A stretch of DNA of 64,000 bases from assembly GCA_964404795.1 (NCBI GenBank), contig CAYOLI010000002.1:71766-135765 (forward strand), given 5' to 3'. Below, piece after piece: positions 1 through 64,000 of the stretch. Source of the DNA: an uncultured Candidatus Saccharibacteria bacterium. GTDB lineage: Bacteria; Patescibacteriota; Saccharimonadia; Saccharimonadales; 2-12-FULL-41-12. Within the stretch, counting starts at the first letter, position 1; the number at the start of each line of letters is the position of its first letter. The notes below the pieces were generated by a model, which had not been told where the DNA came from, ran no database searches, and saw only the letters and a program-made list of their open reading frames with translations. Made by a program: the position numbers and the translations under genes.

Positions 1-190
1 GCGTTTGCGTCTAGGTATTGGCCCTAAAACACCAGAGCAAATCGATAGTATCAAGTATGTATTAGGTCAGTTTAGTAAAGAAGATCAGCAAAAAATTGGT
101 GAAGTCCAAAGAGGAGTATATATAATTATCAGCGAGTTTATTCACCAGAAGGGGGTTTTGGAGAGTGAGACTCGGAATTTCGTAAACTAG
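1..190 (+). CDS. pth: peptidyl-tRNA hydrolase, C-terminal fragment (gene begins upstream of window)
   Basis: The frame is open from the window edge. RLRLGIGP...YVLGQFSKED matches the conserved Pth C-terminal pattern (R-x-GIG ... VLG-F-s-x-E). Confidence 0.7.
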   Translation, partial: RLRLGIGPKTPEQIDSIKYVLGQFSKEDQQKIGEVQRGVYIIISEFIHQKGVLESETRNFVN

Positions 191-494
191 GCGTTTGAAA
201 GCGCAAGAATGACTCAATCTGTTCTACCATTGGTGGGCCATTTAATTCGGCAACTTTAAATAAAACTTTCGCATACATTCTGGCTCGATTTTCTAATCGT
301 AACAAATGCGCTCCCTCCATAGTCCCAATTAAAGAATCTTCGGGGTTTATGCGACTCGCAATAATCTCGAACGATTTACAATCAACCTCTCTATACCAAG
401 GTATGTCCTCTATCAGAAACTGTTTGGTGCGTGGCCAACCCATTGCCCTTCGCTCTTTGCGAGTCAATTTGACTTCTTCTCCTCTTAGCTCCAT
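138..494 (-). CDS. hypothetical protein (118 aa)
   Basis: ORF with an AAGGA about 11 nt upstream of the ATG. No recognisable motif. Its 3' end overlaps the pth 3' end convergently by 53 nt and encodes a low-complexity tail, so the true extent is uncertain. Confidence 0.35.
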   Translation of the reverse strand: MELRGEEVKLTRKERRAMGWPRTKQFLIEDIPWYREVDCKSFEIIASRINPEDSLIGTMEGAHLLRLENRARMYAKVLFKVAELNGPPMVEQIESFLRFQTPSLRNSESHSPKPPSGE

Positions 495-555
495 CTATTT
501 TGTCATCCTTAAAGTATTATCGAAAACTATTATTTATCAATTATATTACAGAACT

Positions 556-595
556 AAAAAGAGCCTCCAGAGGGGGTGGGCACCGCTGGAAGCTC
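556..595 (-). terminator. rho-independent terminator-like hairpin
   Basis: A 10-bp stem (595-586 pairs with 570-561) with a 15-nt loop is followed by UUUUU (560-556) on the minus strand. The single non-Watson-Crick pair is G.U on the minus strand but C.A on the plus strand. Confidence 0.55.
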
Positions 596-935
596 ATTTT
601 AGGAGGCATATCATAATGACATACCTCCATAACCCTTCAACCCACCCTTAGACAAAGCGTCAAACACCAAAACTCCAAAGGGTTCGCGCCTCTGCAAAAA
701 AGCAGAATACTTAGCATACTTGTCTATATACAAAGGGAGAAGAAGAATAAATCTTCTTATCAAGTTAAAGGGGTTAGTATGCTTTAGAGCATTCCAAAAA
801 AAAGAATAAGATATACTAGGTGGAGGGTAAATTACCGAGTATTACCTCGTACAACAATATGTACACTCTAAAACAATCTAACATTGGGGTAATGTAATGT
901 ACTTAAGCACAAATAATACTTATCTGAGCTTACGA
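556..935 (-). ncRNA. candidate structured non-coding RNA or long attenuator leader (family unknown)
   Basis: The unit is bounded by a near-consensus promoter (942-970) and the terminator (556-595). No ORF of 60 aa or more occurs in any frame. Several local hairpins are present (602-609/621-628, 691-695/702-706, 740-746/752-758). Confidence 0.3.
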
Positions 936-941
936 ATTGCT

Positions 942-970
942 ATTTTAGCAAAAAGATTGCTTTATGTCAA
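942..970 (-). promoter_or_regulatory. sigma70-type promoter (TTGACA-N17-TAAAAT)
   Basis: Read on the minus strand, TTGACA lies at 970-965, followed by an exact 17-nt spacer and TAAAAT at 947-942. Confidence 0.5.
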
Positions 971-985
971 TATTTATTAAGCTTT

Positions 986-1867
986 TTGCGTATTATGCAA
1001 AATCTATCTAAAATAACCATTACTAATATAAAAGTTGCAGATAAAACATACCCAGAACGTCTAAGACAATTATTTGACCCACCAAATTCTCTAAATTATC
1101 TGGGGGCCAGAGACATTTCTAATCTACTAACCGGCCCTACAGTTGGCATTGTTGGATCGCGCAAAGTAACCCCTTACGGTAGGGAAGTAACTTCGTTGTT
1201 CGCAGCAAAGTTATCAAAAATGGGAGTATGTATTATTAGCGGGCTTGCACTCGGTGTTGACAGTATAGCTCATCGAACGACTTTAGATAACAATGGCTCT
1301 ACCATCGCCGTATTGCCAAGTGGACTAGCGTCGATTTATCCAGCAAGTCATACTACATTAGCAAATAATATTTTACGCTCTGGCGGACTAGTTACCGAGT
1401 ATAGCTCGCGAGAAAAACCAAAAAAATACTATTTTATAGCCCGTAATAGAATAATTGCAGCTTTATCTGATGTACTGCTAGTTACTGAGGCAGCCGAAAG
1501 AAGTGGATCTCTCCATACCGCCGGCTTTGCAATGGATCTTGGAAAAACCGTCTTTGCGGTCCCAGGAAATATTAATAGCCCTAGCAGCAGGGGTGTTAAT
1601 AAGTTAATACAATCTGGGGCACTGCCGGCGCTTGATCCAAACGATATCTTGCAAGAACTAGGCATCGAGCACGTTCCTAGCATAACTTACATGCCTGCTA
1701 ACGAAGTTGAAGATATAATTATAAAGTTGATTAAAAAAAATTCTAATTCAAGCGATTCGCTGGCAGAGCAGACAGGAATTTCGGCAGTGGTTTTACAACA
1801 ACATCTGTCACTACTTGAAATAAAAGGAGTAATCGGAGTTAGTGGCGGGCAATGGTATATTATTTAA
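986..1867 (+). CDS. dprA: DNA processing protein DprA/Smf
   Basis: GIVGSRKVTPYG, ISGLALGVDSIAHR, FIARNRIIAALS, SGSLHTA and FAVPGNI motifs are present. The start is TTG at 986, with an alternative ATG at 995. Confidence 0.9.
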   Translation: MRIMQNLSKITITNIKVADKTYPERLRQLFDPPNSLNYLGARDISNLLTGPTVGIVGSRKVTPYGREVTSLFAAKLSKMGVCIISGLALGVDSIAHRTTLDNNGSTIAVLPSGLASIYPASHTTLANNILRSGGLVTEYSSREKPKKYYFIARNRIIAALSDVLLVTEAAERSGSLHTAGFAMDLGKTVFAVPGNINSPSSRGVNKLIQSGALPALDPNDILQELGIEHVPSITYMPANEVEDIIIKLIKKNSNSSDSLAEQTGISAVVLQQHLSLLEIKGVIGVSGGQWYII

Positions 1868-1936
1868 GTAACTTGAAAAGTAGATATAAACAGTTTACTC
1901 TGTTAGTTTAACCATAAAGGCAGTATTATTTAATAA

Positions 1937-4225
1937 ATGAGCAAACCCAATCTAGTCATTGTCGAGAGTCCCGCAAAAGCAAAAACTATCGAAAAATATC
2001 TTGGTAGTGAATATTCTGTAAGGAGTAGCTTTGGCCATATCCGTGACTTACCAAAAAAGGGTCTTTCAATCGATAAAGATAATAATTTTGAACCAAAATA
2101 CGAAATTGACCCCAGTAAAAAAACACTAATAAATGAGCTCAAACGAGCCGCCAAACAATCGAATAATGTATACCTGGCTAGCGATGAAGATAGAGAAGGA
2201 GAGGCGATTGCCTGGCATCTATGTAAGGCCCTTGGTCTGGATACCAAAAACACAAAACGTATCGTGTTTCACGAAATTACAAAACCAGCCATCGAACACG
2301 CCATTAAAAACCCTCGCATCGTAGACGAAAATTTAGTCAATGCTCAGCAAGCTAGAAGAGTACTCGACAGACTAGTAGGGTATGAGCTGTCCCCGGTTTT
2401 ATGGAAAAAAGTTAAAACTGGGCTTAGCGCTGGACGCGTTCAATCTGTTGCAGTTCGACTAATCGTTGAAAGAGAAAGAGAAATTGCAAGGTTTAAATCA
2501 ACGGCAAAATTTAAAATTATTGCCTATTTTAATGTTAAAGAAAAAGAGTTAAAAGCCGAACTTCAAAAAAATATAGATAGTCAAGAAAAGGCAGAAGAGC
2601 TGCTAAACACCTTCAAGAACTCGGTTTTTTCTGTCGATGAAATCACAAAAAAATCTGGCACACGAAGTCCTAGCCCGCCGTTTATAACTAGCAGTTTACA
2701 ACAAGAGGCATCATCAAAGCTCGGTTTTAGCGTTAAGCAAACCATGATGCTTGCCCAAAGATTGTACGAGAACGGTCACATTACATACATGCGTACCGAT
2801 AGTACTAACCTATCTACGTCGGCTCTAGCAGATAGCAAAAAATATATAACATCAATACTTGGCCCAGAGTACCATCAATCAAGACAGTACAAAACTAAAA
2901 GTGTTGGCGCCCAAGAGGCACATGAAGCAATCCGACCCAGTAGTTTTTCGACTACATCTGCCGGCGACGATAGCAAACAAAAAAAATTGTATGAACTCAT
3001 TTGGCGACGAGCTCTTGCCAGCCAAATGTCGAGTGCCAAATTCGACAGGACAGAGCTAACAATCAAAGCCAACAATACTACTGAGGTTTTTGTTGCTAAA
3101 GGCGAAATTATGACTTTTGACGGGTTTCAAAAAATTTATAAAAATGTCAAAGAAGATATAATTTTACCAAAAGTCACCAAAAATGACACTTTACCTATTA
3201 ACCAAGTAGTAGCTACCCAGTCGTACGACAGACCACCAGCACGCTACTCTGAGGCATCACTAGTAAAAGGACTAGAAGAACTCGGTATTGGGCGACCTAG
3301 CACCTATGCTCCAACAATATCAACTATTCAAACTAGAGGATATATAGAAAAACGAGATTCCGAGGGTACGCTCGTCGATTTGGTACGAATTACACTGAAA
3401 AATGGCAAGATCAAAAAAGACAGCGTGCAAAAAACATCAGGAGTAGAGAAAGGCAAGCTAGTGCCAACCCACTTAGCCGATATTACTACCGATTTTTTGA
3501 TGCAATATTTTGGACCAATTGTTGATTATAAGTTTACAGCTCGAGCCGAAGACGACTTTGACAAAATCGCAGACGGTAAACACGAGTGGCATCAGATGAT
3601 AAAAGATTTCTATAAGGACTTTTTTCCTTTGATTGAAAAATCTGACAGCGCAAGTCGCCAAGAGACAAGCAAAGCCCGCATCTTAGGTAAAGATCCCAAG
3701 ACCAACAAGCCAATCATCGCAAGATACGGCCGATATGGAGGAATGCTACAAATGGGCGAGGTAGAGTCAGAAGAAAAGCCCAAGTTTGCCACATTGCCAG
3801 CTGGTACCACTGTAGAGAACGTCACTCTAGATAAAGCACTAGAGATGTTCAAACTACCAAAAGATATCGGTTTTACCGAAGACGGCAAGCCGATAAAGGC
3901 CAGCATTGGACGTTTTGGGCCATACATTCAAGTTGAGGGCCTATTTGTCTCGATAAAACCACACGATCCGCTCACCATTACCGAAGACCAAGCCAGAGAA
4001 CTCTATGCAGAAAAACTACAAAAAGACGCAAAAAAAATAATAAATAAATTTGAAGACGGGCTAGCGGTACTTAGAGGTCCCTATGGACCATACGTAACAG
4101 ACGGCAAAAAAAATGCTCGGTTACCTAAAGACATTGATCCTGAGAAAATAGATCAAAAAGAGATAATTAAACTCCTTGAAACAGCACCTGCTAGAAAATC
4201 CAGACGCTTTAAAAAAAGAAAATAG
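1937..4225 (+). CDS. topA: DNA topoisomerase I (type IA)
   Basis: The N-terminus is a TOPRIM domain (LVIVESPAKAKTIEKYLG) with DEDREGE. The active-site region reads YITYMRTDS. The C-terminus has Cys-free GRFGPY/GPYGPY repeats and a lysine-rich tail. Confidence 0.95.
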   Translation: MSKPNLVIVESPAKAKTIEKYLGSEYSVRSSFGHIRDLPKKGLSIDKDNNFEPKYEIDPSKKTLINELKRAAKQSNNVYLASDEDREGEAIAWHLCKALGLDTKNTKRIVFHEITKPAIEHAIKNPRIVDENLVNAQQARRVLDRLVGYELSPVLWKKVKTGLSAGRVQSVAVRLIVEREREIARFKSTAKFKIIAYFNVKEKELKAELQKNIDSQEKAEELLNTFKNSVFSVDEITKKSGTRSPSPPFITSSLQQEASSKLGFSVKQTMMLAQRLYENGHITYMRTDSTNLSTSALADSKKYITSILGPEYHQSRQYKTKSVGAQEAHEAIRPSSFSTTSAGDDSKQKKLYELIWRRALASQMSSAKFDRTELTIKANNTTEVFVAKGEIMTFDGFQKIYKNVKEDIILPKVTKNDTLPINQVVATQSYDRPPARYSEASLVKGLEELGIGRPSTYAPTISTIQTRGYIEKRDSEGTLVDLVRITLKNGKIKKDSVQKTSGVEKGKLVPTHLADITTDFLMQYFGPIVDYKFTARAEDDFDKIADGKHEWHQMIKDFYKDFFPLIEKSDSASRQETSKARILGKDPKTNKPIIARYGRYGGMLQMGEVESEEKPKFATLPAGTTVENVTLDKALEMFKLPKDIGFTEDGKPIKASIGRFGPYIQVEGLFVSIKPHDPLTITEDQARELYAEKLQKDAKKIINKFEDGLAVLRGPYGPYVTDGKKNARLPKDIDPEKIDQKEIIKLLETAPARKSRRFKKRK

Positions 4226-4295
4226 CAGCTAGTTCACATATTGGACATAGTTGTTTATTTAGTGGTACAATATGAAAGTTATGAGGGGGCGATGC

Positions 4296-4324
4296 TTGAC
4301 TTATTTTAATTCGAGTGTCATAAT
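4296..4324 (+). promoter_or_regulatory. putative sigma70-type promoter (TTGACT-N17-CATAAT)
   Basis: TTGACT lies at 4296-4301, followed by a 17-nt spacer and CATAAT at 4319-4324, about 50 nt upstream of the 4376 start. Confidence 0.35.
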
Positions 4325-4375
4325 AGGTATAGTACACATATAGAACTCGAGAAATGCAAGGAACACCGAATTAAT

Positions 4376-5404
4376 ATGACTCAAAAGCAAATAGAAGACG
4401 CTATAAAATCTATTCTTGAAAGTATCGAAAAAGATCGAGAACGAGAAATTGTGGCTAGAAGATACGGGCTATTTGATCGCCGAGAAACGTTAGAACAAAT
4501 TGGCGAAATGCTAGGAATTACTAGAGAGCGAGTAAGACAGTTGGAGAAGGTGATTGTTGCCAGATTGAAAGAAAACGCCAAAAAAGGCAATTTAAAGCCA
4601 GTTGGTACTTATAACAAACAACTTCTAGATGCACTTACCGAGCTAGGAAACGTGGCACGCGTTAGCACACTTGTTAAATACCTAACAGGGGAGAGAGGGA
4701 CAAAAATTGATGAAGCAAGAATTGCTTTTATTGCCGATTTGTCTCCGGACATAAGCTTGATATCCGACACAGACCATCATTATCAGTCGGTGGCTATCAC
4801 CAAAGTACATGACGAAAAAAAAGTCCAAAAATCGGTTTTAAAAATTGTTGAAGCGGTAAAATCACTCGGAGAGCCACAACCAATATCTAAAATCACCGAA
4901 GTAACTGGCAACAAAGACGACAAACATGTCGAAGCTCTTTCAAGTACTTCTAAAAATCTAGCGACTCTAGGTGGAATGTGGGGGCTTGTAAAATGGCCAA
5001 CTGTTAACCCCAAGAACATCAGAGACAAAATATACGTAATATTGCAACAAAATGGCAAACACATGCACTTCAATGAAATTGCCGAAGCAATCAAACAATC
5101 TGACTTTAAGCGCAAAGATGTTACTACTCAAGCAATTCACAATGAACTTATAAAAGACAAGCGATTTGTGCTAGTTGGGCGAGGCATATATGCCTTACGA
5201 GAATGGGGTTATAAAAATGGTACAGTAGCGGATATCATTACCGACGTCTTAAAAAAGGCAAACAAGCCACTCCATAGAGACGAAATAGTTAAAGAAGTTT
5301 TAAAAAGTCGTTACGTCAAAGAAACCACAATTTTGCTAAATTTGCAGGGCAAAGACCAATTTAAACGAGTTGCCAAGGCCACCTACGAACTTCAAGAGGC
5401 CTAA
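4376..5404 (+). CDS. DNA-binding protein: sigma-70 region-4-like HTH fused to a C-terminal HARE-HTH (RNAP delta-like) domain
   Basis: The N-terminus (ETLEQIGEMLGITRERVRQLEK) is a classic sigma region 4.2 HTH. The C-terminus (IYVILQQNGKHMHFNEIAEAI...DKRFVLVGRGIYALREWGY) fits the HARE-HTH pattern. Confidence 0.7.
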   Translation: MTQKQIEDAIKSILESIEKDREREIVARRYGLFDRRETLEQIGEMLGITRERVRQLEKVIVARLKENAKKGNLKPVGTYNKQLLDALTELGNVARVSTLVKYLTGERGTKIDEARIAFIADLSPDISLISDTDHHYQSVAITKVHDEKKVQKSVLKIVEAVKSLGEPQPISKITEVTGNKDDKHVEALSSTSKNLATLGGMWGLVKWPTVNPKNIRDKIYVILQQNGKHMHFNEIAEAIKQSDFKRKDVTTQAIHNELIKDKRFVLVGRGIYALREWGYKNGTVADIITDVLKKANKPLHRDEIVKEVLKSRYVKETTILLNLQGKDQFKRVAKATYELQEA

Positions 5405-5514
5405 GGGTATATATACCTAGCTTTTTTGAATTTTTTTCTTGATCCTGTGCGACAACACCGTCATAGATTGGTATTTCGTCTAACCCAAGAGTTTAAGCTG
5501 TTTCATCTGGGTTT

Positions 5515-5775
5515 TTGGTGTATTATCTAGGTATGTATTGGTATGCAGGGATTGCTTTTGTGGTTGGGTGTGCGATTGTGGCACATCAGTTGAAAGAACT
5601 TCTGTTTTACGATTGGACATCGATGGACGACAAGCAATATGGCGAGTCGATAAGAAGACAGGTGCTTGGTCGTTTAATTGCGTTAGCGTTTGCTTTTACC
5701 CTGATTCTTTTTGCTCTATCGCTTGTTGTAATTGTCGAGGTGGTGATGCCAGTTGTTGTGAAGCATTTCAAGTAA
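5515..5775 (+). CDS. small membrane protein (two predicted TM segments)
   Basis: The ORF (TTG start at 5515, or ATG at 5533) encodes two hydrophobic stretches separated by a charged loop. No homolog was recognised. Confidence 0.4.
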   Translation: MVYYLGMYWYAGIAFVVGCAIVAHQLKELLFYDWTSMDDKQYGESIRRQVLGRLIALAFAFTLILFALSLVVIVEVVMPVVVKHFK

Positions 5776-5782
5776 ATAAAAA

Positions 5783-5799
5783 GAACAAATTACGAACAA
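5783..5799. repeat. 17-mer GAACAAATTACGAACAA, copy 1
   Basis: Identical to 6302-6318 in the same orientation. Internally it is GAACAA-N5-GAACAA, an 11-bp period. Confidence 0.9.
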
Positions 5800-6301
5800 T
5801 AAAATCAAACGATTTTTTAACAAAAAGCGCGAACAAGTAGCATGAGCTAGCTATTTGATGGGGCAAGGGTAGAATAAAATTAGGAAAGAATATAAAACTT
5901 AACGAATCAAAAAACAAAATCATAAACAAAAAAAAGGGTATGTATTTGAAGATCAACGTTATGTCGCACAATGTATATTTTGCGACTTGCAATAAGATGT
6001 ATTAAATAACCACTAGCACCTCTTTGCTATAGGGGAGAATCAAGTTTATTACTTATAAGCTAGTTACTTTTCATTCGACTAGTAACTGATCAATTTTACC
6101 CGCTGGTATTCCTAAATACATTTGATTCCGCTAATTTAACACAAACATATAGTTTTCCACATGTGAATTTGCATTATTTCACGTTTTATTTAGTTTTATA
6201 TTTTTTCTTTGTCCCCTCTCCTTTTTTTGTATTTTGTAAAATATTTGACATTACCTAATACAAGTTATGTAGTTAACAAAGTTTTAGATTATTGTGAATA
6301 C

Positions 6302-6318
6302 GAACAAATTACGAACAA
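6302..6318. repeat. 17-mer GAACAAATTACGAACAA, copy 2
   Basis: Identical to 5783-5799. The two copies bracket the 563-nt non-coding gap. Confidence 0.9.
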
Positions 6319-6338
6319 GAATAGTGTAGAAGTGGGGG

Positions 6339-7232
6339 TTATCTGACAAATGCCTTTTCCGGTACTCGTACATCAATATATTCTTTCGGTGTTTCGCCAC
6401 TGTCTGTCAGTTTTTCTTTTACTGCAAAGTAGGTACCTATACTCTGCCTTGCGTTGGTCTCTATACTAAATTTAACAAAATATGAAGGATTATCTGAAAA
6501 CTTTGCATGGATTTCTACCCCATTCGCCATTAACTCTAATGTGTCTAGTGTAGTACCCTTATTTTTTGCTTGCAGATATATTTCTCTAACATAGTTCACC
6601 TGGACCGTAGTTAGCGCTGCCCCACCCTTCCCTGTTTCGCGTTGAGAATTATCTATCACTACCGGAAAATTATCTATTTGTTGCGATTGTTGCTTGTCAT
6701 TAATATTACAGAGTACTTTACCGTGCACACTTACCAGATATGTCTCTCCCTGGCTCTGTAGCAACAATGCCGGATCGGCTGTTCGGTATTCTACTAACGC
6801 TCGATGTTGCAATAGTCCAGTCAAAATTTTGACATTTTCAAGTTCTGGCAAATCATTACCTATTTGGCCAACTATTTTATCTTTATTAATTGTTAGCTTT
6901 GTTCTATTTAAAATTGACTGGTCATAAATATTATTTATTTTGTCTTGGTAATTTTTGAGATTACAGGCCGAGTTATGATTAGCTACCTTAATATCGACTT
7001 TTGAATCGAGCAAGATTAACCGCACCACAACTCCAAAGAGTACAAACAGACAAATTAAAATAACTACTTTGCTAAAACGTTGATTATTTATGATTTTATC
7101 ATCAGAAACTGTACCCCTGTTAAATGCCCTGTCTTTAGATTTTCTAGAAGATCTATAAGAAAATATTGGCTGATTTTGATAATTTATATCTTTTGGTTGC
7201 CTTTTTTGTAGTTTATTTTTCTTAAAAAACAT
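6339..7232 (-). CDS. ftsQ: cell division protein FtsQ/DivIB-like (POTRA domain)
   Basis: The protein has a basic N-terminus, a single TM segment (VVILICLFVLFGVVV) and an extracytoplasmic POTRA-like region. It lies directly downstream of murG in the dcw cluster. Confidence 0.6.
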   Translation of the reverse strand: MFFKKNKLQKRQPKDINYQNQPIFSYRSSRKSKDRAFNRGTVSDDKIINNQRFSKVVILICLFVLFGVVVRLILLDSKVDIKVANHNSACNLKNYQDKINNIYDQSILNRTKLTINKDKIVGQIGNDLPELENVKILTGLLQHRALVEYRTADPALLLQSQGETYLVSVHGKVLCNINDKQQSQQIDNFPVVIDNSQRETGKGGAALTTVQVNYVREIYLQAKNKGTTLDTLELMANGVEIHAKFSDNPSYFVKFSIETNARQSIGTYFAVKEKLTDSGETPKEYIDVRVPEKAFVR

Positions 7233-7249
7233 AGTTGACTAAGCCAAGA

Positions 7250-8425
7250 TTACTTATTACCTGGCCCTTTGGCATATTGTAGTAGTAACTTGCAAATTTT
7301 AGCAGTTGCGTCACTGGGTATTAAACGGTGAAGATTGTCTGCAATTCTTTTTTGCTGATTTTTATCATTTAATAGAGAGCTAACAACTTTATAAAAACTC
7401 GCCGTTTGAGCCGCATCTTCTTCGTTAGCCACAACGGCTGCATCTGCCTTTTCTAAAGCTTTGACATTTATTAGTTGATGCCCTCCACTTAAAAACGGGC
7501 TAGGCACAATCAAGCAGGGCTTTTTTTGAGTAGCATATTCGGTAATAGCAGTAGCACCGCCCCTGGTGATTATTACGTCCGACGCCGCCGAATAAGTTGA
7601 TAAATTATTGATAAACGACTTAACTTCGACTTTATTCTTAAGCCCATCTGGCAAATCATCATATAAATGTTGGTTACCTGCGCCTATTTGATGCACGATC
7701 CGAAGGTGTTGGTTGTTTTCTAACAGTTTTTGGGCAATCGATCTGACTGATACATCTAACCTCTGTGCACCATTACTGCCTCCCGTGACCAAGAGTATAT
7801 TATCTGAATTTGAAAAACCCAGCTGCTTCTTTGCTTTCAATTGCTGACTTTTTGAAACGGGCCGAAACGTGTCGTCAATTGGTACGCCAACAAAGTCAGT
7901 TTTTTCTTTGGCATAATTATAATTTTCTGCTGGCATGCCAACCGTGTTAATTTTGGCTCCTTTGCCAATTATTCTATTGGCGAGCCCTGCCAAGGCGTCA
8001 GAATCGTGGGTGATATAAGGTATGTCAAACATGTTTGCAGCAAGTCCAACTGGTACGCCAACAAAGCCACCTTTTATAAAGATGACATCTGGCTTTTCCA
8101 TGATTAAAAGTTTTACACTTTGAGCCAGCCCTACTAAAAATTTAAAAAAATCACGGATGTTAAGCAGATTGGTTTTTACATCCAATATGCTTTTTGCTAC
8201 AGATTGCCCATGGTAACGCCTATACTTGCCTGCAGATATTGTATAAATGGTGTTAAAATGTGCGTTGTTGGCTCTAATCATCGGCAAAAATTTACCTTTT
8301 TTTTCAGAGACAACAGATATAACTACATCTGACTGAACAAGTCGTAATTGTTTAGCGATCGATAGAAGAGGCGTAATATGTCCGCCGCTTCCCCCGCCGA
8401 CTAGCATAATCTTCACTAGCATCAT
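7250..8425 (-). CDS. murG: UDP-GlcNAc:lipid I N-acetylglucosaminyltransferase MurG
   Basis: VGGGSGGHITP is the G-loop, with TGGSNGAQ and ITRGGATAITE also present. The start at 8425 overlaps the ftsW 3' end by 74 nt, and 8407 is an alternative start. Confidence 0.9.
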   Translation of the reverse strand: MMLVKIMLVGGGSGGHITPLLSIAKQLRLVQSDVVISVVSEKKGKFLPMIRANNAHFNTIYTISAGKYRRYHGQSVAKSILDVKTNLLNIRDFFKFLVGLAQSVKLLIMEKPDVIFIKGGFVGVPVGLAANMFDIPYITHDSDALAGLANRIIGKGAKINTVGMPAENYNYAKEKTDFVGVPIDDTFRPVSKSQQLKAKKQLGFSNSDNILLVTGGSNGAQRLDVSVRSIAQKLLENNQHLRIVHQIGAGNQHLYDDLPDGLKNKVEVKSFINNLSTYSAASDVIITRGGATAITEYATQKKPCLIVPSPFLSGGHQLINVKALEKADAAVVANEEDAAQTASFYKVVSSLLNDKNQQKRIADNLHRLIPSDATAKICKLLLQYAKGPGNK

Positions 8426-9638
8426 CTCCTATTGTTATTCCCCGGACTGGTGAAAAGTTGGTGTATCTAGAAACTTGAAATACAATTCCAAGAGCCGCCA
8501 TAATAAACACCAAACTGGTACCGCCCAAACTAATAAAAGGCAAGGTAATTCCCTTTAGTGGGAGCAGACCCGTCATTGCCCCAATGTTTATTATAGCTTG
8601 TACACTGACCCAGGAAAGAACACCAACAACGACTAAACGAGAAAAGTTATCTTGAGTATGCGTAATAATCCGTTTCATCCTAGCAAACAACCAAATATAC
8701 AGTGCGATTACTAAGCTAACCCCAATAAAACCAAATTTTTCGGCAATAACCGCAAAAACTGAATCATTAGCTGCTTCTGGTAAGTACCCATACGCCTGTA
8801 CGCTCTTACCTAAGCCACGACCAAACATTCCTCCACTACCCACAGCAATTAGTGCCTGGCAGGCCTGATATCCACTGGCCTGGCAATCGGACGATGGGTT
8901 GAGAAACGTTTCTACCCTTTCTCTACGATAACTACTAGAAGAAATTGCAATAAAAGTACCCGCTAATAATATCGCCAATATCAAAGAGATCCTGCCAACC
9001 GGTAAACCAGCCGTAAAGGCCATTACCATCACAATGGCAGCCATCACCCCTGCTGAACCCAGGTCGCTCTCGAGCCCTGCCACAACTACCCCAATTAGTG
9101 CCAATAAAATTAGTATTGGTCGTAGTGTTTTTTGTGTTGAGCTCATACTGTTGGCGTCAATCCGAGCAACCAAAAAAACCGACAGCCCTATAACCAACGC
9201 CAACTTGATTAACTCGGCTACCTGAAACGATAGCCCTCCAGCTTGAATCCATCTAGACGCACCGTTTACTTCGTGATCAAAAAGCTGGACCATTATTGCT
9301 GCGATAATTGCTAACACAACCAATATTTTCCAACCGTTTCTCCAGGCCTTGATTGGTATAAAAGAGCTAATCCCAAACACTACTAAGCCCAACAATATAG
9401 CAATAACCTGTTTAAGCGTAAAGTAATTTTCGCTCACATTTCTGGATACTGCAAGACCAGGACTAATTGAATACACAACAATCAACCCAATACCCAGTAG
9501 CGACAAGCAGATAATAAGTATTTGATAATCGGGGCGATGTTTTCTTTGAGGCGCGCCATCTTGCCCTCCACCGCTACTACGAAGATCACGGCGTTGATAT
9601 GCAATTTTCGATGGTTTACGCACGGTTCGCTTAAACAT
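8352..9638 (-). CDS. ftsW: SEDS-family peptidoglycan polymerase FtsW/RodA
   Basis: A polytopic membrane protein with SEDS motifs (QPSEL-like FQVAELIKLAL, LPEAANDSVFAVIAEKFG, GITLPFISLGGTS). The dcw context supports the call. Confidence 0.85.
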   Translation of the reverse strand: MFKRTVRKPSKIAYQRRDLRSSGGGQDGAPQRKHRPDYQILIICLSLLGIGLIVVYSISPGLAVSRNVSENYFTLKQVIAILLGLVVFGISSFIPIKAWRNGWKILVVLAIIAAIMVQLFDHEVNGASRWIQAGGLSFQVAELIKLALVIGLSVFLVARIDANSMSSTQKTLRPILILLALIGVVVAGLESDLGSAGVMAAIVMVMAFTAGLPVGRISLILAILLAGTFIAISSSSYRRERVETFLNPSSDCQASGYQACQALIAVGSGGMFGRGLGKSVQAYGYLPEAANDSVFAVIAEKFGFIGVSLVIALYIWLFARMKRIITHTQDNFSRLVVVGVLSWVSVQAIINIGAMTGLLPLKGITLPFISLGGTSLVFIMAALGIVFQVSRYTNFSPVRGITIGDDASEDYASRRGKRRTYYASSIDR

Positions 9639-9781
9639 AAAATAATCTTAAGGAATTAATCTGCTTTGAAGTCGGCCCGTTGAGCCCTGATGTCGATATT
9701 GTATTAGTGAATGTTTGCATAGTTTTATTTTTACAATCTATCAACCTATTATACTGGTCAGAGGGCTATCAAGCCAACCCC

Positions 9782-11509
9782 TTATGGAGTCATCGGACTA
9801 ATTGAGTAGTTATTTATTAACATATCTACTACTTTACCGAACATAGGTGCTGCCGCCTTGGTACCAGCGTACCCGGGGACATGCGGCTCTATCATGCTAA
9901 CAATAATGACGTACCGCGGCATGTCGCCTCCTACATATCCAACAAAAGTCCCATTGTACCTATCGTCATAATAACCCCCACCTGGCTTAGGAATTTCTGC
10001 AGTTCCAGTTTTGCCCCCAACCTTATAGCCCGTACGTTTTAAGAAAGTGTAGTTTTTGTTTACTGAGTTTTCGTGCATTGCCATCATCTGCTCAGAGATT
10101 TCTGGCTTTAAGGCATTGCCATTTACTAGTATTGGTTTTCCGTCGCTTGGCTCTACCAAGTGTGGCTTGTAGTACTTACCTCCGTTTATTGTTGCCGAAA
10201 AAGCCGCAATAAATTGGATCGGCGTAATATTAATTCCTTGACCAAAAGCGGTATTGGCATACTGAATATTTAGGCCATAACCATCATTCGGATCAGGCAC
10301 AAAACCATCTGCTTCATACCCTTGCTCTATGCCCGTCTTCTTGCCAAAACCATAGTGTTTAGTAAGATAATCAAACCATTTATTTCTAGCTTGATCGTTT
10401 ATCTTGCCACCACCAAGTTGCATTAGTACCCATGTTGCACCAGTATTTAACGAGTATCTTAAGATATCAGCTGTCGAACGAGTAGCAGCCCCTCCATCCT
10501 CTTCAACATTTCTAATAGTTGCATCATCGACTTTCCAGTATCCTGGGTCTTGGTATGAGGTATTAGCGTTTATTACCCCCTCGTTCATGCCAGCTGCCAC
10601 GGTAAGTGTTTTCATAATTGAGCCAACTTCGAACGGGTAACTTACTGATGCATTATTGAATAACCCAGGGTCTTTAACCTTATAAAATTCTGCAGGATTA
10701 TATGACGGATAGTTTGCCATCGCTTTTATTGCCCCGGTATATGGATCCATAACAATAACGCTGCCCGACTTGGCCTTCACTGATGGAACATGGTCTTTAA
10801 GCATGTCTTCTACTTTGCGCTGCATACCCAAATCAATTGTTAAAGCAACTTGCTTGCCTGGAGTCGGGTCTTTACGAATATTATCTCCATTGGCTGCCAG
10901 TGGAACTCCACGTACATCCGTAATGGCCTTGAGTTCTCCTGGCTTACCTCGCAGCTGAGTATCTAACGCTTGTTCTATCCCGTAAGTTCCCTTTCCCTCA
11001 TCGTTAACAAAACCAAGAAGCTGGGCAGCTAGCGCCCCTTGAGGATAAGTTCTTACTGACTCGGTCCTTAAACCAATGCCTTTTAGGGCCATGCCAGTTA
11101 TCTGATCATTCTGCGATTTGCTAATCCTTTTTGCCAATATTGCATAACGCGTCGGTTGCTGTATTTTTTGCTCGTAATCTGACGGATTTCCCCCAACTAC
11201 CTTTGCTACATCTTCGGCTGTCTTTTTAGGGTCTTTAATATATTTTGGATCGGCAAAAACGGTATAAGTATCTTCATTTAGAACAATTGGCACTGAGGTG
11301 TCTCCATCGTGCGCGGTAATAATTCCTCTCTCTGCTGGTATTTCGTACTCTTTATATTGCCCATTCTGAGCTGCTTGTGCATAATATTTGTGCTGAATAA
11401 CTTGAATATAAAATAACCTAACAATAAAGATAGCAAAAACAAGCACAACCACCCCGTAAAATAAGTCGAGCCGCGTATTGCTAATTTTTGATGTTGGTTG
11501 TTGTTGCAT
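9782..11509 (-). CDS. ftsI: class B penicillin-binding protein (transpeptidase, FtsI/PBP2-like)
   Basis: An N-terminal TM segment is followed by a PBP dimerisation region and the SxxK (GSIMK), SxN (YSLNTG) and KTG (GKTGTA) motifs. Confidence 0.9.
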   Translation of the reverse strand: MQQQPTSKISNTRLDLFYGVVVLVFAIFIVRLFYIQVIQHKYYAQAAQNGQYKEYEIPAERGIITAHDGDTSVPIVLNEDTYTVFADPKYIKDPKKTAEDVAKVVGGNPSDYEQKIQQPTRYAILAKRISKSQNDQITGMALKGIGLRTESVRTYPQGALAAQLLGFVNDEGKGTYGIEQALDTQLRGKPGELKAITDVRGVPLAANGDNIRKDPTPGKQVALTIDLGMQRKVEDMLKDHVPSVKAKSGSVIVMDPYTGAIKAMANYPSYNPAEFYKVKDPGLFNNASVSYPFEVGSIMKTLTVAAGMNEGVINANTSYQDPGYWKVDDATIRNVEEDGGAATRSTADILRYSLNTGATWVLMQLGGGKINDQARNKWFDYLTKHYGFGKKTGIEQGYEADGFVPDPNDGYGLNIQYANTAFGQGINITPIQFIAAFSATINGGKYYKPHLVEPSDGKPILVNGNALKPEISEQMMAMHENSVNKNYTFLKRTGYKVGGKTGTAEIPKPGGGYYDDRYNGTFVGYVGGDMPRYVIIVSMIEPHVPGYAGTKAAAPMFGKVVDMLINNYSISPMTP

Positions 11510-11552
11510 AAACTGTGCGGATTGCTACTCTCGTGAAAAGTCCGTTAATCGA

Positions 11553-11897
11553 TCACCTGATGGTAGCAGTTGGAGCAACAGAAACTAGATCCTTAGCTGG
11601 TTTGCTATTAGCCACCCGATCGAGCGACTGAAGTCGAGCAGCACTAAGCTGAAGCTCATCGTGCTCTTTCTGAAGTTGAGTGTACTGCTTTTCAAAGTTG
11701 TCGACTTTATACCCACTGGCATTAGTTTTCGTAACCTGTGTAAGATACAAAAGCCCGATTAGACAACTTAAAACTACTAAAATTACCGTATTGCTGACTG
11801 GACCGATTGTTTTTGTCTGCTCGCTCCAGTTGATTGTATTTTTATGACGAGTTGCGAATTTTTTGCGCCCCATCGAAAGTGTGCTTGAATATGTCAT
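11553..11897 (-). CDS. ftsL: FtsL/septum-formation-initiator-like small bitopic protein
   Basis: 114 aa with one TM segment followed by a heptad-like segment (QYTQLQKEHDELQLSAARLQ). It lies between rsmH and the PBP gene. Confidence 0.5.
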   Translation of the reverse strand: MTYSSTLSMGRKKFATRHKNTINWSEQTKTIGPVSNTVILVVLSCLIGLLYLTQVTKTNASGYKVDNFEKQYTQLQKEHDELQLSAARLQSLDRVANSKPAKDLVSVAPTATIR

Positions 11898-12005
11898 ATC
11901 TCTCTTTTTTTATTTTTATTTTGGCGCTCTCCCTCAAATTTTTATCCGAGAGAGAGCTAAGACCTATTTATCCTTTTAAGATTTTATACAACCTTTACTT
12001 GGATT

Positions 12006-12941
12006 TTATAAGCCCTGGAGGTGCTTTTTACCTGTATAGGCATGTGCATCCCCTTTTCTATTTTTTATTTTCGCTACGGCTCGAAGTTTTGCACTTCTTG
12101 CACGCGGATTAAAAACTGTTTCATCCTTGGTGGCTGTAATAGGCGTCTTCGTCAAAATCTCGACCTCGGAATCGTAACGATTGCCCCCTGCATCGGCAAA
12201 TACTTGTTTGACTATCCGATCTTCTAAGCTATGAAAAGATATTATTGCCAATCGGCCATTGTCTTTTAAGAGCTCAATCCACAGCGGTAATGCATGCTCA
12301 AGCAATGTTAATTCTTGGTTTACGGCAATCCTTAACGCCTGAAACACTTGAGTAGCTGGATGGATTTTTTGATTTCGACTCGAAAATCGAGCTACAACCT
12401 GGGCTAACTGGGTAGTAGTTTCGTATGGTCTATTTTTTACAATCTGCTCAGCCAGCATTTTTGATCGCCTAACCTCGCCGTAATCTCGCAATATTTTGGC
12501 AAGATTAGCAGTATCAAGATTATTTACCAAAGATTTGGCATCTTGTGATTGACTTTGGTCCATACGCATATCTAACGGCCCTTCTTTAGAAAAAGAGAAC
12601 CCCCTGATAGCATTGTCAAGGTGCGGTGACGATACTCCAAGATCGGCAAAAATTATGTCGAACGACTTACCTTGGATAGACAATTTCTTACTCGCAGATA
12701 AAAAATTATCGTGTAGAATGTTTACCGATTTATTTCCGGCAAATTTCTCTTTGAGATAAGTGATTGCACTTTGATCACGATCAACAAGGGTCATTTGACC
12801 ACTTGGAGCAATCTCTCTGGCAACTACTTCTGCGTGCCCACCATAACCAGCCGTAAGATCTAAATATCTCTCACCCGATTGTGGTTTTAGCACCTCTAGA
12901 ACTTCTTCTAGAAGTACCGGCTTGTGTTTTTTTTGACTCAT
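12006..12941 (-). CDS. rsmH: 16S rRNA (cytosine1402-N4)-methyltransferase RsmH
   Basis: HKPVLLEEVLEVL, DLTAGYGGHA, DLGVSSPHLD and SFHSLEDRIVK motifs are present. Confidence 0.95.
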   Translation of the reverse strand: MSQKKHKPVLLEEVLEVLKPQSGERYLDLTAGYGGHAEVVAREIAPSGQMTLVDRDQSAITYLKEKFAGNKSVNILHDNFLSASKKLSIQGKSFDIIFADLGVSSPHLDNAIRGFSFSKEGPLDMRMDQSQSQDAKSLVNNLDTANLAKILRDYGEVRRSKMLAEQIVKNRPYETTTQLAQVVARFSSRNQKIHPATQVFQALRIAVNQELTLLEHALPLWIELLKDNGRLAIISFHSLEDRIVKQVFADAGGNRYDSEVEILTKTPITATKDETVFNPRARSAKLRAVAKIKNRKGDAHAYTGKKHLQGL

Positions 12942-13271
12942 TTTTGTTTTTCTTTTTGTATTTATGCCTGTAAATATTATTTACAAGATCACCTATTCAG
13001 CAGCCAGTTTTTTGTTTTTTTATAGTTTTTGTTTTTGTTTTAGGAAGAAAAGATATTTATCAATTTTACAGATTGATAGATAACACTTCCTAAATAAGTT
13101 TTAGAGACTTATGTGTGAGGTGGAGTTTTGGGAGGTGTTTTTTATAGAAAGAACAAGGGTTTTGTAGTGGTTATCCCTAATTTCCACTTACTGACTGCCA
13201 AATAGCTAACCTCGGCCCGCTATTTGACATATTTTTTGCCTAATTGTTAAAGTGCACGCAACCAAAAACCG

Positions 13272-13643
13272 TTATTTTGCTTGTTCTGGTGCCATTAGCC
13301 GCCAATATCTACCAACTCCAACCGCAACGATATCTTTATCTATACCAGCATACTCAAGTTGGTGCTGTTCTAGAGTAATCCGACCTTGCTTGTCGTCAAT
13401 ATTAGTCTCGACTTTTCCCATTCGAAATCTAACATTCAGATCAGCAATCCGCTCATCTAAGATATCGCCATCAAGGCGTGGCTCTACAGATCTATCCCAG
13501 ACATCTTTTGGGTACAGGTGTAGATAGTTGCCAAATCCTCTTGTAATGACTGCCCCGTTTGCAAATACACCCCGAAGTTCAACAGGTAAGCTTAACCTGC
13601 GCTTCGAATCCAATTTGCGCTCAAAGTAGTCCAGATTTGACAT
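13272..13643 (-). CDS. mraZ: transcriptional regulator MraZ (short form, 123 aa)
   Basis: FERKLDSKRRLSLPVELR and the second half-repeat DKQGRITLEQ are typical of the duplicated MraZ/SpoVT-AbrB fold. It is the first gene of the dcw cluster. Confidence 0.85.
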   Translation of the reverse strand: MSNLDYFERKLDSKRRLSLPVELRGVFANGAVITRGFGNYLHLYPKDVWDRSVEPRLDGDILDERIADLNVRFRMGKVETNIDDKQGRITLEQHQLEYAGIDKDIVAVGVGRYWRLMAPEQAK

Positions 13644-13715
13644 TGATGGCCTTCTATTAATTTACTAGTGGTTTTTTTGTTTTTTGGTAAGTAAAACTAT
13701 TTTGGTTCTACTTAC

Positions 13716-13812
13716 GTTTTCCCACTAACAATAGCTTACTACCCACTACTCCCCACAATCAACCCCTCTCTACCCACTTATATACCAAAATGCTTGGAGT
13801 TATCCACAAGTT
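13716..13812 (-). promoter_or_regulatory. array of phased GTGG(G/A) boxes, putative MraZ operator
   Basis: The plus-strand CCCAC motif occurs at 13721, 13742, 13752 and 13773, plus TCCAC at 13803, with spacings of 21, 10, 21 and 30 bp. The 9-mer CTACCCACT is repeated at 13739 and 13770. The boxes lie 78-165 nt upstream of the mraZ start. Confidence 0.55.
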
Positions 13813-13857
13813 TGTATTAAAACGCAATATATAGCGTTATGTACTTCTTGACCAACG

Positions 13858-15018
13858 CTAAATGTTTTTCTGGTAGTCTGGTCCGTCCTTTGCAAATCGG
13901 ATAGATCGCGCAACTGCGTCTGCTATAAAAACAGAATTTTCGGTGTGAGCATGAGGAGTACATCCTGTCGATTTTAGAATTTGCATGTCCAAAATACCTA
14001 ATTTTAAATCGGCTATGGCTTTTTTCACCCCACCCCCGACTTTGCTAGCTTCACCAAATTCAATGGTAACCGGTATCTCCTCGTCCACGGCGACTTCCAG
14101 GGCGGATCTTAACTTGTTTTCTGCCATCTCTGATAAAACCCGACTGTTGTTTACTAAATTCCTATGAAATATATTTTTGGGACTATATTTTTCTTTATCG
14201 TCGTCGGCCAATTTAATTCTTGGCAAAGGCCCCTGGTCCGACCATGTATTATTAATTTTCAAATCTTTGCCGTCACATACATATGCTCTCAACACTTCCG
14301 ACATCGTGCGTTTAGTATAAGATGGATATTCGCTGAGCAACATGCTCTCGATCTTAGGCGGCTCTGTGATTGTCTTGCCAAAATAATCTGCTTTGTTGCC
14401 AGCAAGGTCTCCGACCACAGATGCCCCCAAACCTACACCGGCCAAATGCAAACTTTTGTATCCAATAGCTCTTACCGTATAAGCAATTGATTGCCCCAGC
14501 AGATCCACCACTTTGGTTTGCCTATCAATTTTGGGGTGCCAATCGAGTGATGGCGAGGAAAATGCAAGAACTGGTAGGTATTTCCCTTTTTCGTCAGTGA
14601 CGCCAGATTGCTTTAGCACCTCTCTGGTAAAATCGGCACTTATTAAATTCGAAATTCGGCTGGTATCTAGCCCCCTTGGTCTTTTCCCTCCATTTTCTAC
14701 AAATTCAGTATATTGTCCTTCAAAGTCAGTATTCCATTTTGGCGACAAAGGTGACGCCCAAGAATTTTGCCAAACTACGGCCTCTGTGGTTGAGTATTCG
14801 TTGTGGCTACCGTTTAGAATTGCCAGTGGCTGGATATGCGCGCCCGTTCCGGCAAGTCCCTTTGGATGATTACTCAACGAGTTAAACAATTTGCGAAAAT
14901 ACGCTCTTGGATCAAACAAAAAATCGTAATCATAATCTCTGAGTGCTTGTTTTGTTTCAAACATAAGCCCTCTTGGATTAACCGTTGTATCTTTAAACTC
15001 GTACTCGTGCAAAATCAT
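13858..15018 (-). CDS. hypothetical protein (386 aa), possibly an alpha/beta-hydrolase-like fold with a degenerate nucleophile
   Basis: SLHLAGVGLGASVVGDLAG resembles a nucleophile elbow (Sm-x-Nu-x-Sm), but Gly occupies the Ser position. No other motif was recognised. Confidence 0.5.
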   Translation of the reverse strand: MILHEYEFKDTTVNPRGLMFETKQALRDYDYDFLFDPRAYFRKLFNSLSNHPKGLAGTGAHIQPLAILNGSHNEYSTTEAVVWQNSWASPLSPKWNTDFEGQYTEFVENGGKRPRGLDTSRISNLISADFTREVLKQSGVTDEKGKYLPVLAFSSPSLDWHPKIDRQTKVVDLLGQSIAYTVRAIGYKSLHLAGVGLGASVVGDLAGNKADYFGKTITEPPKIESMLLSEYPSYTKRTMSEVLRAYVCDGKDLKINNTWSDQGPLPRIKLADDDKEKYSPKNIFHRNLVNNSRVLSEMAENKLRSALEVAVDEEIPVTIEFGEASKVGGGVKKAIADLKLGILDMQILKSTGCTPHAHTENSVFIADAVARSIRFAKDGPDYQKNI

Positions 15019-15107
15019 ATTTTTTATAATTTAATACTATTGATTTTACTACAAATTTATTATATTTTCAATTCTTAAAACATTAGCTAACCAATGTATT
15101 TTTGCAC

Positions 15108-15818
15108 CTAAATGGCGGCGCTAATTAAGATTGGCATGTGATCTGACAACCCTCGAGGTAAGGTTTTTACGGTTTCAATCTGGGCATTGAGCGAAGTCAC
15201 AAAGTCAAAATGCCCCTTGAAAAACAAATTTTTATAAGTTGGCCTGTCGGCAAGCAACATTTCATATCCATAACTTTCGATAAAATATCTTAGTTGCTTT
15301 TTAAACATCGGGTAGTTGTAGTCTCCCACCATTATGACGGGTGTATCTTCGTCGCCACGACTCAGCTTTTTGTAAGCATCGGCAATCTGATGACGACGCA
15401 TACTATTTGGCGTAACCAAATGGGTTGCATGAAACGAAGCAATATGGATTTTTTTCTTTAGCGAGTTATCATAAAATTCAACGAACAATAACCGTTCTCG
15501 GTCCTGTGAAAGGATTTTCTTATATAGAATTTTTTCGTAAAATGTCTCCTCTAGCAAACAACTTTCGGTATGCAAATTAGAAAATCTCTGTTTGTCGGCA
15601 TAAATAGCAAGCCCTAAATGACCTGTTTTAGTTGTACCCTGAATATGTAAGTTACCGATCTTAGAAGGCATTTTTTTTGAATAGCATTCTTGAATACAAA
15701 CAATATCTGTTTCATGCTTAATCACCAGTTCATCAAGTTCGCCTAGCGCCTTATTAAATTTAAGGTTGTAACTAAGTATATTAACGTGGTTTACTTTTTC
15801 GGCTTTGTATTGTTGCAT
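15108..15818 (-). CDS. endonuclease/exonuclease/phosphatase (EEP) family protein
   Basis: ILSYNLKFN, DIVCIQEC, VGDYNYP and SDHMPI motifs are present. I prefer the ATG at 15818 (MQQYKAEK), which avoids overlap with the upstream gene; the longest ORF runs to 15887. Confidence 0.8.
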   Translation of the reverse strand: MQQYKAEKVNHVNILSYNLKFNKALGELDELVIKHETDIVCIQECYSKKMPSKIGNLHIQGTTKTGHLGLAIYADKQRFSNLHTESCLLEETFYEKILYKKILSQDRERLLFVEFYDNSLKKKIHIASFHATHLVTPNSMRRHQIADAYKKLSRGDEDTPVIMVGDYNYPMFKKQLRYFIESYGYEMLLADRPTYKNLFFKGHFDFVTSLNAQIETVKTLPRGLSDHMPILISAAI

Positions 15819-15853
15819 TTCTTTTATGTTTATATTATACAGCAATATGCAAG

Positions 15854-17119
15854 TTAGCGATTTTGAGCCAACCAATTTGCAAACCATCTTGCACTTGGCC
15901 TAATGGTTCTCTTCATGTTGCGTTTTCTGTCCACTTCTACTAGGCCAAACTTGGGCCACCAGCCATACCGCCACTCAAAATTATCTAGCAAACTCCAGTA
16001 GAAGTAACCACGCAAATCGACTCCTTCGCTAATTGCTTTTTCCATGGCTATGATTGTTTCCTGCAACCACCATTGACGATATTCATCGTTCTCATCTGCC
16101 AGACCATTTTCGGTAACAAAAATCGGTTTTTTGTAGTGAGCCCATGTTCGAAGCAACAAAGGATATAAACCCTCTGGCTCCATGTACCAACCCATATCAT
16201 TTAATGGAACTTTTGGATTATCACGTTTACCTAACCCACGATAATAATCACTAAAATAATAATTGATACCCACAAAATCTTGATGCCGCCGAATACGGTT
16301 TAAAAACCACCAATTCCAAAAATATCGCATAAATCTGGTAGTTAATATATCTAGCAAATTTCGTGGTCTTTTGGCTTGAATGTTCGCCAGCGGCGCTGCA
16401 TTACCAACCTGAATAGTGGGCTTGTGTTTTTTTAAAATTTTATATGCCCGCTTATGACATTTAGCCAAGTTCCAGTAAACCATTGTTGCCTGAATAATAT
16501 TACGTTTCTGTGGAGGCCACTCCCCCATCAAATAACCGAAAGCAGTGTAGTTACTTGGCTCATTTAGTACAATGACATATTCAACCTCGTCAATAAGTTC
16601 TTTGGCTATTTTGCTAACAAAATTATCAAAATACTTTAAATTCGAACCTTTCTCAAAACCACCTTTTTCAACAAACCAAACCGGTAAAGTCCAGTGCCAA
16701 ATATTTAAAAATGGCTCAACCTTTTTTCGTCTAAGTTCTTTTATGTATTTTTTGTAGTGCTCGATGGCTTCTTTGTTCCACTTGCCTTCCTCGGGTTCTA
16801 TCCGAGACCATTCGACAGTAAAACGGAAAGAATTAAAATTTAGCGAGGTTAAAATATCAAAATCTTCTTTGTAACGATTATAGTGATCAACACCCTCTCC
16901 TGAAACGTAATTATCTGGTTCTTCTGCCGCGTTTCTAACTTCGTACCATCTAGGTAACCAGCTAAGGTGTTGGTGGGCTGTTTGTGCTAGGTCCCTAGCA
17001 TTCGCTAGCTCCCAAACAGACCATTGGTTATGATTACCGCCCTCGACCTGATGTGATGCGGTCGATGCCCCCCAAAAAAAATGTTTTGGAAAGACATTGT
17101 TAGATTCATCTTGTTTCAT
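15854..17119 (-). CDS. glycoside hydrolase family 1 beta-glucosidase
   Basis: FFWGASTASHQVEGG at the N-terminus, LNEP (acid/base Glu) and VTENG (nucleophile Glu) are present. Confidence 0.9.
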   Translation of the reverse strand: MKQDESNNVFPKHFFWGASTASHQVEGGNHNQWSVWELANARDLAQTAHQHLSWLPRWYEVRNAAEEPDNYVSGEGVDHYNRYKEDFDILTSLNFNSFRFTVEWSRIEPEEGKWNKEAIEHYKKYIKELRRKKVEPFLNIWHWTLPVWFVEKGGFEKGSNLKYFDNFVSKIAKELIDEVEYVIVLNEPSNYTAFGYLMGEWPPQKRNIIQATMVYWNLAKCHKRAYKILKKHKPTIQVGNAAPLANIQAKRPRNLLDILTTRFMRYFWNWWFLNRIRRHQDFVGINYYFSDYYRGLGKRDNPKVPLNDMGWYMEPEGLYPLLLRTWAHYKKPIFVTENGLADENDEYRQWWLQETIIAMEKAISEGVDLRGYFYWSLLDNFEWRYGWWPKFGLVEVDRKRNMKRTIRPSARWFANWLAQNR

Positions 17120-17143
17120 GTTATCCCTATCATAACAAATTTA

Positions 17144-17722
17144 TTATGCTTTATTTTTTAGCGGTTTTTTTCGATCAAAATATTGCAATTTCTTCTTTTT
17201 GACATCTAGTCGTTCGATATAATTCTCGAACGACTTCAGCAAGCTCGAATATTGCCTATTGGGAGCTAACACCTTCAGTAACTTTTGATTGTCTTTTAAA
17301 TATTCAATCAATCCATAAAAATCTCCATCGCCAGATACCAAAATGGCCTTGTCATAATTTGGCAATTCTTTCATCGCATAAAGTACTAAATCCGCATCAA
17401 TATTACCCTTTGTCGGGGGCTTATCTTTTTGGTTTTTTTCATCTTTTTGCAAATTCATATCCAGTGTTGGCTTAAGTACTACCAAATACCCAAGCTCGTG
17501 CATGTATTCGTATAAATCCTCGTGCTCTTGCATGTAACCAATAAACATATATGCATTGCTTACGCCGTATTCTTCTTTTAAATATTGCCTAAATTTTCGC
17601 CAATCCATTTTCCATCCAGCTTTTTGGATACCAAGGTTTAAGTTTTGGCTATCAATAAAGGCGTATGTTTTATATTGTTTTTTTTGACTGCGATTTTTCG
17701 TAATTTTTTTAAATTTCATCAT
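17144..17722 (-). CDS. NYN-domain (LabA-like) putative ribonuclease
   Basis: AFIDSQNL, FIGY and LVSGDGDF motifs of NYN/LabA are present. An ATGA overlap links it to the upstream 133-aa gene. Confidence 0.75.
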   Translation of the reverse strand: MMKFKKITKNRSQKKQYKTYAFIDSQNLNLGIQKAGWKMDWRKFRQYLKEEYGVSNAYMFIGYMQEHEDLYEYMHELGYLVVLKPTLDMNLQKDEKNQKDKPPTKGNIDADLVLYAMKELPNYDKAILVSGDGDFYGLIEYLKDNQKLLKVLAPNRQYSSLLKSFENYIERLDVKKKKLQYFDRKKPLKNKA

Positions 17723-18120
17723 TTCCCTTCTTCTAGCAAGGCCAAAAATACGTATTCAATCCCTGCCGGAACTGCAAATGGCATCCACTGGGCAATCTTT
17801 TTCTGATTAATATTTTTGTAAAACCTTGCGCCAAGAGTTTGCTCAAAAACAGTTTGTTTTTTTGGAGTTATAAACTTTAACAGTTTATGTCCCGACCATT
17901 TCTCGATTTTTCGCTTAAGATCTGTTAAATCCTCTACAATGTGCGTGCTAAACAGGGTATATGAAAACCCCATCTTGCTTTTTATCAGAACTAACTCATC
18001 GTCTTTTTGGTGTTCGACCTTAATAATACTCATCACGTTACCGTGGTTTTTTGGCAATACAAACTGCGTAAGCTTGTTGCTTGCCGAGTCATAACTAAAC
18101 TGCTTATTTGCCCCCATCAC
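17719..18120 (-). CDS. hypothetical protein (133 aa)
   Basis: The ORF is translationally coupled to the NYN gene by its TGA overlapping that gene's ATG. No motif was recognised. Confidence 0.5.
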   Translation of the reverse strand: MMGANKQFSYDSASNKLTQFVLPKNHGNVMSIIKVEHQKDDELVLIKSKMGFSYTLFSTHIVEDLTDLKRKIEKWSGHKLLKFITPKKQTVFEQTLGARFYKNINQKKIAQWMPFAVPAGIEYVFLALLEEGK

Positions 18121-18144
18121 TAACTATTCTAGCACTAATGGATA

Positions 18145-19131
18145 TTAATGCTGGACCTCTATGTCCAAAATATTAGACATAGGTACCTTCGCGTAGCTGT
18201 CTTTATTAATCCATGACTTAATGAATAACTCTAATCGTCCACTTAATATATACGGGATCCCCTCACGAGTTCGTTTATATCCAGGTGATAAAACAAAATA
18301 CCCCTCGTCAAACTCCATAACATTCTTGTTGGACGGCGAAGTATATCCGTACTGGGCTCCGCCAATCTCGAAATCTTTTGCGCGTACAACAACGTCTTCT
18401 AGTAGTCCGATACTGTTGAGATAACTTATCCTTTGATGATTAAGGTATTTATCGTCTTTATATTTGCTGAAAATCCTTGTAGCCAGGCAACCTATTTTCT
18501 TTATCGCCTCTGCCCTAGAGTACTTTTCGCTATACGCAATTCCATCAAAAGCGTTGTTTACTATTTTATCGTCTTGTAGATCTACTAAACTATGTGCGTC
18601 TATTGGTTCAACCGGATCTATACTGCTCTCCCAGGCACAAACAAAATCATTATAGGTTTCGACCACATCTTTGCCAAAACCATCCGTATATTGACCTTCT
18701 CCTACTGCCAACTTGTGAACCACTCTATGCTCCCACTCATGACTTCTAGGATTTAGTACTCGAAAAATTTTGTAGCCCTTATATTCACCCTCTATTGTAT
18801 CTTGATGCTCGTCAATCAGATACGGTAACAGTTCGTCCGAAACATCAAACATATCCTCTAGCTTTTCACTCGGGTCGTAAGGCAGTGACGGCAACAACTC
18901 GCCATTTTCCTCATCTATTGCAGGTGTAATCACCCTACCGTGTACAAAAACTCGTCTGTCTATAAGCGGATGGTTCTGATTTATGTGATATACCTCTTTT
19001 TGTAAGCGCTCTTGGCGAGATAAATTACCAGATTGCATATCGTATTCGGCGTAAACATCTAGATCGCCAGCTTCTGCATTGAGTTGTCGAACCAGGTCCA
19101 GTGGGCCCATAGCTTCAACGTACATATCCAT
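18145..19131 (-). CDS. hypothetical protein (328 aa, acidic)
   Basis: The ORF ends 24 nt upstream of the 133-aa gene. It contains an HEWEH (HExxH-like) string of uncertain significance. Confidence 0.5.
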   Translation of the reverse strand: MDMYVEAMGPLDLVRQLNAEAGDLDVYAEYDMQSGNLSRQERLQKEVYHINQNHPLIDRRVFVHGRVITPAIDEENGELLPSLPYDPSEKLEDMFDVSDELLPYLIDEHQDTIEGEYKGYKIFRVLNPRSHEWEHRVVHKLAVGEGQYTDGFGKDVVETYNDFVCAWESSIDPVEPIDAHSLVDLQDDKIVNNAFDGIAYSEKYSRAEAIKKIGCLATRIFSKYKDDKYLNHQRISYLNSIGLLEDVVVRAKDFEIGGAQYGYTSPSNKNVMEFDEGYFVLSPGYKRTREGIPYILSGRLELFIKSWINKDSYAKVPMSNILDIEVQH

Positions 19132-19182
19132 ATGCTACAACTACTTACGCGGACTTGCAATAACAAAATTATGTGGTTTTAT

Positions 19183-19440
19183 CTAACTAAAATATTTCGA
19201 CTCAACCGTTGCTTGATTTATACCGTTAGTAACATCTAAAAAGCCCATACTATCTAGAGTTGATTTTGCTCTGCCAGCACGACCCCCAGCAGCACAATAG
19301 GTTACAATTTGTGCATCTTTTGGCAATTCTTTTATAACATCCGATGTTGCTATTTTCGATACCGGCACATTAATTGCGCTCACTACGTGGCCAGAAGCAT
19401 ACTCATTTGGTTCTCGAACATCTATAAATACTCTATCCAT
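19183..19440 (-). CDS. single-domain rhodanese-like sulfurtransferase
   Basis: IDVREPNEYASGHV is present, along with the active-site loop YCAAGGRAGRA containing the catalytic Cys. Confidence 0.85.
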   Translation of the reverse strand: MDRVFIDVREPNEYASGHVVSAINVPVSKIATSDVIKELPKDAQIVTYCAAGGRAGRAKSTLDSMGFLDVTNGINQATVESKYFS

Positions 19441-19467
19441 ATGTATTATTATACAAAATAAAATTTA

Positions 19468-19638
19468 TTATTTAATCGTCAACATTAGCGAGCCAACAAT
19501 AATTACAGCTACCGACAATGCTTTTTGCCTAAAAACTTTTGCCGACAAATCTTCTGGTTCTAGCCCTCTAAAAAACCGCATTAATAAAATTGCAACAATC
19601 GGCGAGGACGAATTATGATTTTTTCTTATATTATCCAA
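19468..19638 (-). CDS. possible small membrane protein (56 aa, below the ORF-track threshold)
   Basis: I translated this by hand from a TTG start: LDNIRKNHNSSSPIVAILLMRFFRGLEPEDLSAKVFRQKALSVAVIIVGSLMLTIK. It has two hydrophobic segments and lies directly upstream of the rhodanese gene. Confidence 0.25.
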   Translation of the reverse strand: MDNIRKNHNSSSPIVAILLMRFFRGLEPEDLSAKVFRQKALSVAVIIVGSLMLTIK

Positions 19639-19646
19639 ATACTAAT

Positions 19647-20039
19647 TCATCTATTTTTATGCGTTTTTGAGTTTTGCTCAAGCCATTTAGCTATTGCTGG
19701 TACGTCTAATTTCTCAACCGCTACCTTAACAGCGAAATCCTCCAGATCTTTCGGGGTCGCCGTTAGCTGGTAGCCATTCCTCATCAAAAATATACCAGCC
19801 ACAGTTATTGCCGATCGTTTATTGCCATCTACAAAAGGATGATCTCCGATAATATTTCGGACATAAACAGCAGCTTTTTCGTGAATACTTGGATACTGAT
19901 CCTGTCCAAAAACAGACTGCTTTGGAGCATCCACAACAGACATTAACCTACTCTCGTCACGCACACCATGGCTTCCACCAAAATCAGTAACTATCTGGAA
20001 ATGGAGACGAAGAATCTCCTCCAAATCGATATATTTCAT
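19647..20039 (-). CDS. doc: Fic/Doc-family toxin (death-on-curing)
   Basis: The Fic motif HPFVDGNKRSA is present. An ATGA overlap links it to the upstream antitoxin gene. Confidence 0.9.
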   Translation of the reverse strand: MKYIDLEEILRLHFQIVTDFGGSHGVRDESRLMSVVDAPKQSVFGQDQYPSIHEKAAVYVRNIIGDHPFVDGNKRSAITVAGIFLMRNGYQLTATPKDLEDFAVKVAVEKLDVPAIAKWLEQNSKTHKNR

Positions 20040-20257
20040 CTATCTTTTAGATTTTTTAGAGTTTGCCCATACTGATCAACAAATTGATCATATTCTCGCA
20101 TTAAGTCTTTGTGATCTTTTGGTGTCGCAACTGGCTTTATAGTAACTTCCACTTCTTCACCCTTGTCTATACCAGATGCTCGGGCATCTTTCGCAGGGAT
20201 GGTAACAGCTAAGCTATCGCCGACTTTTATGACTTTTTGTACAGATTTAATTACCAT
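20036..20257 (-). CDS. AbrB/SpoVT-type antitoxin (partner of Doc)
   Basis: VIKVGDSLAVTIPAKDARASGIDKGEEVEV is a swapped-hairpin AbrB-type motif. The gene is translationally coupled to doc. Confidence 0.8.
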   Translation of the reverse strand: MVIKSVQKVIKVGDSLAVTIPAKDARASGIDKGEEVEVTIKPVATPKDHKDLMREYDQFVDQYGQTLKNLKDR

Positions 20258-20297
20258 AAATATACACTAGCACAATCATCAAAATATTACAATATTA

Positions 20298-20705
20298 TTA
20301 TAATGTTTTCTGATGCCTATCCAACCATTGTTTTGGGGTTATAATCCGTATGTCTTGGTATTTTTTTAAAACTAGCAAATCCTTATCGCCAGAGATTATG
20401 CATCTTACAGCCCCACCAAGAGCAGTTTCAATTACTTTGTTGTCATCTGGGTCTCTGGACACGTCCACTCTGCACGCACCCAATTCTACATATTTACTGC
20501 GCCCAGCTAGAGCAATAATAAGTGCTTCAAAATCATCTACAAAATCCGGAAACTTACTAAAAAATATTCGGCGAGTCTCACTCAATATTTCCTGCGAAAT
20601 TACCAGTGTATGCCCTTCTCCTACTACTCTCTCGAAGACCTTCCTTGGGTTCCCACCAAACACCAAGGCAGATACCCAAACGGTGCTGTCTATGACTATC
20701 TGCAT
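20298..20705 (-). CDS. PIN-domain toxin (VapC-like)
   Basis: IVIDSTVWVSAL at the N-terminus provides the PIN acidic residue, with ISGDKDLL near the C-terminus. It is coupled to the upstream RHH gene. Confidence 0.8.
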   Translation of the reverse strand: MQIVIDSTVWVSALVFGGNPRKVFERVVGEGHTLVISQEILSETRRIFFSKFPDFVDDFEALIIALAGRSKYVELGACRVDVSRDPDDNKVIETALGGAVRCIISGDKDLLVLKKYQDIRIITPKQWLDRHQKTL

Positions 20706-20935
20706 TATTTTTCGTTGATGATATCGTAAACTTGTTGCTCTGTTTTTATACCAGACTTCTTGCCTCTTTTGTTGGCCCGATCAAAAATTGTTTCTATAGC
20801 TTGTTCGGTTCTTAGCTGGTTAATGATAGATTTTCGCACATAATCGCTACGGCTGGAATACTCCTTTTTTGCTTGTGCATCGAGCTTTTTTACCAGCTCT
20901 TTCGGTAAAGATAGATTGAATGTTTGTGTACTCAT
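20705..20935 (-). CDS. ribbon-helix-helix (CopG-like) antitoxin
   Basis: The RHH beta-strand and helix pattern (FNLSLPKELVKKLDAQAKKEYSSRSDYVRKSI) is present. A 1-nt overlap links it to the PIN gene. Confidence 0.8.
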   Translation of the reverse strand: MSTQTFNLSLPKELVKKLDAQAKKEYSSRSDYVRKSIINQLRTEQAIETIFDRANKRGKKSGIKTEQQVYDIINEK

Positions 20936-20974
20936 ACAAGTATTGTATCATTTTTGTATATTCCAATCAACATT

Positions 20975-22138
20975 TTATCTGTTGCCTTTAGCTCGGTTGT
21001 GTGGCTTGCAGAGCATTTCGCAGTTTTCTATATCCGTTGAGCCGCCCTTGCTCCAGGCGCTCACGTGGTCGGCATCCATATCATTTAGTGCCCAGATTTT
21101 GGTCTTACTTGCATCATGGCCAATGGCGCAGTACGAACAGTTAGACTTGCCTTGAGCTTTTGACTTGTCGGTTTGCTTGGCATACGCAGTCTTTTTGATC
21201 GGATCATCAAACACACGAATATTCAGCAATTTAGTGTCTTTTTCTCCACCCAAAATATATTCAAAAATACCTTTTCTATCTTTGACGTCAAAATCTGTAT
21301 ATAGCTTACGAACCTTAGCAGATACTTCCTCTGGGCTATATGTCTGTTCGTGATACTGCTCGTACAATCTGCCCCACTCTAGCCCACGCATTTCGCTCTC
21401 TACATCTGTAAATACGCTAGAAACCCAGCTAATTACCTTATCAAAATACCTTTTTAGCTCGTCTATATTTTTATCATAGCGATGTTTACTCATATATTTG
21501 TCTATTTGTCCGCTACTCACCCACTCTAGCGCTCGCTCTAAAAAGTCTTGGCGATTTACACTGCCAGATATATATGCACTCCATTTCTGTATATTACTAT
21601 TAGCGCTATTACTAAACTCTTCACGAGCTTTTGTCACAAACGGCCCAGAATACACAGCGTTCAAAATTTCTTGGCTATTTAGGGGCACTCCAGCGATATT
21701 GATAGTTCGAAACCAATCTTTTATTTCGGTTTCTTCGCCTTTGCAAACATACACCAGTAGTTTTGTTTCCATAATCTGCTTTTGCATATCACTGGCCAAG
21801 CCAGAAAAATATTGTTGATTACCATTTGCGTCTTTGGCTGCAAAAAGCCCACGTACAAACCTACCAATACTTGTGATACGTTGTTGGCCGTCTAGCACCT
21901 CAAAATCACCACTGTTGGTAGTATTAAAATACAAAAGCCCAATCGGATAACCTTTTATCAAACTATCTATTACCGCAACATCTTTTTTACCATCTGCATA
22001 AATATAACTTCGCTGATATTCTGGCTGAATAGTCAGTTTGCCGCCAAGCCCAAAAAGCCCTTTGCCCTCTAGCTCGTTATATTCAAAACCGTCAACAATA
22101 TCTGCTACAGTAAAATCTGTTTTGAGTGTTGTTCTCAT
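20975..22138 (-). CDS. DUF262 (ParB-like NTPase, GmrSD N-terminal type) fused to a C-terminal HNH nuclease
   Basis: [10 protein letters not shown] and [10 protein letters not shown] are DUF262 hallmarks. The C-terminal CSYC...[32 protein letters not shown] is an HNH motif. Confidence 0.85.
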
Positions 22139-22155
22139 GATTCCTCTTCGCTCTA

Positions 22156-22392
22156 TTAAAAGATCTTTATTATTTCTTCTCTAGAAATTTTATACTCTTT
22201 CTCCAAAGAATTACATATTTCTCTCGCCGTACCTTGTGTTATTTTTCGGTGCCTAGGAACTATTAATATCTTATTACTTTCCTGGTGAATATATTTGCCG
22301 TGCTTGCTACCACCAACACTTACAAAACCTTGCCGGACCAGCAGAGCAATCAGTTTCCTCGTTTTGATTGTACGATAATATCCTAGCCCCAC
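22156..22392 (-). CDS. hicA: HicA-family mRNA interferase toxin
   Basis: 78 aa. [22 protein letters not shown]...[16 protein letters not shown] matches the HicA/YcfA pattern. Confidence 0.8.
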
Positions 22393-22398
22393 TATCTT

Positions 22399-22737
22399 TT
22401 ATTTTGCAAAAACTAAACTTTTGCTTTTTTGGTTTTTCTTGGCGAAATCTATGTCTTCTGGCAACAACGATGGCATACTGGTTTTCATATATTCTGGGAA
22501 ATCCAAATATGTTAGTACTGCATCGTTTACCATCTTGACAATCCCTTCCTCAGTTTTACTCTCAGTAATAATCAGATTATTCAACTTCTCATTGTCTAGC
22601 TTTATAACTTTTGCAGTCCAATATCTATCCTTGTTATCGTATCTAATAACAACATCAATAGAACGAGGCATTTTGTGCTGATATGCCGCTATTTCTACTG
22701 TGCTTGGTTTATTAAGCTTAGAGAGTATTGTTTTCAT
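22399..22737 (-). CDS. hicB: HicB-like antitoxin (N-terminal domain only)
   Basis: The gene ends 6 nt upstream of hicA. YWTAKVIKLDN...TESKTEEGIVKMVNDAVLTYL resembles the HicB partial RNase-H-like fold. No C-terminal DNA-binding domain was recognised. Confidence 0.5.
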   Translation of the reverse strand: MKTILSKLNKPSTVEIAAYQHKMPRSIDVVIRYDNKDRYWTAKVIKLDNEKLNNLIITESKTEEGIVKMVNDAVLTYLDFPEYMKTSMPSLLPEDIDFAKKNQKSKSLVFAK

Positions 22738-22744
22738 GATGTTA

Positions 22745-22753
22745 ATTATACCA
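22745..22753 (-). promoter_or_regulatory. extended -10 promoter element (TGGTATAAT) for hicBA, predicting a leaderless transcript
   Basis: Read on the minus strand, the element is TGG-TATAAT. Only 7 nt separate the -10 from the hicB ATG, and no SD is present. Confidence 0.45.
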
Positions 22754-22885
22754 TAAAATCTCTGTTATCTATCTCAGTATGCCCAGACAAAATGGCGCAT
22801 TCACCTCAATAAAATATGCATAATGACTTTACGCTGGTGTCTTATAAACAAAGAACCTCACGAGGTCTTAAGACAAAGCGAGGAG

Positions 22886-22954
22886 CTACAAATCTATATT
22901 AGCACGCTCAGGTAACTCTGCTACGGTAAAATCTGTTTTAAGTGCCGTTTTCAT
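22886..22954 (-). pseudogene. 22-codon relic of a second DUF262-family gene 5' end
   Basis: It encodes [22 protein letters not shown]. The first 38 nt (22917-22954) match 22101-22138, the start of the intact DUF262-HNH gene, at 33/38 positions. Its ATG overlaps the TGA of the 165-aa gene as ATGA. Confidence 0.7.
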
Positions 22955-23448
22955 GTCTTAATCTCCTCAAGATTATTTTTTTGTCTAAACTCCTTATCTT
23001 GAATAACCACCGTACCACAGAAAACATTGCATCTATCTATAAAGTTATCAAAAAAAATCCTGTCTAATTCACCCTCTTCTTTAACCCTCTCACCGCTACT
23101 AGACATATAATTTATTTTGTACATAAAGTGTACTCGACTATCATTTTGTTTCAACGTAAATCCATGTGTAATCTTATTCCTATCGTTTACAAGATTTTGC
23201 CATTCATTGCCGGTCCAAGTAATAGAACAGTCTTTGTAGATTTTCTTAACTTTCTCGATAATACTCCCTGCTGTTTCACTCAATAGTTGTTCCTGGTCAA
23301 CGGAATGGTCTAACTTTCTCATAAAATGTAATAAAGAATAGTGGGTCATACCAAACAGAACAATTGCAGCACCTATAGTCGCATAGAAATCCCTATCTAG
23401 GTTTAAAATGCCTAGTATATTACTGTCCATAACTTTGTCTATACTCAT
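22951..23448 (-). CDS. hypothetical protein (165 aa) with an Rx4H string (possible HEPN-like)
   Basis: The gene is coupled by an ATGA overlap to the methyltransferase gene. It contains NDRNKITHG, the R-N-x-x-x-H pattern typical of HEPN RNases. The fold is unverified. Confidence 0.5.
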   Translation of the reverse strand: MSIDKVMDSNILGILNLDRDFYATIGAAIVLFGMTHYSLLHFMRKLDHSVDQEQLLSETAGSIIEKVKKIYKDCSITWTGNEWQNLVNDRNKITHGFTLKQNDSRVHFMYKINYMSSSGERVKEEGELDRIFFDNFIDRCNVFCGTVVIQDKEFRQKNNLEEIKT

Positions 23449-24506
23449 TTTTCTACCTTTCTGTACTTGATTAATACCCTAGCGTAGATTTCTTTATTGT
23501 TAATAGTAAATCTTTTACCATAATTCGGATTATCTTTAACATAGCGATCAATACCAATAATCTCGAATTGTTCGGGATTATATTTATCTAAGAAGGTTAT
23601 CGGCACGCCCATCGCACCCTCATAATCCATAGGGATATCAGCAGTTTTATCAACATTTATAGCATCGTAGTTGTCATACCTTGGATAACTCTCTGGCGTA
23701 TATTTTTTATATAGCACCAAGTCCTCATGCCTTTCCTGGTAATCTAAATTGGTGAACCAACGAACGCCTTTTACTCTAATATATTTTTTTCCTTCCTCAT
23801 CTATCCTATAACCAGCAGCTGTTAACGGATAATCATCTGGCACCTGGAATTCCCTATCACCACTATGAATACTCGCTCCCATCCACAATTTATTGTCTTT
23901 AATTAACTTGAAACATTCTTTATAAGTAATTGCATTAACATTACCTATTATCAAAAACTTTTTGTTGTTGCGCACTATTTGGTCAATATATTCTCTAAAC
24001 AAACTAAATGGCGGATTGGTTACTACTATATCGGCTTGCTTCAGTAGCTCCACACATTCGGGGCTTCTAAAATCACCATCGCCACTCAATGGTTGCCACT
24101 CGTTATGCTTGTTTTCGCGCAGTTGCTGGGCTACATCTTTAAGGTCGTATGCGCCATCACCATCTATATCACCAACATCTTTTATAATAAACTTATTGGC
24201 TGTTACTTTTGGTCGCCCTTTTTGTGGGGCTAAAGTTTTATCATCACCAAAAAGTCCTAGCTGAGTGTTAGCAATTGGCGATGGTTTATAGCTAGTAGTA
24301 ATTAACCCTTTTAGCCCCAGATGCTTAAAATTCAGCACAAAATAGCGAAAAAAGTTACTTTCATACGGATCGTCGCAGTTGCAATACACCACTTTACCCC
24401 TAAATTGTTCTTTATAGTGCTTTAGCTCGTTTTCTATATCTACAAGCTGAGTATAGAACTCGTCTTTTTTAGCTTGTTTTGCTTTGTGTAGAGTACGCTG
24501 TGCCAT
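23445..24506 (-). CDS. N6-adenine DNA methyltransferase, M.EcoRI family
   Basis: KDEFYTQ, VVYCNCDDP, GDGDFRS, the catalytic motif VVTNPPFSLFREY (NPPF) and YDNYDAINV...MGVPITFLDKYNPEQFEI are present. From memory, these are collinear with M.EcoRI. Confidence 0.85.
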   Translation of the reverse strand: MAQRTLHKAKQAKKDEFYTQLVDIENELKHYKEQFRGKVVYCNCDDPYESNFFRYFVLNFKHLGLKGLITTSYKPSPIANTQLGLFGDDKTLAPQKGRPKVTANKFIIKDVGDIDGDGAYDLKDVAQQLRENKHNEWQPLSGDGDFRSPECVELLKQADIVVTNPPFSLFREYIDQIVRNNKKFLIIGNVNAITYKECFKLIKDNKLWMGASIHSGDREFQVPDDYPLTAAGYRIDEEGKKYIRVKGVRWFTNLDYQERHEDLVLYKKYTPESYPRYDNYDAINVDKTADIPMDYEGAMGVPITFLDKYNPEQFEIIGIDRYVKDNPNYGKRFTINNKEIYARVLIKYRKVEK

Positions 24507-24508
24507 AA

Positions 24509-25792
24509 TTAAATTTGGCTTATTTTGACTCGTTTTTGATTGGTAGTATTGCGGTCGCGGACTGTTACAGTATCGTCCTCTAGCGTATCGAAATCTACGA
24601 CTACGCAGTATGGAGTGCCAATCTCGTCTTGGCGACGATAGCGTTTACCGATATTACCATTGTCGTCCCACATTACACTATGATGTTTTTGTTTTAAAAT
24701 ATCGTAAACTTCCCTAGCTTTAGCTACCAACTTTGGCTTGTTTTTGAGTAGTGGTGAAACAGCGTACTTAACTGGTGCAATATGTTCTGGTAATGCCAGA
24801 TACACCCTACTCTCGCCATTTTGTTCATCCTCTTTATACGCACTAAGAAGTACAGCCATAACAAGTCGTTCTACCCCAAAGCTGGGCTCTATTACGTGTG
24901 GGATAAAGGTTTCTTGGCGGTCTTTACTGCGATACTCCATACTTTTCCTACTAGCATTTTGAACGTTAGACAAATCGAAATCAGTTCGATACGCCAAACC
25001 TAGCAACTCATCACGCTTATGAGGATAATCGAACTCAAAATCTATGGTTCTTTTGCTATAGTGAGCTCTATCCTCTTCTGGCACCTCTAACTCATGTACT
25101 TTTGACTCGCTAACACCGATTAATGATAAAAATTTGTGAATATCTGAAACCCACTTGTCGAACTCTTGCTGCCAACTGTCTGGATGGACAAAATATTCTA
25201 TTTCCATTTGCTCGAACTCACGCGAACGAAAAACAAAATCGCGAGGACTGATTTCGTTACGAAAGGCCTTGCCCACCTGAGCAATACCAAAAGGAACATC
25301 TGGGTAAAAACTATCGATAATATTTTTGTAATTGGTAAATATACCCTGGGCCGTTTCTGGACGAAGATAGCTGATGGATTTTTCATCTTCGAGGGGGCCA
25401 ACTTGGGTTTTAAACATCATATTAAATGCCCTCGGCTTGCCAAAAGTATCGGTTTTACCACAATTTGGACATTTATTGCCCTCTAAATGATCGGCCCGAA
25501 AACGGTTTTTGCAATTGTTGCATTCTACCAACGGATCGGTAAAAGTATCGGTATGGCCACTTGCCTGCCAAACTTTTGGGTTCATTAAAATCGCGGCATC
25601 AACACCGTACATATTGTCTCTTTTTTCGACAAAAAATTCCCACCAAAGATTTATGATGTTACGTTTTAATGCGACTCCCAGTGGACCGTAATCCCAGGTA
25701 CCGCTTAGTCCACCATACACTTCGCTACCTTGATAAATAAAACCACGACGCTTGCACAAGCTAACGATTTCTTCCATTTTGACTGTACTCAT
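24509..25792 (-). CDS. glyQS: glycine--tRNA ligase (alpha2 dimeric type)
   Basis: RRGFIYQGSEVYGGLSGTWDYGPLG is present, together with class II motifs (FRNEISPR, GVERL). Confidence 0.95.
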   Translation of the reverse strand: MSTVKMEEIVSLCKRRGFIYQGSEVYGGLSGTWDYGPLGVALKRNIINLWWEFFVEKRDNMYGVDAAILMNPKVWQASGHTDTFTDPLVECNNCKNRFRADHLEGNKCPNCGKTDTFGKPRAFNMMFKTQVGPLEDEKSISYLRPETAQGIFTNYKNIIDSFYPDVPFGIAQVGKAFRNEISPRDFVFRSREFEQMEIEYFVHPDSWQQEFDKWVSDIHKFLSLIGVSESKVHELEVPEEDRAHYSKRTIDFEFDYPHKRDELLGLAYRTDFDLSNVQNASRKSMEYRSKDRQETFIPHVIEPSFGVERLVMAVLLSAYKEDEQNGESRVYLALPEHIAPVKYAVSPLLKNKPKLVAKAREVYDILKQKHHSVMWDDNGNIGKRYRRQDEIGTPYCVVVDFDTLEDDTVTVRDRNTTNQKRVKISQI

Positions 25793-25834
25793 ATCTGTTT
25801 AGATTATACCTTAACAACCAATCCCATCATACAA

Positions 25835-26528
25835 TTAAAGACCAAAATGATAGTTCATCAGTTGCGAAAACAGGTTGTAAAGTGCAGGAGCGTATTCGCC
25901 ACTGCCTTTAATATTGGTTAGTTTTTCTGGACTCTTTTGCTGCACCATAATCCGCATAAACTTGATATGGTTTTGAGTAAACCTGCCGTTGCTACTCGGT
26001 CTAAAACACTGGTTGTCAAAATCGAATAGGTAACTATCGGATTTTTTAAGTTCTTCACCATTAGTATTGGTTTTAGTGTTTGGACTACACCCGACTTCGT
26101 TCAATACGTTAGCGTTAAACCATATTTCTGCCAATTCTTTGGGAAAAGATTGGTTATTTAATAAACCGAGTGATGATTGCAAAACTTTAAACAACTCGGA
26201 CCCGGTACCAACTTCGGTGATTTTGCTAACAACTTTTAAAAAGTTATAAGCAATAGTTAGCCGCGCATAATCACTTGTGATGTTTTGGTAGTGTTCATTT
26301 AGTCGGCTCGAGGTCAGAATGTATAAATCTCCCCGCCCCTTAGCCATCGTAATTGTGCTATCACTTAGTAGTTCTACTCCACCCGCTAACTTGCTTTTAG
26401 GAGTTCGTACACTTTTAGCTAACACGCTAACTCGACCTTGATGTTTGCCAAGAACTGTAATGATTCTATCTTTTTCGCCATAGTTTATACGCGATAAAAT
26501 AATAGCTCTATCAACGATTCGATCCAAC
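25835..26528 (-). CDS. recO: DNA repair protein RecO
   Basis: AIILSRINYGEKDRIITVLGKHQGRVSVLAKSVR...AGGVELLS forms the RecO OB-fold N-terminus. The longest ORF extends to 26596; I prefer the TTG at 26528, which overlaps the upstream gene by 18 nt. Confidence 0.8.
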
Positions 26529-26891
26529 TGCTTGCTCCATAATAACTTCCTCGAGCTTATAAAACGAGGTAGTCGGCTTGTATAAATGTGCAACAATATT
26601 AAGACGTTTTTTTTGACTGTTGCTTAATGCAAAAACTTCTGGAGGAATATGCGAGTAAATGATAATAGGTATATTTTGCCAATCTAAATATGACCTAAAT
26701 TCGTAAATAAACTCTAGCCCGTTATGACCACTTAGGGCCAGTTCGAGAACAACAACGTCTGGAGACGATTCCGCTTGATGAATGGCATGTTGAGCAGTGG
26801 ATGAAATAGAAACACGATGATTGGCATTTTCTAGCCATGCTTTTGTTGTTTGGGCTAAGTCGTTATATGGCTCAATTAATAAAATTTTCAT
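26511..26891 (-). CDS. atypical receiver-domain protein (phospho-acceptor Asp replaced by Glu)
   Basis: The REC fold pattern is retained (KILLIEP, DVVVLELALSGHNG, PIIIYS, LYKP). However, beta1 has EP instead of DD and beta3 has E instead of D. Confidence 0.7.
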   Translation of the reverse strand: MKILLIEPYNDLAQTTKAWLENANHRVSISSTAQHAIHQAESSPDVVVLELALSGHNGLEFIYEFRSYLDWQNIPIIIYSHIPPEVFALSNSQKKRLNIVAHLYKPTTSFYKLEEVIMEQAVGSNR

Positions 26892-27601
26892 ACCAAAGCC
26901 AATTGCTCACTTTTGATTAACTCTATACCAAAACCCCGTTTTGAAGACCTTTTAAGGGCTATCAACTGCCCACCCATGGATAGAGCTAAACTATCCGCTA
27001 GCGCCAAGCGAATACCATTACCGTTAGTGCCGTTAACAGAGCTATATGTTTTGCCCGATAGACGTCTGGCTATGTTAAGGTTGTCTTGATTAACATCGCA
27101 GTCCTCAGTAACTACACCAGCAACAATCTGATTGTTGGCTCTCTTAAAAGCAGTTAGCTCGATTGGTTTCCTTTTCGACTGATTATTTGGAATCAAAAGC
27201 AACTGCACAAGACAAAGTAGCGCCGAGCTAAGCGCCTTTTTTTCTATCATAACAGGATGTTTATATCTGTTATCTACCTTGACATAATAATTACTGCCGC
27301 AGACCAACTCCGACGCGTTATGGGCAACGTCATAAAGAATAGACCCGATAGAAGCGGGTTCTAATGGAAGAAGCTTTTGGCCATACTCGCTTTGGGCACA
27401 AAGCATGAAACTGTCTATCAATTCTAGTGCTTGCTCGGTTGTCTCTTTTAGGTTCTCTAGATAAGATAGATTATTAGTTTTATGCGTTAGCTCTACTAAG
27501 CGTGCAATAGTTACCAGCGGGTTTTTTAGCTCGCCAACAACGCCCCTGACTATTTGGCTGGAGGCCTGAGATTGATTAGGCCATAGCTCACTTTCTACCA
27601 A
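26888..27601 (-). CDS. degenerate cytoplasmic histidine-kinase-like protein (H-box His replaced by Gly)
   Basis: VVGELKNPLVTIARL aligns to the H-box xSHELRTPLTxI with Gly at the His position. The N/G1 boxes are weak, and the G2-like box reads GNGIRLALADSLALSMGGQL. An ATGA overlap links it to the receiver gene. Confidence 0.6.
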   Translation of the reverse strand: MVESELWPNQSQASSQIVRGVVGELKNPLVTIARLVELTHKTNNLSYLENLKETTEQALELIDSFMLCAQSEYGQKLLPLEPASIGSILYDVAHNASELVCGSNYYVKVDNRYKHPVMIEKKALSSALLCLVQLLLIPNNQSKRKPIELTAFKRANNQIVAGVVTEDCDVNQDNLNIARRLSGKTYSSVNGTNGNGIRLALADSLALSMGGQLIALKRSSKRGFGIELIKSEQLALV

Positions 27602-27645
27602 AGTAATACCCTCGTTTTCTTATGCACAATTATAACATGTGCTAG

Positions 27646-28293
27646 CTAGGGTTGAAATTCGAAGTTTGGCAAAATAATGTTATTAAAATCGTTTAATCCA
27701 GATTGAGTTTCGGTAGAAATTTTAATTGTTTTGTCTCTGAGCGGCAAAACAACCATTGCCCCTTGAGACGTAGGTGATAATGTGCCATCGAATCTAACCC
27801 CAATAACACTTGGTACCTTTGGTAGTTTATAGGCCGATGCCGTTAATTTAGCGTTTTTCACTTGACCATCGAAGGTAGAAATAACTTGCGAATACGTCTG
27901 GCTAACTACTTCTACTTTTAACATCTGATTGGTTTGAACGTCTCCTGTTACGTAATCTGGGTTGGAAAGAACACTTAATCCGCTTACACCTGTTTGAGTT
28001 ACATATGAGCTCCAGGTTTTTGGATACTTAAACCTAATAGTTCCTAGCGACTCTGGGCCAACGTAATTCTTTAGCGGCTCCTTTTCCCTCTCTAAAAACT
28101 CGTTATCTTTTTCGCTTTTTGTCTTGTCGACTGCAACCTTGACAGCTGCTTCCGATTTTTGATCGCTGTGGTCTTTATAATCCTGTCGTCCCATGTACGC
28201 CCAAACACCAAAACCCGCAGATCCGAGGAACAATATAATTACCAAAATAAATGGGATTAGTAGTATATTTAGTTGCCCACTCTCGTCCTTCAT
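27646..28293 (-). CDS. membrane-anchored hypothetical protein
   Basis: One N-terminal TM segment (LNILLIPFILVIILFLGSAGFGVWAY) precedes a soluble domain with no recognised motif. I prefer the start at 28293 (MKDESGQ); the longest ORF runs to 28329. Confidence 0.55.
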   Translation of the reverse strand: MKDESGQLNILLIPFILVIILFLGSAGFGVWAYMGRQDYKDHSDQKSEAAVKVAVDKTKSEKDNEFLEREKEPLKNYVGPESLGTIRFKYPKTWSSYVTQTGVSGLSVLSNPDYVTGDVQTNQMLKVEVVSQTYSQVISTFDGQVKNAKLTASAYKLPKVPSVIGVRFDGTLSPTSQGAMVVLPLRDKTIKISTETQSGLNDFNNIILPNFEFQP

Positions 28294-28329
28294 AATGCTA
28301 ATGTTACCGAAAACACTCCATCTGCGCAA

Positions 28330-28818
28330 CTACTTGTACTCGTACAAAAACATACTTTTAGTTTTTTGCACTGGCTCTTTCCCTTCAATCATAAAAGCAA
28401 AACTAACCAGCTTGATTGGTCTAAACTTATATGAGTGCAGCATGTTATCTAGCTTGGCCATATATTTTGGTAGCAAAAATACAAATATTCCGTCTGCCTT
28501 TGGCAACTCTTTACGCCAATAATTACCCCAAACAATTATTATATTTTTTCTGTATTTAATGGTTACAAAATAGGAGACAATTACTAAAAATGGATTGATC
28601 TCGTAACCGATAACTTTGAACCCTCTTTTGGCCGCCTCCTTCAATACTCTGCCATCTCCCGAACCAAGATCGATTAACGTTTGTCCATTTTTTAGGTCTA
28701 TGAGATCCAGCGCCTCTTTGGATTGATTTTTCATAGTCGGTAAATATGGAGCACCAAACAAAATTGCAACAAAAAACATCACCACAATTAATAAAATTAT
28801 TACCCCGAGCAATAACAT
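28330..28818 (-). CDS. class I SAM-dependent methyltransferase with an N-terminal TM segment
   Basis: SAM motif I is LIDLGSGDGRVLKEAAKRGFKVIGYEINP. The N-terminus is hydrophobic. Confidence 0.75.
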   Translation of the reverse strand: MLLLGVIILLIVVMFFVAILFGAPYLPTMKNQSKEALDLIDLKNGQTLIDLGSGDGRVLKEAAKRGFKVIGYEINPFLVIVSYFVTIKYRKNIIIVWGNYWRKELPKADGIFVFLLPKYMAKLDNMLHSYKFRPIKLVSFAFMIEGKEPVQKTKSMFLYEYK

Positions 28819-29030
28819 CAGCTTTTGTTGATTACCTCAAACTTTTGTTTGGCCTCATCAAGATATTTTTCCAATTTTACAATAATTTTCTGACCTTCTT
28901 TATACAAAGAAGTTGCCTTATCGATCTCAAGCTCAACGTCTTCTAGCTGAATAATGATTTCTTCTAACTGTGATTTTAGCTCTTGATAGTTCGCCACTTT
29001 CCTAGTCCGCCTTTGCATTAATAATACCAT
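28818..29030 (-). CDS. xseB: exodeoxyribonuclease VII small subunit
   Basis: 70 aa and helical. LEEIIIQLEDVELEIDKATSLYKEGQKIIVKLEKYL matches the XseB pattern. It lies adjacent to xseA. Confidence 0.8.
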   Translation of the reverse strand: MVLLMQRRTRKVANYQELKSQLEEIIIQLEDVELEIDKATSLYKEGQKIIVKLEKYLDEAKQKFEVINKS

Positions 29031-30114
29031 CCTGCAGGGTGATTCTTAGTGACTCCTTATTCTTCACCACTTTACTCGAACGAACAAGTTGCCCATTCGT
29101 TTTGCACACTATCGCATATCCGCGTGTTAGTGGTAACCGAGGATTGAGCAACCTTAGTACCTCTTTTTGCCGATCAATCTCAACTTTAGAACGCAAAAAA
29201 AACCCTTTAAGTTGTTGATCTAGATTAACTTTGCGATGTTCTATGGTTATGCGTTGGTTATTAATAATGGATTCGACTGCTAGATTGAGTGTTCGGGCCA
29301 AGTCAAGCAAAAACTTTTTCTCGTACACTCTGTCGGGAACCAGTAACTGAGCTACATGAGTTGGAGTGCTAGCCCTGGCGTCTGATGCTAACTCTGCCAA
29401 ACTCACGTCTGTTTCGTGACCAATCGCTACCATAGTAGGTATACGGCTGGTAGCAACTGCACGCACTACCAACTCGCTACTATATGCCGATAAGTCATCT
29501 GCACTCCCTCCTCCCCTAATTATCACCAAAACTTCTGGAGGGTTTGCCAGCTGGTTAAAGTACTGCAAGCCGTTTACAATTTGCTTTGGCGAATCTTTGC
29601 CTTGAACTTGAACGTCAAATAACTTGATATCTAGCTTGCCCCAACGCTGAGAGATAACCTTCCGAAAATCTGCTAATCCTGCTGAAGCAAAAGACGAGAT
29701 AACTCCAATTGATTCGGGAGGATACGGCAAAATTCTTTTTCTGGCTTGATCAAAAAGACCCTCTTTTTTAAGTTTTTGTTCTAAAAGTTGCTGAGCACGC
29801 CTAATGGACCCTTCTCCAGAAACCGTAATTTCTATAATATTTAGCGTTAACCCATATTTGGGATGCATTCTTGGCGATGCTAATACCTCGAGTAATAGGC
29901 CGTCTTCAAGTGGACCAGGCAATTGCCTAGTTGTACCGAAAAACCTCACACTTGCAAAATCATCCTTTAAATCGAAATAGACCCATTGATTACGACTTAT
30001 TTTAAAACTTGCCAGTTCTCCCACTATGCTCACCGATGGATACATCATCTCTAACGATTGATTAAAAACCGCCACAAATTCCGAAGCAGAGAAAATCGGT
30101 ACTAGGTTGGCCAC
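29002..30114 (-). CDS. xseA: exodeoxyribonuclease VII large subunit
   Basis: FSASEFVAVFNQSLE...VSIVGELASFK...WVYFDLKD forms the OB fold, with IIRGGGSADDL and a C-terminal coiled region. Confidence 0.9.
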   Translation of the reverse strand: MANLVPIFSASEFVAVFNQSLEMMYPSVSIVGELASFKISRNQWVYFDLKDDFASVRFFGTTRQLPGPLEDGLLLEVLASPRMHPKYGLTLNIIEITVSGEGSIRRAQQLLEQKLKKEGLFDQARKRILPYPPESIGVISSFASAGLADFRKVISQRWGKLDIKLFDVQVQGKDSPKQIVNGLQYFNQLANPPEVLVIIRGGGSADDLSAYSSELVVRAVATSRIPTMVAIGHETDVSLAELASDARASTPTHVAQLLVPDRVYEKKFLLDLARTLNLAVESIINNQRITIEHRKVNLDQQLKGFFLRSKVEIDRQKEVLRLLNPRLPLTRGYAIVCKTNGQLVRSSKVVKNKESLRITLQDGIINAKAD

Positions 30115-31160
30115 TTTGTTTTATCAACCCCGTTGATAGCTTTGTGGTAATAGTAATACCCTGGTGGTAACTGAATAACCAAGGTCAAAACTCGATACAT
30201 AATAGTGACCGGTATGCTTAGCGCCGCTGGTACGCCGGATGCCACCAAAACTCCGGTCATTAGTGCCTCATAAACCCCTATTCCACCAGGTAATACAGAG
30301 ATCAGACCCGCAAAATTGGCCACTGCAAATCCTAAAATTACTGCCCCTACATTTACTGGAGAACCAAAAGCCAAATAAACTGCATAAAGCGTTGCTACCT
30401 CTGAAAAATTTGCTACAAAAGCCCAAAAAAGTGGCGCTTTTAATTTTTTTAGGTCCTTAGTTAAAACAATATAATTTTCATGTAGTTCTAAAAAAAGCTC
30501 TCTGGCCGAGTCAACCTTAATGACCTCGGGGTGCTTGGGGCAAACTACTTTAATTACTCGATTCAAAAACTGGGTGATTTGGGTAAAAAAACTATCAATT
30601 CTACTTTCGCTACCTACAATATATGCAACCAGCAAGGTGGCAACTATAGTTAAAGTCACGATGGAGCTGGCGGTTAATATGGTTAAATTATTGGCTTTTC
30701 CGGAAACCGACAAAGCCAATAGACCAAACAACAACAATGCCTGAAAAGATAAAAACGCCGTAACAAAACGCATCATCTGTACTAAAGTTGACTTACCTGT
30801 GCTTACCCCCATCGACTTCATGCGCAGGCCGACATAAGAGAAACCCGACACTCCGGCGCTAGGAAAAACATGATTAACAAAATTGAGCTCTAGCATCAGC
30901 TTATAAAGAGAGCTATATTTGATCTTCGTTCCTAAAATATCGAATAATCCTCTATATAGGGCGGTATAGGCGTGGTAATTGACTACCTGCCAAATAACTA
31001 CGAAACTCAAAACCCACAAATGAACCTGCTTTAAGTTACGAAATGTTTCCTCTATCTGTCCTCTTAAGAGGACAATTAAAAGCACCAACGCACCTAGCGT
31101 AAACCAGGTCAAAATCAGTCGCCATTTTTTGCTGCGACGATGCTTTTCTTCCTCACTCAT
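30102..31160 (-). CDS. flippase-like / lysyl-phosphatidylglycerol-synthase TM-region family membrane protein (UPF0104)
   Basis: About 8 TM segments are present, with VLPGGIGVYEALM typical of this family. Confidence 0.65.
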   Translation of the reverse strand: MSEEEKHRRSKKWRLILTWFTLGALVLLIVLLRGQIEETFRNLKQVHLWVLSFVVIWQVVNYHAYTALYRGLFDILGTKIKYSSLYKLMLELNFVNHVFPSAGVSGFSYVGLRMKSMGVSTGKSTLVQMMRFVTAFLSFQALLLFGLLALSVSGKANNLTILTASSIVTLTIVATLLVAYIVGSESRIDSFFTQITQFLNRVIKVVCPKHPEVIKVDSARELFLELHENYIVLTKDLKKLKAPLFWAFVANFSEVATLYAVYLAFGSPVNVGAVILGFAVANFAGLISVLPGGIGVYEALMTGVLVASGVPAALSIPVTIMYRVLTLVIQLPPGYYYYHKAINGVDKTKWPT

Positions 31161-31187
31161 TGATTTACTATTATACTAAATTACAAG

Positions 31188-32378
31188 ATGCAAAGCTTGT
31201 TAATTTTGGGACGTCAGCCCAAACTCGGAACTGCAGAACTAGAAAGTTTATACGGTCCAGACAAAATACAGCCACTCGGCGATAATGGCTGTCTGCTGGA
31301 TATCGATTGGACCAAAGTTAACTTTAATGAACTTGGTGGCTCACTTAAGCTAGCCCAGGTTATTTCTGTTCTTGATACTACAAACTGGCATCAGTTATCA
31401 AATGAATTAAACAAAATTTTAGGCGAGCAGCTAAGCAAACTAGACGAAAGCAAAGTTAACCTCGGTATTAGCTCTTATGGATTAGACGTCAACCCGAGAC
31501 AATTATTGGCAACTGGTCTATCGCTAAAAAAATATGCAAAATCAATTAATCGATCGATTAGGGTTATTCCTAACAAAAATACTTATTTGTCTAGTGCACA
31601 AGCAATACATAACAAATTAGCTGGATCACAAGGAATAGAATTTATCTTGGTTAAACAAGAAGGCCGAACAATTGTGGCCACAACACGAGCGGTTCAAGAC
31701 ATCGAAGCATATTCTACACGCGACAGACAACGACCAAAAAGAGACGCGAGAGTCGGAATGCTACCTCCTAAACTAGCTCAAATTATAATAAATTTGGCTC
31801 GAGCCAATAACTCGCAAAATCAACAGCAAAAAAAACTAATACTGCTAGATCCATTCTGTGGTAGTGGCGTAGTGCTTCAAGAAGCCCGACTGATGGGACT
31901 GGACGTACTAGGTAGTGATATTGATGAGCGCATGATTGAATTTTCTAAAGACAACATGGCCTGGCTTGACAACATGATACCACCTGGCCAAGTGCGGTAT
32001 GAGCTCGAAATTGCAGATGCCACACAGCATCAATGGCTTCATAAGTTCGATATTATTGCCTGCGAAACTTTCTTGGGGCCGCCTCTTAGTTCGCTACCGC
32101 CTGCCAGCCAATTAAAGCAAATTGTTCAGAACTGTAACAACCAAGTTAAACTATTTTTGCAAAATGTGGCTAACCAAACAAAAAATGGCTTTAGAATGTG
32201 CGTAGCTGTGCCTGCCTGGAAGACAAAAAATGATTTTTTACACCTTCCAGTTATTGCCTCTTTAGATAAATTGGGTTATAATCGTATCAACCTAGAGCAT
32301 GCTCAGACAAACGAATTGATCTATCACAGACCAGGTCAAATCGTTGCTCGGGAATTGGTTACACTAGAAAGAAAGTAG
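31188..32378 (+). CDS. putative RNA (guanine-N2-type, UPF0020-like) methyltransferase
   Basis: LLDPFCGSGVVLQEARLMGLDVLGSDID is SAM motif I of the UPF0020/Trm11-like type. Motif IV is atypical (CETFLGPP). Confidence 0.55.
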   Translation: MQSLLILGRQPKLGTAELESLYGPDKIQPLGDNGCLLDIDWTKVNFNELGGSLKLAQVISVLDTTNWHQLSNELNKILGEQLSKLDESKVNLGISSYGLDVNPRQLLATGLSLKKYAKSINRSIRVIPNKNTYLSSAQAIHNKLAGSQGIEFILVKQEGRTIVATTRAVQDIEAYSTRDRQRPKRDARVGMLPPKLAQIIINLARANNSQNQQQKKLILLDPFCGSGVVLQEARLMGLDVLGSDIDERMIEFSKDNMAWLDNMIPPGQVRYELEIADATQHQWLHKFDIIACETFLGPPLSSLPPASQLKQIVQNCNNQVKLFLQNVANQTKNGFRMCVAVPAWKTKNDFLHLPVIASLDKLGYNRINLEHAQTNELIYHRPGQIVARELVTLERK

Positions 32379-32380
32379 AT

Positions 32381-32653
32381 ATGAGTAAAGTAAAAGCCGG
32401 CGGCTCCAGTAAAAATGTTCACGATAGTCCAGGAAAAAGATTGGGCGTCAAACTATTTGGTGGCGAAAAAGTAAAAACCGGCCAAGTTATCGTCAGACAG
32501 GTTGGTATGTCAAAAAGAGCCGGCAGTGGAACTAAAATTAGTCGAAATTATACAATTCACGCCGATCGAGACGGCATTGTCAGTTACCAAACACGAAAAG
32601 TTCGTAGTTTTACTGGCAAAACAGTTCGACGAACAGAAGTCATCGTTAAATAA
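32381..32653 (+). CDS. rpmA: 50S ribosomal protein L27
   Basis: KAGGSSKNVHDSPGKRLGVKLFGGEKVKTGQVIVRQ is present. Confidence 0.95.
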   Translation: MSKVKAGGSSKNVHDSPGKRLGVKLFGGEKVKTGQVIVRQVGMSKRAGSGTKISRNYTIHADRDGIVSYQTRKVRSFTGKTVRRTEVIVK

Positions 32654-32739
32654 CTAAAGACCATAACATACATTCTGCTTATGCTTGCAATCTGTAGTGG
32701 CTTGGTTTATAAAGATATCTACTAAGAGGGAGAGGTTTT

Positions 32740-33594
32740 ATGGAACACTTGCGCGCATTATATCAAGAGAAAAGCTTTAGGCGTTTGTTGCTATCTAGCT
32801 GGATACTTTTGACTTTATCGGTATTCGTTTCACTTGTTCTAGCTTCAGCTTCAAAAACTGACGCCCTACCAGCAAAAACATTATCAAAAAAATGCACCAC
32901 AACAAATGCTAATATAAAAATCTCTGGAAATAAGGCGATTGGAACCTTCACGGTGCCACAATCTTGTCCTGGAACGCACGTTGTATTCGCATCATATAAG
33001 GCACCTAATGGTACGGATGGAAAGCCATTTGCGGATCAAGTTCTGTTTGCATCTAACAGCAGTAAATTTGGCCCCGGTAATCACCAAATATCGGTTGCTC
33101 TTCCTGATTGTTACTATCAAGTCGATTTAGCAAGAGGCACATTACTGCAGAATTTCAAGAGAACTACCTACAATACATCTGCAGATCACATTTTACTGAC
33201 AGCTCGGCACGGTGGGAGTAAATCATGCGATCAAAAGCCCCCAGTTGCCCCACAAGAACCAACTTCTCCAGCGGAGCCCATAAAGCCAGAAGAGCCAAAA
33301 CCAGTCCCTCCAGCCGAAACAAGCCCTACGCCACCCCAACAAAATATTACGATGATCCAAAACCAAAGCCAGAGCCAAAACAGTACTAATATTGTTAACG
33401 CTTCAACACCGGTAGTTACTAGTCCTCAAAAACAATCAGATGAGTATACCCCAACAGCTCAACCTGTAACACCTGCAGGAGGAAGTTTACCAGAGACCGG
33501 TGCTAGCGCTGGATCGATCGTTGCTACTTTCTTCGGTGTTAGTACTCTTAGCACTACTTTGTATTACGTAGTTACAGCCAGATTATTTGGCTAA
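32740..33594 (+). CDS. LPXTG-anchored cell-surface protein with a Pro-rich stalk
   Basis: The protein has an N-terminal signal/TM segment, a Cys-containing globular domain, a PxxP-rich stalk (PPVAPQEPTSPAEPIKPEEPKPVPP), an LPETG motif, a hydrophobic segment and a basic tail. Confidence 0.8.
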   Translation: MEHLRALYQEKSFRRLLLSSWILLTLSVFVSLVLASASKTDALPAKTLSKKCTTTNANIKISGNKAIGTFTVPQSCPGTHVVFASYKAPNGTDGKPFADQVLFASNSSKFGPGNHQISVALPDCYYQVDLARGTLLQNFKRTTYNTSADHILLTARHGGSKSCDQKPPVAPQEPTSPAEPIKPEEPKPVPPAETSPTPPQQNITMIQNQSQSQNSTNIVNASTPVVTSPQKQSDEYTPTAQPVTPAGGSLPETGASAGSIVATFFGVSTLSTTLYYVVTARLFG

Positions 33595-33596
33595 AA

Positions 33597-33980
33597 TTAA
33601 GAGCCAGCAAGGTGTTGTTTAATACGTTCAACAACTTCGGCAATCACTACCTGTGATTTTACAAGATACTCATCGACACCCAACGCCTTAGCACGCTCTT
33701 TATCACTATCTTGGCTCAAGGCAGTTAGCATAATTACCTTGGCTTTAGAGGTACCTGGGTTATTGCGTAATATATCAAGTACATCAAAGCCACTAACTTT
33801 GGGCATCATTACATCAAGCAGTATTAAATCAGGTGGTGATTGGGTTGCTTCGGCCAATGCCTCTTCCCCGTTAATAGCTCGTTTGGTATTAAAACCTTCT
33901 GCCTGCAATCGGGTTTCGTAAACATTACCCAAATTGTCGTCGTCCTCGACGATTAATATCGTTTTCATGTTATCACTCAT
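33597..33980 (-). CDS. single-domain response regulator (CheY-like, canonical)
   Basis: ILIVEDDDN, DLILLDVMMPKVSG, VIMLTAL and YLVKS are all present, so every canonical REC residue is retained. Confidence 0.9.
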   Translation of the reverse strand: MSDNMKTILIVEDDDNLGNVYETRLQAEGFNTKRAINGEEALAEATQSPPDLILLDVMMPKVSGFDVLDILRNNPGTSKAKVIMLTALSQDSDKERAKALGVDEYLVKSQVVIAEVVERIKQHLAGS

Positions 33981-33995
33981 GGTGTTAATGCTAAT

Positions 33996-35588
33996 TTATT
34001 TTGACTTTTTTTTCAAGCTTCGAACAAATCCTATAAACAAAGGATGTGGCCTTGTTGGCCTCGAATTGAACTCGGGATGGAATTGACTGGCAACAAAATA
34101 TGGGTGGACAGTTCCTTCGATAACTTCTACCAAATCGCCATCTGGGCTAAGACCCACCGGTTTTATTCCCCACGACTCGTACTGATCACGGTACTTGTTA
34201 TTACATTCATAACGATGCCTGTGCCGCTCGTTAATAGTACTAGATCCATACAATTTTCTGGTTTTACTATCTTTTGCCAGTTCACATGGATAGTTACCAA
34301 GCCGCATTGAACCACCTGTATTTTCTTTGCCTTTTTGTCCATCCATAGTCGAGATAACCTGATTCTTCGATTGATCTGAAAATTCGGACGAATTAGCATC
34401 TTTTAGCCCCCCTCGTCTTGCGGCAGCAATCACAGCTACTTGAAGTCCTAGGCATAACCCCAAATACGGAATATTATTTTCGAGAGCAAACTGAGCTGCT
34501 AAAATCTTACCTTCAACACCCCTTTGACCAAATCCACCTGGCACTAAAATGCCATCAAACTTCTTTAGATCTTTGACGTTTAGCTTTTCCGAATCAACAA
34601 TTTCGACATCAATATTCACACCTTCCTCCCAGGATGCAGAGCGTATTGCTTCGAATACTGATAGATATGTGTCTTGATTGTCAAGATACTTAGCAATAAA
34701 GCCAATCCGATACGCTTCTGTTGGCTCTTTCAGGGCCCTAGTAACCATGGCCTTCCACTTAGAATTATTTGGACGTTTTACCTTCAATCCTAAATGCTTG
34801 ACTATCCGCTCGTCAATGCCCTGTTCTTCGAGTGTAATTGGCACTTGATAAATGGTCTTGGCATTGGGCAAAAGTGCAACTGCCTCTTTAGCGATTCCTC
34901 CATATAAACTCAGTTTATTAATCACCTCTCCCCGAGCAGGAACCTCGCTCCGTGCAACCAATACGTCTGGAATAATACCAACAGCCCGCAAATCTTTGAG
35001 TGCATTTTGAGCTGGTTTTGTCTTGATCTCGCGACTTGCCCCAAGATACGGCAAATAAACAACATGTACATACACACAGTTGTCCCGGCCCAACTGCAGT
35101 CCGAGTTCTCTAATAGCTTCTATAAAAGCTGGGCTTTCATAGTCACCAACCGTACCTCCAACTTCTGCAATATGAACATCAAAACCCTGGCTCGCTTCCA
35201 AAATTGCTTCTTTGATAGACCCAGTAAAATGAGGCAAAACTTGAACAGTTTGACCCAGAAACTTTCCTTGCCTCTCGGACTGAATCAAATCACGTAATAG
35301 CCGGCCGCTCATTACGCTACTTTTTTGCGAAAGCTCTATATCTAAAAATCTTTCGTAATGACCAAGATCTAGATCTGTTTCTGCCCCATCAGCAGTAACA
35401 AAGCACTCGCCGTGTTCAGCCGGATTAAGTGTGCCTGCATCAACGTTCAAATATGGATCAAGCTTTTGTAGATTAACTCTCAGACCACGGGACTGCAAAA
35501 TTTGAGCAATTGAAGCAGCGGTAATACCCTTACCAAGCCCAGATAATACACCACCCGTAACAAAAATATATTTTGTCTTACTTGCCAC
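33996..35588 (-). CDS. pyrG: CTP synthase
   Basis: KYIFVTGGVLSGLGKGI is present, and the GATase domain carries GLCLGLQ and HRHRYE. Confidence 0.95.
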   Translation of the reverse strand: MASKTKYIFVTGGVLSGLGKGITAASIAQILQSRGLRVNLQKLDPYLNVDAGTLNPAEHGECFVTADGAETDLDLGHYERFLDIELSQKSSVMSGRLLRDLIQSERQGKFLGQTVQVLPHFTGSIKEAILEASQGFDVHIAEVGGTVGDYESPAFIEAIRELGLQLGRDNCVYVHVVYLPYLGASREIKTKPAQNALKDLRAVGIIPDVLVARSEVPARGEVINKLSLYGGIAKEAVALLPNAKTIYQVPITLEEQGIDERIVKHLGLKVKRPNNSKWKAMVTRALKEPTEAYRIGFIAKYLDNQDTYLSVFEAIRSASWEEGVNIDVEIVDSEKLNVKDLKKFDGILVPGGFGQRGVEGKILAAQFALENNIPYLGLCLGLQVAVIAAARRGGLKDANSSEFSDQSKNQVISTMDGQKGKENTGGSMRLGNYPCELAKDSKTRKLYGSSTINERHRHRYECNNKYRDQYESWGIKPVGLSPDGDLVEVIEGTVHPYFVASQFHPEFNSRPTRPHPLFIGFVRSLKKKSK

Positions 35589-35665
35589 TTCACCCTACCT
35601 ATTTAATCAACTTCAATATCAATATTAACTTATTTTCAAGGTGTTACGCAAATATCACCAACAAT

Positions 35666-36898
35666 TTATTTCTGCAATTTAGATAAGGCAGCATTAAGCT
35701 GAGTATCATTTTTAGATGCAATATCCGCATCAGTCAATTCAATTTTTTGATCTGGTTCGATACCCTGCTTGTCGATATTGCGACCACTTGGAGTAAACCA
35801 CCGTGCAACAGTAACCTTTAAAATAGCTCCTCCGGATAAATCGCGCACTTCTTGAACACTCCCCTTGCCGAAACTTTTTACGCCAATTAATGTAGCGACC
35901 TTATTATCTCTTAGTGCTCCTGCCGTAATTTCACTGGCACTTGCGCTTCCGTCGTCTATAAGTACAACAGTCGGTACTCCTTTTAGGGTTGATACGCCGT
36001 TTGCATTAAAGGTCTTAACAACGACATTATTGCGTTTTTCTTGTAAAATTTCGTCTCCTTTTGCAAGCCACAAACTAGACACACCAACCGCCGCATCAAG
36101 TCGCCCTCCTGGATTGCCGCGAAGATCTAACACAATACCCTTAACACCTTTTGTCTTAAACTCATCCGCTGCTTTCGATGTTAGTTCAACAGTGTCGTCG
36201 CCAAATCGACTAATCGTTATTACTCCAATGTTGCCGTCGACAATCTTACTCTCAACGCTAGGTAGCGAAATGGTCTCTCTGGTAATCGTAAACTCTAGGG
36301 GCTTATTGTCTCTGATAACCTTTAGTTTGACAACTGAACCTTTTGGACCGCGAATTTTATTAACAGCTTCATTGACACCAACATTATCCAAACTTTGTCC
36401 ATTTGCCTCCACCACTATATCTTTTGGTCTCAAACCAGCTTTTTCGGCAGGAAAGCCCGCAATTGGCGAAACAATAACAATACTACTCCCCTCTTTACTA
36501 AGCTCGGCGCCAATACCTTCGAAAGAGCCACTTAACTGTTCATTGAATGTCTTGGCCTCGTCAACACTCATGTACTCGGTGTACGGGTCGCCAGAAGCGC
36601 TTACTAGCCCTCGTTTCATGCCATCTTGCAATTTACCCGTATCGAGCTGCCCGTCAAAACTCTGCCTTAACATTTGATAGATTTCTTGGGTTCCTGAAGT
36701 ATCTAGTTTAGTAGGAGCGTCTTTTTGTACAGATTTTCGATAAAGTGCATCAGGTCCAAAAACAATCTTGCCCTGACCAACACCAACACCTACCCAAAAA
36801 ACACACAGTAATATAAGAATGTTCAAAGCACTCTTAAAAATCATTTTCTCTCTTAAATTGTTGATTTTACCCACAATTTTGAATTTTTTCAAAACCAA
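35666..36898 (-). CDS. ctpA: S41 family C-terminal processing peptidase (PDZ-containing)
   Basis: The protein has an N-terminal TM segment, a PDZ domain (GLRPKDIVVEANG), GNPGG, GSASASEI (the Ser nucleophile) and SFGKGSVQ (the Lys). Confidence 0.9.
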   Translation of the reverse strand: MVLKKFKIVGKINNLREKMIFKSALNILILLCVFWVGVGVGQGKIVFGPDALYRKSVQKDAPTKLDTSGTQEIYQMLRQSFDGQLDTGKLQDGMKRGLVSASGDPYTEYMSVDEAKTFNEQLSGSFEGIGAELSKEGSSIVIVSPIAGFPAEKAGLRPKDIVVEANGQSLDNVGVNEAVNKIRGPKGSVVKLKVIRDNKPLEFTITRETISLPSVESKIVDGNIGVITISRFGDDTVELTSKAADEFKTKGVKGIVLDLRGNPGGRLDAAVGVSSLWLAKGDEILQEKRNNVVVKTFNANGVSTLKGVPTVVLIDDGSASASEITAGALRDNKVATLIGVKSFGKGSVQEVRDLSGGAILKVTVARWFTPSGRNIDKQGIEPDQKIELTDADIASKNDTQLNAALSKLQK

Positions 36899-36964
36899 AC
36901 TCCTCTCCTAAATATATTGCGTCCTATTTTACACTACGAGCTAGTTAATTCGCTTGTAAATCTA

Positions 36965-38140
36965 TTAATTAAAATAGATGTAAGCAGCTGGATCACCGGC
37001 ATTAATAATTCTTTGAGAATATCTACCTTGCAAAGCCGGAACCGCGTTGTACTCGCTTATCCGAACCTTACCGCCACCAAGGACCTCCTCAACGTATGCA
37101 ACATGGCCCTGGTAGCCATTCCAAACAGCTACGGCACCAACCTGAGGCGTTGATCCGACAGGTATGCCCCGAGCTTTTGCGGCATCATCCCAGTTCTCGG
37201 CGTTACCAAAATATTTCGGTGGGGTTTTGCCAGCCGAGTATAGTCGCCAAGCAACGAATGAAACACACTGACGATAACAATATCCCCATGGATCAATGTC
37301 GTCACCATAGTTACAAGATCCGGCGTGAGTCCAAGACCCTTCCCGATAATTAGCCCAAGGATAGGAGCCCGTACCGACGCCAGATATAACCGTACTACGT
37401 GCAACTATGTCTGCAAGAAGTGCAGCTTGTTGTTTTTGCAATTCCGAACTTCGCTCTCTATATTTTGCCTCTTGCCCTTGCGTTTCGGCCAATATAGCTG
37501 CTTGCTCGTTTTTGGCTTTTTGTATCAACTCACGTTGGGCTTCCTGCTGTTTCTTTAAGTCTTTTTGTTGTTGTTGTTGTGACGAAATTTGTTGTTTGAG
37601 CTCGATTACCTTCTGCGCAGAATCTTGGATACCCAACTTCAGACGCTCTAGATACTCCTGCTCATCTATATATTTGGAGAAACTGTCGCTACCAACTATT
37701 AACTCTACCGAGGAAACGTCTCCTCGCTTATAAAGTGCTCGCATGTTTGCTTTTAGTAGGCCCTTCTGTCTGTCTAGCTCTTTTTGGGCATTATCTAGTT
37801 CAACCTGAAGTTGATCGATCTTAGTAGAAGTTAGCTGAATTTGAGTTGAGGCCTGCTGTATCTGTAAATCAAGCGAAGCAATTGCAGTTTTTAACGTATC
37901 ACCCTGTTGCGCTAAAGATGCTGCCTGCGAATTGTTGTCATTAATTTCTTGTTGCAAAGCATTTGCTCGGTTTCTGAGCTCTTGCACTGTTTCAGCAGCA
38001 CCCTTGGTAGGGTTAACAAACGGCATGGCGAAACCAACAACAAGTACTGCTACCATCAACGGTATAACACCAACTTTGATAAATCTATTTTTTGTCATTT
38101 TTTTATTAGTTTTTTTATTTTTTATGATTACCTTTAGCAT
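36965..38140 (-). CDS. secreted coiled-coil + CHAP-domain peptidoglycan hydrolase (PcsB-like)
   Basis: The protein has a signal/TM segment and a long heptad-rich region. The C-terminal CHAP domain carries CYRQCVSFVAWRL (catalytic Cys) and GHVAYVEEV (His). Confidence 0.85.
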   Translation of the reverse strand: MLKVIIKNKKTNKKMTKNRFIKVGVIPLMVAVLVVGFAMPFVNPTKGAAETVQELRNRANALQQEINDNNSQAASLAQQGDTLKTAIASLDLQIQQASTQIQLTSTKIDQLQVELDNAQKELDRQKGLLKANMRALYKRGDVSSVELIVGSDSFSKYIDEQEYLERLKLGIQDSAQKVIELKQQISSQQQQQKDLKKQQEAQRELIQKAKNEQAAILAETQGQEAKYRERSSELQKQQAALLADIVARSTVISGVGTGSYPWANYREGSWTHAGSCNYGDDIDPWGYCYRQCVSFVAWRLYSAGKTPPKYFGNAENWDDAAKARGIPVGSTPQVGAVAVWNGYQGHVAYVEEVLGGGKVRISEYNAVPALQGRYSQRIINAGDPAAYIYFN

Positions 38141-38266
38141 TATACCCCCTTTCTAGATTTATTTCAAGGGGTAGAACAGACCACTGCCTAACATAAAGTA
38201 TTGGCAATTCCGATTAGCTAAACCCCACCCGTGTCTACTTGGGCTTTATATTTTACCACAAGCAGC

Positions 38267-39223
38267 TTACCAACGCTTGAGTTTTAGATGTTTCTCCATT
38301 GCCAACGCACTAGAAAATATTCCCACTAAAATGCCAACCAAAACAGTTCCAATATACATAACGAACACGTTGATGGGCTTTGTGAAGAACTTGTATGTCT
38401 CGACAAATTCTGCCTGATTTGATATTTTTGAGCCGATTGAAACAATGATGAAATACACAACACTAGATGCAATTACTCCAGCAACAACTCCGTAAATAGA
38501 GGTCTCGACCAAAAAAGGCCCCCTAATATACCCTGGAGTGGCGCCAATCAATTTCATATTTCTAATTTCCTCACTTCTGGTAAAAATGGCAATCCTGATG
38601 GTGTTAAATATTATCAAAATCGATATAACCGTAAAAATTATTGCTGCAATGATACTTGCAGTTGTAATGAATTTTTGGGCAGACGCAGCTCTATCAATAG
38701 TTTTTCTGGCATCTGTTCGACCCAAAGTGACACTATCTACAATATCTTTAAACTTATCTTGTTTAGCTACTTTTTCTACATCACCTAAGCGACTTAGGTC
38801 GTTAACGCTTACCTCATAAGATGCTGGCAAGGTATCGCCACCCAATAGTGTTAGCCCTTCGAGCAACTTCGAATCGTTTTTAAAACTATCACTAAACCTC
38901 TTTTGGGCCTCTTCTTTAGATACATAGTCAACGCTAACTACTTCAGGGCTAGACAAAAGTGCACGACTTAATTCTTTACTGCGATTTTGGTCTATATCGT
39001 CTTTGAGATATACCGACACTTTTAGATTTTTAGATAGTTCGCTAATGGCATTATTGGCAGTCACATTTAAAACTACGGTGAATAAAATAATAGTCAGAGC
39101 AACCAACATAACTGCAATTGCTGCAATGCTTAGCCACGAATTTCTAAATACATTATGTAGACCATTATTGATAATTCTTAGAAAAGTTATAAGCTCGTGC
39201 TTAAAGTCACGCTCACGTTTCAT
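38267..39223 (-). CDS. ftsX: cell division permease-like protein FtsX
   Basis: Four TM segments surround a large first extracytoplasmic loop. The gene is coupled to ftsE by an ATGA overlap. Confidence 0.85.
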   Translation of the reverse strand: MKRERDFKHELITFLRIINNGLHNVFRNSWLSIAAIAVMLVALTIILFTVVLNVTANNAISELSKNLKVSVYLKDDIDQNRSKELSRALLSSPEVVSVDYVSKEEAQKRFSDSFKNDSKLLEGLTLLGGDTLPASYEVSVNDLSRLGDVEKVAKQDKFKDIVDSVTLGRTDARKTIDRAASAQKFITTASIIAAIIFTVISILIIFNTIRIAIFTRSEEIRNMKLIGATPGYIRGPFLVETSIYGVVAGVIASSVVYFIIVSIGSKISNQAEFVETYKFFTKPINVFVMYIGTVLVGILVGIFSSALAMEKHLKLKRW

Positions 39224-39903
39224 GCCCGATACTCTCCAGAAACCTTATCACTAACAATTTTGCCTTTTTCTATTTGAATTACTCTTCTTTTTAATCGATT
39301 CACAACATCCTGATTATGAGTAGTAAGTAGTACCGTGGTGCCATAACGATTAATTTTTTCTAGCACCCTGATGACATCCCAAGCGTGCTTGGGGTCAAGA
39401 TTGCCAGTTGGCTCATCCGCAATTAATATCTTTGGCTGACGAACTACCGCTCTAGCAATTGCAACTCTTTGGCGCTCACCGCCAGAGAGCTCACCAGGGT
39501 AATTATCTTCCTTACCTTTAAGACAAACAATACTTAGTACTTTTGGCACAGTATGCTTAATCTCTCGACTACTCATACCGACAATTTCTAAAGCAAAAGC
39601 AACATTTTCAAAGACTGTTTTGTTGGGCAAAAGCTTGAAATCCTGAAAAACAACCCCTATTCTGCGCCTCAAAAGTGGTATATTACGATCCTTGAGCTTG
39701 TCGTAGTCGATGCCCCCAACGACAATCTTACCGCTACTCGGGCGCTCTTCTCTAGTTAGCAATTTCAATAAAGTTGACTTGCCAGCCCCGCTCGGACCTA
39801 TAATAATTACGAATTCTTTGGGCTGAACGTGCAGGTTAATGCGCTCTAACGCGACACCACTTTTCTTGCCATAAACTTTTGATACCCTATCGAGCAAAAT
39901 CAT
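39220..39903 (-). CDS. ftsE: cell division ATP-binding protein FtsE
   Basis: Walker A is GPSGAGKST, the ABC signature is LSGGERQRVAIARA, and Walker B is ILIADEPTGNLD. Confidence 0.9.
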   Translation of the reverse strand: MILLDRVSKVYGKKSGVALERINLHVQPKEFVIIIGPSGAGKSTLLKLLTREERPSSGKIVVGGIDYDKLKDRNIPLLRRRIGVVFQDFKLLPNKTVFENVAFALEIVGMSSREIKHTVPKVLSIVCLKGKEDNYPGELSGGERQRVAIARAVVRQPKILIADEPTGNLDPKHAWDVIRVLEKINRYGTTVLLTTHNQDVVNRLKRRVIQIEKGKIVSDKVSGEYRA

Positions 39904-39972
39904 ACAAACACTATTATATCAAACCTGCTTATTGTTAAAGTCGTACCAAATTTCGAGTTGATCATTTTGCAT

Positions 39973-41061
39973 TTATTTTTTCGTCACCAACCACTGTTGA
40001 TAAGCACTTATCAGCTCGTCAAGATTGCCATCAAGCACACCTTCTGCATCACTTGTTTCATAATTGCTCCGCAGGTCTTTAACTTGCTTATATGGATGCA
40101 AAACATAATTTCTTATTTGGCTTCCCCACTCATTAGCAGCTGATGGACCCTTGAGATCAGCAATTTTGCTAGCATGCTGATCTTTTTTAAGCATCATTAA
40201 TTTTGACCTTAAGATGGTTAGTGCAGTTTCTTTATTCTGGATCTGGCTTCTTTCGTTTTGTATACTCACGCTTATCCCTGTGGGCAAATGAGTGATTCGT
40301 ACTGCAGAATCGGTGGTATTAACACTTTGACCTCCATGACCACCGGCTCGAAAAACGTCTATTTTTAAATCTTTTTCTTCTATCTCTACCTGGTCAGGAG
40401 TATCTATTTTAGGTAAAACTTCTACTTTCGCAAAACTAGTTTGACGCAAATTATCAGCATTAAATGGACTTAATCGAACTAAGCGATGGACTCCATTTTC
40501 ACTCTTTAATTTACCATAAATCAAGCTACCACTTATTGCCACCGTCACACTTTTTAAGCCAGCTATATCTCCTGGTGATTCATCAAGCACCCTAACTTTA
40601 GCACCTATTTTTTCTGCATACCGATAATACATTCTGAGTAGCATTTCAGACCAATCTTGTGCATCTGTGCCTCCTGCCCCGGCATAAATTGAAAGAACCA
40701 CATCATACTCATCATATTCTCCGCCATAAATAAGATCCTGCGATAAAGCACTGAACTTATCTTGAGCTAACTTTAGTTGTTCACTTAAATCTCCATACAG
40801 TGATTCGTCTTCAAGATTGCATAGATCAATAATCTCCTTAACTTCTTTTTCAAGCGTCTTCCAAGAAGACACTTGTTCGTTCAAGTTGGCAATTTTTTGC
40901 ATAGTATTTTTTGCACTTTCGCCATCTTGCCAGAAATTAGTCCCTCGAGAAATTTCTTCTAACTTTTGTATTTGGGCTTTTTTGTCATTGATATCTAGTG
41001 CATCCATTGATTTGGATACATCATCAAATAATTTTTTAGCCCGAGATAAAATATCCTGCAT
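39973..41061 (-). CDS. prfB: peptide chain release factor 2 (single continuous ORF, no programmed frameshift)
   Basis: The SPF tripeptide (RLSPFNA) and GGQ (GHGGQSVN) are present, and the full-length N-terminus lies in the same frame. Confidence 0.9.
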   Translation of the reverse strand: MQDILSRAKKLFDDVSKSMDALDINDKKAQIQKLEEISRGTNFWQDGESAKNTMQKIANLNEQVSSWKTLEKEVKEIIDLCNLEDESLYGDLSEQLKLAQDKFSALSQDLIYGGEYDEYDVVLSIYAGAGGTDAQDWSEMLLRMYYRYAEKIGAKVRVLDESPGDIAGLKSVTVAISGSLIYGKLKSENGVHRLVRLSPFNADNLRQTSFAKVEVLPKIDTPDQVEIEEKDLKIDVFRAGGHGGQSVNTTDSAVRITHLPTGISVSIQNERSQIQNKETALTILRSKLMMLKKDQHASKIADLKGPSAANEWGSQIRNYVLHPYKQVKDLRSNYETSDAEGVLDGNLDELISAYQQWLVTKK

Positions 41062-41088
41062 ATATTCGCTTATTATACCCTTAGATTA

Positions 41089-42390
41089 CTAACTGTCTAT
41101 TTGGCTAGGCCATAGCTGAGATAATAGTTTATGCAGCTCCGCTACATCATTGCTCCTTCTGCTACCTAGTACGCCCAAACCCCAATTACCTTCTTCAAAA
41201 ACTTTTGTGGCACTAGCCACAATTTTTTGTTTTGTAACCGCTTTAATACGATTTGGGATTAATCCATAATCTTCAATAAAGTCGTCGAAAAAATACCTAC
41301 CCATATATCCATAAGCCAAGCCACCGACGGTCTGCGCACTACGTTGAAAACGACCAATGCTGTATTGTTTGGCGGCTTCAATGTCTTCATGGCTAATATT
41401 ACCAGCCAGTACGCTCTTTAGCTCGTTAACAACAATGTCAAACAGAGGCATAGCATTGTCTGGTCTAACCTGTGCCCCAAACCACCAATTGGTAAATTCG
41501 CTACCCCAACCGACTCCGGAACTCATGCCATAAACCAGCCCTTTTTCGCGCGCTGTCCCCAAAATTCGTGAATATAAAGTGCCAGTTAACGAAGTATCGA
41601 TTAAATTAAGTGCATCACGCAACTCTTCACTCAGGCATGTTTGAGTGAAAGTATCGAGATAAAAATAATAATTCCTAACGCTACTATTTGTAATATATAG
41701 TGGTTTTTTTATACCTACTGGATGAATAACCGGAATCTCAATGCGTCCACGCCCTTTAGGCAGTTGGGTCGATCCGATAATTTGCTTGATATGTTTTTTG
41801 CGACCCTCTGTTATCTTGCCAGCAATTACAAAACGCATATTCGAAGTAGTATGAGTCTTTTTGTAATGTTTTTGAATGTCGTCTAAATTAACATTTTTTA
41901 GTAGCTTCAATCGTTTTTGATAAGTTGTAGAACGAAACCCATATTGCTCTCTCAAAGACAAACTCAATCTTTGAAAATGATTGTTAGACCGTGAAGACAA
42001 CTCTTCTCGGACGTTTCCCACTTCGGCTTTAAACTCTTCTTGCAAAAAAAGTGGTTGAGAAATCGCCAAAAGCATACATGCTAAGATCCTCTGCCATTCA
42101 ATATCAGCACATTCCGCTTCATAGGTAATATCATTTACGCTAGTACTAGCATTTGAATATGCTCCGTTCTTTTCAAATTCTGCCTGAAAATCTCGGGCTT
42201 TTGGGTATTTTTTGTTGGCACCAAGCAACAAATGCTCCATTAGATGAGGCGTCTCCCATTTATCTTGGGGTACCAAAAATTCGCCGGCACGAAAGCTGAT
42301 GTGTATACTCATAACACTTGCGTCTGGAACATGAATCAATAGTCCACGCGATCCATTGTCCAGTGTAACTTCGCGGACTTCGTGCTTCAT
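41089..42390 (-). CDS. M16 (pitrilysin/insulinase) family zinc peptidase
   Basis: The inverted zinc motif HxxEH (PHLMEHLLLG) is present near the N-terminus of a two-domain M16 architecture. Confidence 0.8.
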   Translation of the reverse strand: MKHEVREVTLDNGSRGLLIHVPDASVMSIHISFRAGEFLVPQDKWETPHLMEHLLLGANKKYPKARDFQAEFEKNGAYSNASTSVNDITYEAECADIEWQRILACMLLAISQPLFLQEEFKAEVGNVREELSSRSNNHFQRLSLSLREQYGFRSTTYQKRLKLLKNVNLDDIQKHYKKTHTTSNMRFVIAGKITEGRKKHIKQIIGSTQLPKGRGRIEIPVIHPVGIKKPLYITNSSVRNYYFYLDTFTQTCLSEELRDALNLIDTSLTGTLYSRILGTAREKGLVYGMSSGVGWGSEFTNWWFGAQVRPDNAMPLFDIVVNELKSVLAGNISHEDIEAAKQYSIGRFQRSAQTVGGLAYGYMGRYFFDDFIEDYGLIPNRIKAVTKQKIVASATKVFEEGNWGLGVLGSRRSNDVAELHKLLSQLWPSQIDS

Positions 42391-45008
42391 TACTTACGAC
42401 GCTTTTTTGCTTTCTTCTTGTTCTGACGCTCTGCTTTTCGGGCTTTTTTTATCTTTTTCTTCTTTTTAGATACCTGGGTACTCTCTTCTTCTGCAGACAC
42501 GAAATCGCCTTCAGAAAACTCTTCGAGATCGATAATTTTATCAGCGTTATCGACCGAACTTCTAGCTGCTTTAGTTAGCTCTGTCTCAACTGGATTGTCT
42601 AGCTCAGCATCAGTGACTGGTCTTGCATGAAACAGTGCTTGCACAACATCGTGCCTCAAGCTTTGTTGCATTTCTTCAAATAAACGCTGGGACTGTGTTC
42701 GATATTCAACTAGCGGATCCCTTTGCCCTACCCCCATCCAATGAATTCCTTCACGCAAATGATCCATATTCTCTAAGTGCTGCATCCAGTAATTATCAAG
42801 CGTTTGCAAGTACACATCTCGCTCTACTTTGCGTAAGATTTCTTTGCCAAAAACCTCTTCCTGTTTTGCATATTCATCATCTATTTTAGCGATTAACTCT
42901 TGTTCAAATTTATCGGCCGGCAAATCGAAAAGTTTATCAATTGTCTTATCGCTCAGTGGAAAATGCGCCTTTAAAACTCCTTCAAAATCTTCAGTTAAAC
43001 TGGATGGAGAATTGACCATATCCTGAACTTGAGTATGAATAAAATTCTTAATTCTTTTGTGTATATCGGCTTGATGTAAAATCTCTTTTCGCATGCTATA
43101 AGTAGCCCTACGGTGGCGGTTCATAACATCATCGTATTGAACAACATTTTTTCGTGTGTCAAAGTTAAAGCCCTCAACTTTCTTTTGGGCACCTTCCAAA
43201 CTACGGCTTATAACCCTGTTTTGAATTGGCGTTTCGTCGTCAACCTTCAGCCGATCCATAACTCTTTTTATTCGATCCCCACCAAAGATACGCATCAAGT
43301 CGTCTTCACAAGAAACAAAAAACTGAGTTGTTCCAGGATCTCCTTGACGACCAGAACGACCTCTAAGCTGATTATCTACTCTGCGCGACTCGTGCCTTTC
43401 CGACCCCAGCACAAACAAGCCACCAGCTTTCTTTGCGTCTTTATCCAGAACAATGTCGGTACCCCGACCAGCAATGTTCGTGGCCAGTGTTACCGCCCCC
43501 TTTTGGCCGGCCTTAGCAATAATACTTGCCTCTCTTTCATTGTTTTTTGCATTTAAAACCTGGTGTGGAACACCTGCTTTTTTAAGTAGGCGCGTAAGAA
43601 GTTCGTTTTTCTGAATCGATGCCGTACCAATCAAAACTGGTTGGCCTTTTTTATGAAGCCGTTTGACCTCCTTTACTACTTGCTCAAATTTACCTACCTC
43701 CGTCTTATAGATTCGATCTGGCAAATCCTCCCTGATCAACTTTTTGTTTGGCGGTATTTCAAGGACAGCCAACTTGTAAATTTGATGAAATTCTTCGGCC
43801 TCAGTTGCTGCCGTTCCCGTCATACCAGACAGCTTGTCATATAGACGAAAATAGTTTTGAAAGCTAATTGTAGCTAATGTTTGCGATTCTTCTTGAATTT
43901 CGACTGCCTCTTTAGCTTCGATTGCCTGGTGCAACCCTTCGTTATAACGACGACCCTTAAGCAATCTTCCGGTATGCTCATCAACAATCACAACCTCACC
44001 GTCTTTTGTTACAACATAGTCCTTGTCTCGCTTGAATAAACCCTGGGCTCGTAAAGCTTGTTCCAGATGATAGATAGTACGAATATTGGTAGCAGCATAC
44101 AGATTAGGTAGGCCCAAAATTTTTTCAATTTTATCTATCCCTGCATCATTCAATGCAACCTGTTTGCGTTTTTCGTCTACTTCGTAATGTTTGTCCGGTT
44201 TCAAATTGCGAACAACCTTGGCAAATTGAGTATAGTGTTCCCCACTTGCTGTCGAGGGCGCAGATATAATCAGTGGAGTTCTGGCCTCGTCTATTAAAAT
44301 CGAGTCGACCTCGTCAACAATTGAGAAATTAAGCTCGCGTTGCCGTAGCTGATCAACTTCTCTGACCATATTATCTCGCAAGTAGTCAAACCCAAACTCA
44401 TTATTGGTACCATACGTTACATCTGCTCCATAGGCCTCTTGGCGGGTACATGGACGAAGTTTGCGCATCCTTGGATCGTCGTGCTCTTGATTGTCAAAGT
44501 CAGGATCGTATAAATATGACTGATCTGCAATAATTACCCCTGTTGATAGCCCCAAAAAATGATATACTTGCCCCATCCAGCCGGCATCTCTTTGGGCTAA
44601 ATAATCGTTTACAGTTACGACGTGCACACCCTTGCCGGTAAGACCATTTAAATAAACTGGCGCTGTTGCTACCAATGTTTTACCTTCCCCAGTTTTCATC
44701 TCTGCGATACTGCCCATATGTAGAGCCATGCCACCAACCATTTGAACATCGAAATGGCGCATGCCAAGTATTCGCCTCGAGGCCTCTCGGACCACCGCAA
44801 ATGCATCGGGTAAAACCTGATCAAGAGTTTCTTTTTTTAGGCGTTTTTTCAATTTGTCCGTCTGGCTTGCTAGAGCCGTATCTGACATTTTTTTATATTT
44901 TGGTTCAAGTTCATTTATTGAACTTACCTTTTTTTGCAAACGTTTAACCATCCGCACTTGCGGATCACCCAGAATTTTCTTCAATACAGCACTTTTCATT
45001 AAATACAA
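42390..45008 (-). CDS. secA: preprotein translocase ATPase SecA
   Basis: MKTGEGKTLVA, DEVDSILIDEARTPLIIS and TNIAGRGTDI are present, with a lysine-rich tail lacking the Zn finger. Confidence 0.95.
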   Translation of the reverse strand: MYLMKSAVLKKILGDPQVRMVKRLQKKVSSINELEPKYKKMSDTALASQTDKLKKRLKKETLDQVLPDAFAVVREASRRILGMRHFDVQMVGGMALHMGSIAEMKTGEGKTLVATAPVYLNGLTGKGVHVVTVNDYLAQRDAGWMGQVYHFLGLSTGVIIADQSYLYDPDFDNQEHDDPRMRKLRPCTRQEAYGADVTYGTNNEFGFDYLRDNMVREVDQLRQRELNFSIVDEVDSILIDEARTPLIISAPSTASGEHYTQFAKVVRNLKPDKHYEVDEKRKQVALNDAGIDKIEKILGLPNLYAATNIRTIYHLEQALRAQGLFKRDKDYVVTKDGEVVIVDEHTGRLLKGRRYNEGLHQAIEAKEAVEIQEESQTLATISFQNYFRLYDKLSGMTGTAATEAEEFHQIYKLAVLEIPPNKKLIREDLPDRIYKTEVGKFEQVVKEVKRLHKKGQPVLIGTASIQKNELLTRLLKKAGVPHQVLNAKNNEREASIIAKAGQKGAVTLATNIAGRGTDIVLDKDAKKAGGLFVLGSERHESRRVDNQLRGRSGRQGDPGTTQFFVSCEDDLMRIFGGDRIKRVMDRLKVDDETPIQNRVISRSLEGAQKKVEGFNFDTRKNVVQYDDVMNRHRRATYSMRKEILHQADIHKRIKNFIHTQVQDMVNSPSSLTEDFEGVLKAHFPLSDKTIDKLFDLPADKFEQELIAKIDDEYAKQEEVFGKEILRKVERDVYLQTLDNYWMQHLENMDHLREGIHWMGVGQRDPLVEYRTQSQRLFEEMQQSLRHDVVQALFHARPVTDAELDNPVETELTKAARSSVDNADKIIDLEEFSEGDFVSAEEESTQVSKKKKKIKKARKAERQNKKKAKKRRK

Positions 45009-45067
45009 AACTTCCCTAAATAAAACTGTTGCTATTATACAGTAGTTACACCTTATATGTAAGAGGT

Positions 45068-45424
45068 CTAGTGTCGATTAAACAATCTTATAATTCGATG
45101 TCTCATATGAGCGCCAGCATGTTTTTCTTTATACTTTTTGAGCTGAACCTTCAACTTTGCTTCTGCCTCGTCAATCGCAGCTTCGACTGTCTCACCACGT
45201 GCCTGCACCATCACTTGTCCATGTGGTAAGAAAACTATCGGCTCACAGATATACTTAACTTTATCTTTGGTTTTTTGTTCTTTCAGTTTTACTTCGACAT
45301 GCATGCTTGCTCTAGCTTTTCGAGAAACAAACTTATCAACTTCTCCAATCTTGGCTTGCACATACTGTTTTATCGCTGGTGTTAGCTTACCGTGTATAGC
45401 GGTTATCTCTAATTTAGTTATCAT
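45068..45424 (-). CDS. hpf: ribosome hibernation promoting factor / RaiA family (short form)
   Basis: 118 aa. The LEITAIHGKLTPAIKQYVQAKIGEVDKF pattern fits the S30AE family. Confidence 0.8.
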   Translation of the reverse strand: MITKLEITAIHGKLTPAIKQYVQAKIGEVDKFVSRKARASMHVEVKLKEQKTKDKVKYICEPIVFLPHGQVMVQARGETVEAAIDEAEAKLKVQLKKYKEKHAGAHMRHRIIRLFNRH

Positions 45425-46722
45425 ATCTTTTCCCTTCCCCCCATGTACTCCCTAAGGACATGAGGAATTATTACATCACCCTCTGGGGTTTGATTGTTCT
45501 CGATAATTGCAATTAATGGACGTTGAGAAAATGCGGTAGCATCGTTAGTATGAACAAAATTGATCTTTTTATTCTTATCTCTGTATCTAGTTTTTAGACG
45601 CCGCGCCTGGTAGTCAGTCATATAATCTGCTGTATGAGTTTCTCTGTAAGTACCCTGTCCTGCCATCCAGGCGTTTATGTCCCACCCGCTGGCGTTAGGG
45701 CCTCCAATATCAGCTGTGCACTTCTGGATTAATTCATAAGGTATCTCGAGCTCTTCCATGAGCTCTCTTTGGAGGCCAATCATCAGCTTATGCTCCTCAT
45801 ATCCCGACTCTTTGGTAGTAAAACTCTCCATCTCGAGCTTATTAAACTGATGTAGTCGAATAATCCCTTCGGTATCCTTGCCATAAGAGCCAGCTTCTCG
45901 CCTAAATGCAGTAGTAAAACCGACATACCTTGCAGGTAGATCATCGACGTCAAATACTTCTCCCTGGTGCATTGGCACTAGAGTATGCTCGGCACTGGCA
46001 TTGAGCCACAAGTCATCTTCCGCCAATTTATAGGTTGTCTCCTCTTTATCTAATCTAGCCGTTGCCTCGTATATTTCGGTCTTTGCGACTGCTGGCGGGT
46101 AAACCGGAACAAAAGGTCTATTGTCAACATTAAGCTGGTATTTAATGATTACCTTGTTGATAAATTCTGAATCAGTTAAGCGTTTTACCCCAAACTGCAT
46201 CAAGGCCATCTCCATTCTTACAAGATCGCCCTTAAGGTACACAAATCTAGCACCAGCAACCTTTGCCGCTCTTTTTTTATCGATCCACCCTTTTGACTCG
46301 CCAATCTCGATATGACTCTTTGGCTGAAAATCATATTGTCGGAGATCTCCAACCTTCTCTATGGATATATTTTGATCTTCGCTAGAGCCAACTGGAACTT
46401 CTTCAAGAGGCATATTTGGAACTTTTTTCAATAGTTCAGTTAACTGCAAGTCCAAAGCATCTAGTTTGTGCTCAAGATCTACAACCTCATGTTTTAGGTT
46501 CTTGCCCTTCTCAACAATCTCGCCCGTAGGTCTTTCATTACTTCGTTTGATTTCTTCGTTAAGCTGGTTTCGTTCACGTCTTTTACTTTCTACTTCAGAT
46601 AAAATATCGCGTCTTTGTTTGTCAAACCCAAGAATTTGACCAACATCAACATCAATATTTTTTTGCGCAGATTTCTCTTTGACTAAATCTGGATTTTCCC
46701 TTATAAACTGCAGATCTAACAT
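45421..46722 (-). CDS. serS: serine--tRNA ligase
   Basis: MLDLQFIRENPD is followed by an N-terminal coiled coil and class II motifs (FRREAGS, the GQGTYRE region). Confidence 0.95.
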   Translation of the reverse strand: MLDLQFIRENPDLVKEKSAQKNIDVDVGQILGFDKQRRDILSEVESKRRERNQLNEEIKRSNERPTGEIVEKGKNLKHEVVDLEHKLDALDLQLTELLKKVPNMPLEEVPVGSSEDQNISIEKVGDLRQYDFQPKSHIEIGESKGWIDKKRAAKVAGARFVYLKGDLVRMEMALMQFGVKRLTDSEFINKVIIKYQLNVDNRPFVPVYPPAVAKTEIYEATARLDKEETTYKLAEDDLWLNASAEHTLVPMHQGEVFDVDDLPARYVGFTTAFRREAGSYGKDTEGIIRLHQFNKLEMESFTTKESGYEEHKLMIGLQRELMEELEIPYELIQKCTADIGGPNASGWDINAWMAGQGTYRETHTADYMTDYQARRLKTRYRDKNKKINFVHTNDATAFSQRPLIAIIENNQTPEGDVIIPHVLREYMGGREKI

Positions 46723-46729
46723 AATGATA

Positions 46730-47506
46730 TTATACCTTTTTATCCAAAAATTTTAGAGTCAACTCGGTTCTAGATTTGGCATACATACAAAAATCGCAAG
46801 GACCACCCATGGCTGCAACGCCAACATCGGGCATATCTCCGTCCATACATTTTTTCATTTCTGTAATTGCTTTATCTACCCAGGAATCATCGCCATCATA
46901 TGGAATAATTTTCGTCACGAACTCCAGGCGATCACCAAACCCCTCAACATCCATCCTGGCGTTGGTGTAGACAAAGTACCCTCTAGAGCTAACCTTGAAA
47001 CCATTTTGTCTGAGTAGCCACTGATATATTTCCATTTGCCTTTTGTACATTATTTGCCAATCAGAATCGAGATTGATTGCACTCTTTTTCGAAGTGGCCT
47101 TATAGTCAACAACTATTAAATTTTCGTCTTGATCCTGCCAAACATCATCAACTGCCCCAAAAATATGTAGGTTAGTCGGCTCATGCAAGGTAGAGATACC
47201 AGTGAAATTGTAACGCCAAACATCAAGATCCTTATGCTCGAAAGGTATGGCTTGGATTTTATTTTTTGCCATTAAGGGGTGTGGTTGTTTTTTCTTTCTA
47301 TAACTATCGAATTCTTTTTTAAACAATTCATCAATCGTTTTGTTGATTTGAAAAGGGGGCCCACTGGGGCGAGTAATTTTTAGACGTGCATCTAACCAAA
47401 AACAACGAGGGCACTGCATAAAGAGCTCTATCTTACTACGAGACAATTTGTATGCCACTTTTTGATTAGGCATATACGGATTGCTTCTACTACTAAAACC
47501 ACTCAT
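46730..47506 (-). CDS. PD-(D/E)XK nuclease, Cas4/RecB-like with terminal Cys pairs
   Basis: LSRSKIELFMQCPRCFW at the N-terminus, GAVDD ... VVDYK (the D, DxK motifs), QMEIY (QxxxY) and a C-terminal CDFC are present. Confidence 0.75.
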   Translation of the reverse strand: MSGFSSRSNPYMPNQKVAYKLSRSKIELFMQCPRCFWLDARLKITRPSGPPFQINKTIDELFKKEFDSYRKKKQPHPLMAKNKIQAIPFEHKDLDVWRYNFTGISTLHEPTNLHIFGAVDDVWQDQDENLIVVDYKATSKKSAINLDSDWQIMYKRQMEIYQWLLRQNGFKVSSRGYFVYTNARMDVEGFGDRLEFVTKIIPYDGDDSWVDKAITEMKKCMDGDMPDVGVAAMGGPCDFCMYAKSRTELTLKFLDKKV

Positions 47507-47598
47507 TTATATCATTATACTTTATTTGATAGATACCATCTTTGAGCATACATTATGTAGTTTACGGTCAAAAGTGGCTACCAGCTCTAAACTAATGC

Positions 47599-48207
47599 CT
47601 AAAATTTGTCGTCAAGATTTATTGTAGGCGGAGATAACATAATTTCTTTCCCTTCGATGGCTATTGTGCGGTCAAGTTTTCTCAAGATATCTGGGTTATC
47701 AAATCTACCAATCTGATCGCTATAAAGAATTGCGATGCTACAATGTGAATTATAACTAGATCCAGCAAACCTCGTCGAACGAAGAGGAAACCCGAGGTCC
47801 GAATATACACCGTGCAGTAGAGCGTTTTCTTGTATTAATTCAGGGCTAGTCAGCTCAAAGCCGAGCTTATTTAGATTTTTACCTCCACCAAATAATGCGA
47901 GGGAACCGATAACTGTAGCTATATTCTCTTTTGCTGAGGGGATTCGCTCCAGTACGTCGCATGTTGCCGGCCCCTTTAGATAATGATTCTCCGAAAATAA
48001 GCTTGCGCCAATTACGGTAACGCCAAGAGTATTCTCGGTAAATATCCTCCCTCCCCCTCCTTCCAGATAAGGTGATAGCGTACTCTCGACAACATCAAAA
48101 ACTTCGCGAGACTCTGGTGCGATCGGTCGCCTCACAGCATAAATACCACGCTGTTTTGCGATATCTGATAACTTGGCCTTCGGTTTTTGAGGCCTTCGGT
48201 TTGACAT
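47599..48207 (-). CDS. hypothetical protein (202 aa)
   Basis: An ORF with plausible coding composition. No motif was recognised. Confidence 0.45.
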   Translation of the reverse strand: MSNRRPQKPKAKLSDIAKQRGIYAVRRPIAPESREVFDVVESTLSPYLEGGGGRIFTENTLGVTVIGASLFSENHYLKGPATCDVLERIPSAKENIATVIGSLALFGGGKNLNKLGFELTSPELIQENALLHGVYSDLGFPLRSTRFAGSSYNSHCSIAILYSDQIGRFDNPDILRKLDRTIAIEGKEIMLSPPTINLDDKF

Positions 48208-48246
48208 ATTGTACTTATAATATAATAATTATGTATTTTTTACTAG

Positions 48247-48936
48247 CTACAACAACTTACTAACAGCGACAATAGCCGCCGTCTCGGACCTTAGAGTATG
48301 GTTGCTAAGTTGCATATGTGCCAAGTAATTATCGTTAAAAAGTTCTTGCTCCGAATTACTCCAGCCACCTTCTGGCCCAATCAGCAAACCATATTCTTTT
48401 TCCAGCTCAATGACTGGTTGATGCTCAGAAGTAGAATCGCAAACTATCAATTCGATTTTGTCTTTGTATTGATCTATGGCCTTTGTTAGATGCATCGGCT
48501 CTCTAACTCTTGGTATGTCAGATCTGCCACATTGTTCGCTCGCTTCAACTATAATTTTTTTTGCGCGATCAATATTGAAATTAGTACGAATTGTCCTTTC
48601 TGAAATGATTGGCACAAAGTTAGACACTCCAAGTTCTGTACATTTTTGCAATATATGCTCGTTGTTGTCTTTTTTTAATAAACTCCATAACAAATATATG
48701 TGTATTTTTGGCAAATTTTGCTCTAGCTCGGTTTTTAATTTTAAATGCGCCTCGGTCTTCGAAATCTCAACTATTTCGTACAAACGATCGGTGGTCACGC
48801 CGTCAAACAATACGACATTCTGCCCAGCGCTAAATCTTAATACACGATTCCATTGCCAAAGAAGTTCTTCATCATGCAACCAAAAATCTTGCTTTAATTT
48901 AAAATCCTCACCGACGAAAAAACGATGAACCCGCAC
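48247..48936 (-). CDS. rsmE: 16S rRNA (uracil1498-N3)-methyltransferase RsmE
   Basis: RVHRFFV at the N-terminus and LLIGPEGGWS at the C-terminal SPOUT knot are present. Confidence 0.85.
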   Translation of the reverse strand: MRVHRFFVGEDFKLKQDFWLHDEELLWQWNRVLRFSAGQNVVLFDGVTTDRLYEIVEISKTEAHLKLKTELEQNLPKIHIYLLWSLLKKDNNEHILQKCTELGVSNFVPIISERTIRTNFNIDRAKKIIVEASEQCGRSDIPRVREPMHLTKAIDQYKDKIELIVCDSTSEHQPVIELEKEYGLLIGPEGGWSNSEQELFNDNYLAHMQLSNHTLRSETAAIVAVSKLL

Positions 48937-48948
48937 CCCGATACTCTC

Positions 48949-49734
48949 TTATTTACCAAGAGCTGCGATAATTATAATCCCAATCGCTACCTTGCTTGCC
49001 AAATCAATAAACAAATGATTTCTCTCGATAAAAAGATATTCTTTCCAACCCTTTTTGTCTGCTAAATACATGTACTGATTGAGTCCGTACAAAACGAAAC
49101 TAGCAAAAACTATGACTGCTAGAGCATAAACACTCCAAGTAAAACGTTCCATGCCGTAAACAGACGTTCCTACAACATTCGAAACAATCGGTAGCCAGGC
49201 AACTAGCCCCGCAATAATACTTAAAACGAACGGCAACCATTTCTTACTCGATGAGAATATTGCCTCTCTTTCAGAGAGCCATCCAAATAATGAAGCAATA
49301 ATAACTAGCCCAATAATTACTTTTACCTCTGCAATTTCTGTTAAGCCAGAAAGCATAGCAATAATTCCTACACTAAGGGCAGAAGTTATTCCGATAAAAA
49401 TCCACTTGTAGGCAGATAGTTTCTTCTTTACGGTTGTTTCGTAGTTAGTTCGTAGCTTTGTCGCAAGTAGCAAAGCAAATACCGCACTAACGCCAAACAT
49501 AAAAACGAATAAATACCTAATTTGCACACTGAAAAGCTCTTTAAGAGCAGGAGTTAACACAACTTCGTTACCCTGAACCAAAGCATTTCTTGCCATATAG
49601 TTTAGCCAAACGGTAACTGTCGTGCTACTTAGAGCCAGCGCCGATGTAACGGCTAGAACGACCGAAATGACGGCCGTCGCAATATTAATTTTTTTAATCT
49701 GATCTTGTAAAACTTTCTTCGTTGGTACCTTCAT
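48949..49734 (-). CDS. heliorhodopsin-like 7-TM protein with TM7 lysine
   Basis: Seven hydrophobic segments follow a basic N-terminus, which implies an N-in topology. FGWLSERE, LPFVLSIIAGLVAWLPI and YLFIERNHLFIDLASKVAIGIII are collinear with heliorhodopsin blocks recalled from memory (FGWLxE, IAGxVPW, YLxGERxYIxLSLVAKS). Confidence 0.65.
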   Translation of the reverse strand: MKVPTKKVLQDQIKKINIATAVISVVLAVTSALALSSTTVTVWLNYMARNALVQGNEVVLTPALKELFSVQIRYLFVFMFGVSAVFALLLATKLRTNYETTVKKKLSAYKWIFIGITSALSVGIIAMLSGLTEIAEVKVIIGLVIIASLFGWLSEREAIFSSSKKWLPFVLSIIAGLVAWLPIVSNVVGTSVYGMERFTWSVYALAVIVFASFVLYGLNQYMYLADKKGWKEYLFIERNHLFIDLASKVAIGIIIIAALGK

Positions 49735-49852
49735 AATGCCTCAACTATATCACACTACTCTTCTTATGTTTTCTTTTTTTGTACAATATCACTAACGTTA
49801 GTAATAAATAATAAAACCAACGACTCAATTGTTTGAATTTAACGTTGAGAAA

Positions 49853-50314
49853 TCAAGAAATACTGGTTATTACAAATTTGTTGGTTTCAATCGGCGTTTT
49901 AATCTCAACTTCTTCGCCTTCTTTCTTACCAAGCAATGCTTCACCAATCGGTGATTCATCTGAGATTTTACCATTTAAAGGATCGGCCTCAACTGTTCCT
50001 ACTACCTGAAATGTCTTTTCACTTGACCCTTTGCCCTTTAACTTCACAGTACTACCAAGGCGCACTTTACTGTCGCTCTTTGGTTTATTAATTATTTCCA
50101 CGTTCTGTAAAATATGTGCCAACTCGGCAATTCTGGCTTCAGTACGCTCTTGATCATCTTTTGCTGCATGATATTCTGCGTTCTCGCTTAAATCGCCCTG
50201 TTCGCGAGCGACCTTAATGGCCTCTGCAATCTCGCCTCGTCTGCCAACCAAAGCATCATGCTCCGCTTGTAATTCGGCAATTCCTTCTTTGGTTAAATGA
50301 AACAGTTTCTTCAT
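49853..50314 (-). CDS. greA: transcription elongation factor GreA
   Basis: LTKEGIAELQAE, GDLSENAEYHAAKD and a C-terminal ISDESPIGEALLGKKEGE are present. Confidence 0.95.
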   Translation of the reverse strand: MKKLFHLTKEGIAELQAEHDALVGRRGEIAEAIKVAREQGDLSENAEYHAAKDDQERTEARIAELAHILQNVEIINKPKSDSKVRLGSTVKLKGKGSSEKTFQVVGTVEADPLNGKISDESPIGEALLGKKEGEEVEIKTPIETNKFVITSIS

Positions 50315-50387
50315 ACTAAATTCTCCTTAAAGATGTATCTGAGGCATTCATCCTTGGTCTGGTCAAATAGATTATAGCTATTTATGC

Positions 50388-51635
50388 TTAGTTTGCAAGT
50401 AGTTTAATTAACTGATTTTGGCTAATTAATTCTGTACTACCGTCTGTTCGTCTTTTAAGCTCTAATTTTCCTAAAGCCACTACATTTGGGCTAATTACAA
50501 CCCTTAGCGGAATACCCAACAAATCGGCATCCACCAACTTAGTCCCCGGTCTTTCATCACGATCGTCTAGTAAAACCTTTACACCTTGCGATGATAGTTT
50601 ATCATATAGCTTCTCGGTTTCTTCTGCGGTATCACCAATTTGTACCAAATAAATATCAAATGGAGAAATTTGCTTTGGCCACACTAAGCCCTTTTCGTCA
50701 GAAAATTTCTCGACTATTACACCCATAACTCGACTGACTCCAATACCATAAGACGCTAGATATATTGGTTGCCTCTTGCCGTCTTCACCCGTAAATCCAA
50801 TCCCCATTTGTTCCGATTTTTCTGTACCAAAATTGAAGATATTGCCTACCTCAGCACTTTTTACTTTTTCAAGTTCTGACTTATTAACGCCTAACTCGCG
50901 TATTGCCTCATCAAGTACTTCTTCGTTAATTGCAACATTCTTTTCGCGGTGTAAATACAAAATGTCCTCACCAGCATCACATATCGTTTGAAACTCATGA
51001 CTAAATTTGGTAAAAGAACCTCCGCTCGCAAATGTAATGAAAGTTTCCTTGCCAATACCAAGCCGATTAAAGATATTCATATATGCTTCTTTTACTTTTT
51101 CATAGTAATTATTCAAGTCATCCTGCGTGGAGTGCATCGAATACATATCTTTCATCAAGAACTCGCGACCCCTCATAATTCCACTCTTGGCCCGAAGCTC
51201 ATTTCGTAATTTTGTCTGAAACTGATACACACTCAGTGGCAAATCGCGGTAGCTCGAAACATACTGCTGGATCATCTGCATTATTGGCTCCTCGTGAGAC
51301 CATGCCAACCCAATCTCGGTATTGTCCTGCATTTTTGTTTTAAACCAAATATCAACTAAATCATTGTTCCAACGATTTGTCTTTTCCCAAGTAGCTTTTG
51401 CCTGCAAAGTAGTCATTGCAAGCTCCTGTCCTCCAACTGCATTCATCTCGGTTCTAATAATCTGTTTGATATTCTCAAGTACTCGAAGCCCTAGGGGTAA
51501 ATATGCGTATACCCCAGCCATCTCTTTATATATATACCCTGCCCGGATTAGTAACTGTGCATTTTTTGCCTGCTCGTCTGCTGGCAGATTTTTGCTAGTT
51601 TTTGTAAACAATTGACTCAAACGCATACTACTCAT
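50388..51635 (-). CDS. proS: proline--tRNA ligase lacking the INS editing domain
   Basis: MRLSQLF...AQLLIRAGYI, motif 2 (FQTKLRNELRAKSGIMRGREF) and motif 3 (SYGIGVSR) are present. The protein is about 415 aa, with motif 2 and the motif 3 region separated by only a short linker. I prefer the start at 51635; the longest ORF runs to 51665. Confidence 0.9.
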   Translation of the reverse strand: MSSMRLSQLFTKTSKNLPADEQAKNAQLLIRAGYIYKEMAGVYAYLPLGLRVLENIKQIIRTEMNAVGGQELAMTTLQAKATWEKTNRWNNDLVDIWFKTKMQDNTEIGLAWSHEEPIMQMIQQYVSSYRDLPLSVYQFQTKLRNELRAKSGIMRGREFLMKDMYSMHSTQDDLNNYYEKVKEAYMNIFNRLGIGKETFITFASGGSFTKFSHEFQTICDAGEDILYLHREKNVAINEEVLDEAIRELGVNKSELEKVKSAEVGNIFNFGTEKSEQMGIGFTGEDGKRQPIYLASYGIGVSRVMGVIVEKFSDEKGLVWPKQISPFDIYLVQIGDTAEETEKLYDKLSSQGVKVLLDDRDERPGTKLVDADLLGIPLRVVISPNVVALGKLELKRRTDGSTELISQNQLIKLLAN

Positions 51636-51648
51636 AGCAGTAATTGTA

Positions 51649-52440
51649 CTAAAACCTGCCAGCAAATACGAAAAGAGATAGAAATGCTAGTCCATTTTTT
51701 GACATATGAACCAATACCCCAGCCCAAATTGATCCCGACTTTTCTCTGAGCCACACTAATACAATTGATAAAATAAATGTATCGATTGCCGCCGAGTAAA
51801 GTGGTGGTTCACCACTACCCAGCTGCAGGTGGGCAATGCCGAAAATTGCGCTAACAAGCAAAGCGGATGCTAATCGATTAAATTTTTGCCGAAGCCCGGT
51901 ATACAAAAACCCTCGAACTAAAATCTCTTCTACGATTGCTGGCAAAATAACCAAACTAATAAAGACTAAAAATAACGCTACACCATGTGAGCTTTCAAAT
52001 CCTATTTGTTGCTTCTGATCAAAATTTATTCCTGGAAATAGAATACTAACAAAACCAAAGCCAACCATTAATAGCCCAAGATAACCGAAAAACGCCGGGA
52101 CTGCGTATACAAAACTCTTTAGCATTGGTCTTTTTACTCCAAAATGACTCCACTGCACCTTTCGTCTTTTTATAAACAACCACAGACCACTTAGGGTAAT
52201 AGTCTCGACAAGTAGGATGAATAAGAATTGCACCGTAGTCGACCCTTCAAGTAGGCGACTAATCTGCTCACTATTTGTGCCAGAAAAAAGCATATAAAAA
52301 CCAATGACCATGCCTGCGAAAAACTGAGATCCAAAATAGATCATCAAGGTAACTAAAATTGCAGAGAACGCACCGTATCCAGATGTTCGTTTTATGTGCA
52401 AAAACGACTTAATTTTTTGTCTAAAAGAAACGTTTAACAT
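51649..52440 (-). CDS. CPBP family intramembrane glutamic endopeptidase (CAAX/Abi)
   Basis: EEILVRGFLY and FGIAHL are present in a polytopic membrane protein. Confidence 0.85.
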   Translation of the reverse strand: MLNVSFRQKIKSFLHIKRTSGYGAFSAILVTLMIYFGSQFFAGMVIGFYMLFSGTNSEQISRLLEGSTTVQFLFILLVETITLSGLWLFIKRRKVQWSHFGVKRPMLKSFVYAVPAFFGYLGLLMVGFGFVSILFPGINFDQKQQIGFESSHGVALFLVFISLVILPAIVEEILVRGFLYTGLRQKFNRLASALLVSAIFGIAHLQLGSGEPPLYSAAIDTFILSIVLVWLREKSGSIWAGVLVHMSKNGLAFLSLFVFAGRF

Positions 52441-53542
52441 CGACTACCGTTATCAGTACAAAAAGAAGCATCAAAAAAGCAAAACCGGTACCATGAATAT
52501 ACTCTTCTGTTCTTTTGCTAAGCGGTTGTTTTGTTGCCCTAAAAAGTAAAGTTACAAACAATCGCCCACCGTCAAGGGCTGGAATCGGTAAAATATTTAT
52601 TAAAGCTAATGTCAAAGAAATAATTGCAATAATCATTAGTATAAAATTAATCCCAAGCTTACTGCCTTCTTTCAATATGACAACAATCCCAATTGGGCCG
52701 GATACTTGTTCGCTTGCTTCTTTGGTATGTCCTTTGAATAGATTGCTAAGTGCGCTCCCTAACCCCTGATACGTTAACTGTGTGAATTGTTTCATTAATC
52801 CAGCAGCTACTATTGGGGAGGACCATGTAGATCGTCTAACTTCAAAACCTTTCTGTCCAGACGTACTTCCAATTCCAAGATATCCATTTCCGGTATTTTC
52901 GCTATTGAGTTGAGCTTGTAAGCTTTTTTCTTGACCATTACGATAAACAACTATGTCAACTTTTTTGCCAGCGTTTTCTTTTGCAATCCTCACAACCTGA
53001 TCGGCAGAGGTAATTACCTGCGAATCCAAAGACAAGATACGATCTCCCTCAACAACACCAGCCCGTTCGGCTGGTGAATTTTTTATAACAGACCCGGCCA
53101 GTACGCTACCCTTGTTTGTAACGTCTTTAATAATTTTTGTATCACGAGTAACACTAAACTGATTGTCGACAATCTTCGGCATACCAACCGCAGCTAAAAT
53201 TGTAAGAACAAAAAATGCAGCTATTAAATTCATAACTACACCCGCTAACATTATTTGGACTTTAGTTTTTATGGGAGCCGCCCCAAAACTACCTTTGCTA
53301 ACATCCGAATCGTTTTCTCCCTTTAGCCGTACAAAACCCCCTAGCGGCAATAAATTAACACTGAACGTAAACCGCTTGCCGTCTTCTCCAATCTTTTTTG
53401 ACCAAATTTTTGGCGGAAAACCAATTCCAAATTCTTCGACGTCAACTCCGCCACGACGCGCAGCGATAAAATGCCCCCATTCGTGAACTACTACCAACAT
53501 CACAAACAGAAAAATCCCAAAAATCATTAACAATGCCGTCAT
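52421..53542 (-). CDS. rseP: site-2 protease, M50 family (RseP-like) with PDZ domain
   Basis: HEWGHFIAAR (HExxH) is present, with a PDZ segment in the middle and LLPIPALDGG near the C-terminus. Confidence 0.9.
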   Translation of the reverse strand: MTALLMIFGIFLFVMLVVVHEWGHFIAARRGGVDVEEFGIGFPPKIWSKKIGEDGKRFTFSVNLLPLGGFVRLKGENDSDVSKGSFGAAPIKTKVQIMLAGVVMNLIAAFFVLTILAAVGMPKIVDNQFSVTRDTKIIKDVTNKGSVLAGSVIKNSPAERAGVVEGDRILSLDSQVITSADQVVRIAKENAGKKVDIVVYRNGQEKSLQAQLNSENTGNGYLGIGSTSGQKGFEVRRSTWSSPIVAAGLMKQFTQLTYQGLGSALSNLFKGHTKEASEQVSGPIGIVVILKEGSKLGINFILMIIAIISLTLALINILPIPALDGGRLFVTLLFRATKQPLSKRTEEYIHGTGFAFLMLLFVLITVVDVKRFF

Positions 53543-53602
53543 ATTCAGGTAGTAGTATACCTTATAAATGCTTATTTTTTACTGATTTTACGCTCGACTT
53601 GC

Positions 53603-54646
53603 TCAGCGATGGTTTTGGTCATCAAACAATTTCGAGATTGATCCACCTGTCAGATTTTCATATATAGCACGACCAATTAGAGGACCAATGGGTACTACTA
53701 CTAATTTTTCTTGCATTTCATCTCGTGCTTTTTTAATAGGCAAAGTATCTGTTACAAACACTCTATCTATAACCGACTCTGCTAACCGTTTTGGAGCATC
53801 CCCAGAAAATACCGGATGTGTAGCAGCAACAATTACCTCTTTTGCCCCAGACTCTTTTAAAATATTCGCCGCACTAATGGCCGTACCACCCCCATCAATC
53901 ATATCGTCAAACGTCAGGCAAATTTTCCCATCAACCCCCTGCACCGTTTTTTTACCACGGGTCAATATCGTGCTGTCCTCTCTAGCTCTCTCCTTGCCCA
54001 TAAATATCACTTCTATATCGGTGTCATAAGTTTTACTCAACTCTTCTGCGTGTCGATTATTATTTTTTACAGAACCAGCATCTGGAGCAACAACCGTTGA
54101 GTTTAGTACGCTAGAGCCAAGTCGTTGTGCGATTGCTCGCCTAAGTTCTGGCTGTGCAGTCAGATGGTCGTACGAACCAGCTCTAAAATGCTCGGTTGTC
54201 TGTTGCGAATGGACATCTAAACTCATCATAGTGGTGGCACCCGCTACTTCAAAAAACTGAATCAACAGAGGAGCCGGCACAATCTCTCTGCCTTTTGATT
54301 TTCTATCGCCTCTACTATATGCAAGATATGGAGCAATAGCTGTTACCGATTTGGCAGATGAATCCATTGCAGCACTCACCATAAACAAATGCTCTTCTAC
54401 GGCTTCTTGCAGCTTGTATGCTCCATATGTAGCATGTGATTGAACCACAAATACCGACTTACCCCTGACAGAATTTTCGTATCGAGCGTAGAGTTCGTCG
54501 TTCGGATGTCTTTTTAGTTCTACCTCTGCCAACTCAACGCCCAGCGACTCTGCAATCGACTCGCCAAGCTCTGGATTTACTCCCCCCGATACTAATACTA
54601 CTTCTTGTTTTTGATTTGGTGGAATTTCAAATGACTTTATGCTCAC
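53603..54646 (-). CDS. prs: ribose-phosphate pyrophosphokinase
   Basis: DVHS and the PRPP-binding loop FDDMIDGGGT are present in a two-domain PRTase-like layout. Confidence 0.85.
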   Translation of the reverse strand: MSIKSFEIPPNQKQEVVLVSGGVNPELGESIAESLGVELAEVELKRHPNDELYARYENSVRGKSVFVVQSHATYGAYKLQEAVEEHLFMVSAAMDSSAKSVTAIAPYLAYSRGDRKSKGREIVPAPLLIQFFEVAGATTMMSLDVHSQQTTEHFRAGSYDHLTAQPELRRAIAQRLGSSVLNSTVVAPDAGSVKNNNRHAEELSKTYDTDIEVIFMGKERAREDSTILTRGKKTVQGVDGKICLTFDDMIDGGGTAISAANILKESGAKEVIVAATHPVFSGDAPKRLAESVIDRVFVTDTLPIKKARDEMQEKLVVVPIGPLIGRAIYENLTGGSISKLFDDQNHR

Positions 54647-54718
54647 GTTAGTGATTTAACCCTCCTAAAAAGCCACCCTCTGACTCAATTACATCACACC
54701 AAAATACATGAGTCAAAA

Positions 54719-55282
54719 TTAAATCTTTAAGATATCAGTTTCTTTAGTATCCGAAAGCTTTTCGACTTGATCTTTGTACTGGCTCATTAGTTGATCTACC
54801 TGTTTGCTAACTCGCGCAAACTCATCTTCGCTAATGTCTTTGTCCTTTTTTGCATCACCCAACAATTTCAATGCTTCATGACGAACATTACGCAAAGCAA
54901 CCATACTGTCTTCTGTCTTTTCCCTCAGAACTTTCACTATCTGCTGACGACGTTCTGTGGTCAGTGGCGGGACGGGAATACGAATTACCCTTCCATCATC
55001 AGTGGGATTTAACCCTAAAGATTGATTGTCTCTAATTGCGTTAACTATCGCTTTTATGTTGGTTGGATCAAACGGAGAAATCTGCAACAGTTGTGGTTCT
55101 GGTGTCGTTATCGTTGCTAGTTGAATAAGGGGCATCTGCTGACCATACGCCTCCGCAGAGACCCCGTCTAACATACTCGGATGTGCCCTGCCAGTGCGCA
55201 GCTTACCTAATTCTTCTTTATGCCTCGCTATTGCTTGTTCAAATTTGTTCTTGGCATCTTCTGCTACTTGACTTGGGCTCAT
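54719..55282 (-). CDS. frr: ribosome recycling factor
   Basis: HKEELGKLRTGRAHPSMLD and IRIPVPPLTTERR are present. Confidence 0.95.
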   Translation of the reverse strand: MSPSQVAEDAKNKFEQAIARHKEELGKLRTGRAHPSMLDGVSAEAYGQQMPLIQLATITTPEPQLLQISPFDPTNIKAIVNAIRDNQSLGLNPTDDGRVIRIPVPPLTTERRQQIVKVLREKTEDSMVALRNVRHEALKLLGDAKKDKDISEDEFARVSKQVDQLMSQYKDQVEKLSDTKETDILKI

Positions 55283-55321
55283 CAGATTCTCCTCTTACGC
55301 TTACGTATAGAATAAGCTAAA

Positions 55322-55912
55322 CTACGCTACTTCGCCAACTGCCATCCTGCTAAAACGACGAATAACAATATTCTCACCTAATTTTGCAATATGCTCCTTC
55401 AAATAATCGTTGACTGACTGATCGGGGTTTTTCACAAATGGCTGGTCTAAAAGACATTTTTCAGAAAAATACTTTTTACTCATACCCTCGGCAATCTTGG
55501 CAATCATTTCCGCTGGCTTGCCTTCATCTTTTGCTTTTTCGCTAAATTCTTGAGCGATTTTATCTAAATCTGTTTTCGGTATATGTTCTTGACTCACGTA
55601 CTCTGGAGCAGTAGCAGCTATATGCATTGCAATATCTTTAACAAAGTTATTAAAAATATCATTCCTGGCTACAAAATCAGTTTCGCAATTAATCTCGACT
55701 AATACACCTATTCGATTATCATGATTATACGTACCCACTACTCCAGCGCGGGCCTCCCTTTCACCTCTTTTCTCGGCTTTCGTAAGACCTTTTTTTCTCA
55801 TTGCCTCTAATGCTTTATCGAAGTCACCCTTGCTTTCAACTAGCGCATTTTTAGCGTCGGTTATACCAACACCCGTTAGCTCTCTTAGTCGCTTGATACT
55901 TTTAATATCCAC
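55322..55912 (-). CDS. tsf: elongation factor Ts (short form)
   Basis: IKRLRELTGVGITDAKNAL forms the UBA-like N-terminus. I prefer the GTG start at 55912, preceded by GGGAG and lying 1 nt after the rpsB stop. The longest ORF (to 55984) would overlap rpsB by 71 nt. Confidence 0.85.
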   Translation of the reverse strand: MDIKSIKRLRELTGVGITDAKNALVESKGDFDKALEAMRKKGLTKAEKRGEREARAGVVGTYNHDNRIGVLVEINCETDFVARNDIFNNFVKDIAMHIAATAPEYVSQEHIPKTDLDKIAQEFSEKAKDEGKPAEMIAKIAEGMSKKYFSEKCLLDQPFVKNPDQSVNDYLKEHIAKLGENIVIRRFSRMAVGEVA

Positions 55913-55913
55913 T

Positions 55914-56633
55914 CTACTCCCCTTTCTCAGAATCGGTGGTTTTCTTAACCTTTGTTTTGCCCGCGTTAATTGCATCAACCACATAGTCAGTAATTAAATC
56001 TATAGTTTTAATCGCATCATCGTTTGCGGGTATCGGATAATCTGCACGGTCTGGGTCTGCATTGCTATCGATTATAGCAACGACTGGAATATTTAATTTT
56101 CGTGCCTCTTTAATAGCATTTACATCCTTTATGGCATCTGTCACGAAAACAGCCCCTGGATGCTTCTCCATATACTTTATACCTCCGTAAAGAAAGTTAA
56201 GAGAATCGATTTCTTCCTGAAAACGCTGGATTTCTAACTTGTTGTACTTGTTAGCTAAAGCCCCCGAATCCATTTGCTGCTCTATGTCTTTTAGGTGTTT
56301 TATCCTGGCGTTCATGGTAGATGAGTTAGTCAACATACCGCCCACCCAACGCTCTACGACAAAGGGCATTTCTGTTGTTTCGGCAGCTTTTTTAATTATG
56401 TCTTTTGATTGCCGTTTTGTTCCCACCAGCAAAATCTGTTTTTGATCACTAGCAACGCTACTTAGAAAATTAAGGGCAACTTCTAGATTTGATGCTGTCT
56501 TGAATAAGTCAATAATATGACTACCATCTCGTTTGGAATGAATATAGGTTGCCATTTTTGGATGCCAACGACTAGTTTTGTGTCCAAAATGCGCGCCTGC
56601 CTCTAATAATTTCTTTACATCTACCGATGTCAT
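55914..56633 (-). CDS. rpsB: 30S ribosomal protein S2
   Basis: LLEAGAHFGHKTSRWHPKM and ERWVGGMLTN are present. Confidence 0.95.
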   Translation of the reverse strand: MTSVDVKKLLEAGAHFGHKTSRWHPKMATYIHSKRDGSHIIDLFKTASNLEVALNFLSSVASDQKQILLVGTKRQSKDIIKKAAETTEMPFVVERWVGGMLTNSSTMNARIKHLKDIEQQMDSGALANKYNKLEIQRFQEEIDSLNFLYGGIKYMEKHPGAVFVTDAIKDVNAIKEARKLNIPVVAIIDSNADPDRADYPIPANDDAIKTIDLITDYVVDAINAGKTKVKKTTDSEKGE

Positions 56634-56746
56634 GTTGATTCCTTTCTCTTTGCATCAGGGGCCAATTCGTCGCCTACACGGCTGTCACGCTTGGAGGAAA
56701 TTTCCCTAAGCTGCTTAATTAATACTTGCCGCCTATTATACTACTG

Positions 56747-56775
56747 TTGAATGTTATTAGCAAGTACGCTATACT
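56747..56775 (+). promoter_or_regulatory. putative promoter TTGAAT-N17-TATACT upstream of rpmE2
   Basis: TTGAAT lies at 56747-56752, followed by a 17-nt spacer and TATACT at 56770-56775. Only 11 nt separate it from the ATG and no SD is present, which implies a near-leaderless mRNA. Confidence 0.4.
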
Positions 56776-56786
56776 ATTAACTCATT

Positions 56787-57113
56787 ATGAAAAAAGGAAT
56801 TCACCCAGAGAACTATCGGCCTGTTGTGTTTCAAGATATCAGCAATGGGGCAACATTTTTAACCAAATCGACCGCTTCAAGCGAAGAGACGATTGAGTTA
56901 GACGGTACAAAATACCCACTCATTAAGGTACACATCTCGAGTGCGTCTCACCCATTTTATACCGGTCAAGAAAAATTGCTCGACGTTGAAGGACGTGTTG
57001 ACAAGTTTAAAGCACGAACCGAGGCAGCCAAAAAAGCTCGCGAGGCATTAAGTACTAAGCAAACAAAGTCCGCTAAACCCAAAAAGTCATCTTCTGCAAA
57101 AAAAATTGGGTAA
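56787..57113 (+). CDS. rpmE2: 50S ribosomal protein L31, type B (no zinc-binding Cys)
   Basis: [17 protein letters not shown] is present and the CxxC motif is absent. The protein has an extended lysine-rich C-terminus. Confidence 0.9.
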
Positions 57114-57203
57114 AACAATCTGTAACGATAATTTTTTCTAATTATCTCGTCAATATTGATATTCGTGCAATTGCAATAATCAGATAAACTATGAAGTAAA
57201 ATC

Positions 57204-58256
57204 ATGAACAATAAAGAACATCAACTAAGAGAAGAGCTTAAAAAGATACAAGACCAACTGCAAAACCCTGCAATCTATACTGATCCAAGTTATCCAAAAT
57301 TAGCAAAAAGACAAAAAGAACTCGAAGAAATTATTAGTTTGTTTAATCAATTAGCAAAAAACCAACAGGCATACGAGGCATCACAGAAGCTTGCACAATG
57401 CAAAGACGAACTAGCTGACCTCGCAAAGGCCGAGCTTGAGGATTTAGAAAAGCAAAAAGGCAAAATCCTAAAAGCACTAGATAGAGCATTAACACCAAAA
57501 GACCCCAACGATGATCGTGATGTAATAGTAGAAATTAGAGCCGCCGCTGGAGGAGATGAATCAAGCTTGTTTGCTGGAGAGCTATATCGTATGTACGCCA
57601 GGTGGTCAGAGAACCACGAATACAAAGTTGAGCACATCGATGATAGCCCAAACGAAGTTGGTGGATACAAAGAAATTAGTTTTGCCATCAGAGGCGAAAA
57701 CGCTTATAAAAATCTCAAATTTGAAGCCGGCGTGCATCGAGTCCAGCGTGTTCCAACGACCGAATCACAAGGCCGGGTCCATACCAGTACTGTTACAGTT
57801 GCCGTGATGCCCGAGGCCGAAGAAACCGATTTGCAAATTAATCCCAACGACCTTAGAATTGATGTTTTCAGAGCCAGTGGCCACGGTGGACAGAGTGTAA
57901 ATACTACCGATTCGGCTGTTAGAATAACTCACTTACCTACCGGCACAGTGGTTACTTGCCAGGATGAAAAGTCGCAGCTCAAAAATAAAGACAAAGCAAT
58001 GGGCGTTCTAAGATCGCGCTTATTACAAGAAAAAATTGATACTCAGAACGCAAAATTATCGGAAGCCCGACGAAAGCTAATTGGTTCTGGAGACCGAAGC
58101 GAGAAAATTCGAACCTACAATGTTCCTCAAGACCGGATTACCGACCACAGAATCGGCTATAGTCGTAGTAACGTACTAGGTGCGCTAGATGGCGACATCG
58201 ATGATTTAATCGAAAACCTACAATCTTTCGAACATAAATTAATTCAAGCCGAATGA
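57204..58256 (+). CDS. prfA: peptide chain release factor 1
   Basis: RVQRVPTTESQGRVHTS provides the PxT-type motif and GHGGQSVN provides GGQ. Confidence 0.95.
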   Translation: MNNKEHQLREELKKIQDQLQNPAIYTDPSYPKLAKRQKELEEIISLFNQLAKNQQAYEASQKLAQCKDELADLAKAELEDLEKQKGKILKALDRALTPKDPNDDRDVIVEIRAAAGGDESSLFAGELYRMYARWSENHEYKVEHIDDSPNEVGGYKEISFAIRGENAYKNLKFEAGVHRVQRVPTTESQGRVHTSTVTVAVMPEAEETDLQINPNDLRIDVFRASGHGGQSVNTTDSAVRITHLPTGTVVTCQDEKSQLKNKDKAMGVLRSRLLQEKIDTQNAKLSEARRKLIGSGDRSEKIRTYNVPQDRITDHRIGYSRSNVLGALDGDIDDLIENLQSFEHKLIQAE

Positions 58257-59065
58257 CAATTGCTAACTGGCTGTTTGACTCAATGATAAAACTCAAAGAC
58301 GCCGGTGTTGACGCCCCCAGGCGTGACGCTCTGGTCTTACTAGAAGATACCCTATCAAAAGAACGCTCTTGGGTACTAACACATTCCGATTACGACCTAA
58401 ACACTAAAGAGTTAAACAAAGTAAACAAGCTCATAAGTAGCAGGATTAAACGTATCCCGCTGGCCTACATAAGAGGCAAAACGTGGTTTTACGGCCGATT
58501 TTTTTTAGTTACTAAAAGTACTCTAATTCCCAGACCAGAATCTGAAATACTTATTGACCTTTTAAAAGAGTTACCGAAGATTGATCGACTCATAGATATT
58601 GGAACCGGATGTGGTGCGCTAGCAATTACGGCAAAACTAGAACTGACAATCCCCGAAGTTATTGCGACCGACATAGATGAATCGGCCCTGTCTGTAGCCA
58701 AAAAAAACAACTCGTTGCACAAAACCACTGTAAATTTTGTGGTAGGGTCTCTCTTGGGTCCAATAGTCCACGATATCGAAAAAAATACCACAATTATCGC
58801 TAACCTACCCTACGTGCCAACCGATCTAAAACTAGAACCCGAGCTCTACCAAGAACCTCAATTTGCGTTGTTCTCTGGAACAGACGGACTCAACCACTAT
58901 CGAAAATTTTGGAATGAGATCCAGCAACTGCCAATTAAACCCAAATTTATTCTTTGTGAGTCATTAGATGCTCAGCATCAAAAACAAAAAGAACTTGCAA
59001 GATTGGCTGGCTACAAGCACAAATCTTCGGTGGGCTTGATTCAAATTTTCGAAACGACAAAATAG
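58253..59065 (+). CDS. prmC: release factor glutamine N5-methyltransferase PrmC/HemK
   Basis: The gene is coupled to prfA by an ATGA overlap. It carries DIGTGCGALAI (SAM motif I), and its motif IV reads NLPY rather than the usual NPPY. Confidence 0.8.
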   Translation: MTIANWLFDSMIKLKDAGVDAPRRDALVLLEDTLSKERSWVLTHSDYDLNTKELNKVNKLISSRIKRIPLAYIRGKTWFYGRFFLVTKSTLIPRPESEILIDLLKELPKIDRLIDIGTGCGALAITAKLELTIPEVIATDIDESALSVAKKNNSLHKTTVNFVVGSLLGPIVHDIEKNTTIIANLPYVPTDLKLEPELYQEPQFALFSGTDGLNHYRKFWNEIQQLPIKPKFILCESLDAQHQKQKELARLAGYKHKSSVGLIQIFETTK

Positions 59066-59077
59066 TTTTAGATATTA

Positions 59078-60259
59078 TTATTCTTGTGGCGACGACTCTA
59101 GCGTTGCCTCAATTGTGATTGTTTTACCATCTCTAATTACGGTTAATTTAACTTTATCCCCCACACTATACCTGCCAAGAATCGATGTAAGTGTATTACT
59201 TTTATCGACAACTTTATCATCAACTTTAATGATGATATCTTTTGGATTTAGTCCGGCCTTTTCGGCGGGGCTACCGCTCAAGATTGGAGAATTATCGTTT
59301 GACGGTGCAATATATGCTCCCTCTTTTTGATTCAAGTCAAAATCTTTGGCAATTTGATCATCAAGCATTACATAACGAACACCCAAATATGGCCTTTGCA
59401 GCTTCCCCTTATCAAGAACGCTTTTAATAATTCCCGACAAATCACTAATTGGTATTGCAAAGCCAATATTTTGGGCAGTACCACCCGCTACGGCCGTATT
59501 AATGCCAATTACTTGGCCATTCATGTTAACTAGCGGTCCACCCGAATTGCCTTGGTTAATTGCCGCATCGGTTTGAAATAAATTCTGTAAATTTTCGCTC
59601 GATGAATCATCACCTGCCTCTACACTGCGCCCATAACCAGAAATAATTCCCGACGTCACCGTATTTTGAAATTCTCCCAGCGCGTTACCAATTGCAACAA
59701 CCCGCTCGCCCACCTGGACCTTAGTAGAATCTCCAATTTGTGCTGACTTGAGATCTTTTCCCTTTTTGTTGTTAATCTTCAAAAATGCTACATCAAGCGA
59801 ATCACTCTCGTTAGTTCTACCAATAACCTCAACATCTTTAAGCTCCGTGCCATCCGACAATGTAATACTTACCGAAGATGTCCCCTTCGGCACTACATGA
59901 CGATTAGTTATTACAATGCCCTTATCGGCGTCAATTATTACTCCAGTACCAGCACTTTCCTGAGTCATCGGGCGAATTCCAAAAAAAGTTTGTTGAGCGG
60001 TCTTGGTCGTAGTGTTAATCGACACAACACTGGGTCCAACGTCTTTGGCAATTTTGGTTATCAGATTGCTTTCGCTTGTAACTACAGACTGTGCGTGCTC
60101 AACACTCACAGGGTTTATTCCTCGTTGTTTTGCTCCAAAATAACCCCCCAAAAATCCTGCACTGACACTGAGTAACAACAGCAATACAACACGAGCCAGT
60201 TTTTCACTTAACAATCCTTGGCTTCGTTTTTTTACTTCTTTTTTCTCTTCTTGTTGCAT
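59078..60259 (-). CDS. htrA: HtrA/DegP-family serine protease with one PDZ domain
   Basis: An N-terminal TM segment is followed by TNRHVV (His), GNSGGPLVN (Ser) and a C-terminal PDZ domain. Confidence 0.9.
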   Translation of the reverse strand: MQQEEKKEVKKRSQGLLSEKLARVVLLLLLSVSAGFLGGYFGAKQRGINPVSVEHAQSVVTSESNLITKIAKDVGPSVVSINTTTKTAQQTFFGIRPMTQESAGTGVIIDADKGIVITNRHVVPKGTSSVSITLSDGTELKDVEVIGRTNESDSLDVAFLKINNKKGKDLKSAQIGDSTKVQVGERVVAIGNALGEFQNTVTSGIISGYGRSVEAGDDSSSENLQNLFQTDAAINQGNSGGPLVNMNGQVIGINTAVAGGTAQNIGFAIPISDLSGIIKSVLDKGKLQRPYLGVRYVMLDDQIAKDFDLNQKEGAYIAPSNDNSPILSGSPAEKAGLNPKDIIIKVDDKVVDKSNTLTSILGRYSVGDKVKLTVIRDGKTITIEATLESSPQE

Positions 60260-60306
60260 CCCTAATAACTATTATAGCGTGTATTTACTTATAGTTTGCT
60301 GATATT

Positions 60307-61059
60307 TTAAATCGCCTTATTACCCCAGTTTGAAAAAGCTAATATTACCAAAATAGCAGTTATCATTATTATCATTATTTGACGACGTACGCCACTAGAT
60401 AAACGATCTGTTTCTTGCAAATAATACAACCCGCCAACGCCATAACCAACTACGAGAAGTATAAGTGCGGCCTGAGAGACGGGACCGTAAAAAAGCAGCC
60501 AGTGCCCCAGCACCCAAATAAGAGATGCCGCAAAATATCCCCAACAAGCCGAAAGTATCTGCGCATGCGGCTCATCAAAACTTGCCAAAAAATGTCTAGC
60601 CGAGTAATAGGCAATGAAGCCATAAGCAACTACATACACAACCAGGGGCATGTCTTGATATACCAAAAAGATCGCCGAAAAACCAACTGCTTGCGCGACC
60701 ACGGACTGCAAAGAAACCATCACAGGCGAAGACCTTGGCTTAATAACCATCACCCAAACCTCAAATAATACTAACCAAAACACCTGCCAATAAAACAGGT
60801 GGGTGCTAGTCATGAAAGCCAAAAAACCAATACTAACAATTATATCTACCGCATTAGTCCTAATGTGTGCCACCCAATAATGAAGCTTGACAGCAAACAT
60901 TCGCCACTTACCAAGCAATATGATAGCTAGTGCGACCAAGCTTAAATCAAACTGAACCAATCCAAAGACCACCAACGGCAGCAATCCGGTAAATGCAATG
61001 TGTACGATATGTGAAAACCCTTTGGTGGGTTTTATTTTTGTTGATATAAATGTTGCCAT
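60307..61059 (-). CDS. polytopic membrane protein, function unknown
   Basis: About 7 hydrophobic segments are present. No motif was recognised. Confidence 0.5.
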   Translation of the reverse strand: MATFISTKIKPTKGFSHIVHIAFTGLLPLVVFGLVQFDLSLVALAIILLGKWRMFAVKLHYWVAHIRTNAVDIIVSIGFLAFMTSTHLFYWQVFWLVLFEVWVMVIKPRSSPVMVSLQSVVAQAVGFSAIFLVYQDMPLVVYVVAYGFIAYYSARHFLASFDEPHAQILSACWGYFAASLIWVLGHWLLFYGPVSQAALILLVVGYGVGGLYYLQETDRLSSGVRRQIMIIMITAILVILAFSNWGNKAI

Positions 61060-61086
61060 TACTAAAATTTAAAAGGCAACTTTATT

Positions 61087-62757
61087 TTAAGATGCCCCTT
61101 GATCTGCACCTAGTATTATAACAAAGTCTGCATTGCCTGAATTAATATTGCTATCTGGCAAGTTAGAAGTTGCTATGGTCTTAAACCGTTGCTCTAAATA
61201 TCTTTTAGTATACTTTTTACTGCCTCCACGCATATCAACAACAATTGTCCGAGCGTAATCTTTTGTTGGCGCATTAGCAACATCTGTCACGTTATAGCCA
61301 TAAGATTTCAGCTCATCAGCTTTAGCGGTAGCAAGACCAGGTACTCTTGTTCCGTTTAACACCATAACGCTAGCGTTTTCATTCTTTATAAAACTATCTT
61401 TTAGGGTGTTCCGAATAAAGGATTGTATATCTTTATAGTTATTTAGTCCGGCTTTTGGAACTACGACCGATAGCCCACCAATCGAACTAGTTGTTAAATA
61501 ATCATGTGGAGGATCAACCAGTCCAATAGATTGAACTTTGTTACTTGGAATCTCTTTAGAGATATCATAAAGTCGACCAATATCTTGCAAACTAAAATTA
61601 GTCTGTACATGGCTACCTAAATTGTCCAGCAAGCTTGACACCTTTGCCGGATTAGAAAAGGTTCCAAGCGACAATACCTTATCTTTAAGGGCGACCAAAA
61701 TAATTCGCTGTCTTTCAGACCTATCAAAATCACCACGAGCACTAGTGTGTCTTGACCGAGAGTATGCTAACGCCTTAAATCCATCCATGTGTTGCTGGCC
61801 TGGTTTTACATCAAGCATATAGTTCCGACCATTGATCCACATTTGTTCTTTTACAGCGCTAGGAGCATTAAGGTCTATACCGCCTACTGTATTTATTGCT
61901 TGTTCAAAACCTGCAAAATCAACCATTACATGATAGTGAATTGGAATACCAAGAACTTTTTCTACCATATCTTCTGTTAAGTTAAATCCCTCCTGATCCG
62001 CCTGATTACGGACATCAGCATTCGGTTTAGAGTATTTGTTCAACACACTGCTCTTGCCGGCCGAAAAAACCGCATTTATTTTCATCGATCCTTTATTTGG
62101 TACTGCAACGTAAAGATCTCTAGGAATACTTACCAAAGCTGCCTCTTTATCGATTGGATTGATACTAGCCACTATCATTGTATCTGTTAAATCAGCACCA
62201 TCATGCCCTTCTCCACCTCGGCCAAGTAACAATATATTTACTCGTCCATCGCCCTCACCGTTTAGCTTGGACGGATCAACATCTTTTTGTAGTGCTGCAG
62301 CCCCGCCATCACCACCCAAAATTTTTCTCAAATTTAAGTATCCCTTAGCAAACAAAAACCCGCCAATAAGCGCCAAAATTACTAACAATATCACTAAAAT
62401 TCGGGCAATCTTTTGTTTTTTTGAGTGTTCTCTCCATCTTTGCAAAAGAGATTTATTACTTTTTTTTCGGTTCTTAAATAGTCCAATACGTTTTTTCGAC
62501 CTCTGTTCTTTTGGTGGGTCAAAGGATTTACGAGCCGGTTGATGCGACTGAATATCAGCCCCTAAACTTGCATTGGCCTGTGGATGATGTATTCCTTCCT
62601 CCCTGTCAAACGAACTTATGGTGCTATTAGGACGATATGATGAAGGTCGACCAAAATCCATGCGACCAGTGCGCCCAGACACGTTCAACGGCGTAACGCC
62701 ATCTATCGATACTCTACGCTTCTGTTTTTTTGGTTGCTTTGGGCGAATATCGTCCAT
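61087..62757 (-). CDS. LytR-CpsA-Psr (LCP) family cell-wall glycopolymer transferase with a LytR_C-like C-terminus
   Basis: A basic cytoplasmic N-terminus and a TM segment precede ILLLGRGGEGHDGADLTDTMIVASI, SIPRDLYV and RSRH, which are typical of LCP. Confidence 0.85.
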   Translation of the reverse strand: MDDIRPKQPKKQKRRVSIDGVTPLNVSGRTGRMDFGRPSSYRPNSTISSFDREEGIHHPQANASLGADIQSHQPARKSFDPPKEQRSKKRIGLFKNRKKSNKSLLQRWREHSKKQKIARILVILLVILALIGGFLFAKGYLNLRKILGGDGGAAALQKDVDPSKLNGEGDGRVNILLLGRGGEGHDGADLTDTMIVASINPIDKEAALVSIPRDLYVAVPNKGSMKINAVFSAGKSSVLNKYSKPNADVRNQADQEGFNLTEDMVEKVLGIPIHYHVMVDFAGFEQAINTVGGIDLNAPSAVKEQMWINGRNYMLDVKPGQQHMDGFKALAYSRSRHTSARGDFDRSERQRIILVALKDKVLSLGTFSNPAKVSSLLDNLGSHVQTNFSLQDIGRLYDISKEIPSNKVQSIGLVDPPHDYLTTSSIGGLSVVVPKAGLNNYKDIQSFIRNTLKDSFIKNENASVMVLNGTRVPGLATAKADELKSYGYNVTDVANAPTKDYARTIVVDMRGGSKKYTKRYLEQRFKTIATSNLPDSNINSGNADFVIILGADQGAS

Positions 62758-62771
62758 ATTTATTTAGGTGT

Positions 62772-62804
62772 CGTAGGCAGATGTACCGCGCGCGGACTCC
62801 TACG
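62772..62804 (-). promoter_or_regulatory. GC-rich hairpin / palindrome in the LCP 5' region
   Basis: CGTAGG (62772-62777) pairs with CCTACG (62799-62804). The stem encloses the all-GC palindrome CCGCGCGCGG (62786-62795) and lies 15-47 nt upstream of the LCP start codon. Confidence 0.3.
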
Positions 62805-62982
62805 CTTCTATTAATATCCTTTATTACTTAGATGTGTCTGATAAACATCAAATTTATTACGATTAAGCTAAGCTCAATAAGCCGTTATTATAGCTTTATT
62901 ATTATCTTTTCGTAAACCTTTGACCATTAATTTTGCAATTAACAAAACTATAAAATCGGTAGATGTGTGGTACTCTTAAACG

Positions 62983-63618
62983 GTGAAATCACATCAGCTA
63001 CACGTCGAAACCGACCACGACCAGCCAACTATTACGCCCTCTAATAAAAAAGAGATCCTATCCACTCTTGGGGTAATTATAATTGCACCAGTTATTGCAC
63101 TACTGCTAACAGCTTTTGTTTTCCAGTCGTACGAAGTCGATGGGCCAAGCATGGAGCGCACGCTCTTTAATAAAGATAGGTTAATTGTCGACAAAGTTCC
63201 CAGAACCTGGTCCAGGATTACTGGCAACAATTGGCAGCCAAAAAGATACCAAATAGTAATTTTCAATCATACCGAAACTTATGGTCTAGAATCAGTGGAA
63301 ACCAAACAATTGATAAAAAGAGTCATCGGCATACCTGGTGATAGAGTTGTTGTTCAAGATAACGAAGTAACCGTTTACAACAATGAACATCCAGATGGCT
63401 TCAAAGTCGATCAGTTTGGTCCAGAGTCAAGCGTTATCGGTATAACCACCGCATCCCAAAACATCGATCAAGAAATTAAACCCGGAGAGATTTTTGTTAT
63501 GGGAGACAATCGCCCAAACTCTCTCGACTCACGATCTTTTGGCCCAGTAGAAGTGAAAGATCTGGTCGGCAAACTATCGCTTCGGATTTATCCTTTCAAC
63601 GAAGTAGAGCGGTTTTAG
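62983..63618 (+). CDS. lepB: signal peptidase I
   Basis: GPSMERTL carries the Ser nucleophile, KRVIGIPGD carries the Lys, and GDNRPNSLDSR is also present. The start is GTG. Confidence 0.9.
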   Translation: MKSHQLHVETDHDQPTITPSNKKEILSTLGVIIIAPVIALLLTAFVFQSYEVDGPSMERTLFNKDRLIVDKVPRTWSRITGNNWQPKRYQIVIFNHTETYGLESVETKQLIKRVIGIPGDRVVVQDNEVTVYNNEHPDGFKVDQFGPESSVIGITTASQNIDQEIKPGEIFVMGDNRPNSLDSRSFGPVEVKDLVGKLSLRIYPFNEVERF

Positions 63619-64000
63619 CCAATCATTTTTTTTGTAATATCGTTTAGCTCTTTATCGGATGAAAATGCAATCTGTATCTTACCACCCCTGCTTCCGCGAT
63701 TAATTGCAACCTTCGAGCCAAAGTAACCACTTAGCTTTTGGCTAAGGTTATTATCTCTACTCGAAATAATTCTTTTTTGTTTTGGGGATTTTCCGGACTT
63801 AATTTGATTGGCATAACTTTCGCTTGTGCGAACAGACCATTTGTCCTGGATTATAAAATGCAACAACTTTATTTGTTCGTCCGGGAACTCTCTAAGAGCC
63901 AAAATGGAACGTGCATGACCTTCACTAATCGTACCCTCATTCAATGCGTCTTTTGCCTCTTGAGGTAATTGCAATAACCTGACAATGTTTAGTATTGTCG
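63615..64000 (-). CDS. parB: chromosome partitioning protein ParB/Spo0J, C-terminal part (gene continues beyond the window end)
   Basis: The frame is open to the window edge. NIVRLLQLPQEAKDALNEGTISEGHARSILAL is the ParB HTH region. Confidence 0.85.
   Translation of the reverse strand, partial: TILNIVRLLQLPQEAKDALNEGTISEGHARSILALREFPDEQIKLLHFIIQDKWSVRTSESYANQIKSGKSPKQKRIISSRDNNLSQKLSGYFGSKVAINRGSRGGKIQIAFSSDKELNDITKKMIG

Follow-up and report, generated by a model that had tools for sequence, protein, structure and literature searches.

Type II R-M systems with M.EcoRI-family methylases, such as EcoRI and RsrI, are mobile and sporadically distributed, and encode a methylase and, immediately downstream in the same operon, a separate nuclease of the PD-(D/E)XK EcoRI type. 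Accessory defence genes are also found inside R-M operons, as with RloC and with PrrC of the EcoprrI locus, the latter a latent RNase restrained by its R-M partner. EcoPrrI is inhibited by T4 Stp (PMC12707154). Further precedents for defence genes inside R-M operons are TgvAB, in a Type I R-M system of V. cholerae, and the 'HEC' genes of Hma clusters (PMC11411939). PD-T4-2, a validated anti-T4 system of E. coli ECOR65 (Vassallo et al. 2022, PMC9519451), is described as 'DUF262, HEPN' (PMC9519451 supplementary tables; review PMC10952713). It places a DUF262 protein gene beside a gene for a protein of about 165 aa, which HHpred assigns to HEPN_RiboL-PSP (97.8%) and HEPN_MAE_28990 (96.9%) over residues ~7-163 (PMC9519451). 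Finally, the DUF262-DUF1524 enzymes GmrSD, BrxU and SspE join an N-terminal DUF262 domain, with QR, DGQQR and related motifs, to a C-terminal His-Me-finger nuclease, and are standalone, modification-dependent Type IV enzymes. In reviews and abstracts, these characterised DUF262 nucleases are all presented as modification readers, and SspE as requiring host PT modification, the marks used being phosphorothioates.

The window analysed here, a stretch of 64,000 nucleotides from an uncultured Candidatus Saccharibacteria bacterium, carries the features collected in Table 1. Their layout is a variant of known defence arrangements, not a new type of system. Judged by comparative genomics, the core is an M.EcoRI-family m6A methyltransferase gene together with a DUF262-HNH nuclease gene, because the nuclease gene lies directly 3' of an EcoRI-family methylase gene across loci (with nothing between them in about 80%) and both products obtain Type II scores from PADLOC. 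The best explanation, in which we place moderate confidence, is that the locus is a mobile two-gene R-M module with extra genes at its internal junction. The methylase would mark host DNA, and the nuclease would attack DNA that is unmarked. An earlier note on this DNA, whose sequence observations all hold, had read the methylase, the small 165-aa protein and the nuclease as a triad outside the known R-M layouts; that part of it has to be given up, since the arrangement falls within one, the pair being scored as MTase_II (E=1.6e-127) and REase_II (E=4.3e-85).

Table 1. Features of the locus, in order of transcription (positions are those of the window)
Feature	Position	Strand	Basis
M.EcoRI-family N6-adenine DNA methyltransferase, 353 aa, the module's writer	23445..24506	-	Pfam PF13651, PADLOC MTase_II, NPPF motif
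165-aa accessory protein, HEPN-like, invariant D-R-N-x-I-x-H	22951..23448	-	family alignment, sub-threshold Pfam HEPN matches
Relic, 5' end of a DUF262-HNH gene	22886..22954	-	direct repeat D2, blastn, peptide comparison
Non-coding spacer	22738..22885	-	sequence reading, inverted repeat I3
112-aa ORF, presumed antitoxin partner	22399..22737	-	position 6 nt upstream of hicA
HicA-family toxin gene, 78 aa	22156..22392	-	Pfam PF07927, PADLOC
DUF262 (ParB/Srx-type NTPase, DGQQR) + HNH fusion, 387 aa, putative restriction component	20975..22138	-	Pfam, PADLOC, invariant residues

The methylase gene starts 2 nt past the GlyRS stop. Its product matches the Pfam EcoRI_methylase profile at full length (E=8.6e-146, 486 bits against a cutoff of 26.4, profile positions 2-343 of 345), and all four strings on which its likeness to M.EcoRI had been based (DEFYTQ, VVYCNCDDP, VVTNPPFSLFREY and YDNYDAINV) are present in the translation, as is the catalytic NPPF motif, in VVTNPPFSLF. 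A full-length PF13651 methylase with NPPF is what the locus shares with EcoRI and RsrI. The methylase is no solitary housekeeping enzyme. Palindrome avoidance, an indirect statistic, gave 6 GAATTC sites against 12.1 expected in the window (z about -2); pooled host loci gave no GAATTC signal, and the analysis revealed no target site.

The nuclease matches GmrSD_N/DUF262 in its N-terminus (PF03235, E=3.3e-20) and HNH in its C-terminus (PF01844, E=5.7e-8), so that the fusion partner is indeed HNH, as previously proposed, and not the usual DUF1524. The REase_II match (PDLC03418) spans residues 10-386. The DGQQR, CxxC and D-H...N...N residues are invariant among ten homologs. Since a DGQQR NTPase domain is fused to HNH, NTP dependence is likely, and the invariant DGQQR suggests an NTP requirement, which would be at odds with the classical view of Type II enzymes as needing Mg2+ only. 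Binding or hydrolysis of NTP at this motif may control the HNH domain, as in other DUF262 enzymes. The protein resembles GmrSD, BrxU and SspE in its DUF262 motifs and C-terminal His-Me-finger nuclease, whereas its C-terminal domain is a PF01844 HNH with a Cys cluster and it is consistently paired with a dedicated m6A methylase. A GmrSD-type Type IV enzyme was considered, DUF262 and DGQQR being present, but the lack of DUF1524 and the consistent methylase coupling do not fit that class.

The order methylase then nuclease was found in about 50 loci, almost all of those examined, down to 38% nuclease identity. This sample included the closest relatives, 18 loci in genomes of at least six phyla, 39 from metagenomes and 2 from viruses, as well as E. 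faecium, Moraxella, Aeromonas, Macrococcoides and Ruania plasmids and the Flavobacterium phage laban6-1. Some 52 loci, sampled through the nuclease, came from Saccharibacteria, Chloroflexota, Bacteroidota, Proteobacteria, Firmicutes, Actinobacteria, plasmids and a phage. At the junction of these, the two genes were directly coupled in about 41, separated by short non-coding gaps in 6 and by cargo in 5; they overlap or abut in about 80% of cases, an overlap of 4 nt being normal. As in Type II systems, therefore, the methylase and endonuclease genes are separate and adjacent (about 50 loci, scored MTase_II and REase_II), and the module is mobile, with a sporadic distribution that includes plasmids and a phage. 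Unlike EcoRI or RsrI, it couples the methylase to a DGQQR NTPase domain with HNH. The conservation of the two partners differs as well: identity to the window is 62-86% for the nuclease and 46-67% for the methylase. A nuclease more conserved than its methylase is atypical for Type II pairs. Its higher conservation may mean that the nuclease is not the sequence-specific partner.

Unrelated cargo occupies the junction in about 10% of modules, and much of it consists of known defence genes. Cargo includes Shedu SduA (locus L017, E=6.7e-62), PD-Lambda-5 A and B, NYN and RhuM/PDC-S05 (L022), an Rpn/YhgA-like protein (L027), and a protein of L043 recognised by eye as GIY-YIG in its N-terminal sequence, without a profile scan. 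L001 and L003 carry unrelated coiled-coil proteins of 149 and 102 aa, small, helical and without enzymatic signature. The nearest nuclease relatives (84-89% identical; L001, L002 and L069) have unrelated cargo or none. Compared across loci, the gene orders show the methylase-nuclease junction to be a recurrent insertion point. The 165-aa gene is a rare accessory cargo of this variable slot and not a core component, because about 80% of the nuclease-sampled loci couple methylase and nuclease directly and none of the ~52 has it.

The 165-aa family is tiny, with about 9 members, and about 7 true homologs were found among 1.84 billion cluster representatives. In the window, the ATG of the 165-aa gene overlaps the methylase stop as ATGA, the translational coupling reported by the earlier note, and a second ATGA overlap links it to the relic downstream. 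In all 8 independent loci with a homolog, its gene follows an EcoRI-family methylase gene and directly precedes a DUF262-HNH gene, with overlaps of usually 4 nt on both sides.

The earlier note had also seen in this protein, in the string NDRNKITHG, the signature of HEPN RNases. The string is present, and in the seven-member family alignment D89, R90, N91, I93 and H95 are invariant; R90 and H95 (R-N-K-I-T-H), spaced as in an Rx4-6H motif, are conserved in all 7 homologs and in the L086 paralog. L086 has two tandem paralogs, both with RNxxxH, one having K in place of the motif D. HEPN_RiboL-PSP matches 4 of the 7 members (20 bits, cutoff 28.4, and 6.7e-4 at best), HEPN_MAE_28990 2 of the 7 (best 3.9e-4, below the gathering score) and HEPN_Apea one (0.029, sub-threshold). 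The first two families supply the top Pfam matches of four members and of the family consensus, which gives 7.3e-4 against HEPN_RiboL-PSP and 2.3e-3 against HEPN_MAE_28990, likewise sub-threshold. All these matches lie below the Pfam gathering scores (~20 bits against 27-28), yet they are the sole recurrent ones and span the motif. The AF2 model (pLDDT 82.7, pTM 0.76) has four main helices and a three-stranded insert after the motif; Foldseek searches of PDB and BFVD with it gave nothing significant (best E in PDB 0.33), and a profile search of PDB sequences was equally empty. The HEPN proposal thus keeps the support of R/H conservation and is plausible, while the profile matches stay sub-threshold and a structural match is absent. 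On these features, we regard it as fairly probable that the protein is a HEPN.

It is then most likely an accessory RNase-type effector riding in an R-M module, possibly gated by that module. In this reading, a minimal HEPN-type RNase (RiboL-PSP/MAE_28990 kind) would serve as the second line of defence, an effector of the abortive-infection type, and the DUF262 nuclease or the R-M pair would license its activity. Two precedents fit, PD-T4-2 and PrrC inside the EcoprrI locus. The architecture is analogous to that of PD-T4-2: a DUF262 protein gene stands beside a gene for a ~165-aa protein, the same two Pfam families recur as the sub-threshold matches of our family, and the window nuclease matches PADLOC PD-T4-2_A (1.6e-15, weaker than its NsnA and REase_II matches). 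However, PD-T4-2 has no methylase, neither an HNH nor a DUF1524 nuclease is reported for its DUF262 protein, and its gene order is reversed; no member of the 165-aa family matches the PADLOC PD-T4-2_B model, and the HEPN matches are sub-threshold where PD-T4-2B reached 97.8% with HHpred. With PrrC/EcoprrI, RloC, TgvAB and the HEC genes, the locus shares an accessory defence gene inside an R-M operon, but those belong to multi-subunit Type I, BREX or Hma clusters, and the module here is Type II-like and has two genes. PrrC also carries an N-terminal NTPase domain, which is absent from the 165-aa protein. If the latter is a HEPN toxin, neither an antitoxin nor a partner for it is apparent.

Alternatively, the 165-aa protein might not be a nuclease. 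It might instead regulate the R-M pair or act as its adaptor, say by braking or timing the expression or activity of the nuclease, or as a fast-evolving sensor or decoy for phage anti-restriction proteins. Its gene is translationally coupled directly before the nuclease gene, which is a controller's position; it evolves fast (28-54% identity, against 42-75% for the flanking nuclease); and the occupants of the slot in L001 and L003 are themselves small and helical, without enzymatic signature. The absence of a structural match to HEPN or to any nuclease, and the sub-threshold Pfam matches, point the same way. The invariant residues, however, are exactly the R-N-x-x-x-H string after an acidic residue, the sole recurrent profile matches are to three HEPN families, the tandem paralogs of L086 fit a dimeric HEPN active site, and no HTH or other regulatory domain was found with Pfam, NCBIfam or PADLOC. 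We therefore consider a regulator unlikely and keep the effector reading.

A stronger form of the effector reading, rather improbable in our estimate, would give the DUF262-HNH protein a dual role: it would restrict DNA lacking the m6A mark and, following the logic of PD-T4-2, would sense through its ParB-type NTPase domain and license the partner HEPN RNase. If true, the locus would connect classical R-M with DUF262-HEPN abortive-infection systems, as a bridge in both evolution and mechanism. In this very large R-M family, the methylase-nuclease junction would then be a dedicated plug-in effector slot, whose effectors (HEPN, Shedu, PD-Lambda-5, toxin-antitoxin genes) would be under the control of the R-M pair.

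The nuclease itself admits another logic, similar to that of Ssp, in which DUF262 would sense the host m6A mark and thereby activate or tune the HNH nuclease or nickase against invaders. The characterised DUF262 nucleases are all described as modification readers, the DGQQR NTPase motif is invariant, and a nuclease more conserved than its methylase is expected of a mark reader, not of a sequence reader. But PADLOC places the protein among Type II REases, the C-terminal nuclease is a PF01844 HNH and not DUF1524, and a methylase-first operon with overlapping genes is equally a classical R-M arrangement. We tend to set this possibility aside as quite unlikely, and retain a nuclease directed against unmarked DNA.

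Could it be that none of the three, methylase, Rx4H protein and nuclease, works without the others, so that they form an obligate three-component system and a new type of methylation-linked defence? The co-occurrence of the three families beyond this genome, expected under the triad proposal, was indeed found (8 of 8 loci with a 165-aa homolog): all known homologs lie between the other two genes and usually overlap each of them by 4 nt, and the association persists across nuclease clades ~42% identical (for example L010 and L085). The triad does not hold as a functional unit, however. About 80% of the nuclease-sampled modules are directly coupled without a third gene, the 165-aa protein occurs in none of the ~52, the nearest nuclease relatives carry unrelated cargo or none, and in the window the hicA cassette uncouples the nuclease gene from the other two in an arrangement that is stably maintained. 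An obligate triad is very unlikely, and a two-gene module with cargo remains our reading.

The history of the slot in this strain can be followed from the relic, whose ATG shares bases with the stop codon of the 165-aa gene. Over the first 39 nt of the relic, identity to the start of the intact nuclease gene (22101-22139; repeat D2, blastn E=1.7e-6) is 87%; the similarity stops after ~nt 39, and the remainder is unrelated sequence up to a stop codon. This agrees with the earlier interpretation of the relic as a former DUF262-nuclease gene start, with an intact DUF262-HNH copy ~0.8 kb downstream (816 nt further on), and the syntenic relative L006 keeps the uninterrupted order methylase, 165-aa gene, nuclease that such a relic implies. 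The comparison shows that the slot first held the 165-aa gene with ATGA overlaps on both sides, as it still does in L006, and that a segment with its own spacer, the 112-aa ORF, hicA and a nuclease-gene 5' end later joined at ~nt 39 of the resident nuclease gene. A 39-nt relic was therefore left, and the intact nuclease gene now lies behind hicA, starting 17 nt past its stop and no longer coupled to the 165-aa gene. That the hicA insertion broke the operon of a decaying R-M system, leaving remnants without concerted function, is highly improbable: the truncated nuclease-gene start and the loss of the original translational coupling fit it, but the downstream nuclease is full length with all invariant catalytic residues, its gene is provided with a ribosome-binding site 17 nt past hicA, the methylase and 165-aa ORFs are intact, and the same arrangement occurs in contigs of dozens of samples.

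In the spacer, an imperfect palindrome (22856-22883) precedes a T-rich run, and a TATAAT box lies shortly before the 112-aa ORF. Judging from these sequence elements, the spacer probably terminates the methylase operon and promotes the cassette, although a simple promoter/terminator scan called neither site. The 0.8 kb between the relic and the nuclease gene, whose contents were absent from the earlier note, hold the 112-aa ORF and hicA. The latter has a HicA domain (PF07927, E=7.2e-9, 36.1 bits against a cutoff of 27; PADLOC HicA-like, E=3e-4), whereas its 112-aa partner has no match, to HicB or otherwise, in Pfam, NCBIfam or PADLOC, nor any among PDB sequences. The cassette is present in this strain only; the syntenic stretch of L006 lacks hicA. 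The arrangement of the 112-aa ORF and hicA is identical in many metagenome contigs of the same strain.

The core of the locus is a two-gene restriction-modification (R-M) module. The methylase matches PADLOC MTase_II (1.6e-127) and the DUF262-HNH protein matches REase_II over its full length (4.3e-85), and the pair is known already to defence-finder profiles as Type II R-M. The elements described in the earlier note (the methylase, the overlapping 165-aa ORF, the relic and the DUF262-HNH gene) were all recovered. Its proposal that the three genes form a triad outside the classical R-M layouts does not hold, given these PADLOC assignments and the predominance of a two-gene form. Truncation of the methylase by an insertion is ruled out by the full-length Pfam match.

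Features of the R-M locus and its flanks, in window coordinates
Feature	Position	Strand	Remarks
Glycyl-tRNA synthetase (GlyRS) gene	25792..24509	minus	
Methyltransferase gene, 353 aa	24506..23445	minus	Pfam EcoRI_methylase, whole profile, E=8.6e-146
165-aa ORF	23448..22951	minus	start ATG overlaps methylase stop as ATGA
Short ORF (relic)	22954..22886	minus	start ATG overlaps stop of 165-aa gene
Spacer, ~150 nt	between short ORF and 112-aa ORF	minus-strand gene array	
112-aa ORF	22737..22399	minus	no family assigned
HicA toxin gene, 78 aa	22392..22156	minus	Pfam E=7.2e-9, above gathering score
DUF262-HNH gene, 387 aa	22138..20975	minus	GmrSD_N/DUF262 E=3.3e-20; HNH PF01844 E=5.7e-8
RHH gene	20935..20705	minus	paired with PIN
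PIN gene	20705..20298	minus	paired with RHH
MazE/AbrB gene	20257..20036	minus	paired with Fic/Doc
Fic/Doc gene	20039..19647	minus	paired with MazE/AbrB

Clustered at 90% identity, the scored candidates include more than 8000 clusters of nuclease homologs, all 8000 scored passing E<=1e-10; the best 120 of at least 8000 are 71 to 86% identical to the window protein. An EcoRI_methylase gene lies upstream of each of the three closest homologs with genomic context, and overlaps the nuclease gene directly in L002. We then consider loci sampled by the nuclease only, and read by phmmer scoring of ORFs and deposited annotation: 18 from one-genome-per-species contigs (Chloroflexota, Bacteroidota, Alpha- and Gammaproteobacteria, Desulfobacteraceae, Selenomonadaceae, Tenacibaculum and Saccharibacteria), 39 metagenome contigs and 2 viral contigs, plus plasmids and phages. 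Wherever enough upstream DNA was present, an EcoRI-family methylase gene preceded the nuclease gene on the same strand, the sole exception (L028) having a truncated remnant of a nuclease. Once duplicate contigs were removed, the two genes overlapped or abutted in about 41 loci, were separated by a 60- to 210-nt non-coding gap in 6, and flanked coding cargo in 5. The pairing persists down to 38 to 42% nuclease identity (Aeromonas, Macrococcoides, Ruania plasmids), and ten nuclease homologs share an invariant DGQQR motif, a CxxC pair and the HNH D-H...N...N residues. Such conserved pairing, together with the invariant nuclease residues, marks a writer coupled with an effector, in other words an R-M module. 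The system is frequent in Saccharibacteria, and R-M barriers bear on the genetic tractability of this group. Among mobile carriers, the Flavobacterium phage vB_FspS_laban6-1, a lytic-type siphovirus, has the pair beside its tape-measure gene (L031, NC_048834.1 10219-12581), and plasmid carriers (L030, L032, L081-L083) include E. faecium megaplasmids, where it sits beside erm(A), and small plasmids of Moraxella and of the lactobacillus family.

How would the pair act? The methylase may mark host DNA, and the nuclease, probably under NTP control, would attack unmarked DNA, which supposes an enzyme sensitive to methylation and specific for a site; palindrome-avoidance statistics, aimed at guessing the recognition site, gave no clear candidate. 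In most accounts, DUF262 domains read either modified foreign DNA (Type IV enzymes) or phosphorothioate marks on self DNA. The very large DUF262 family described here acts as the restriction component beside a conventional m6A methylase and, should the nuclease prove both methylation-sensitive and NTP-dependent, the range of roles of DUF262 enzymes would widen. A rival is a Ssp-like nuclease, activated by the mark rather than blocked by it. Across loci L001-L083, identity to the window proteins is 62 to 86% for the nuclease vs 46 to 67% for the methylase, the reverse of what we expect for Type II pairs, and this leaves room for such a mark reader. In the searchable literature we found no paper on the pairing of an EcoRI-family methylase with a DUF262-HNH protein and no biochemical description of the nuclease family; phmmer and profile searches of PDB sequences likewise returned nothing for either protein.

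The methylase-nuclease junction is a recurrent cargo site in this two-gene module, which is new. Small proteins of no recognised family occupy it in L001, L003 and L029, an unrelated 149-aa gene separating methylase from nuclease in L001 and an unrelated 102-aa gene in L003 and L004. Other slots hold a Rpn/YhgA-like protein (L027) or a small GIY-YIG protein, assigned by eye from its N-terminal sequence (L043). A 4.2-kb block (L022:746-4976, the same contig as L054; L055 is similar) comprises PD-Lambda-5 A and B (a ParB-like protein and a D12-class methylase), a NYN nuclease gene and a RhuM/PDC-S05 gene. A Shedu SduA gene in an alphaproteobacterial MAG (L017:50-1093; PADLOC 6.7e-62) stops 1 nt short of the DUF262-HNH start; this contig ends before any visible methylase gene, and SduA is seen only directly ahead of the nuclease gene. 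Comparing slots between genomes is a simple way to look for new small genes of defence or regulation. A 4-nt overlap between cargo and nuclease genes was considered as evidence of a dedicated junction element and rejected as such: nearly every nuclease gene opens with ATGA, and an upstream ORF in the appropriate frame will always terminate there with a 4-nt overlap. Junctions mostly of Chloroflexota type carry a non-coding insert of about 190 to 210 nt (L012:4792-5000, L013:4815-5000, L046:3078-3263, L071:5815-6000), and a similar one lies upstream of the L015 nuclease gene; those of L012, L013 and L015 contain GCTCAGGGTGACA-like repeats, which may represent an element of the REP or MITE type. 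Accessory genes embedded in R-M operons are already known, PrrC inside EcoprrI being one such defence gene. Stp/EcoPrrI is treated in PMC12707154, and TgvAB within the V. cholerae Type I R-M operon and the "HEC" genes are further embedded defence genes (PMC11411939).

In the window, the cargo includes the 165-aa protein, which is nearly an orphan. A word-indexed protein search gave a single match, a 99%-identical copy, and an exhaustive HMMER search of 1.84 billion cluster representatives gave about 7 true relatives (24 to 55% identity), to which a repeat search with the family alignment added none; a scan of viral contigs found none either. The HEPN reading of the earlier note is plausible. 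Residues D89, R90, N91, I93 and H95 are invariant in the family alignment, and Pfam families with matches in at least two members are limited to HEPN_RiboL-PSP (4 of 7, best 6.7e-4) and HEPN_MAE_28990 (2 of 7, best 3.9e-4), which also top the search with the family consensus, all below gathering scores. HEPN_Apea gave one further sub-gathering match, and every HEPN profile match covers the motif region. Against it, PADLOC, NCBIfam and Pfam gave no above-threshold match for the protein, and phmmer and profile searches of PDB sequences were empty. A confident AF2 model from a six-sequence alignment (pLDDT 82.7, pTM 0.76; the single-sequence model, at pLDDT 39, was uninformative) has helices at 19-46, 52-71, 79-94 (with the motif at its end) and 130-149 and a three-stranded insert at 96-127, and Foldseek found no significant match to it in PDB and BFVD. 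On balance we favour a HEPN protein, with some reserve; the rival is that it acts as a non-enzymatic regulator or decoy.

All relatives of the putative HEPN protein with genomic context occupy the slot (L006-L009, L010, L011, L084, L085, L086/L087), so that the three families do co-occur beyond this genome, as the reading of the earlier note requires; in the other direction the association breaks down, the gene being absent from all of about 52 nuclease-sampled loci. An obligate triad is therefore contradicted, the two-gene form being the majority, and the 165-aa gene is a rare cargo, yet strictly slot-specific, which is also new. In one contig (L086:657-1632, also L087) two tandem paralogs lie between methylase and nuclease genes, one of 166 aa with EKRNSIIH and one of 163 aa with NDRNKIVH; blastp links the upstream one (EKRNSIIH) to the family at E=1e-7, and the arrangement suggests a heterodimeric version of the protein. 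The 165-aa protein evolves faster than both its neighbours, and its divergence between pairs of loci correlates with nuclease divergence (r=0.59), not with methylase divergence (r=0.03), in a small sample of non-independent pairs with some partial sequences. In L010, a 221-aa protein without family match, containing a RCAFLH string (Rx4H), precedes the HEPN-like gene in the slot (L010:4996-5661).

A parallel, new here, is found in PD-T4-2, a validated anti-T4 system of E. coli ECOR65 listed by its authors as "DUF262, HEPN" (PMC9519451 supplementary tables; PMC10952713). HHpred assigns PD-T4-2A to DUF262 (99.7%) and residues ~7-163 of PD-T4-2B to HEPN_RiboL-PSP (97.8%) and HEPN_MAE_28990 (96.9%) (PMC9519451 supplementary tables), so a DUF262 protein adjoining a HEPN protein of about 165 aa is a known functional pairing. 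The two families are those recurrently matched by the 165-aa family. The window nuclease matches the PADLOC PD-T4-2_A profile modestly (1.6e-15), and the 165-aa family does not match PD-T4-2_B; the relation appears to be one of analogy, not membership. By this analogy, the 165-aa protein would be an RNase of HEPN type, an accessory effector of the abortive kind that the DUF262 nuclease or the R-M pair would license, as in PD-T4-2 or PrrC. Its family is a minimal candidate system in which to study how a DUF262 sensor could be coupled to a HEPN effector, a coupling still unexplained for PD-T4-2.

The question arises as to how the nuclease gene came to lie apart from the 165-aa gene. The 0.8-kb gap holds a cassette (spacer, 112-aa ORF and hicA) omitted from the earlier note. 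Over its first 39 nt the relic matches the very start of the 387-aa gene at 87% identity (direct repeat D2; blastn E=1.7e-6), after which similarity stops: a nuclease-gene start of about 39 nt is fused to the end of the 165-aa gene and followed by unrelated sequence, the 112-aa ORF and hicA, and the complete nuclease gene. A simple target-site duplication was rejected, since 5 of 39 positions are mismatched between the copies and the intact gene has a full 5' end of its own. In L006, which is syntenic with the window (RecO, GlyRS, methylase, 158-aa homolog, nuclease), the order is uninterrupted and there is no hicA cassette; the window nuclease is 84 to 89% identical to those of L001, L002 and L069 vs 66% to that of L006. 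The simplest reading would be an imported segment [spacer-112aa-hicA-nuclease], one end of which may have entered the resident nuclease gene at nt ~39 through an illegitimate junction, the other having perhaps recombined within or beyond that gene. Among the loci examined, only the window's strain carries the cassette. The identical arrangement recurs in contigs from dozens of samples; it is thus stable with its genes intact, which contradicts a decaying locus. One of the samples in which the organism occurs is that of ENA ERZ3756521. The nuclease ORF starts 17 nt past hicA, and the gene is now probably expressed with the cassette, not through coupling to the methylase operon. The 112-aa ORF beside hicA matched no family in Pfam, NCBIfam, PADLOC or PDB sequences.

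Two further toxin-antitoxin pairs directly follow the nuclease gene on its downstream side (window 19647-20935, minus strand), so that with hicA three such modules crowd against the R-M module; a FKBP gene stands at their position in L006. Scans of the whole 64-kb window for tRNAs and, at gathering score, for Rfam families found none, and a simple promoter/terminator consensus scan gave signal at background level. Over window 1-64000 the minus strand carries most of the long ORFs, and GC skew stays below zero nearly everywhere. Aminoacyl-tRNA synthetase genes tightly abut the module: in the window, the methylase gene starts 2 nt past the GlyRS stop (24504-24511), and in L003 a CysRS gene starts 10 nt past the nuclease stop (L003:7164-7175).

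Follow-up and report, generated by a model that had tools for sequence, protein, structure and literature searches.

A Saccharibacteria heliorhodopsin-family protein with phenylalanine at the helix-3 counterion position and aspartate one turn before the helix-7 lysine

The minus-strand gene at 48949..49734 (ATG 49732-49734, stop 48949-48951) of a 64,000-nucleotide stretch of Saccharibacteria DNA, the whole of which we call the window, encodes a 261-aa protein that is a true member of the heliorhodopsin family, with a similarity far beyond chance, in which the TM3 counterion glutamate is replaced by phenylalanine (F113) and the serine four residues before the TM7 lysine (K248) by aspartate (D244). 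Far from being a singular oddity, the protein belongs to a deep clade with this arrangement. We lean towards the reading that it is a retinal-binding photosensor in which K248 would carry the chromophore, D244 would serve as the sole counterion and output would run through a conserved cytoplasmic network. On a broader proposition we are evenly divided, namely that a deep clade specific to Saccharibacteria moved the Schiff-base counterion from helix 3 to helix 7, convergently rebuilding a schizorhodopsin-type site in an inverted scaffold, and that close species alternate at the same locus between chromophore-competent proteins with Lys and Asp and chromophore-free proteins with Val, Ile or Leu and Asn, both under purifying selection. 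If true, this would constitute a natural on/off experiment and would mean that heliorhodopsins can perform their core function without a strict need for light.

Family, fold and chromophore-site residues

The sequence-only reading had assigned the protein to the heliorhodopsins, and HMM searches confirm this assignment at both family cut-offs: residues 14-255 match Pfam PF18761 (Heliorhodopsin; E=5.6e-32, 111.4 bits against a cut-off of 26.7) and the NCBIfam HeR equivalog NF038020 scores 108.4 bits, only just above its cut-off of 100. Every solved heliorhodopsin was matched by sequence using phmmer against the PDB (TaHeR 6IS6, E~1e-15; 48C12 6SU3, E~2e-15), and overall identity to canonical heliorhodopsins is only ~21%. 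All of the blocks quoted earlier as collinear with 48C12 and TaHeR were recovered and align without gaps. In PDB pairwise alignments LFGWLSERE pairs with LFGWLQEKY of 48C12, LPFVLSIIAGLVAWLPI and YLFIERNHLFIDLASKVAIG pair with LPFWFGCIAGIVPWIGL and YLRGERAYIVLSLVAKSALA of solved heliorhodopsins, respectively, YKWIFIG in TM3 pairs with FRWVEYS (48C12) and YRWFEYS (TaHeR), and FIDLASK in TM7 pairs with ILSLVAK and VLSLVAK. Heliorhodopsin was the sole Pfam family reported for the protein at E<=10, with Bac_rhodopsin (PF01036) absent, and the PDB and fold matches are likewise to heliorhodopsins, on which grounds a type-1 rhodopsin identity was rejected. A schizorhodopsin identity was rejected as well: phmmer against the PDB gave no schizorhodopsin match at E<=10, only heliorhodopsins superpose with a TM-score above 0.75 and the predicted topology is N-in.

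An AlphaFold (AF2) model built from 30 clade sequences (pLDDT 91.8, pTM 0.87; its numbering is the protein numbering minus 1) contains seven TM helices, with a short helix on the cytoplasmic side between TM2 and TM3, and a long AB beta-hairpin, the last of which bears out the long, beta-prone TM1-TM2 loop proposed from the letters. It supersedes an earlier 10-sequence model with a pLDDT of 73.8, values below 50 in the AB loop and TM-scores of 0.63-0.75 to PDB entries. In a Foldseek search of the PDB the top ten matches are all heliorhodopsins, with TaHeR 6is6 superposing at TM-scores of 0.87/0.90 and an rmsd of 2.1 A, as expected if the heliorhodopsin fold first suggested from sequence is correct, and the best non-heliorhodopsin rhodopsin structures reach TM-scores of at most 0.64. 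Loops on the predicted cytoplasmic (N-terminal) side contain ~18 Lys or Arg residues versus 5 outside, a distribution that predicts the N-in (inverted) topology and, together with the seven modeled helices, agrees with what had been claimed. The Lys-rich cytoplasmic N-terminus itself, MKVPTKKVLQDQIKK (49690..49734, minus strand), is short in the 261-aa protein and is extended to a K/T/A-rich tail of 40-100 aa in most relatives.

The remaining map, which combines the model with the alignment, also lies on the minus strand. TM1 (residues 6-34; 49633..49719) holds N17 and S24 at the positions of 48C12 N16 and H23 and is followed by the extracellular AB loop (49522..49620), whose beta-hairpin, formed by residues 39-49 and 60-71, is a heliorhodopsin hallmark. 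TM2 (residues 72-91; 49462..49521) carries S83 and A87 (48C12 S76 and H80), TM3 (residues 108-128; 49351..49413) has no acid and presents K110-W111-I-F113 for R104-W105-V-E107, and TM4 (residues 134-160; 49255..49335) includes G151, the conserved FGWLSE motif and E155 (48C12 E149). W180 (48C12 W173) lies in TM5 (residues 167-193; 49156..49236), F213 and Q220 (48C12 F206 and Q213) in TM6 (residues 200-224; 49063..49137), and Y233, E237 (48C12 E230), D244 and K248 in TM7 (residues 233-259; 48958..49038).

Residue correspondences were taken from a MAFFT alignment with 48C12, whose numbering was verified against ~30 residues named in PMC7049168 and the PDB alignment. F113 (codon TTT, 49396..49398, minus strand) occupies the canonical counterion position (48C12 E107, TaHeR E108, bacteriorhodopsin D85; PMC7049168), D244 (GAT, 49003..49005, minus strand), the proposed sole counterion, aligns with 48C12 S237 and bacteriorhodopsin D212, and K248 (AAG, 48991..48993, minus strand) takes the Schiff-base lysine position in mid-TM7, in register with 48C12 K241 and the TaHeR lysine. 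The alignment also pairs H23 with S24 and H80 with A87, the former slightly less certain because it depends on the MAFFT alignment of TM1 alone, anchored by N16=N17, and it places S107 and I114 at the cavity positions N101 and Y108. These assignments reproduce the four substitution claims of the sequence-only reading, namely a lysine retained at the Schiff-base position, Phe for the TM3 Glu, Ser and Ala for the two histidines, and Asp for the Ser four residues before the lysine. The TM7 motif is D244-L-A-S-K248 and not SxxxK; an Asp and a Lys spaced by one turn might form nothing more than a salt bridge within the membrane.

Since the 48C12 structure puts S237 at the bacteriorhodopsin D212 position and E107 at that of D85 (Kovalev et al., PMC7049168), describing this motif as a type-1-like DxxxK is structurally correct. 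We considered whether shifting the register could bring a Glu back into TM3 and rejected the idea; TM1-TM6 contain no buried Asp or Glu, so a conventional counterion cannot be recovered in this way, and the membrane core has no carboxylate besides D244. The earlier reading of D244 as a putative type-1-like TM7 counterion is supported by the residue positions, by this sole core carboxylate and by the covariation described below.

Several parts of the surrounding architecture are retained. The cytoplasmic network of 48C12 is preserved (Y92->Y98, R104->K110, W105->W111, E149->E155, Y226->Y233, E230->E237), as are the pocket residues W111, S118, G151, W180, F213 and Q220. Side-chain volume summed over 22 pocket and Schiff-base positions, a crude measure, comes to 2774 cubic angstroms versus 3086 in 48C12, and the same quantity differs only slightly between Lys-bearing and Lys-less relatives and so offers no proof of pocket filling in the latter. 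These comparisons argue that the pocket of the 261-aa protein is probably unoccluded. We also infer that the retinal-blocking position of flotillin-associated rhodopsins (FArhodopsins) corresponds to bacteriorhodopsin T90 and 48C12 S112, where a small residue, Ser118, would be found here. Altered in this protein are eight residues described as universal in heliorhodopsins: E107, H23, H80, N101, Y108, N138, M141 and P172.

Phylogeny and covariation of the helix-7 acid

HMMER, run exhaustively over 1.84 billion cluster representatives, returned 829 heliorhodopsin-like clusters, of which the best 150 were analysed; a word-indexed homologue search gave 10 proteins by single query and again 10 by a 30-sequence profile. 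The alignment and tree were made from the best 150 of the 829 clusters plus close homologues and the genome-locus proteins, and the neighbor-joining (NJ) tree was built with the three focal columns (48C12 positions 107, 237 and 241) removed. The 261-aa protein falls in a clade of 37 leaves with an NJ bootstrap of 64%, or 84% when one intruder is allowed (best 150 of 829 clusters). Among the Lys-bearing clade representatives at 50% identity drawn from these best 150 of 829 clusters, position 237 is Asp or Glu in 29/29 and position 241 is Lys in 29/29, the lysine being kept down to ~30% identity; position 107 is never acidic (0/29; F8/L7/Y6/A4/V3/M1), and Ser stands at the H80 position in 21 and at the N101 position in 28. 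The same combination of Asp/Glu at 237, Lys at 241 and a non-acid at 107 recurs in three more members (P0161-P0163). A K->R change occurs once in the clade (P0009; best 150 of 829), and this rarity points to selection on the lysine itself, as a Schiff base would require, over a generic cation or salt bridge. None of the solved structures that were placed against the clade belongs to it, and PDB 9VFC, considered as a long-N-terminus relative, was rejected as a eukaryotic heliorhodopsin (Cv06) outside the clade.

Covariation was assessed in the ~160 sequences whose alignment covers all three positions (161 proteins, giving 162 tree leaves with 48C12), drawn from the best 150 of 829 clusters and relatives. 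When position 241 is Lys (n=117, best 150 of 829), an acid is present only at 107 in 72 sequences, only at 237 in 35, at both in 3 and at neither in 7, such that 107/117 Lys-bearing relatives have an acid at one of these positions but not at the other (Fisher p = 2e-19 for 107 versus 237 acid, with sequences counted without phylogeny correction). Within this same selection of the best 150 of 829 clusters, an acid is kept in 12/13 sequences with Arg at 241, and among the 33 that have neither Lys nor Arg there, an acid is found at 237 in 0/33 and at neither site in 26/33; Lys-less or Arg variants make up 45 of the ~160. Parsimony on the NJ tree (best 150 of 829) requires at least eight gains of the 237 acid, mostly on a background without the 107 acid, and one loss, on the same branch as a loss of the lysine. 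The simplest reading is that a single buried carboxylate, at either site, would be retained only to balance a positive charge at 241, which is what a relocated counterion predicts. Collectively, these sequence patterns support D244 as the probable charge partner of K248.

The nearest relatives of the 261-aa protein form two groups, all of whose members are exactly 261 aa long. It belongs to a trio with Lys and Asp, together with P0002 and the L001 protein (NJ bootstrap 92%), and the sister group of six (P0003-6, L002 and L003; NJ bootstrap 200/200) is 58-60% identical and has exchanged K248 for V/I/L, D244 for N, S121 for L and G151 for C. Two of the Lys-less sister genes compared with each other give a dN/dS of ~0.07, indicative of strong purifying selection, and a Lys-less scaffold maintained in this manner indicates a retinal-independent, and hence light-independent, role within the family. 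With the lysine gone from its closest sister lineage, the 261-aa protein cannot be assumed to bind a chromophore; the absence from its sequence of the sister group's extra changes suggests that it may still be chromophore-competent.

Genomic setting, proposed mechanism and rival explanations

Scanning one genome per GTDB species identified six loci with relatives of the gene, all of them in Candidatus Saccharibacteria/Saccharimonadales MAGs, and this 6/6 result upholds the attribution of the protein to a CPR organism. The clade is probably restricted to Saccharibacteria. The gene sits in a conserved array of rseP, a CPBP protease gene, proS, greA, lysS and msrA (both variable), the heliorhodopsin gene, a variable TrmA-like methyltransferase gene, rsmE, a PD-(D/E)XK nuclease gene, serS, hpf and secA. 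This housekeeping array can still be recognised when identity between the heliorhodopsin-like proteins is as low as ~35%, which points to long vertical inheritance. At the window locus lysS and msrA are missing, and relatives have lysS, often with msrA, in that spot. The spacer between greA and the heliorhodopsin gene is 118 bp (49735..49852, minus strand) and has one weak promoter-like site (49837..49808). Downstream, across a 12-bp gap, lies the syntenic rsmE-type RNA methyltransferase gene (48247..48936, minus strand), with which the heliorhodopsin gene is probably co-transcribed. The gene neighborhood contains housekeeping genes only, with no signalling partner found, the 40 window genes scanned against Pfam include no blh, crt or type-1 rhodopsin gene, and an Rfam search of the whole window gave no match. 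Heliorhodopsins are common in Saccharimonadia, with about 80 reported (Chiriac et al. 2022, PMC9166423), and rhodopsin-bearing Saccharibacteria are reported to lack blh, their type-1 rhodopsins taking up external retinal within seconds (PMC9296517).

The mechanism that we lean towards would begin with a displaced charge: the negative partner of the Schiff-base lysine would have left TM3, where F113 now stands, and would be found on TM7 as D244, one turn ahead of that lysine, with F113 filling the water-filled polar cavity of canonical heliorhodopsins, whose H23, H80, N101 and Y108 have become S24, A87, S107 and I114. K248 would bind all-trans retinal scavenged from neighbor or host cells, a source proposed because the phylum lacks blh (PMC9296517). 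D244 alone would then stabilise the protonated Schiff base, as covariation and the precedent of schizorhodopsin Asp184 beside Phe70 suggest. Light would be relayed towards the cytoplasm through Y98, K110, W111, E155, Y233 and E237, residues whose conservation we observe and whose signalling role is presumed, and the output would be that of a slow sensor or regulator and not a pump.

The purifying selection on the Lys-less sisters (dN/dS 0.07), the loss of the lysine in many heliorhodopsin-like clusters (45 of ~160; best 150 of 829) and the Lys-bearing FArhodopsins, which retain the residue yet bind no retinal (bioRxiv 10.1101/2025.04.29.651185), are all consistent with an alternative that we consider unlikely but worth serious attention, in which the protein would be a scaffold without chromophore, K248 and D244 would form a buried i/i+4 salt bridge and the role would be a light-independent membrane or regulatory one like that of the Lys-less sisters. 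A salt bridge should, however, tolerate Arg, and the lysine is kept in 29/29 clade representatives to ~30% identity, with one K->R (best 150 of 829). The dismantling of the polar Schiff-base cavity is expected under this alternative, but pocket positions in the 261-aa protein are unfilled and the S121->L, G151->C and D->N changes of the Lys-less lineage are absent from it. Similarly, the scan of 40 window genes revealed no retinal-synthesis gene and blh is missing from the phylum, yet external retinal is rapidly taken up by heliorhodopsins and by the rhodopsins of Saccharibacteria (PMC9296517).

Two further alternatives retain the chromophore and assign the site another task. That the protein is a light-driven ion transporter, whose schizorhodopsin-like site would move protons as in schizorhodopsins or viral V2HeR3, seems improbable to us: inward-pumping schizorhodopsins do share the arrangement of a Phe with a TM7 Asp (PMC7148096), and a proton-transporting heliorhodopsin does exist (PMC9448325), but D244 is the only core acid, no other buried carboxylate or polar residue is available to line a conduction path, and the extracellular half is as hydrophobic as in non-transporting heliorhodopsins. 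The topology is, moreover, inverted relative to schizorhodopsins, to which there is no sequence similarity (no PDB match at E<=10; non-heliorhodopsin TM-scores at most 0.64). We attach very little weight to an anion-dependent chromophore, in which bound chloride or nitrate would act as counterion as in the E107A/Q mutants of 48C12, whose anion binding is cited in PMC7049168, and D244 would be secondary. Some clade members do have a small residue (A, V, G) at 107 (best 150 of 829), but here 107 is a bulky Phe and the cavity-lining H23 and H80 have become Ser and Ala. The strict Asp at 237, lost together with the lysine, indicates instead that the carboxylate itself is what matters.

Significance and relation to known systems

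The physiological role of heliorhodopsins is debated and, to our knowledge, work on their chromophore chemistry has been confined to proteins with the Glu107/Ser237/His23/His80 site. If D244 is indeed the sole counterion of a retinal-binding photosensor, the clade would test whether a type-1- or schizorhodopsin-like counterion is compatible with the heliorhodopsin scaffold and what this does to color, Schiff-base pKa and the unusually long photocycle, and engineers of heliorhodopsin-based optogenetic tools or voltage indicators would gain new starting points. Lys-less sisters at the same locus provide a comparative handle on a light-independent function of the scaffold, and the clade adds to the picture in which episymbiotic CPR bacteria keep retinal proteins though unable to make retinal. 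The value is chiefly for rhodopsin specialists; the case is a bioinformatic one and is tempered by the abandoned chromophore of close relatives.

With regard to novelty, titles and abstracts on heliorhodopsin and counterion yielded no description of a TM7-Asp heliorhodopsin, and a report elsewhere is possible. The suggestion that the combination is undescribed therefore stands for heliorhodopsins and does not extend to rhodopsins at large, since a Phe in TM3 with a TM7 Asp is known from schizorhodopsins (PMC7148096). In an analysis of 479 heliorhodopsins, Kovalev et al. (PMC7049168) count E107, S237, H23 and H80 as highly conserved throughout the family and describe no subfamily in which these are changed. 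The Saccharimonadia heliorhodopsins of Chiriac et al. 2022 come from the same phylum and the same protein family, and in the text of that survey (PMC9166423) SxxxK is the heliorhodopsin criterion for CPR genomes, SLVAK, SLIAK and SFVAK are the commonest forms, and there is no mention of DxxxK forms or of a TM3 lacking its carboxylate.

Canonical heliorhodopsins (48C12, PDB 6SU3/6UH3; TaHeR, 6IS6) share with the 261-aa protein the Pfam and NCBIfam family, the fold (TM-score 0.8-0.9), N-in topology, the AB beta-hairpin and the TM7 lysine, as well as the network Y92/R104(K)/W105/E149/Y226/E230 and the pocket residues W173, F206 and Q213. They differ in that here Phe replaces the TM3 Glu, DxxxK replaces SxxxK, H23/H80/N101/Y108 read S/A/S/I, and N138, M141 and P172 are changed. 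Schizorhodopsins (SzR1, SzR4) come closest at the site itself, with a Phe at the TM3 D85 position and the TM7 Asp, at the D212 position, as the only Schiff-base carboxylate, an Asp on which they rely to the extent that D184N forms no pigment (PMC7148096). Unlike the 261-aa protein, however, they belong to another family, are N-out and act as trimeric inward proton pumps with a cytoplasmic Glu acceptor, and the resemblance is a convergent or retained ancestral feature and not membership. Type-1 rhodopsins share the helix-7 DxxxK (bacteriorhodopsin D212/K216), but the 261-aa protein has no Bac_rhodopsin match, an inverted topology and no TM3 Asp; both D85 and D212 are the rule in type-1 pumps. 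Finally, Rh-noK and flotillin-associated rhodopsins offer a parallel to the sister lineage (P0003-6, L002, L003), which is Lys-less yet conserved, evidence that rhodopsin scaffolds can serve in light-independent ways; those proteins are type-1 derivatives, whereas the 261-aa protein keeps both its lysine and its aspartate and is free of pocket-blocking substitutions.

Genes beside the heliorhodopsin gene

In relatives of the window heliorhodopsin, a lysyl-tRNA synthetase gene (lysS) lies between greA and the heliorhodopsin gene, encoding a class I enzyme (PF01921) in the relatives' loci L001-L004, L009 and L010 (L001:6427-7959) and a class II enzyme (PF00152) in L005 (L005:5546-7069) and in the JGI contig of the related protein P0161. 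This occurrence of class I versus class II lysS at one syntenic site looks like non-orthologous replacement. We found lysS neither in the window's own greA-heliorhodopsin spacer (49735-49852) nor elsewhere in the 64-kb window.

A gene for peptide methionine sulfoxide reductase (msrA, PF01625) directly adjoins the heliorhodopsin-like gene in six of 11 distinct relatives' loci, including L003:7491-7967, L005:7255-7743, L006:7256-7753, L010:4441-4938 and, on the opposite strand, L009:4412-4939, where the adjacency is kept despite an otherwise rearranged locus. No msrA was found at the heliorhodopsin locus in the window (49735-49852), L001, L002 or L004. A role of heliorhodopsins in connection with photo-oxidative stress has been proposed in the literature, and the msrA adjacency fits this proposal.

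Other genes in the window

Just downstream of rsmE, a minus-strand gene (47599-48207) encodes a 202-aa protein without a Pfam match, which is kept at this position in the window, L001, L002, L003 and L006 with 36-55% identity. A defence or restriction cluster occupies 20975-24506 on the minus strand and comprises a GmrSD-N/HNH endonuclease (20975-22138, minus), an EcoRI-type adenine methyltransferase (23445-24506, minus; E=8.6e-146) and, between them, a 165-aa ORF. The window also carries two full-length class-I release-factor paralogues, each with PCRF and RF-1 domains (39973-41061, minus; 57204-58256, plus), the second of which is followed by a prmC-like methyltransferase gene (58253-59065).

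Schiff-base variants and N-terminal tails

Among about 160 aligned heliorhodopsin-like sequences (representatives of the best 150 of 829 clusters, close homologues and proteins from the genome loci), the Schiff-base lysine is replaced by arginine in 13 cluster representatives (among them P0034, P0076, P0081, P0083, P0092, P0096-98, P0124, P0130, P0134 and P0009), 12 of which retain the acidic partner, and a further 33 have neither lysine nor arginine at this site. A buried arginine-carboxylate pair could act like a protonated Schiff base that is held permanently in its dark state.

At its N-terminus the window protein, like the proteins most closely related to it, has just a 10-13 aa stub. Most relatives bear a cytoplasmic N-terminal tail of 40-100 aa that contains little besides K, T, A and S, with approximately 30% K/R and D/E nearly absent (P0009-P0025, P0036, P0043, P0049 and others; L005:7806-8000, L006:7806-8020). 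Common to the TM7-Asp clade, to which the window protein belongs, and to neighbouring RWD-type clades, these tails are similar in make-up to histone H1.
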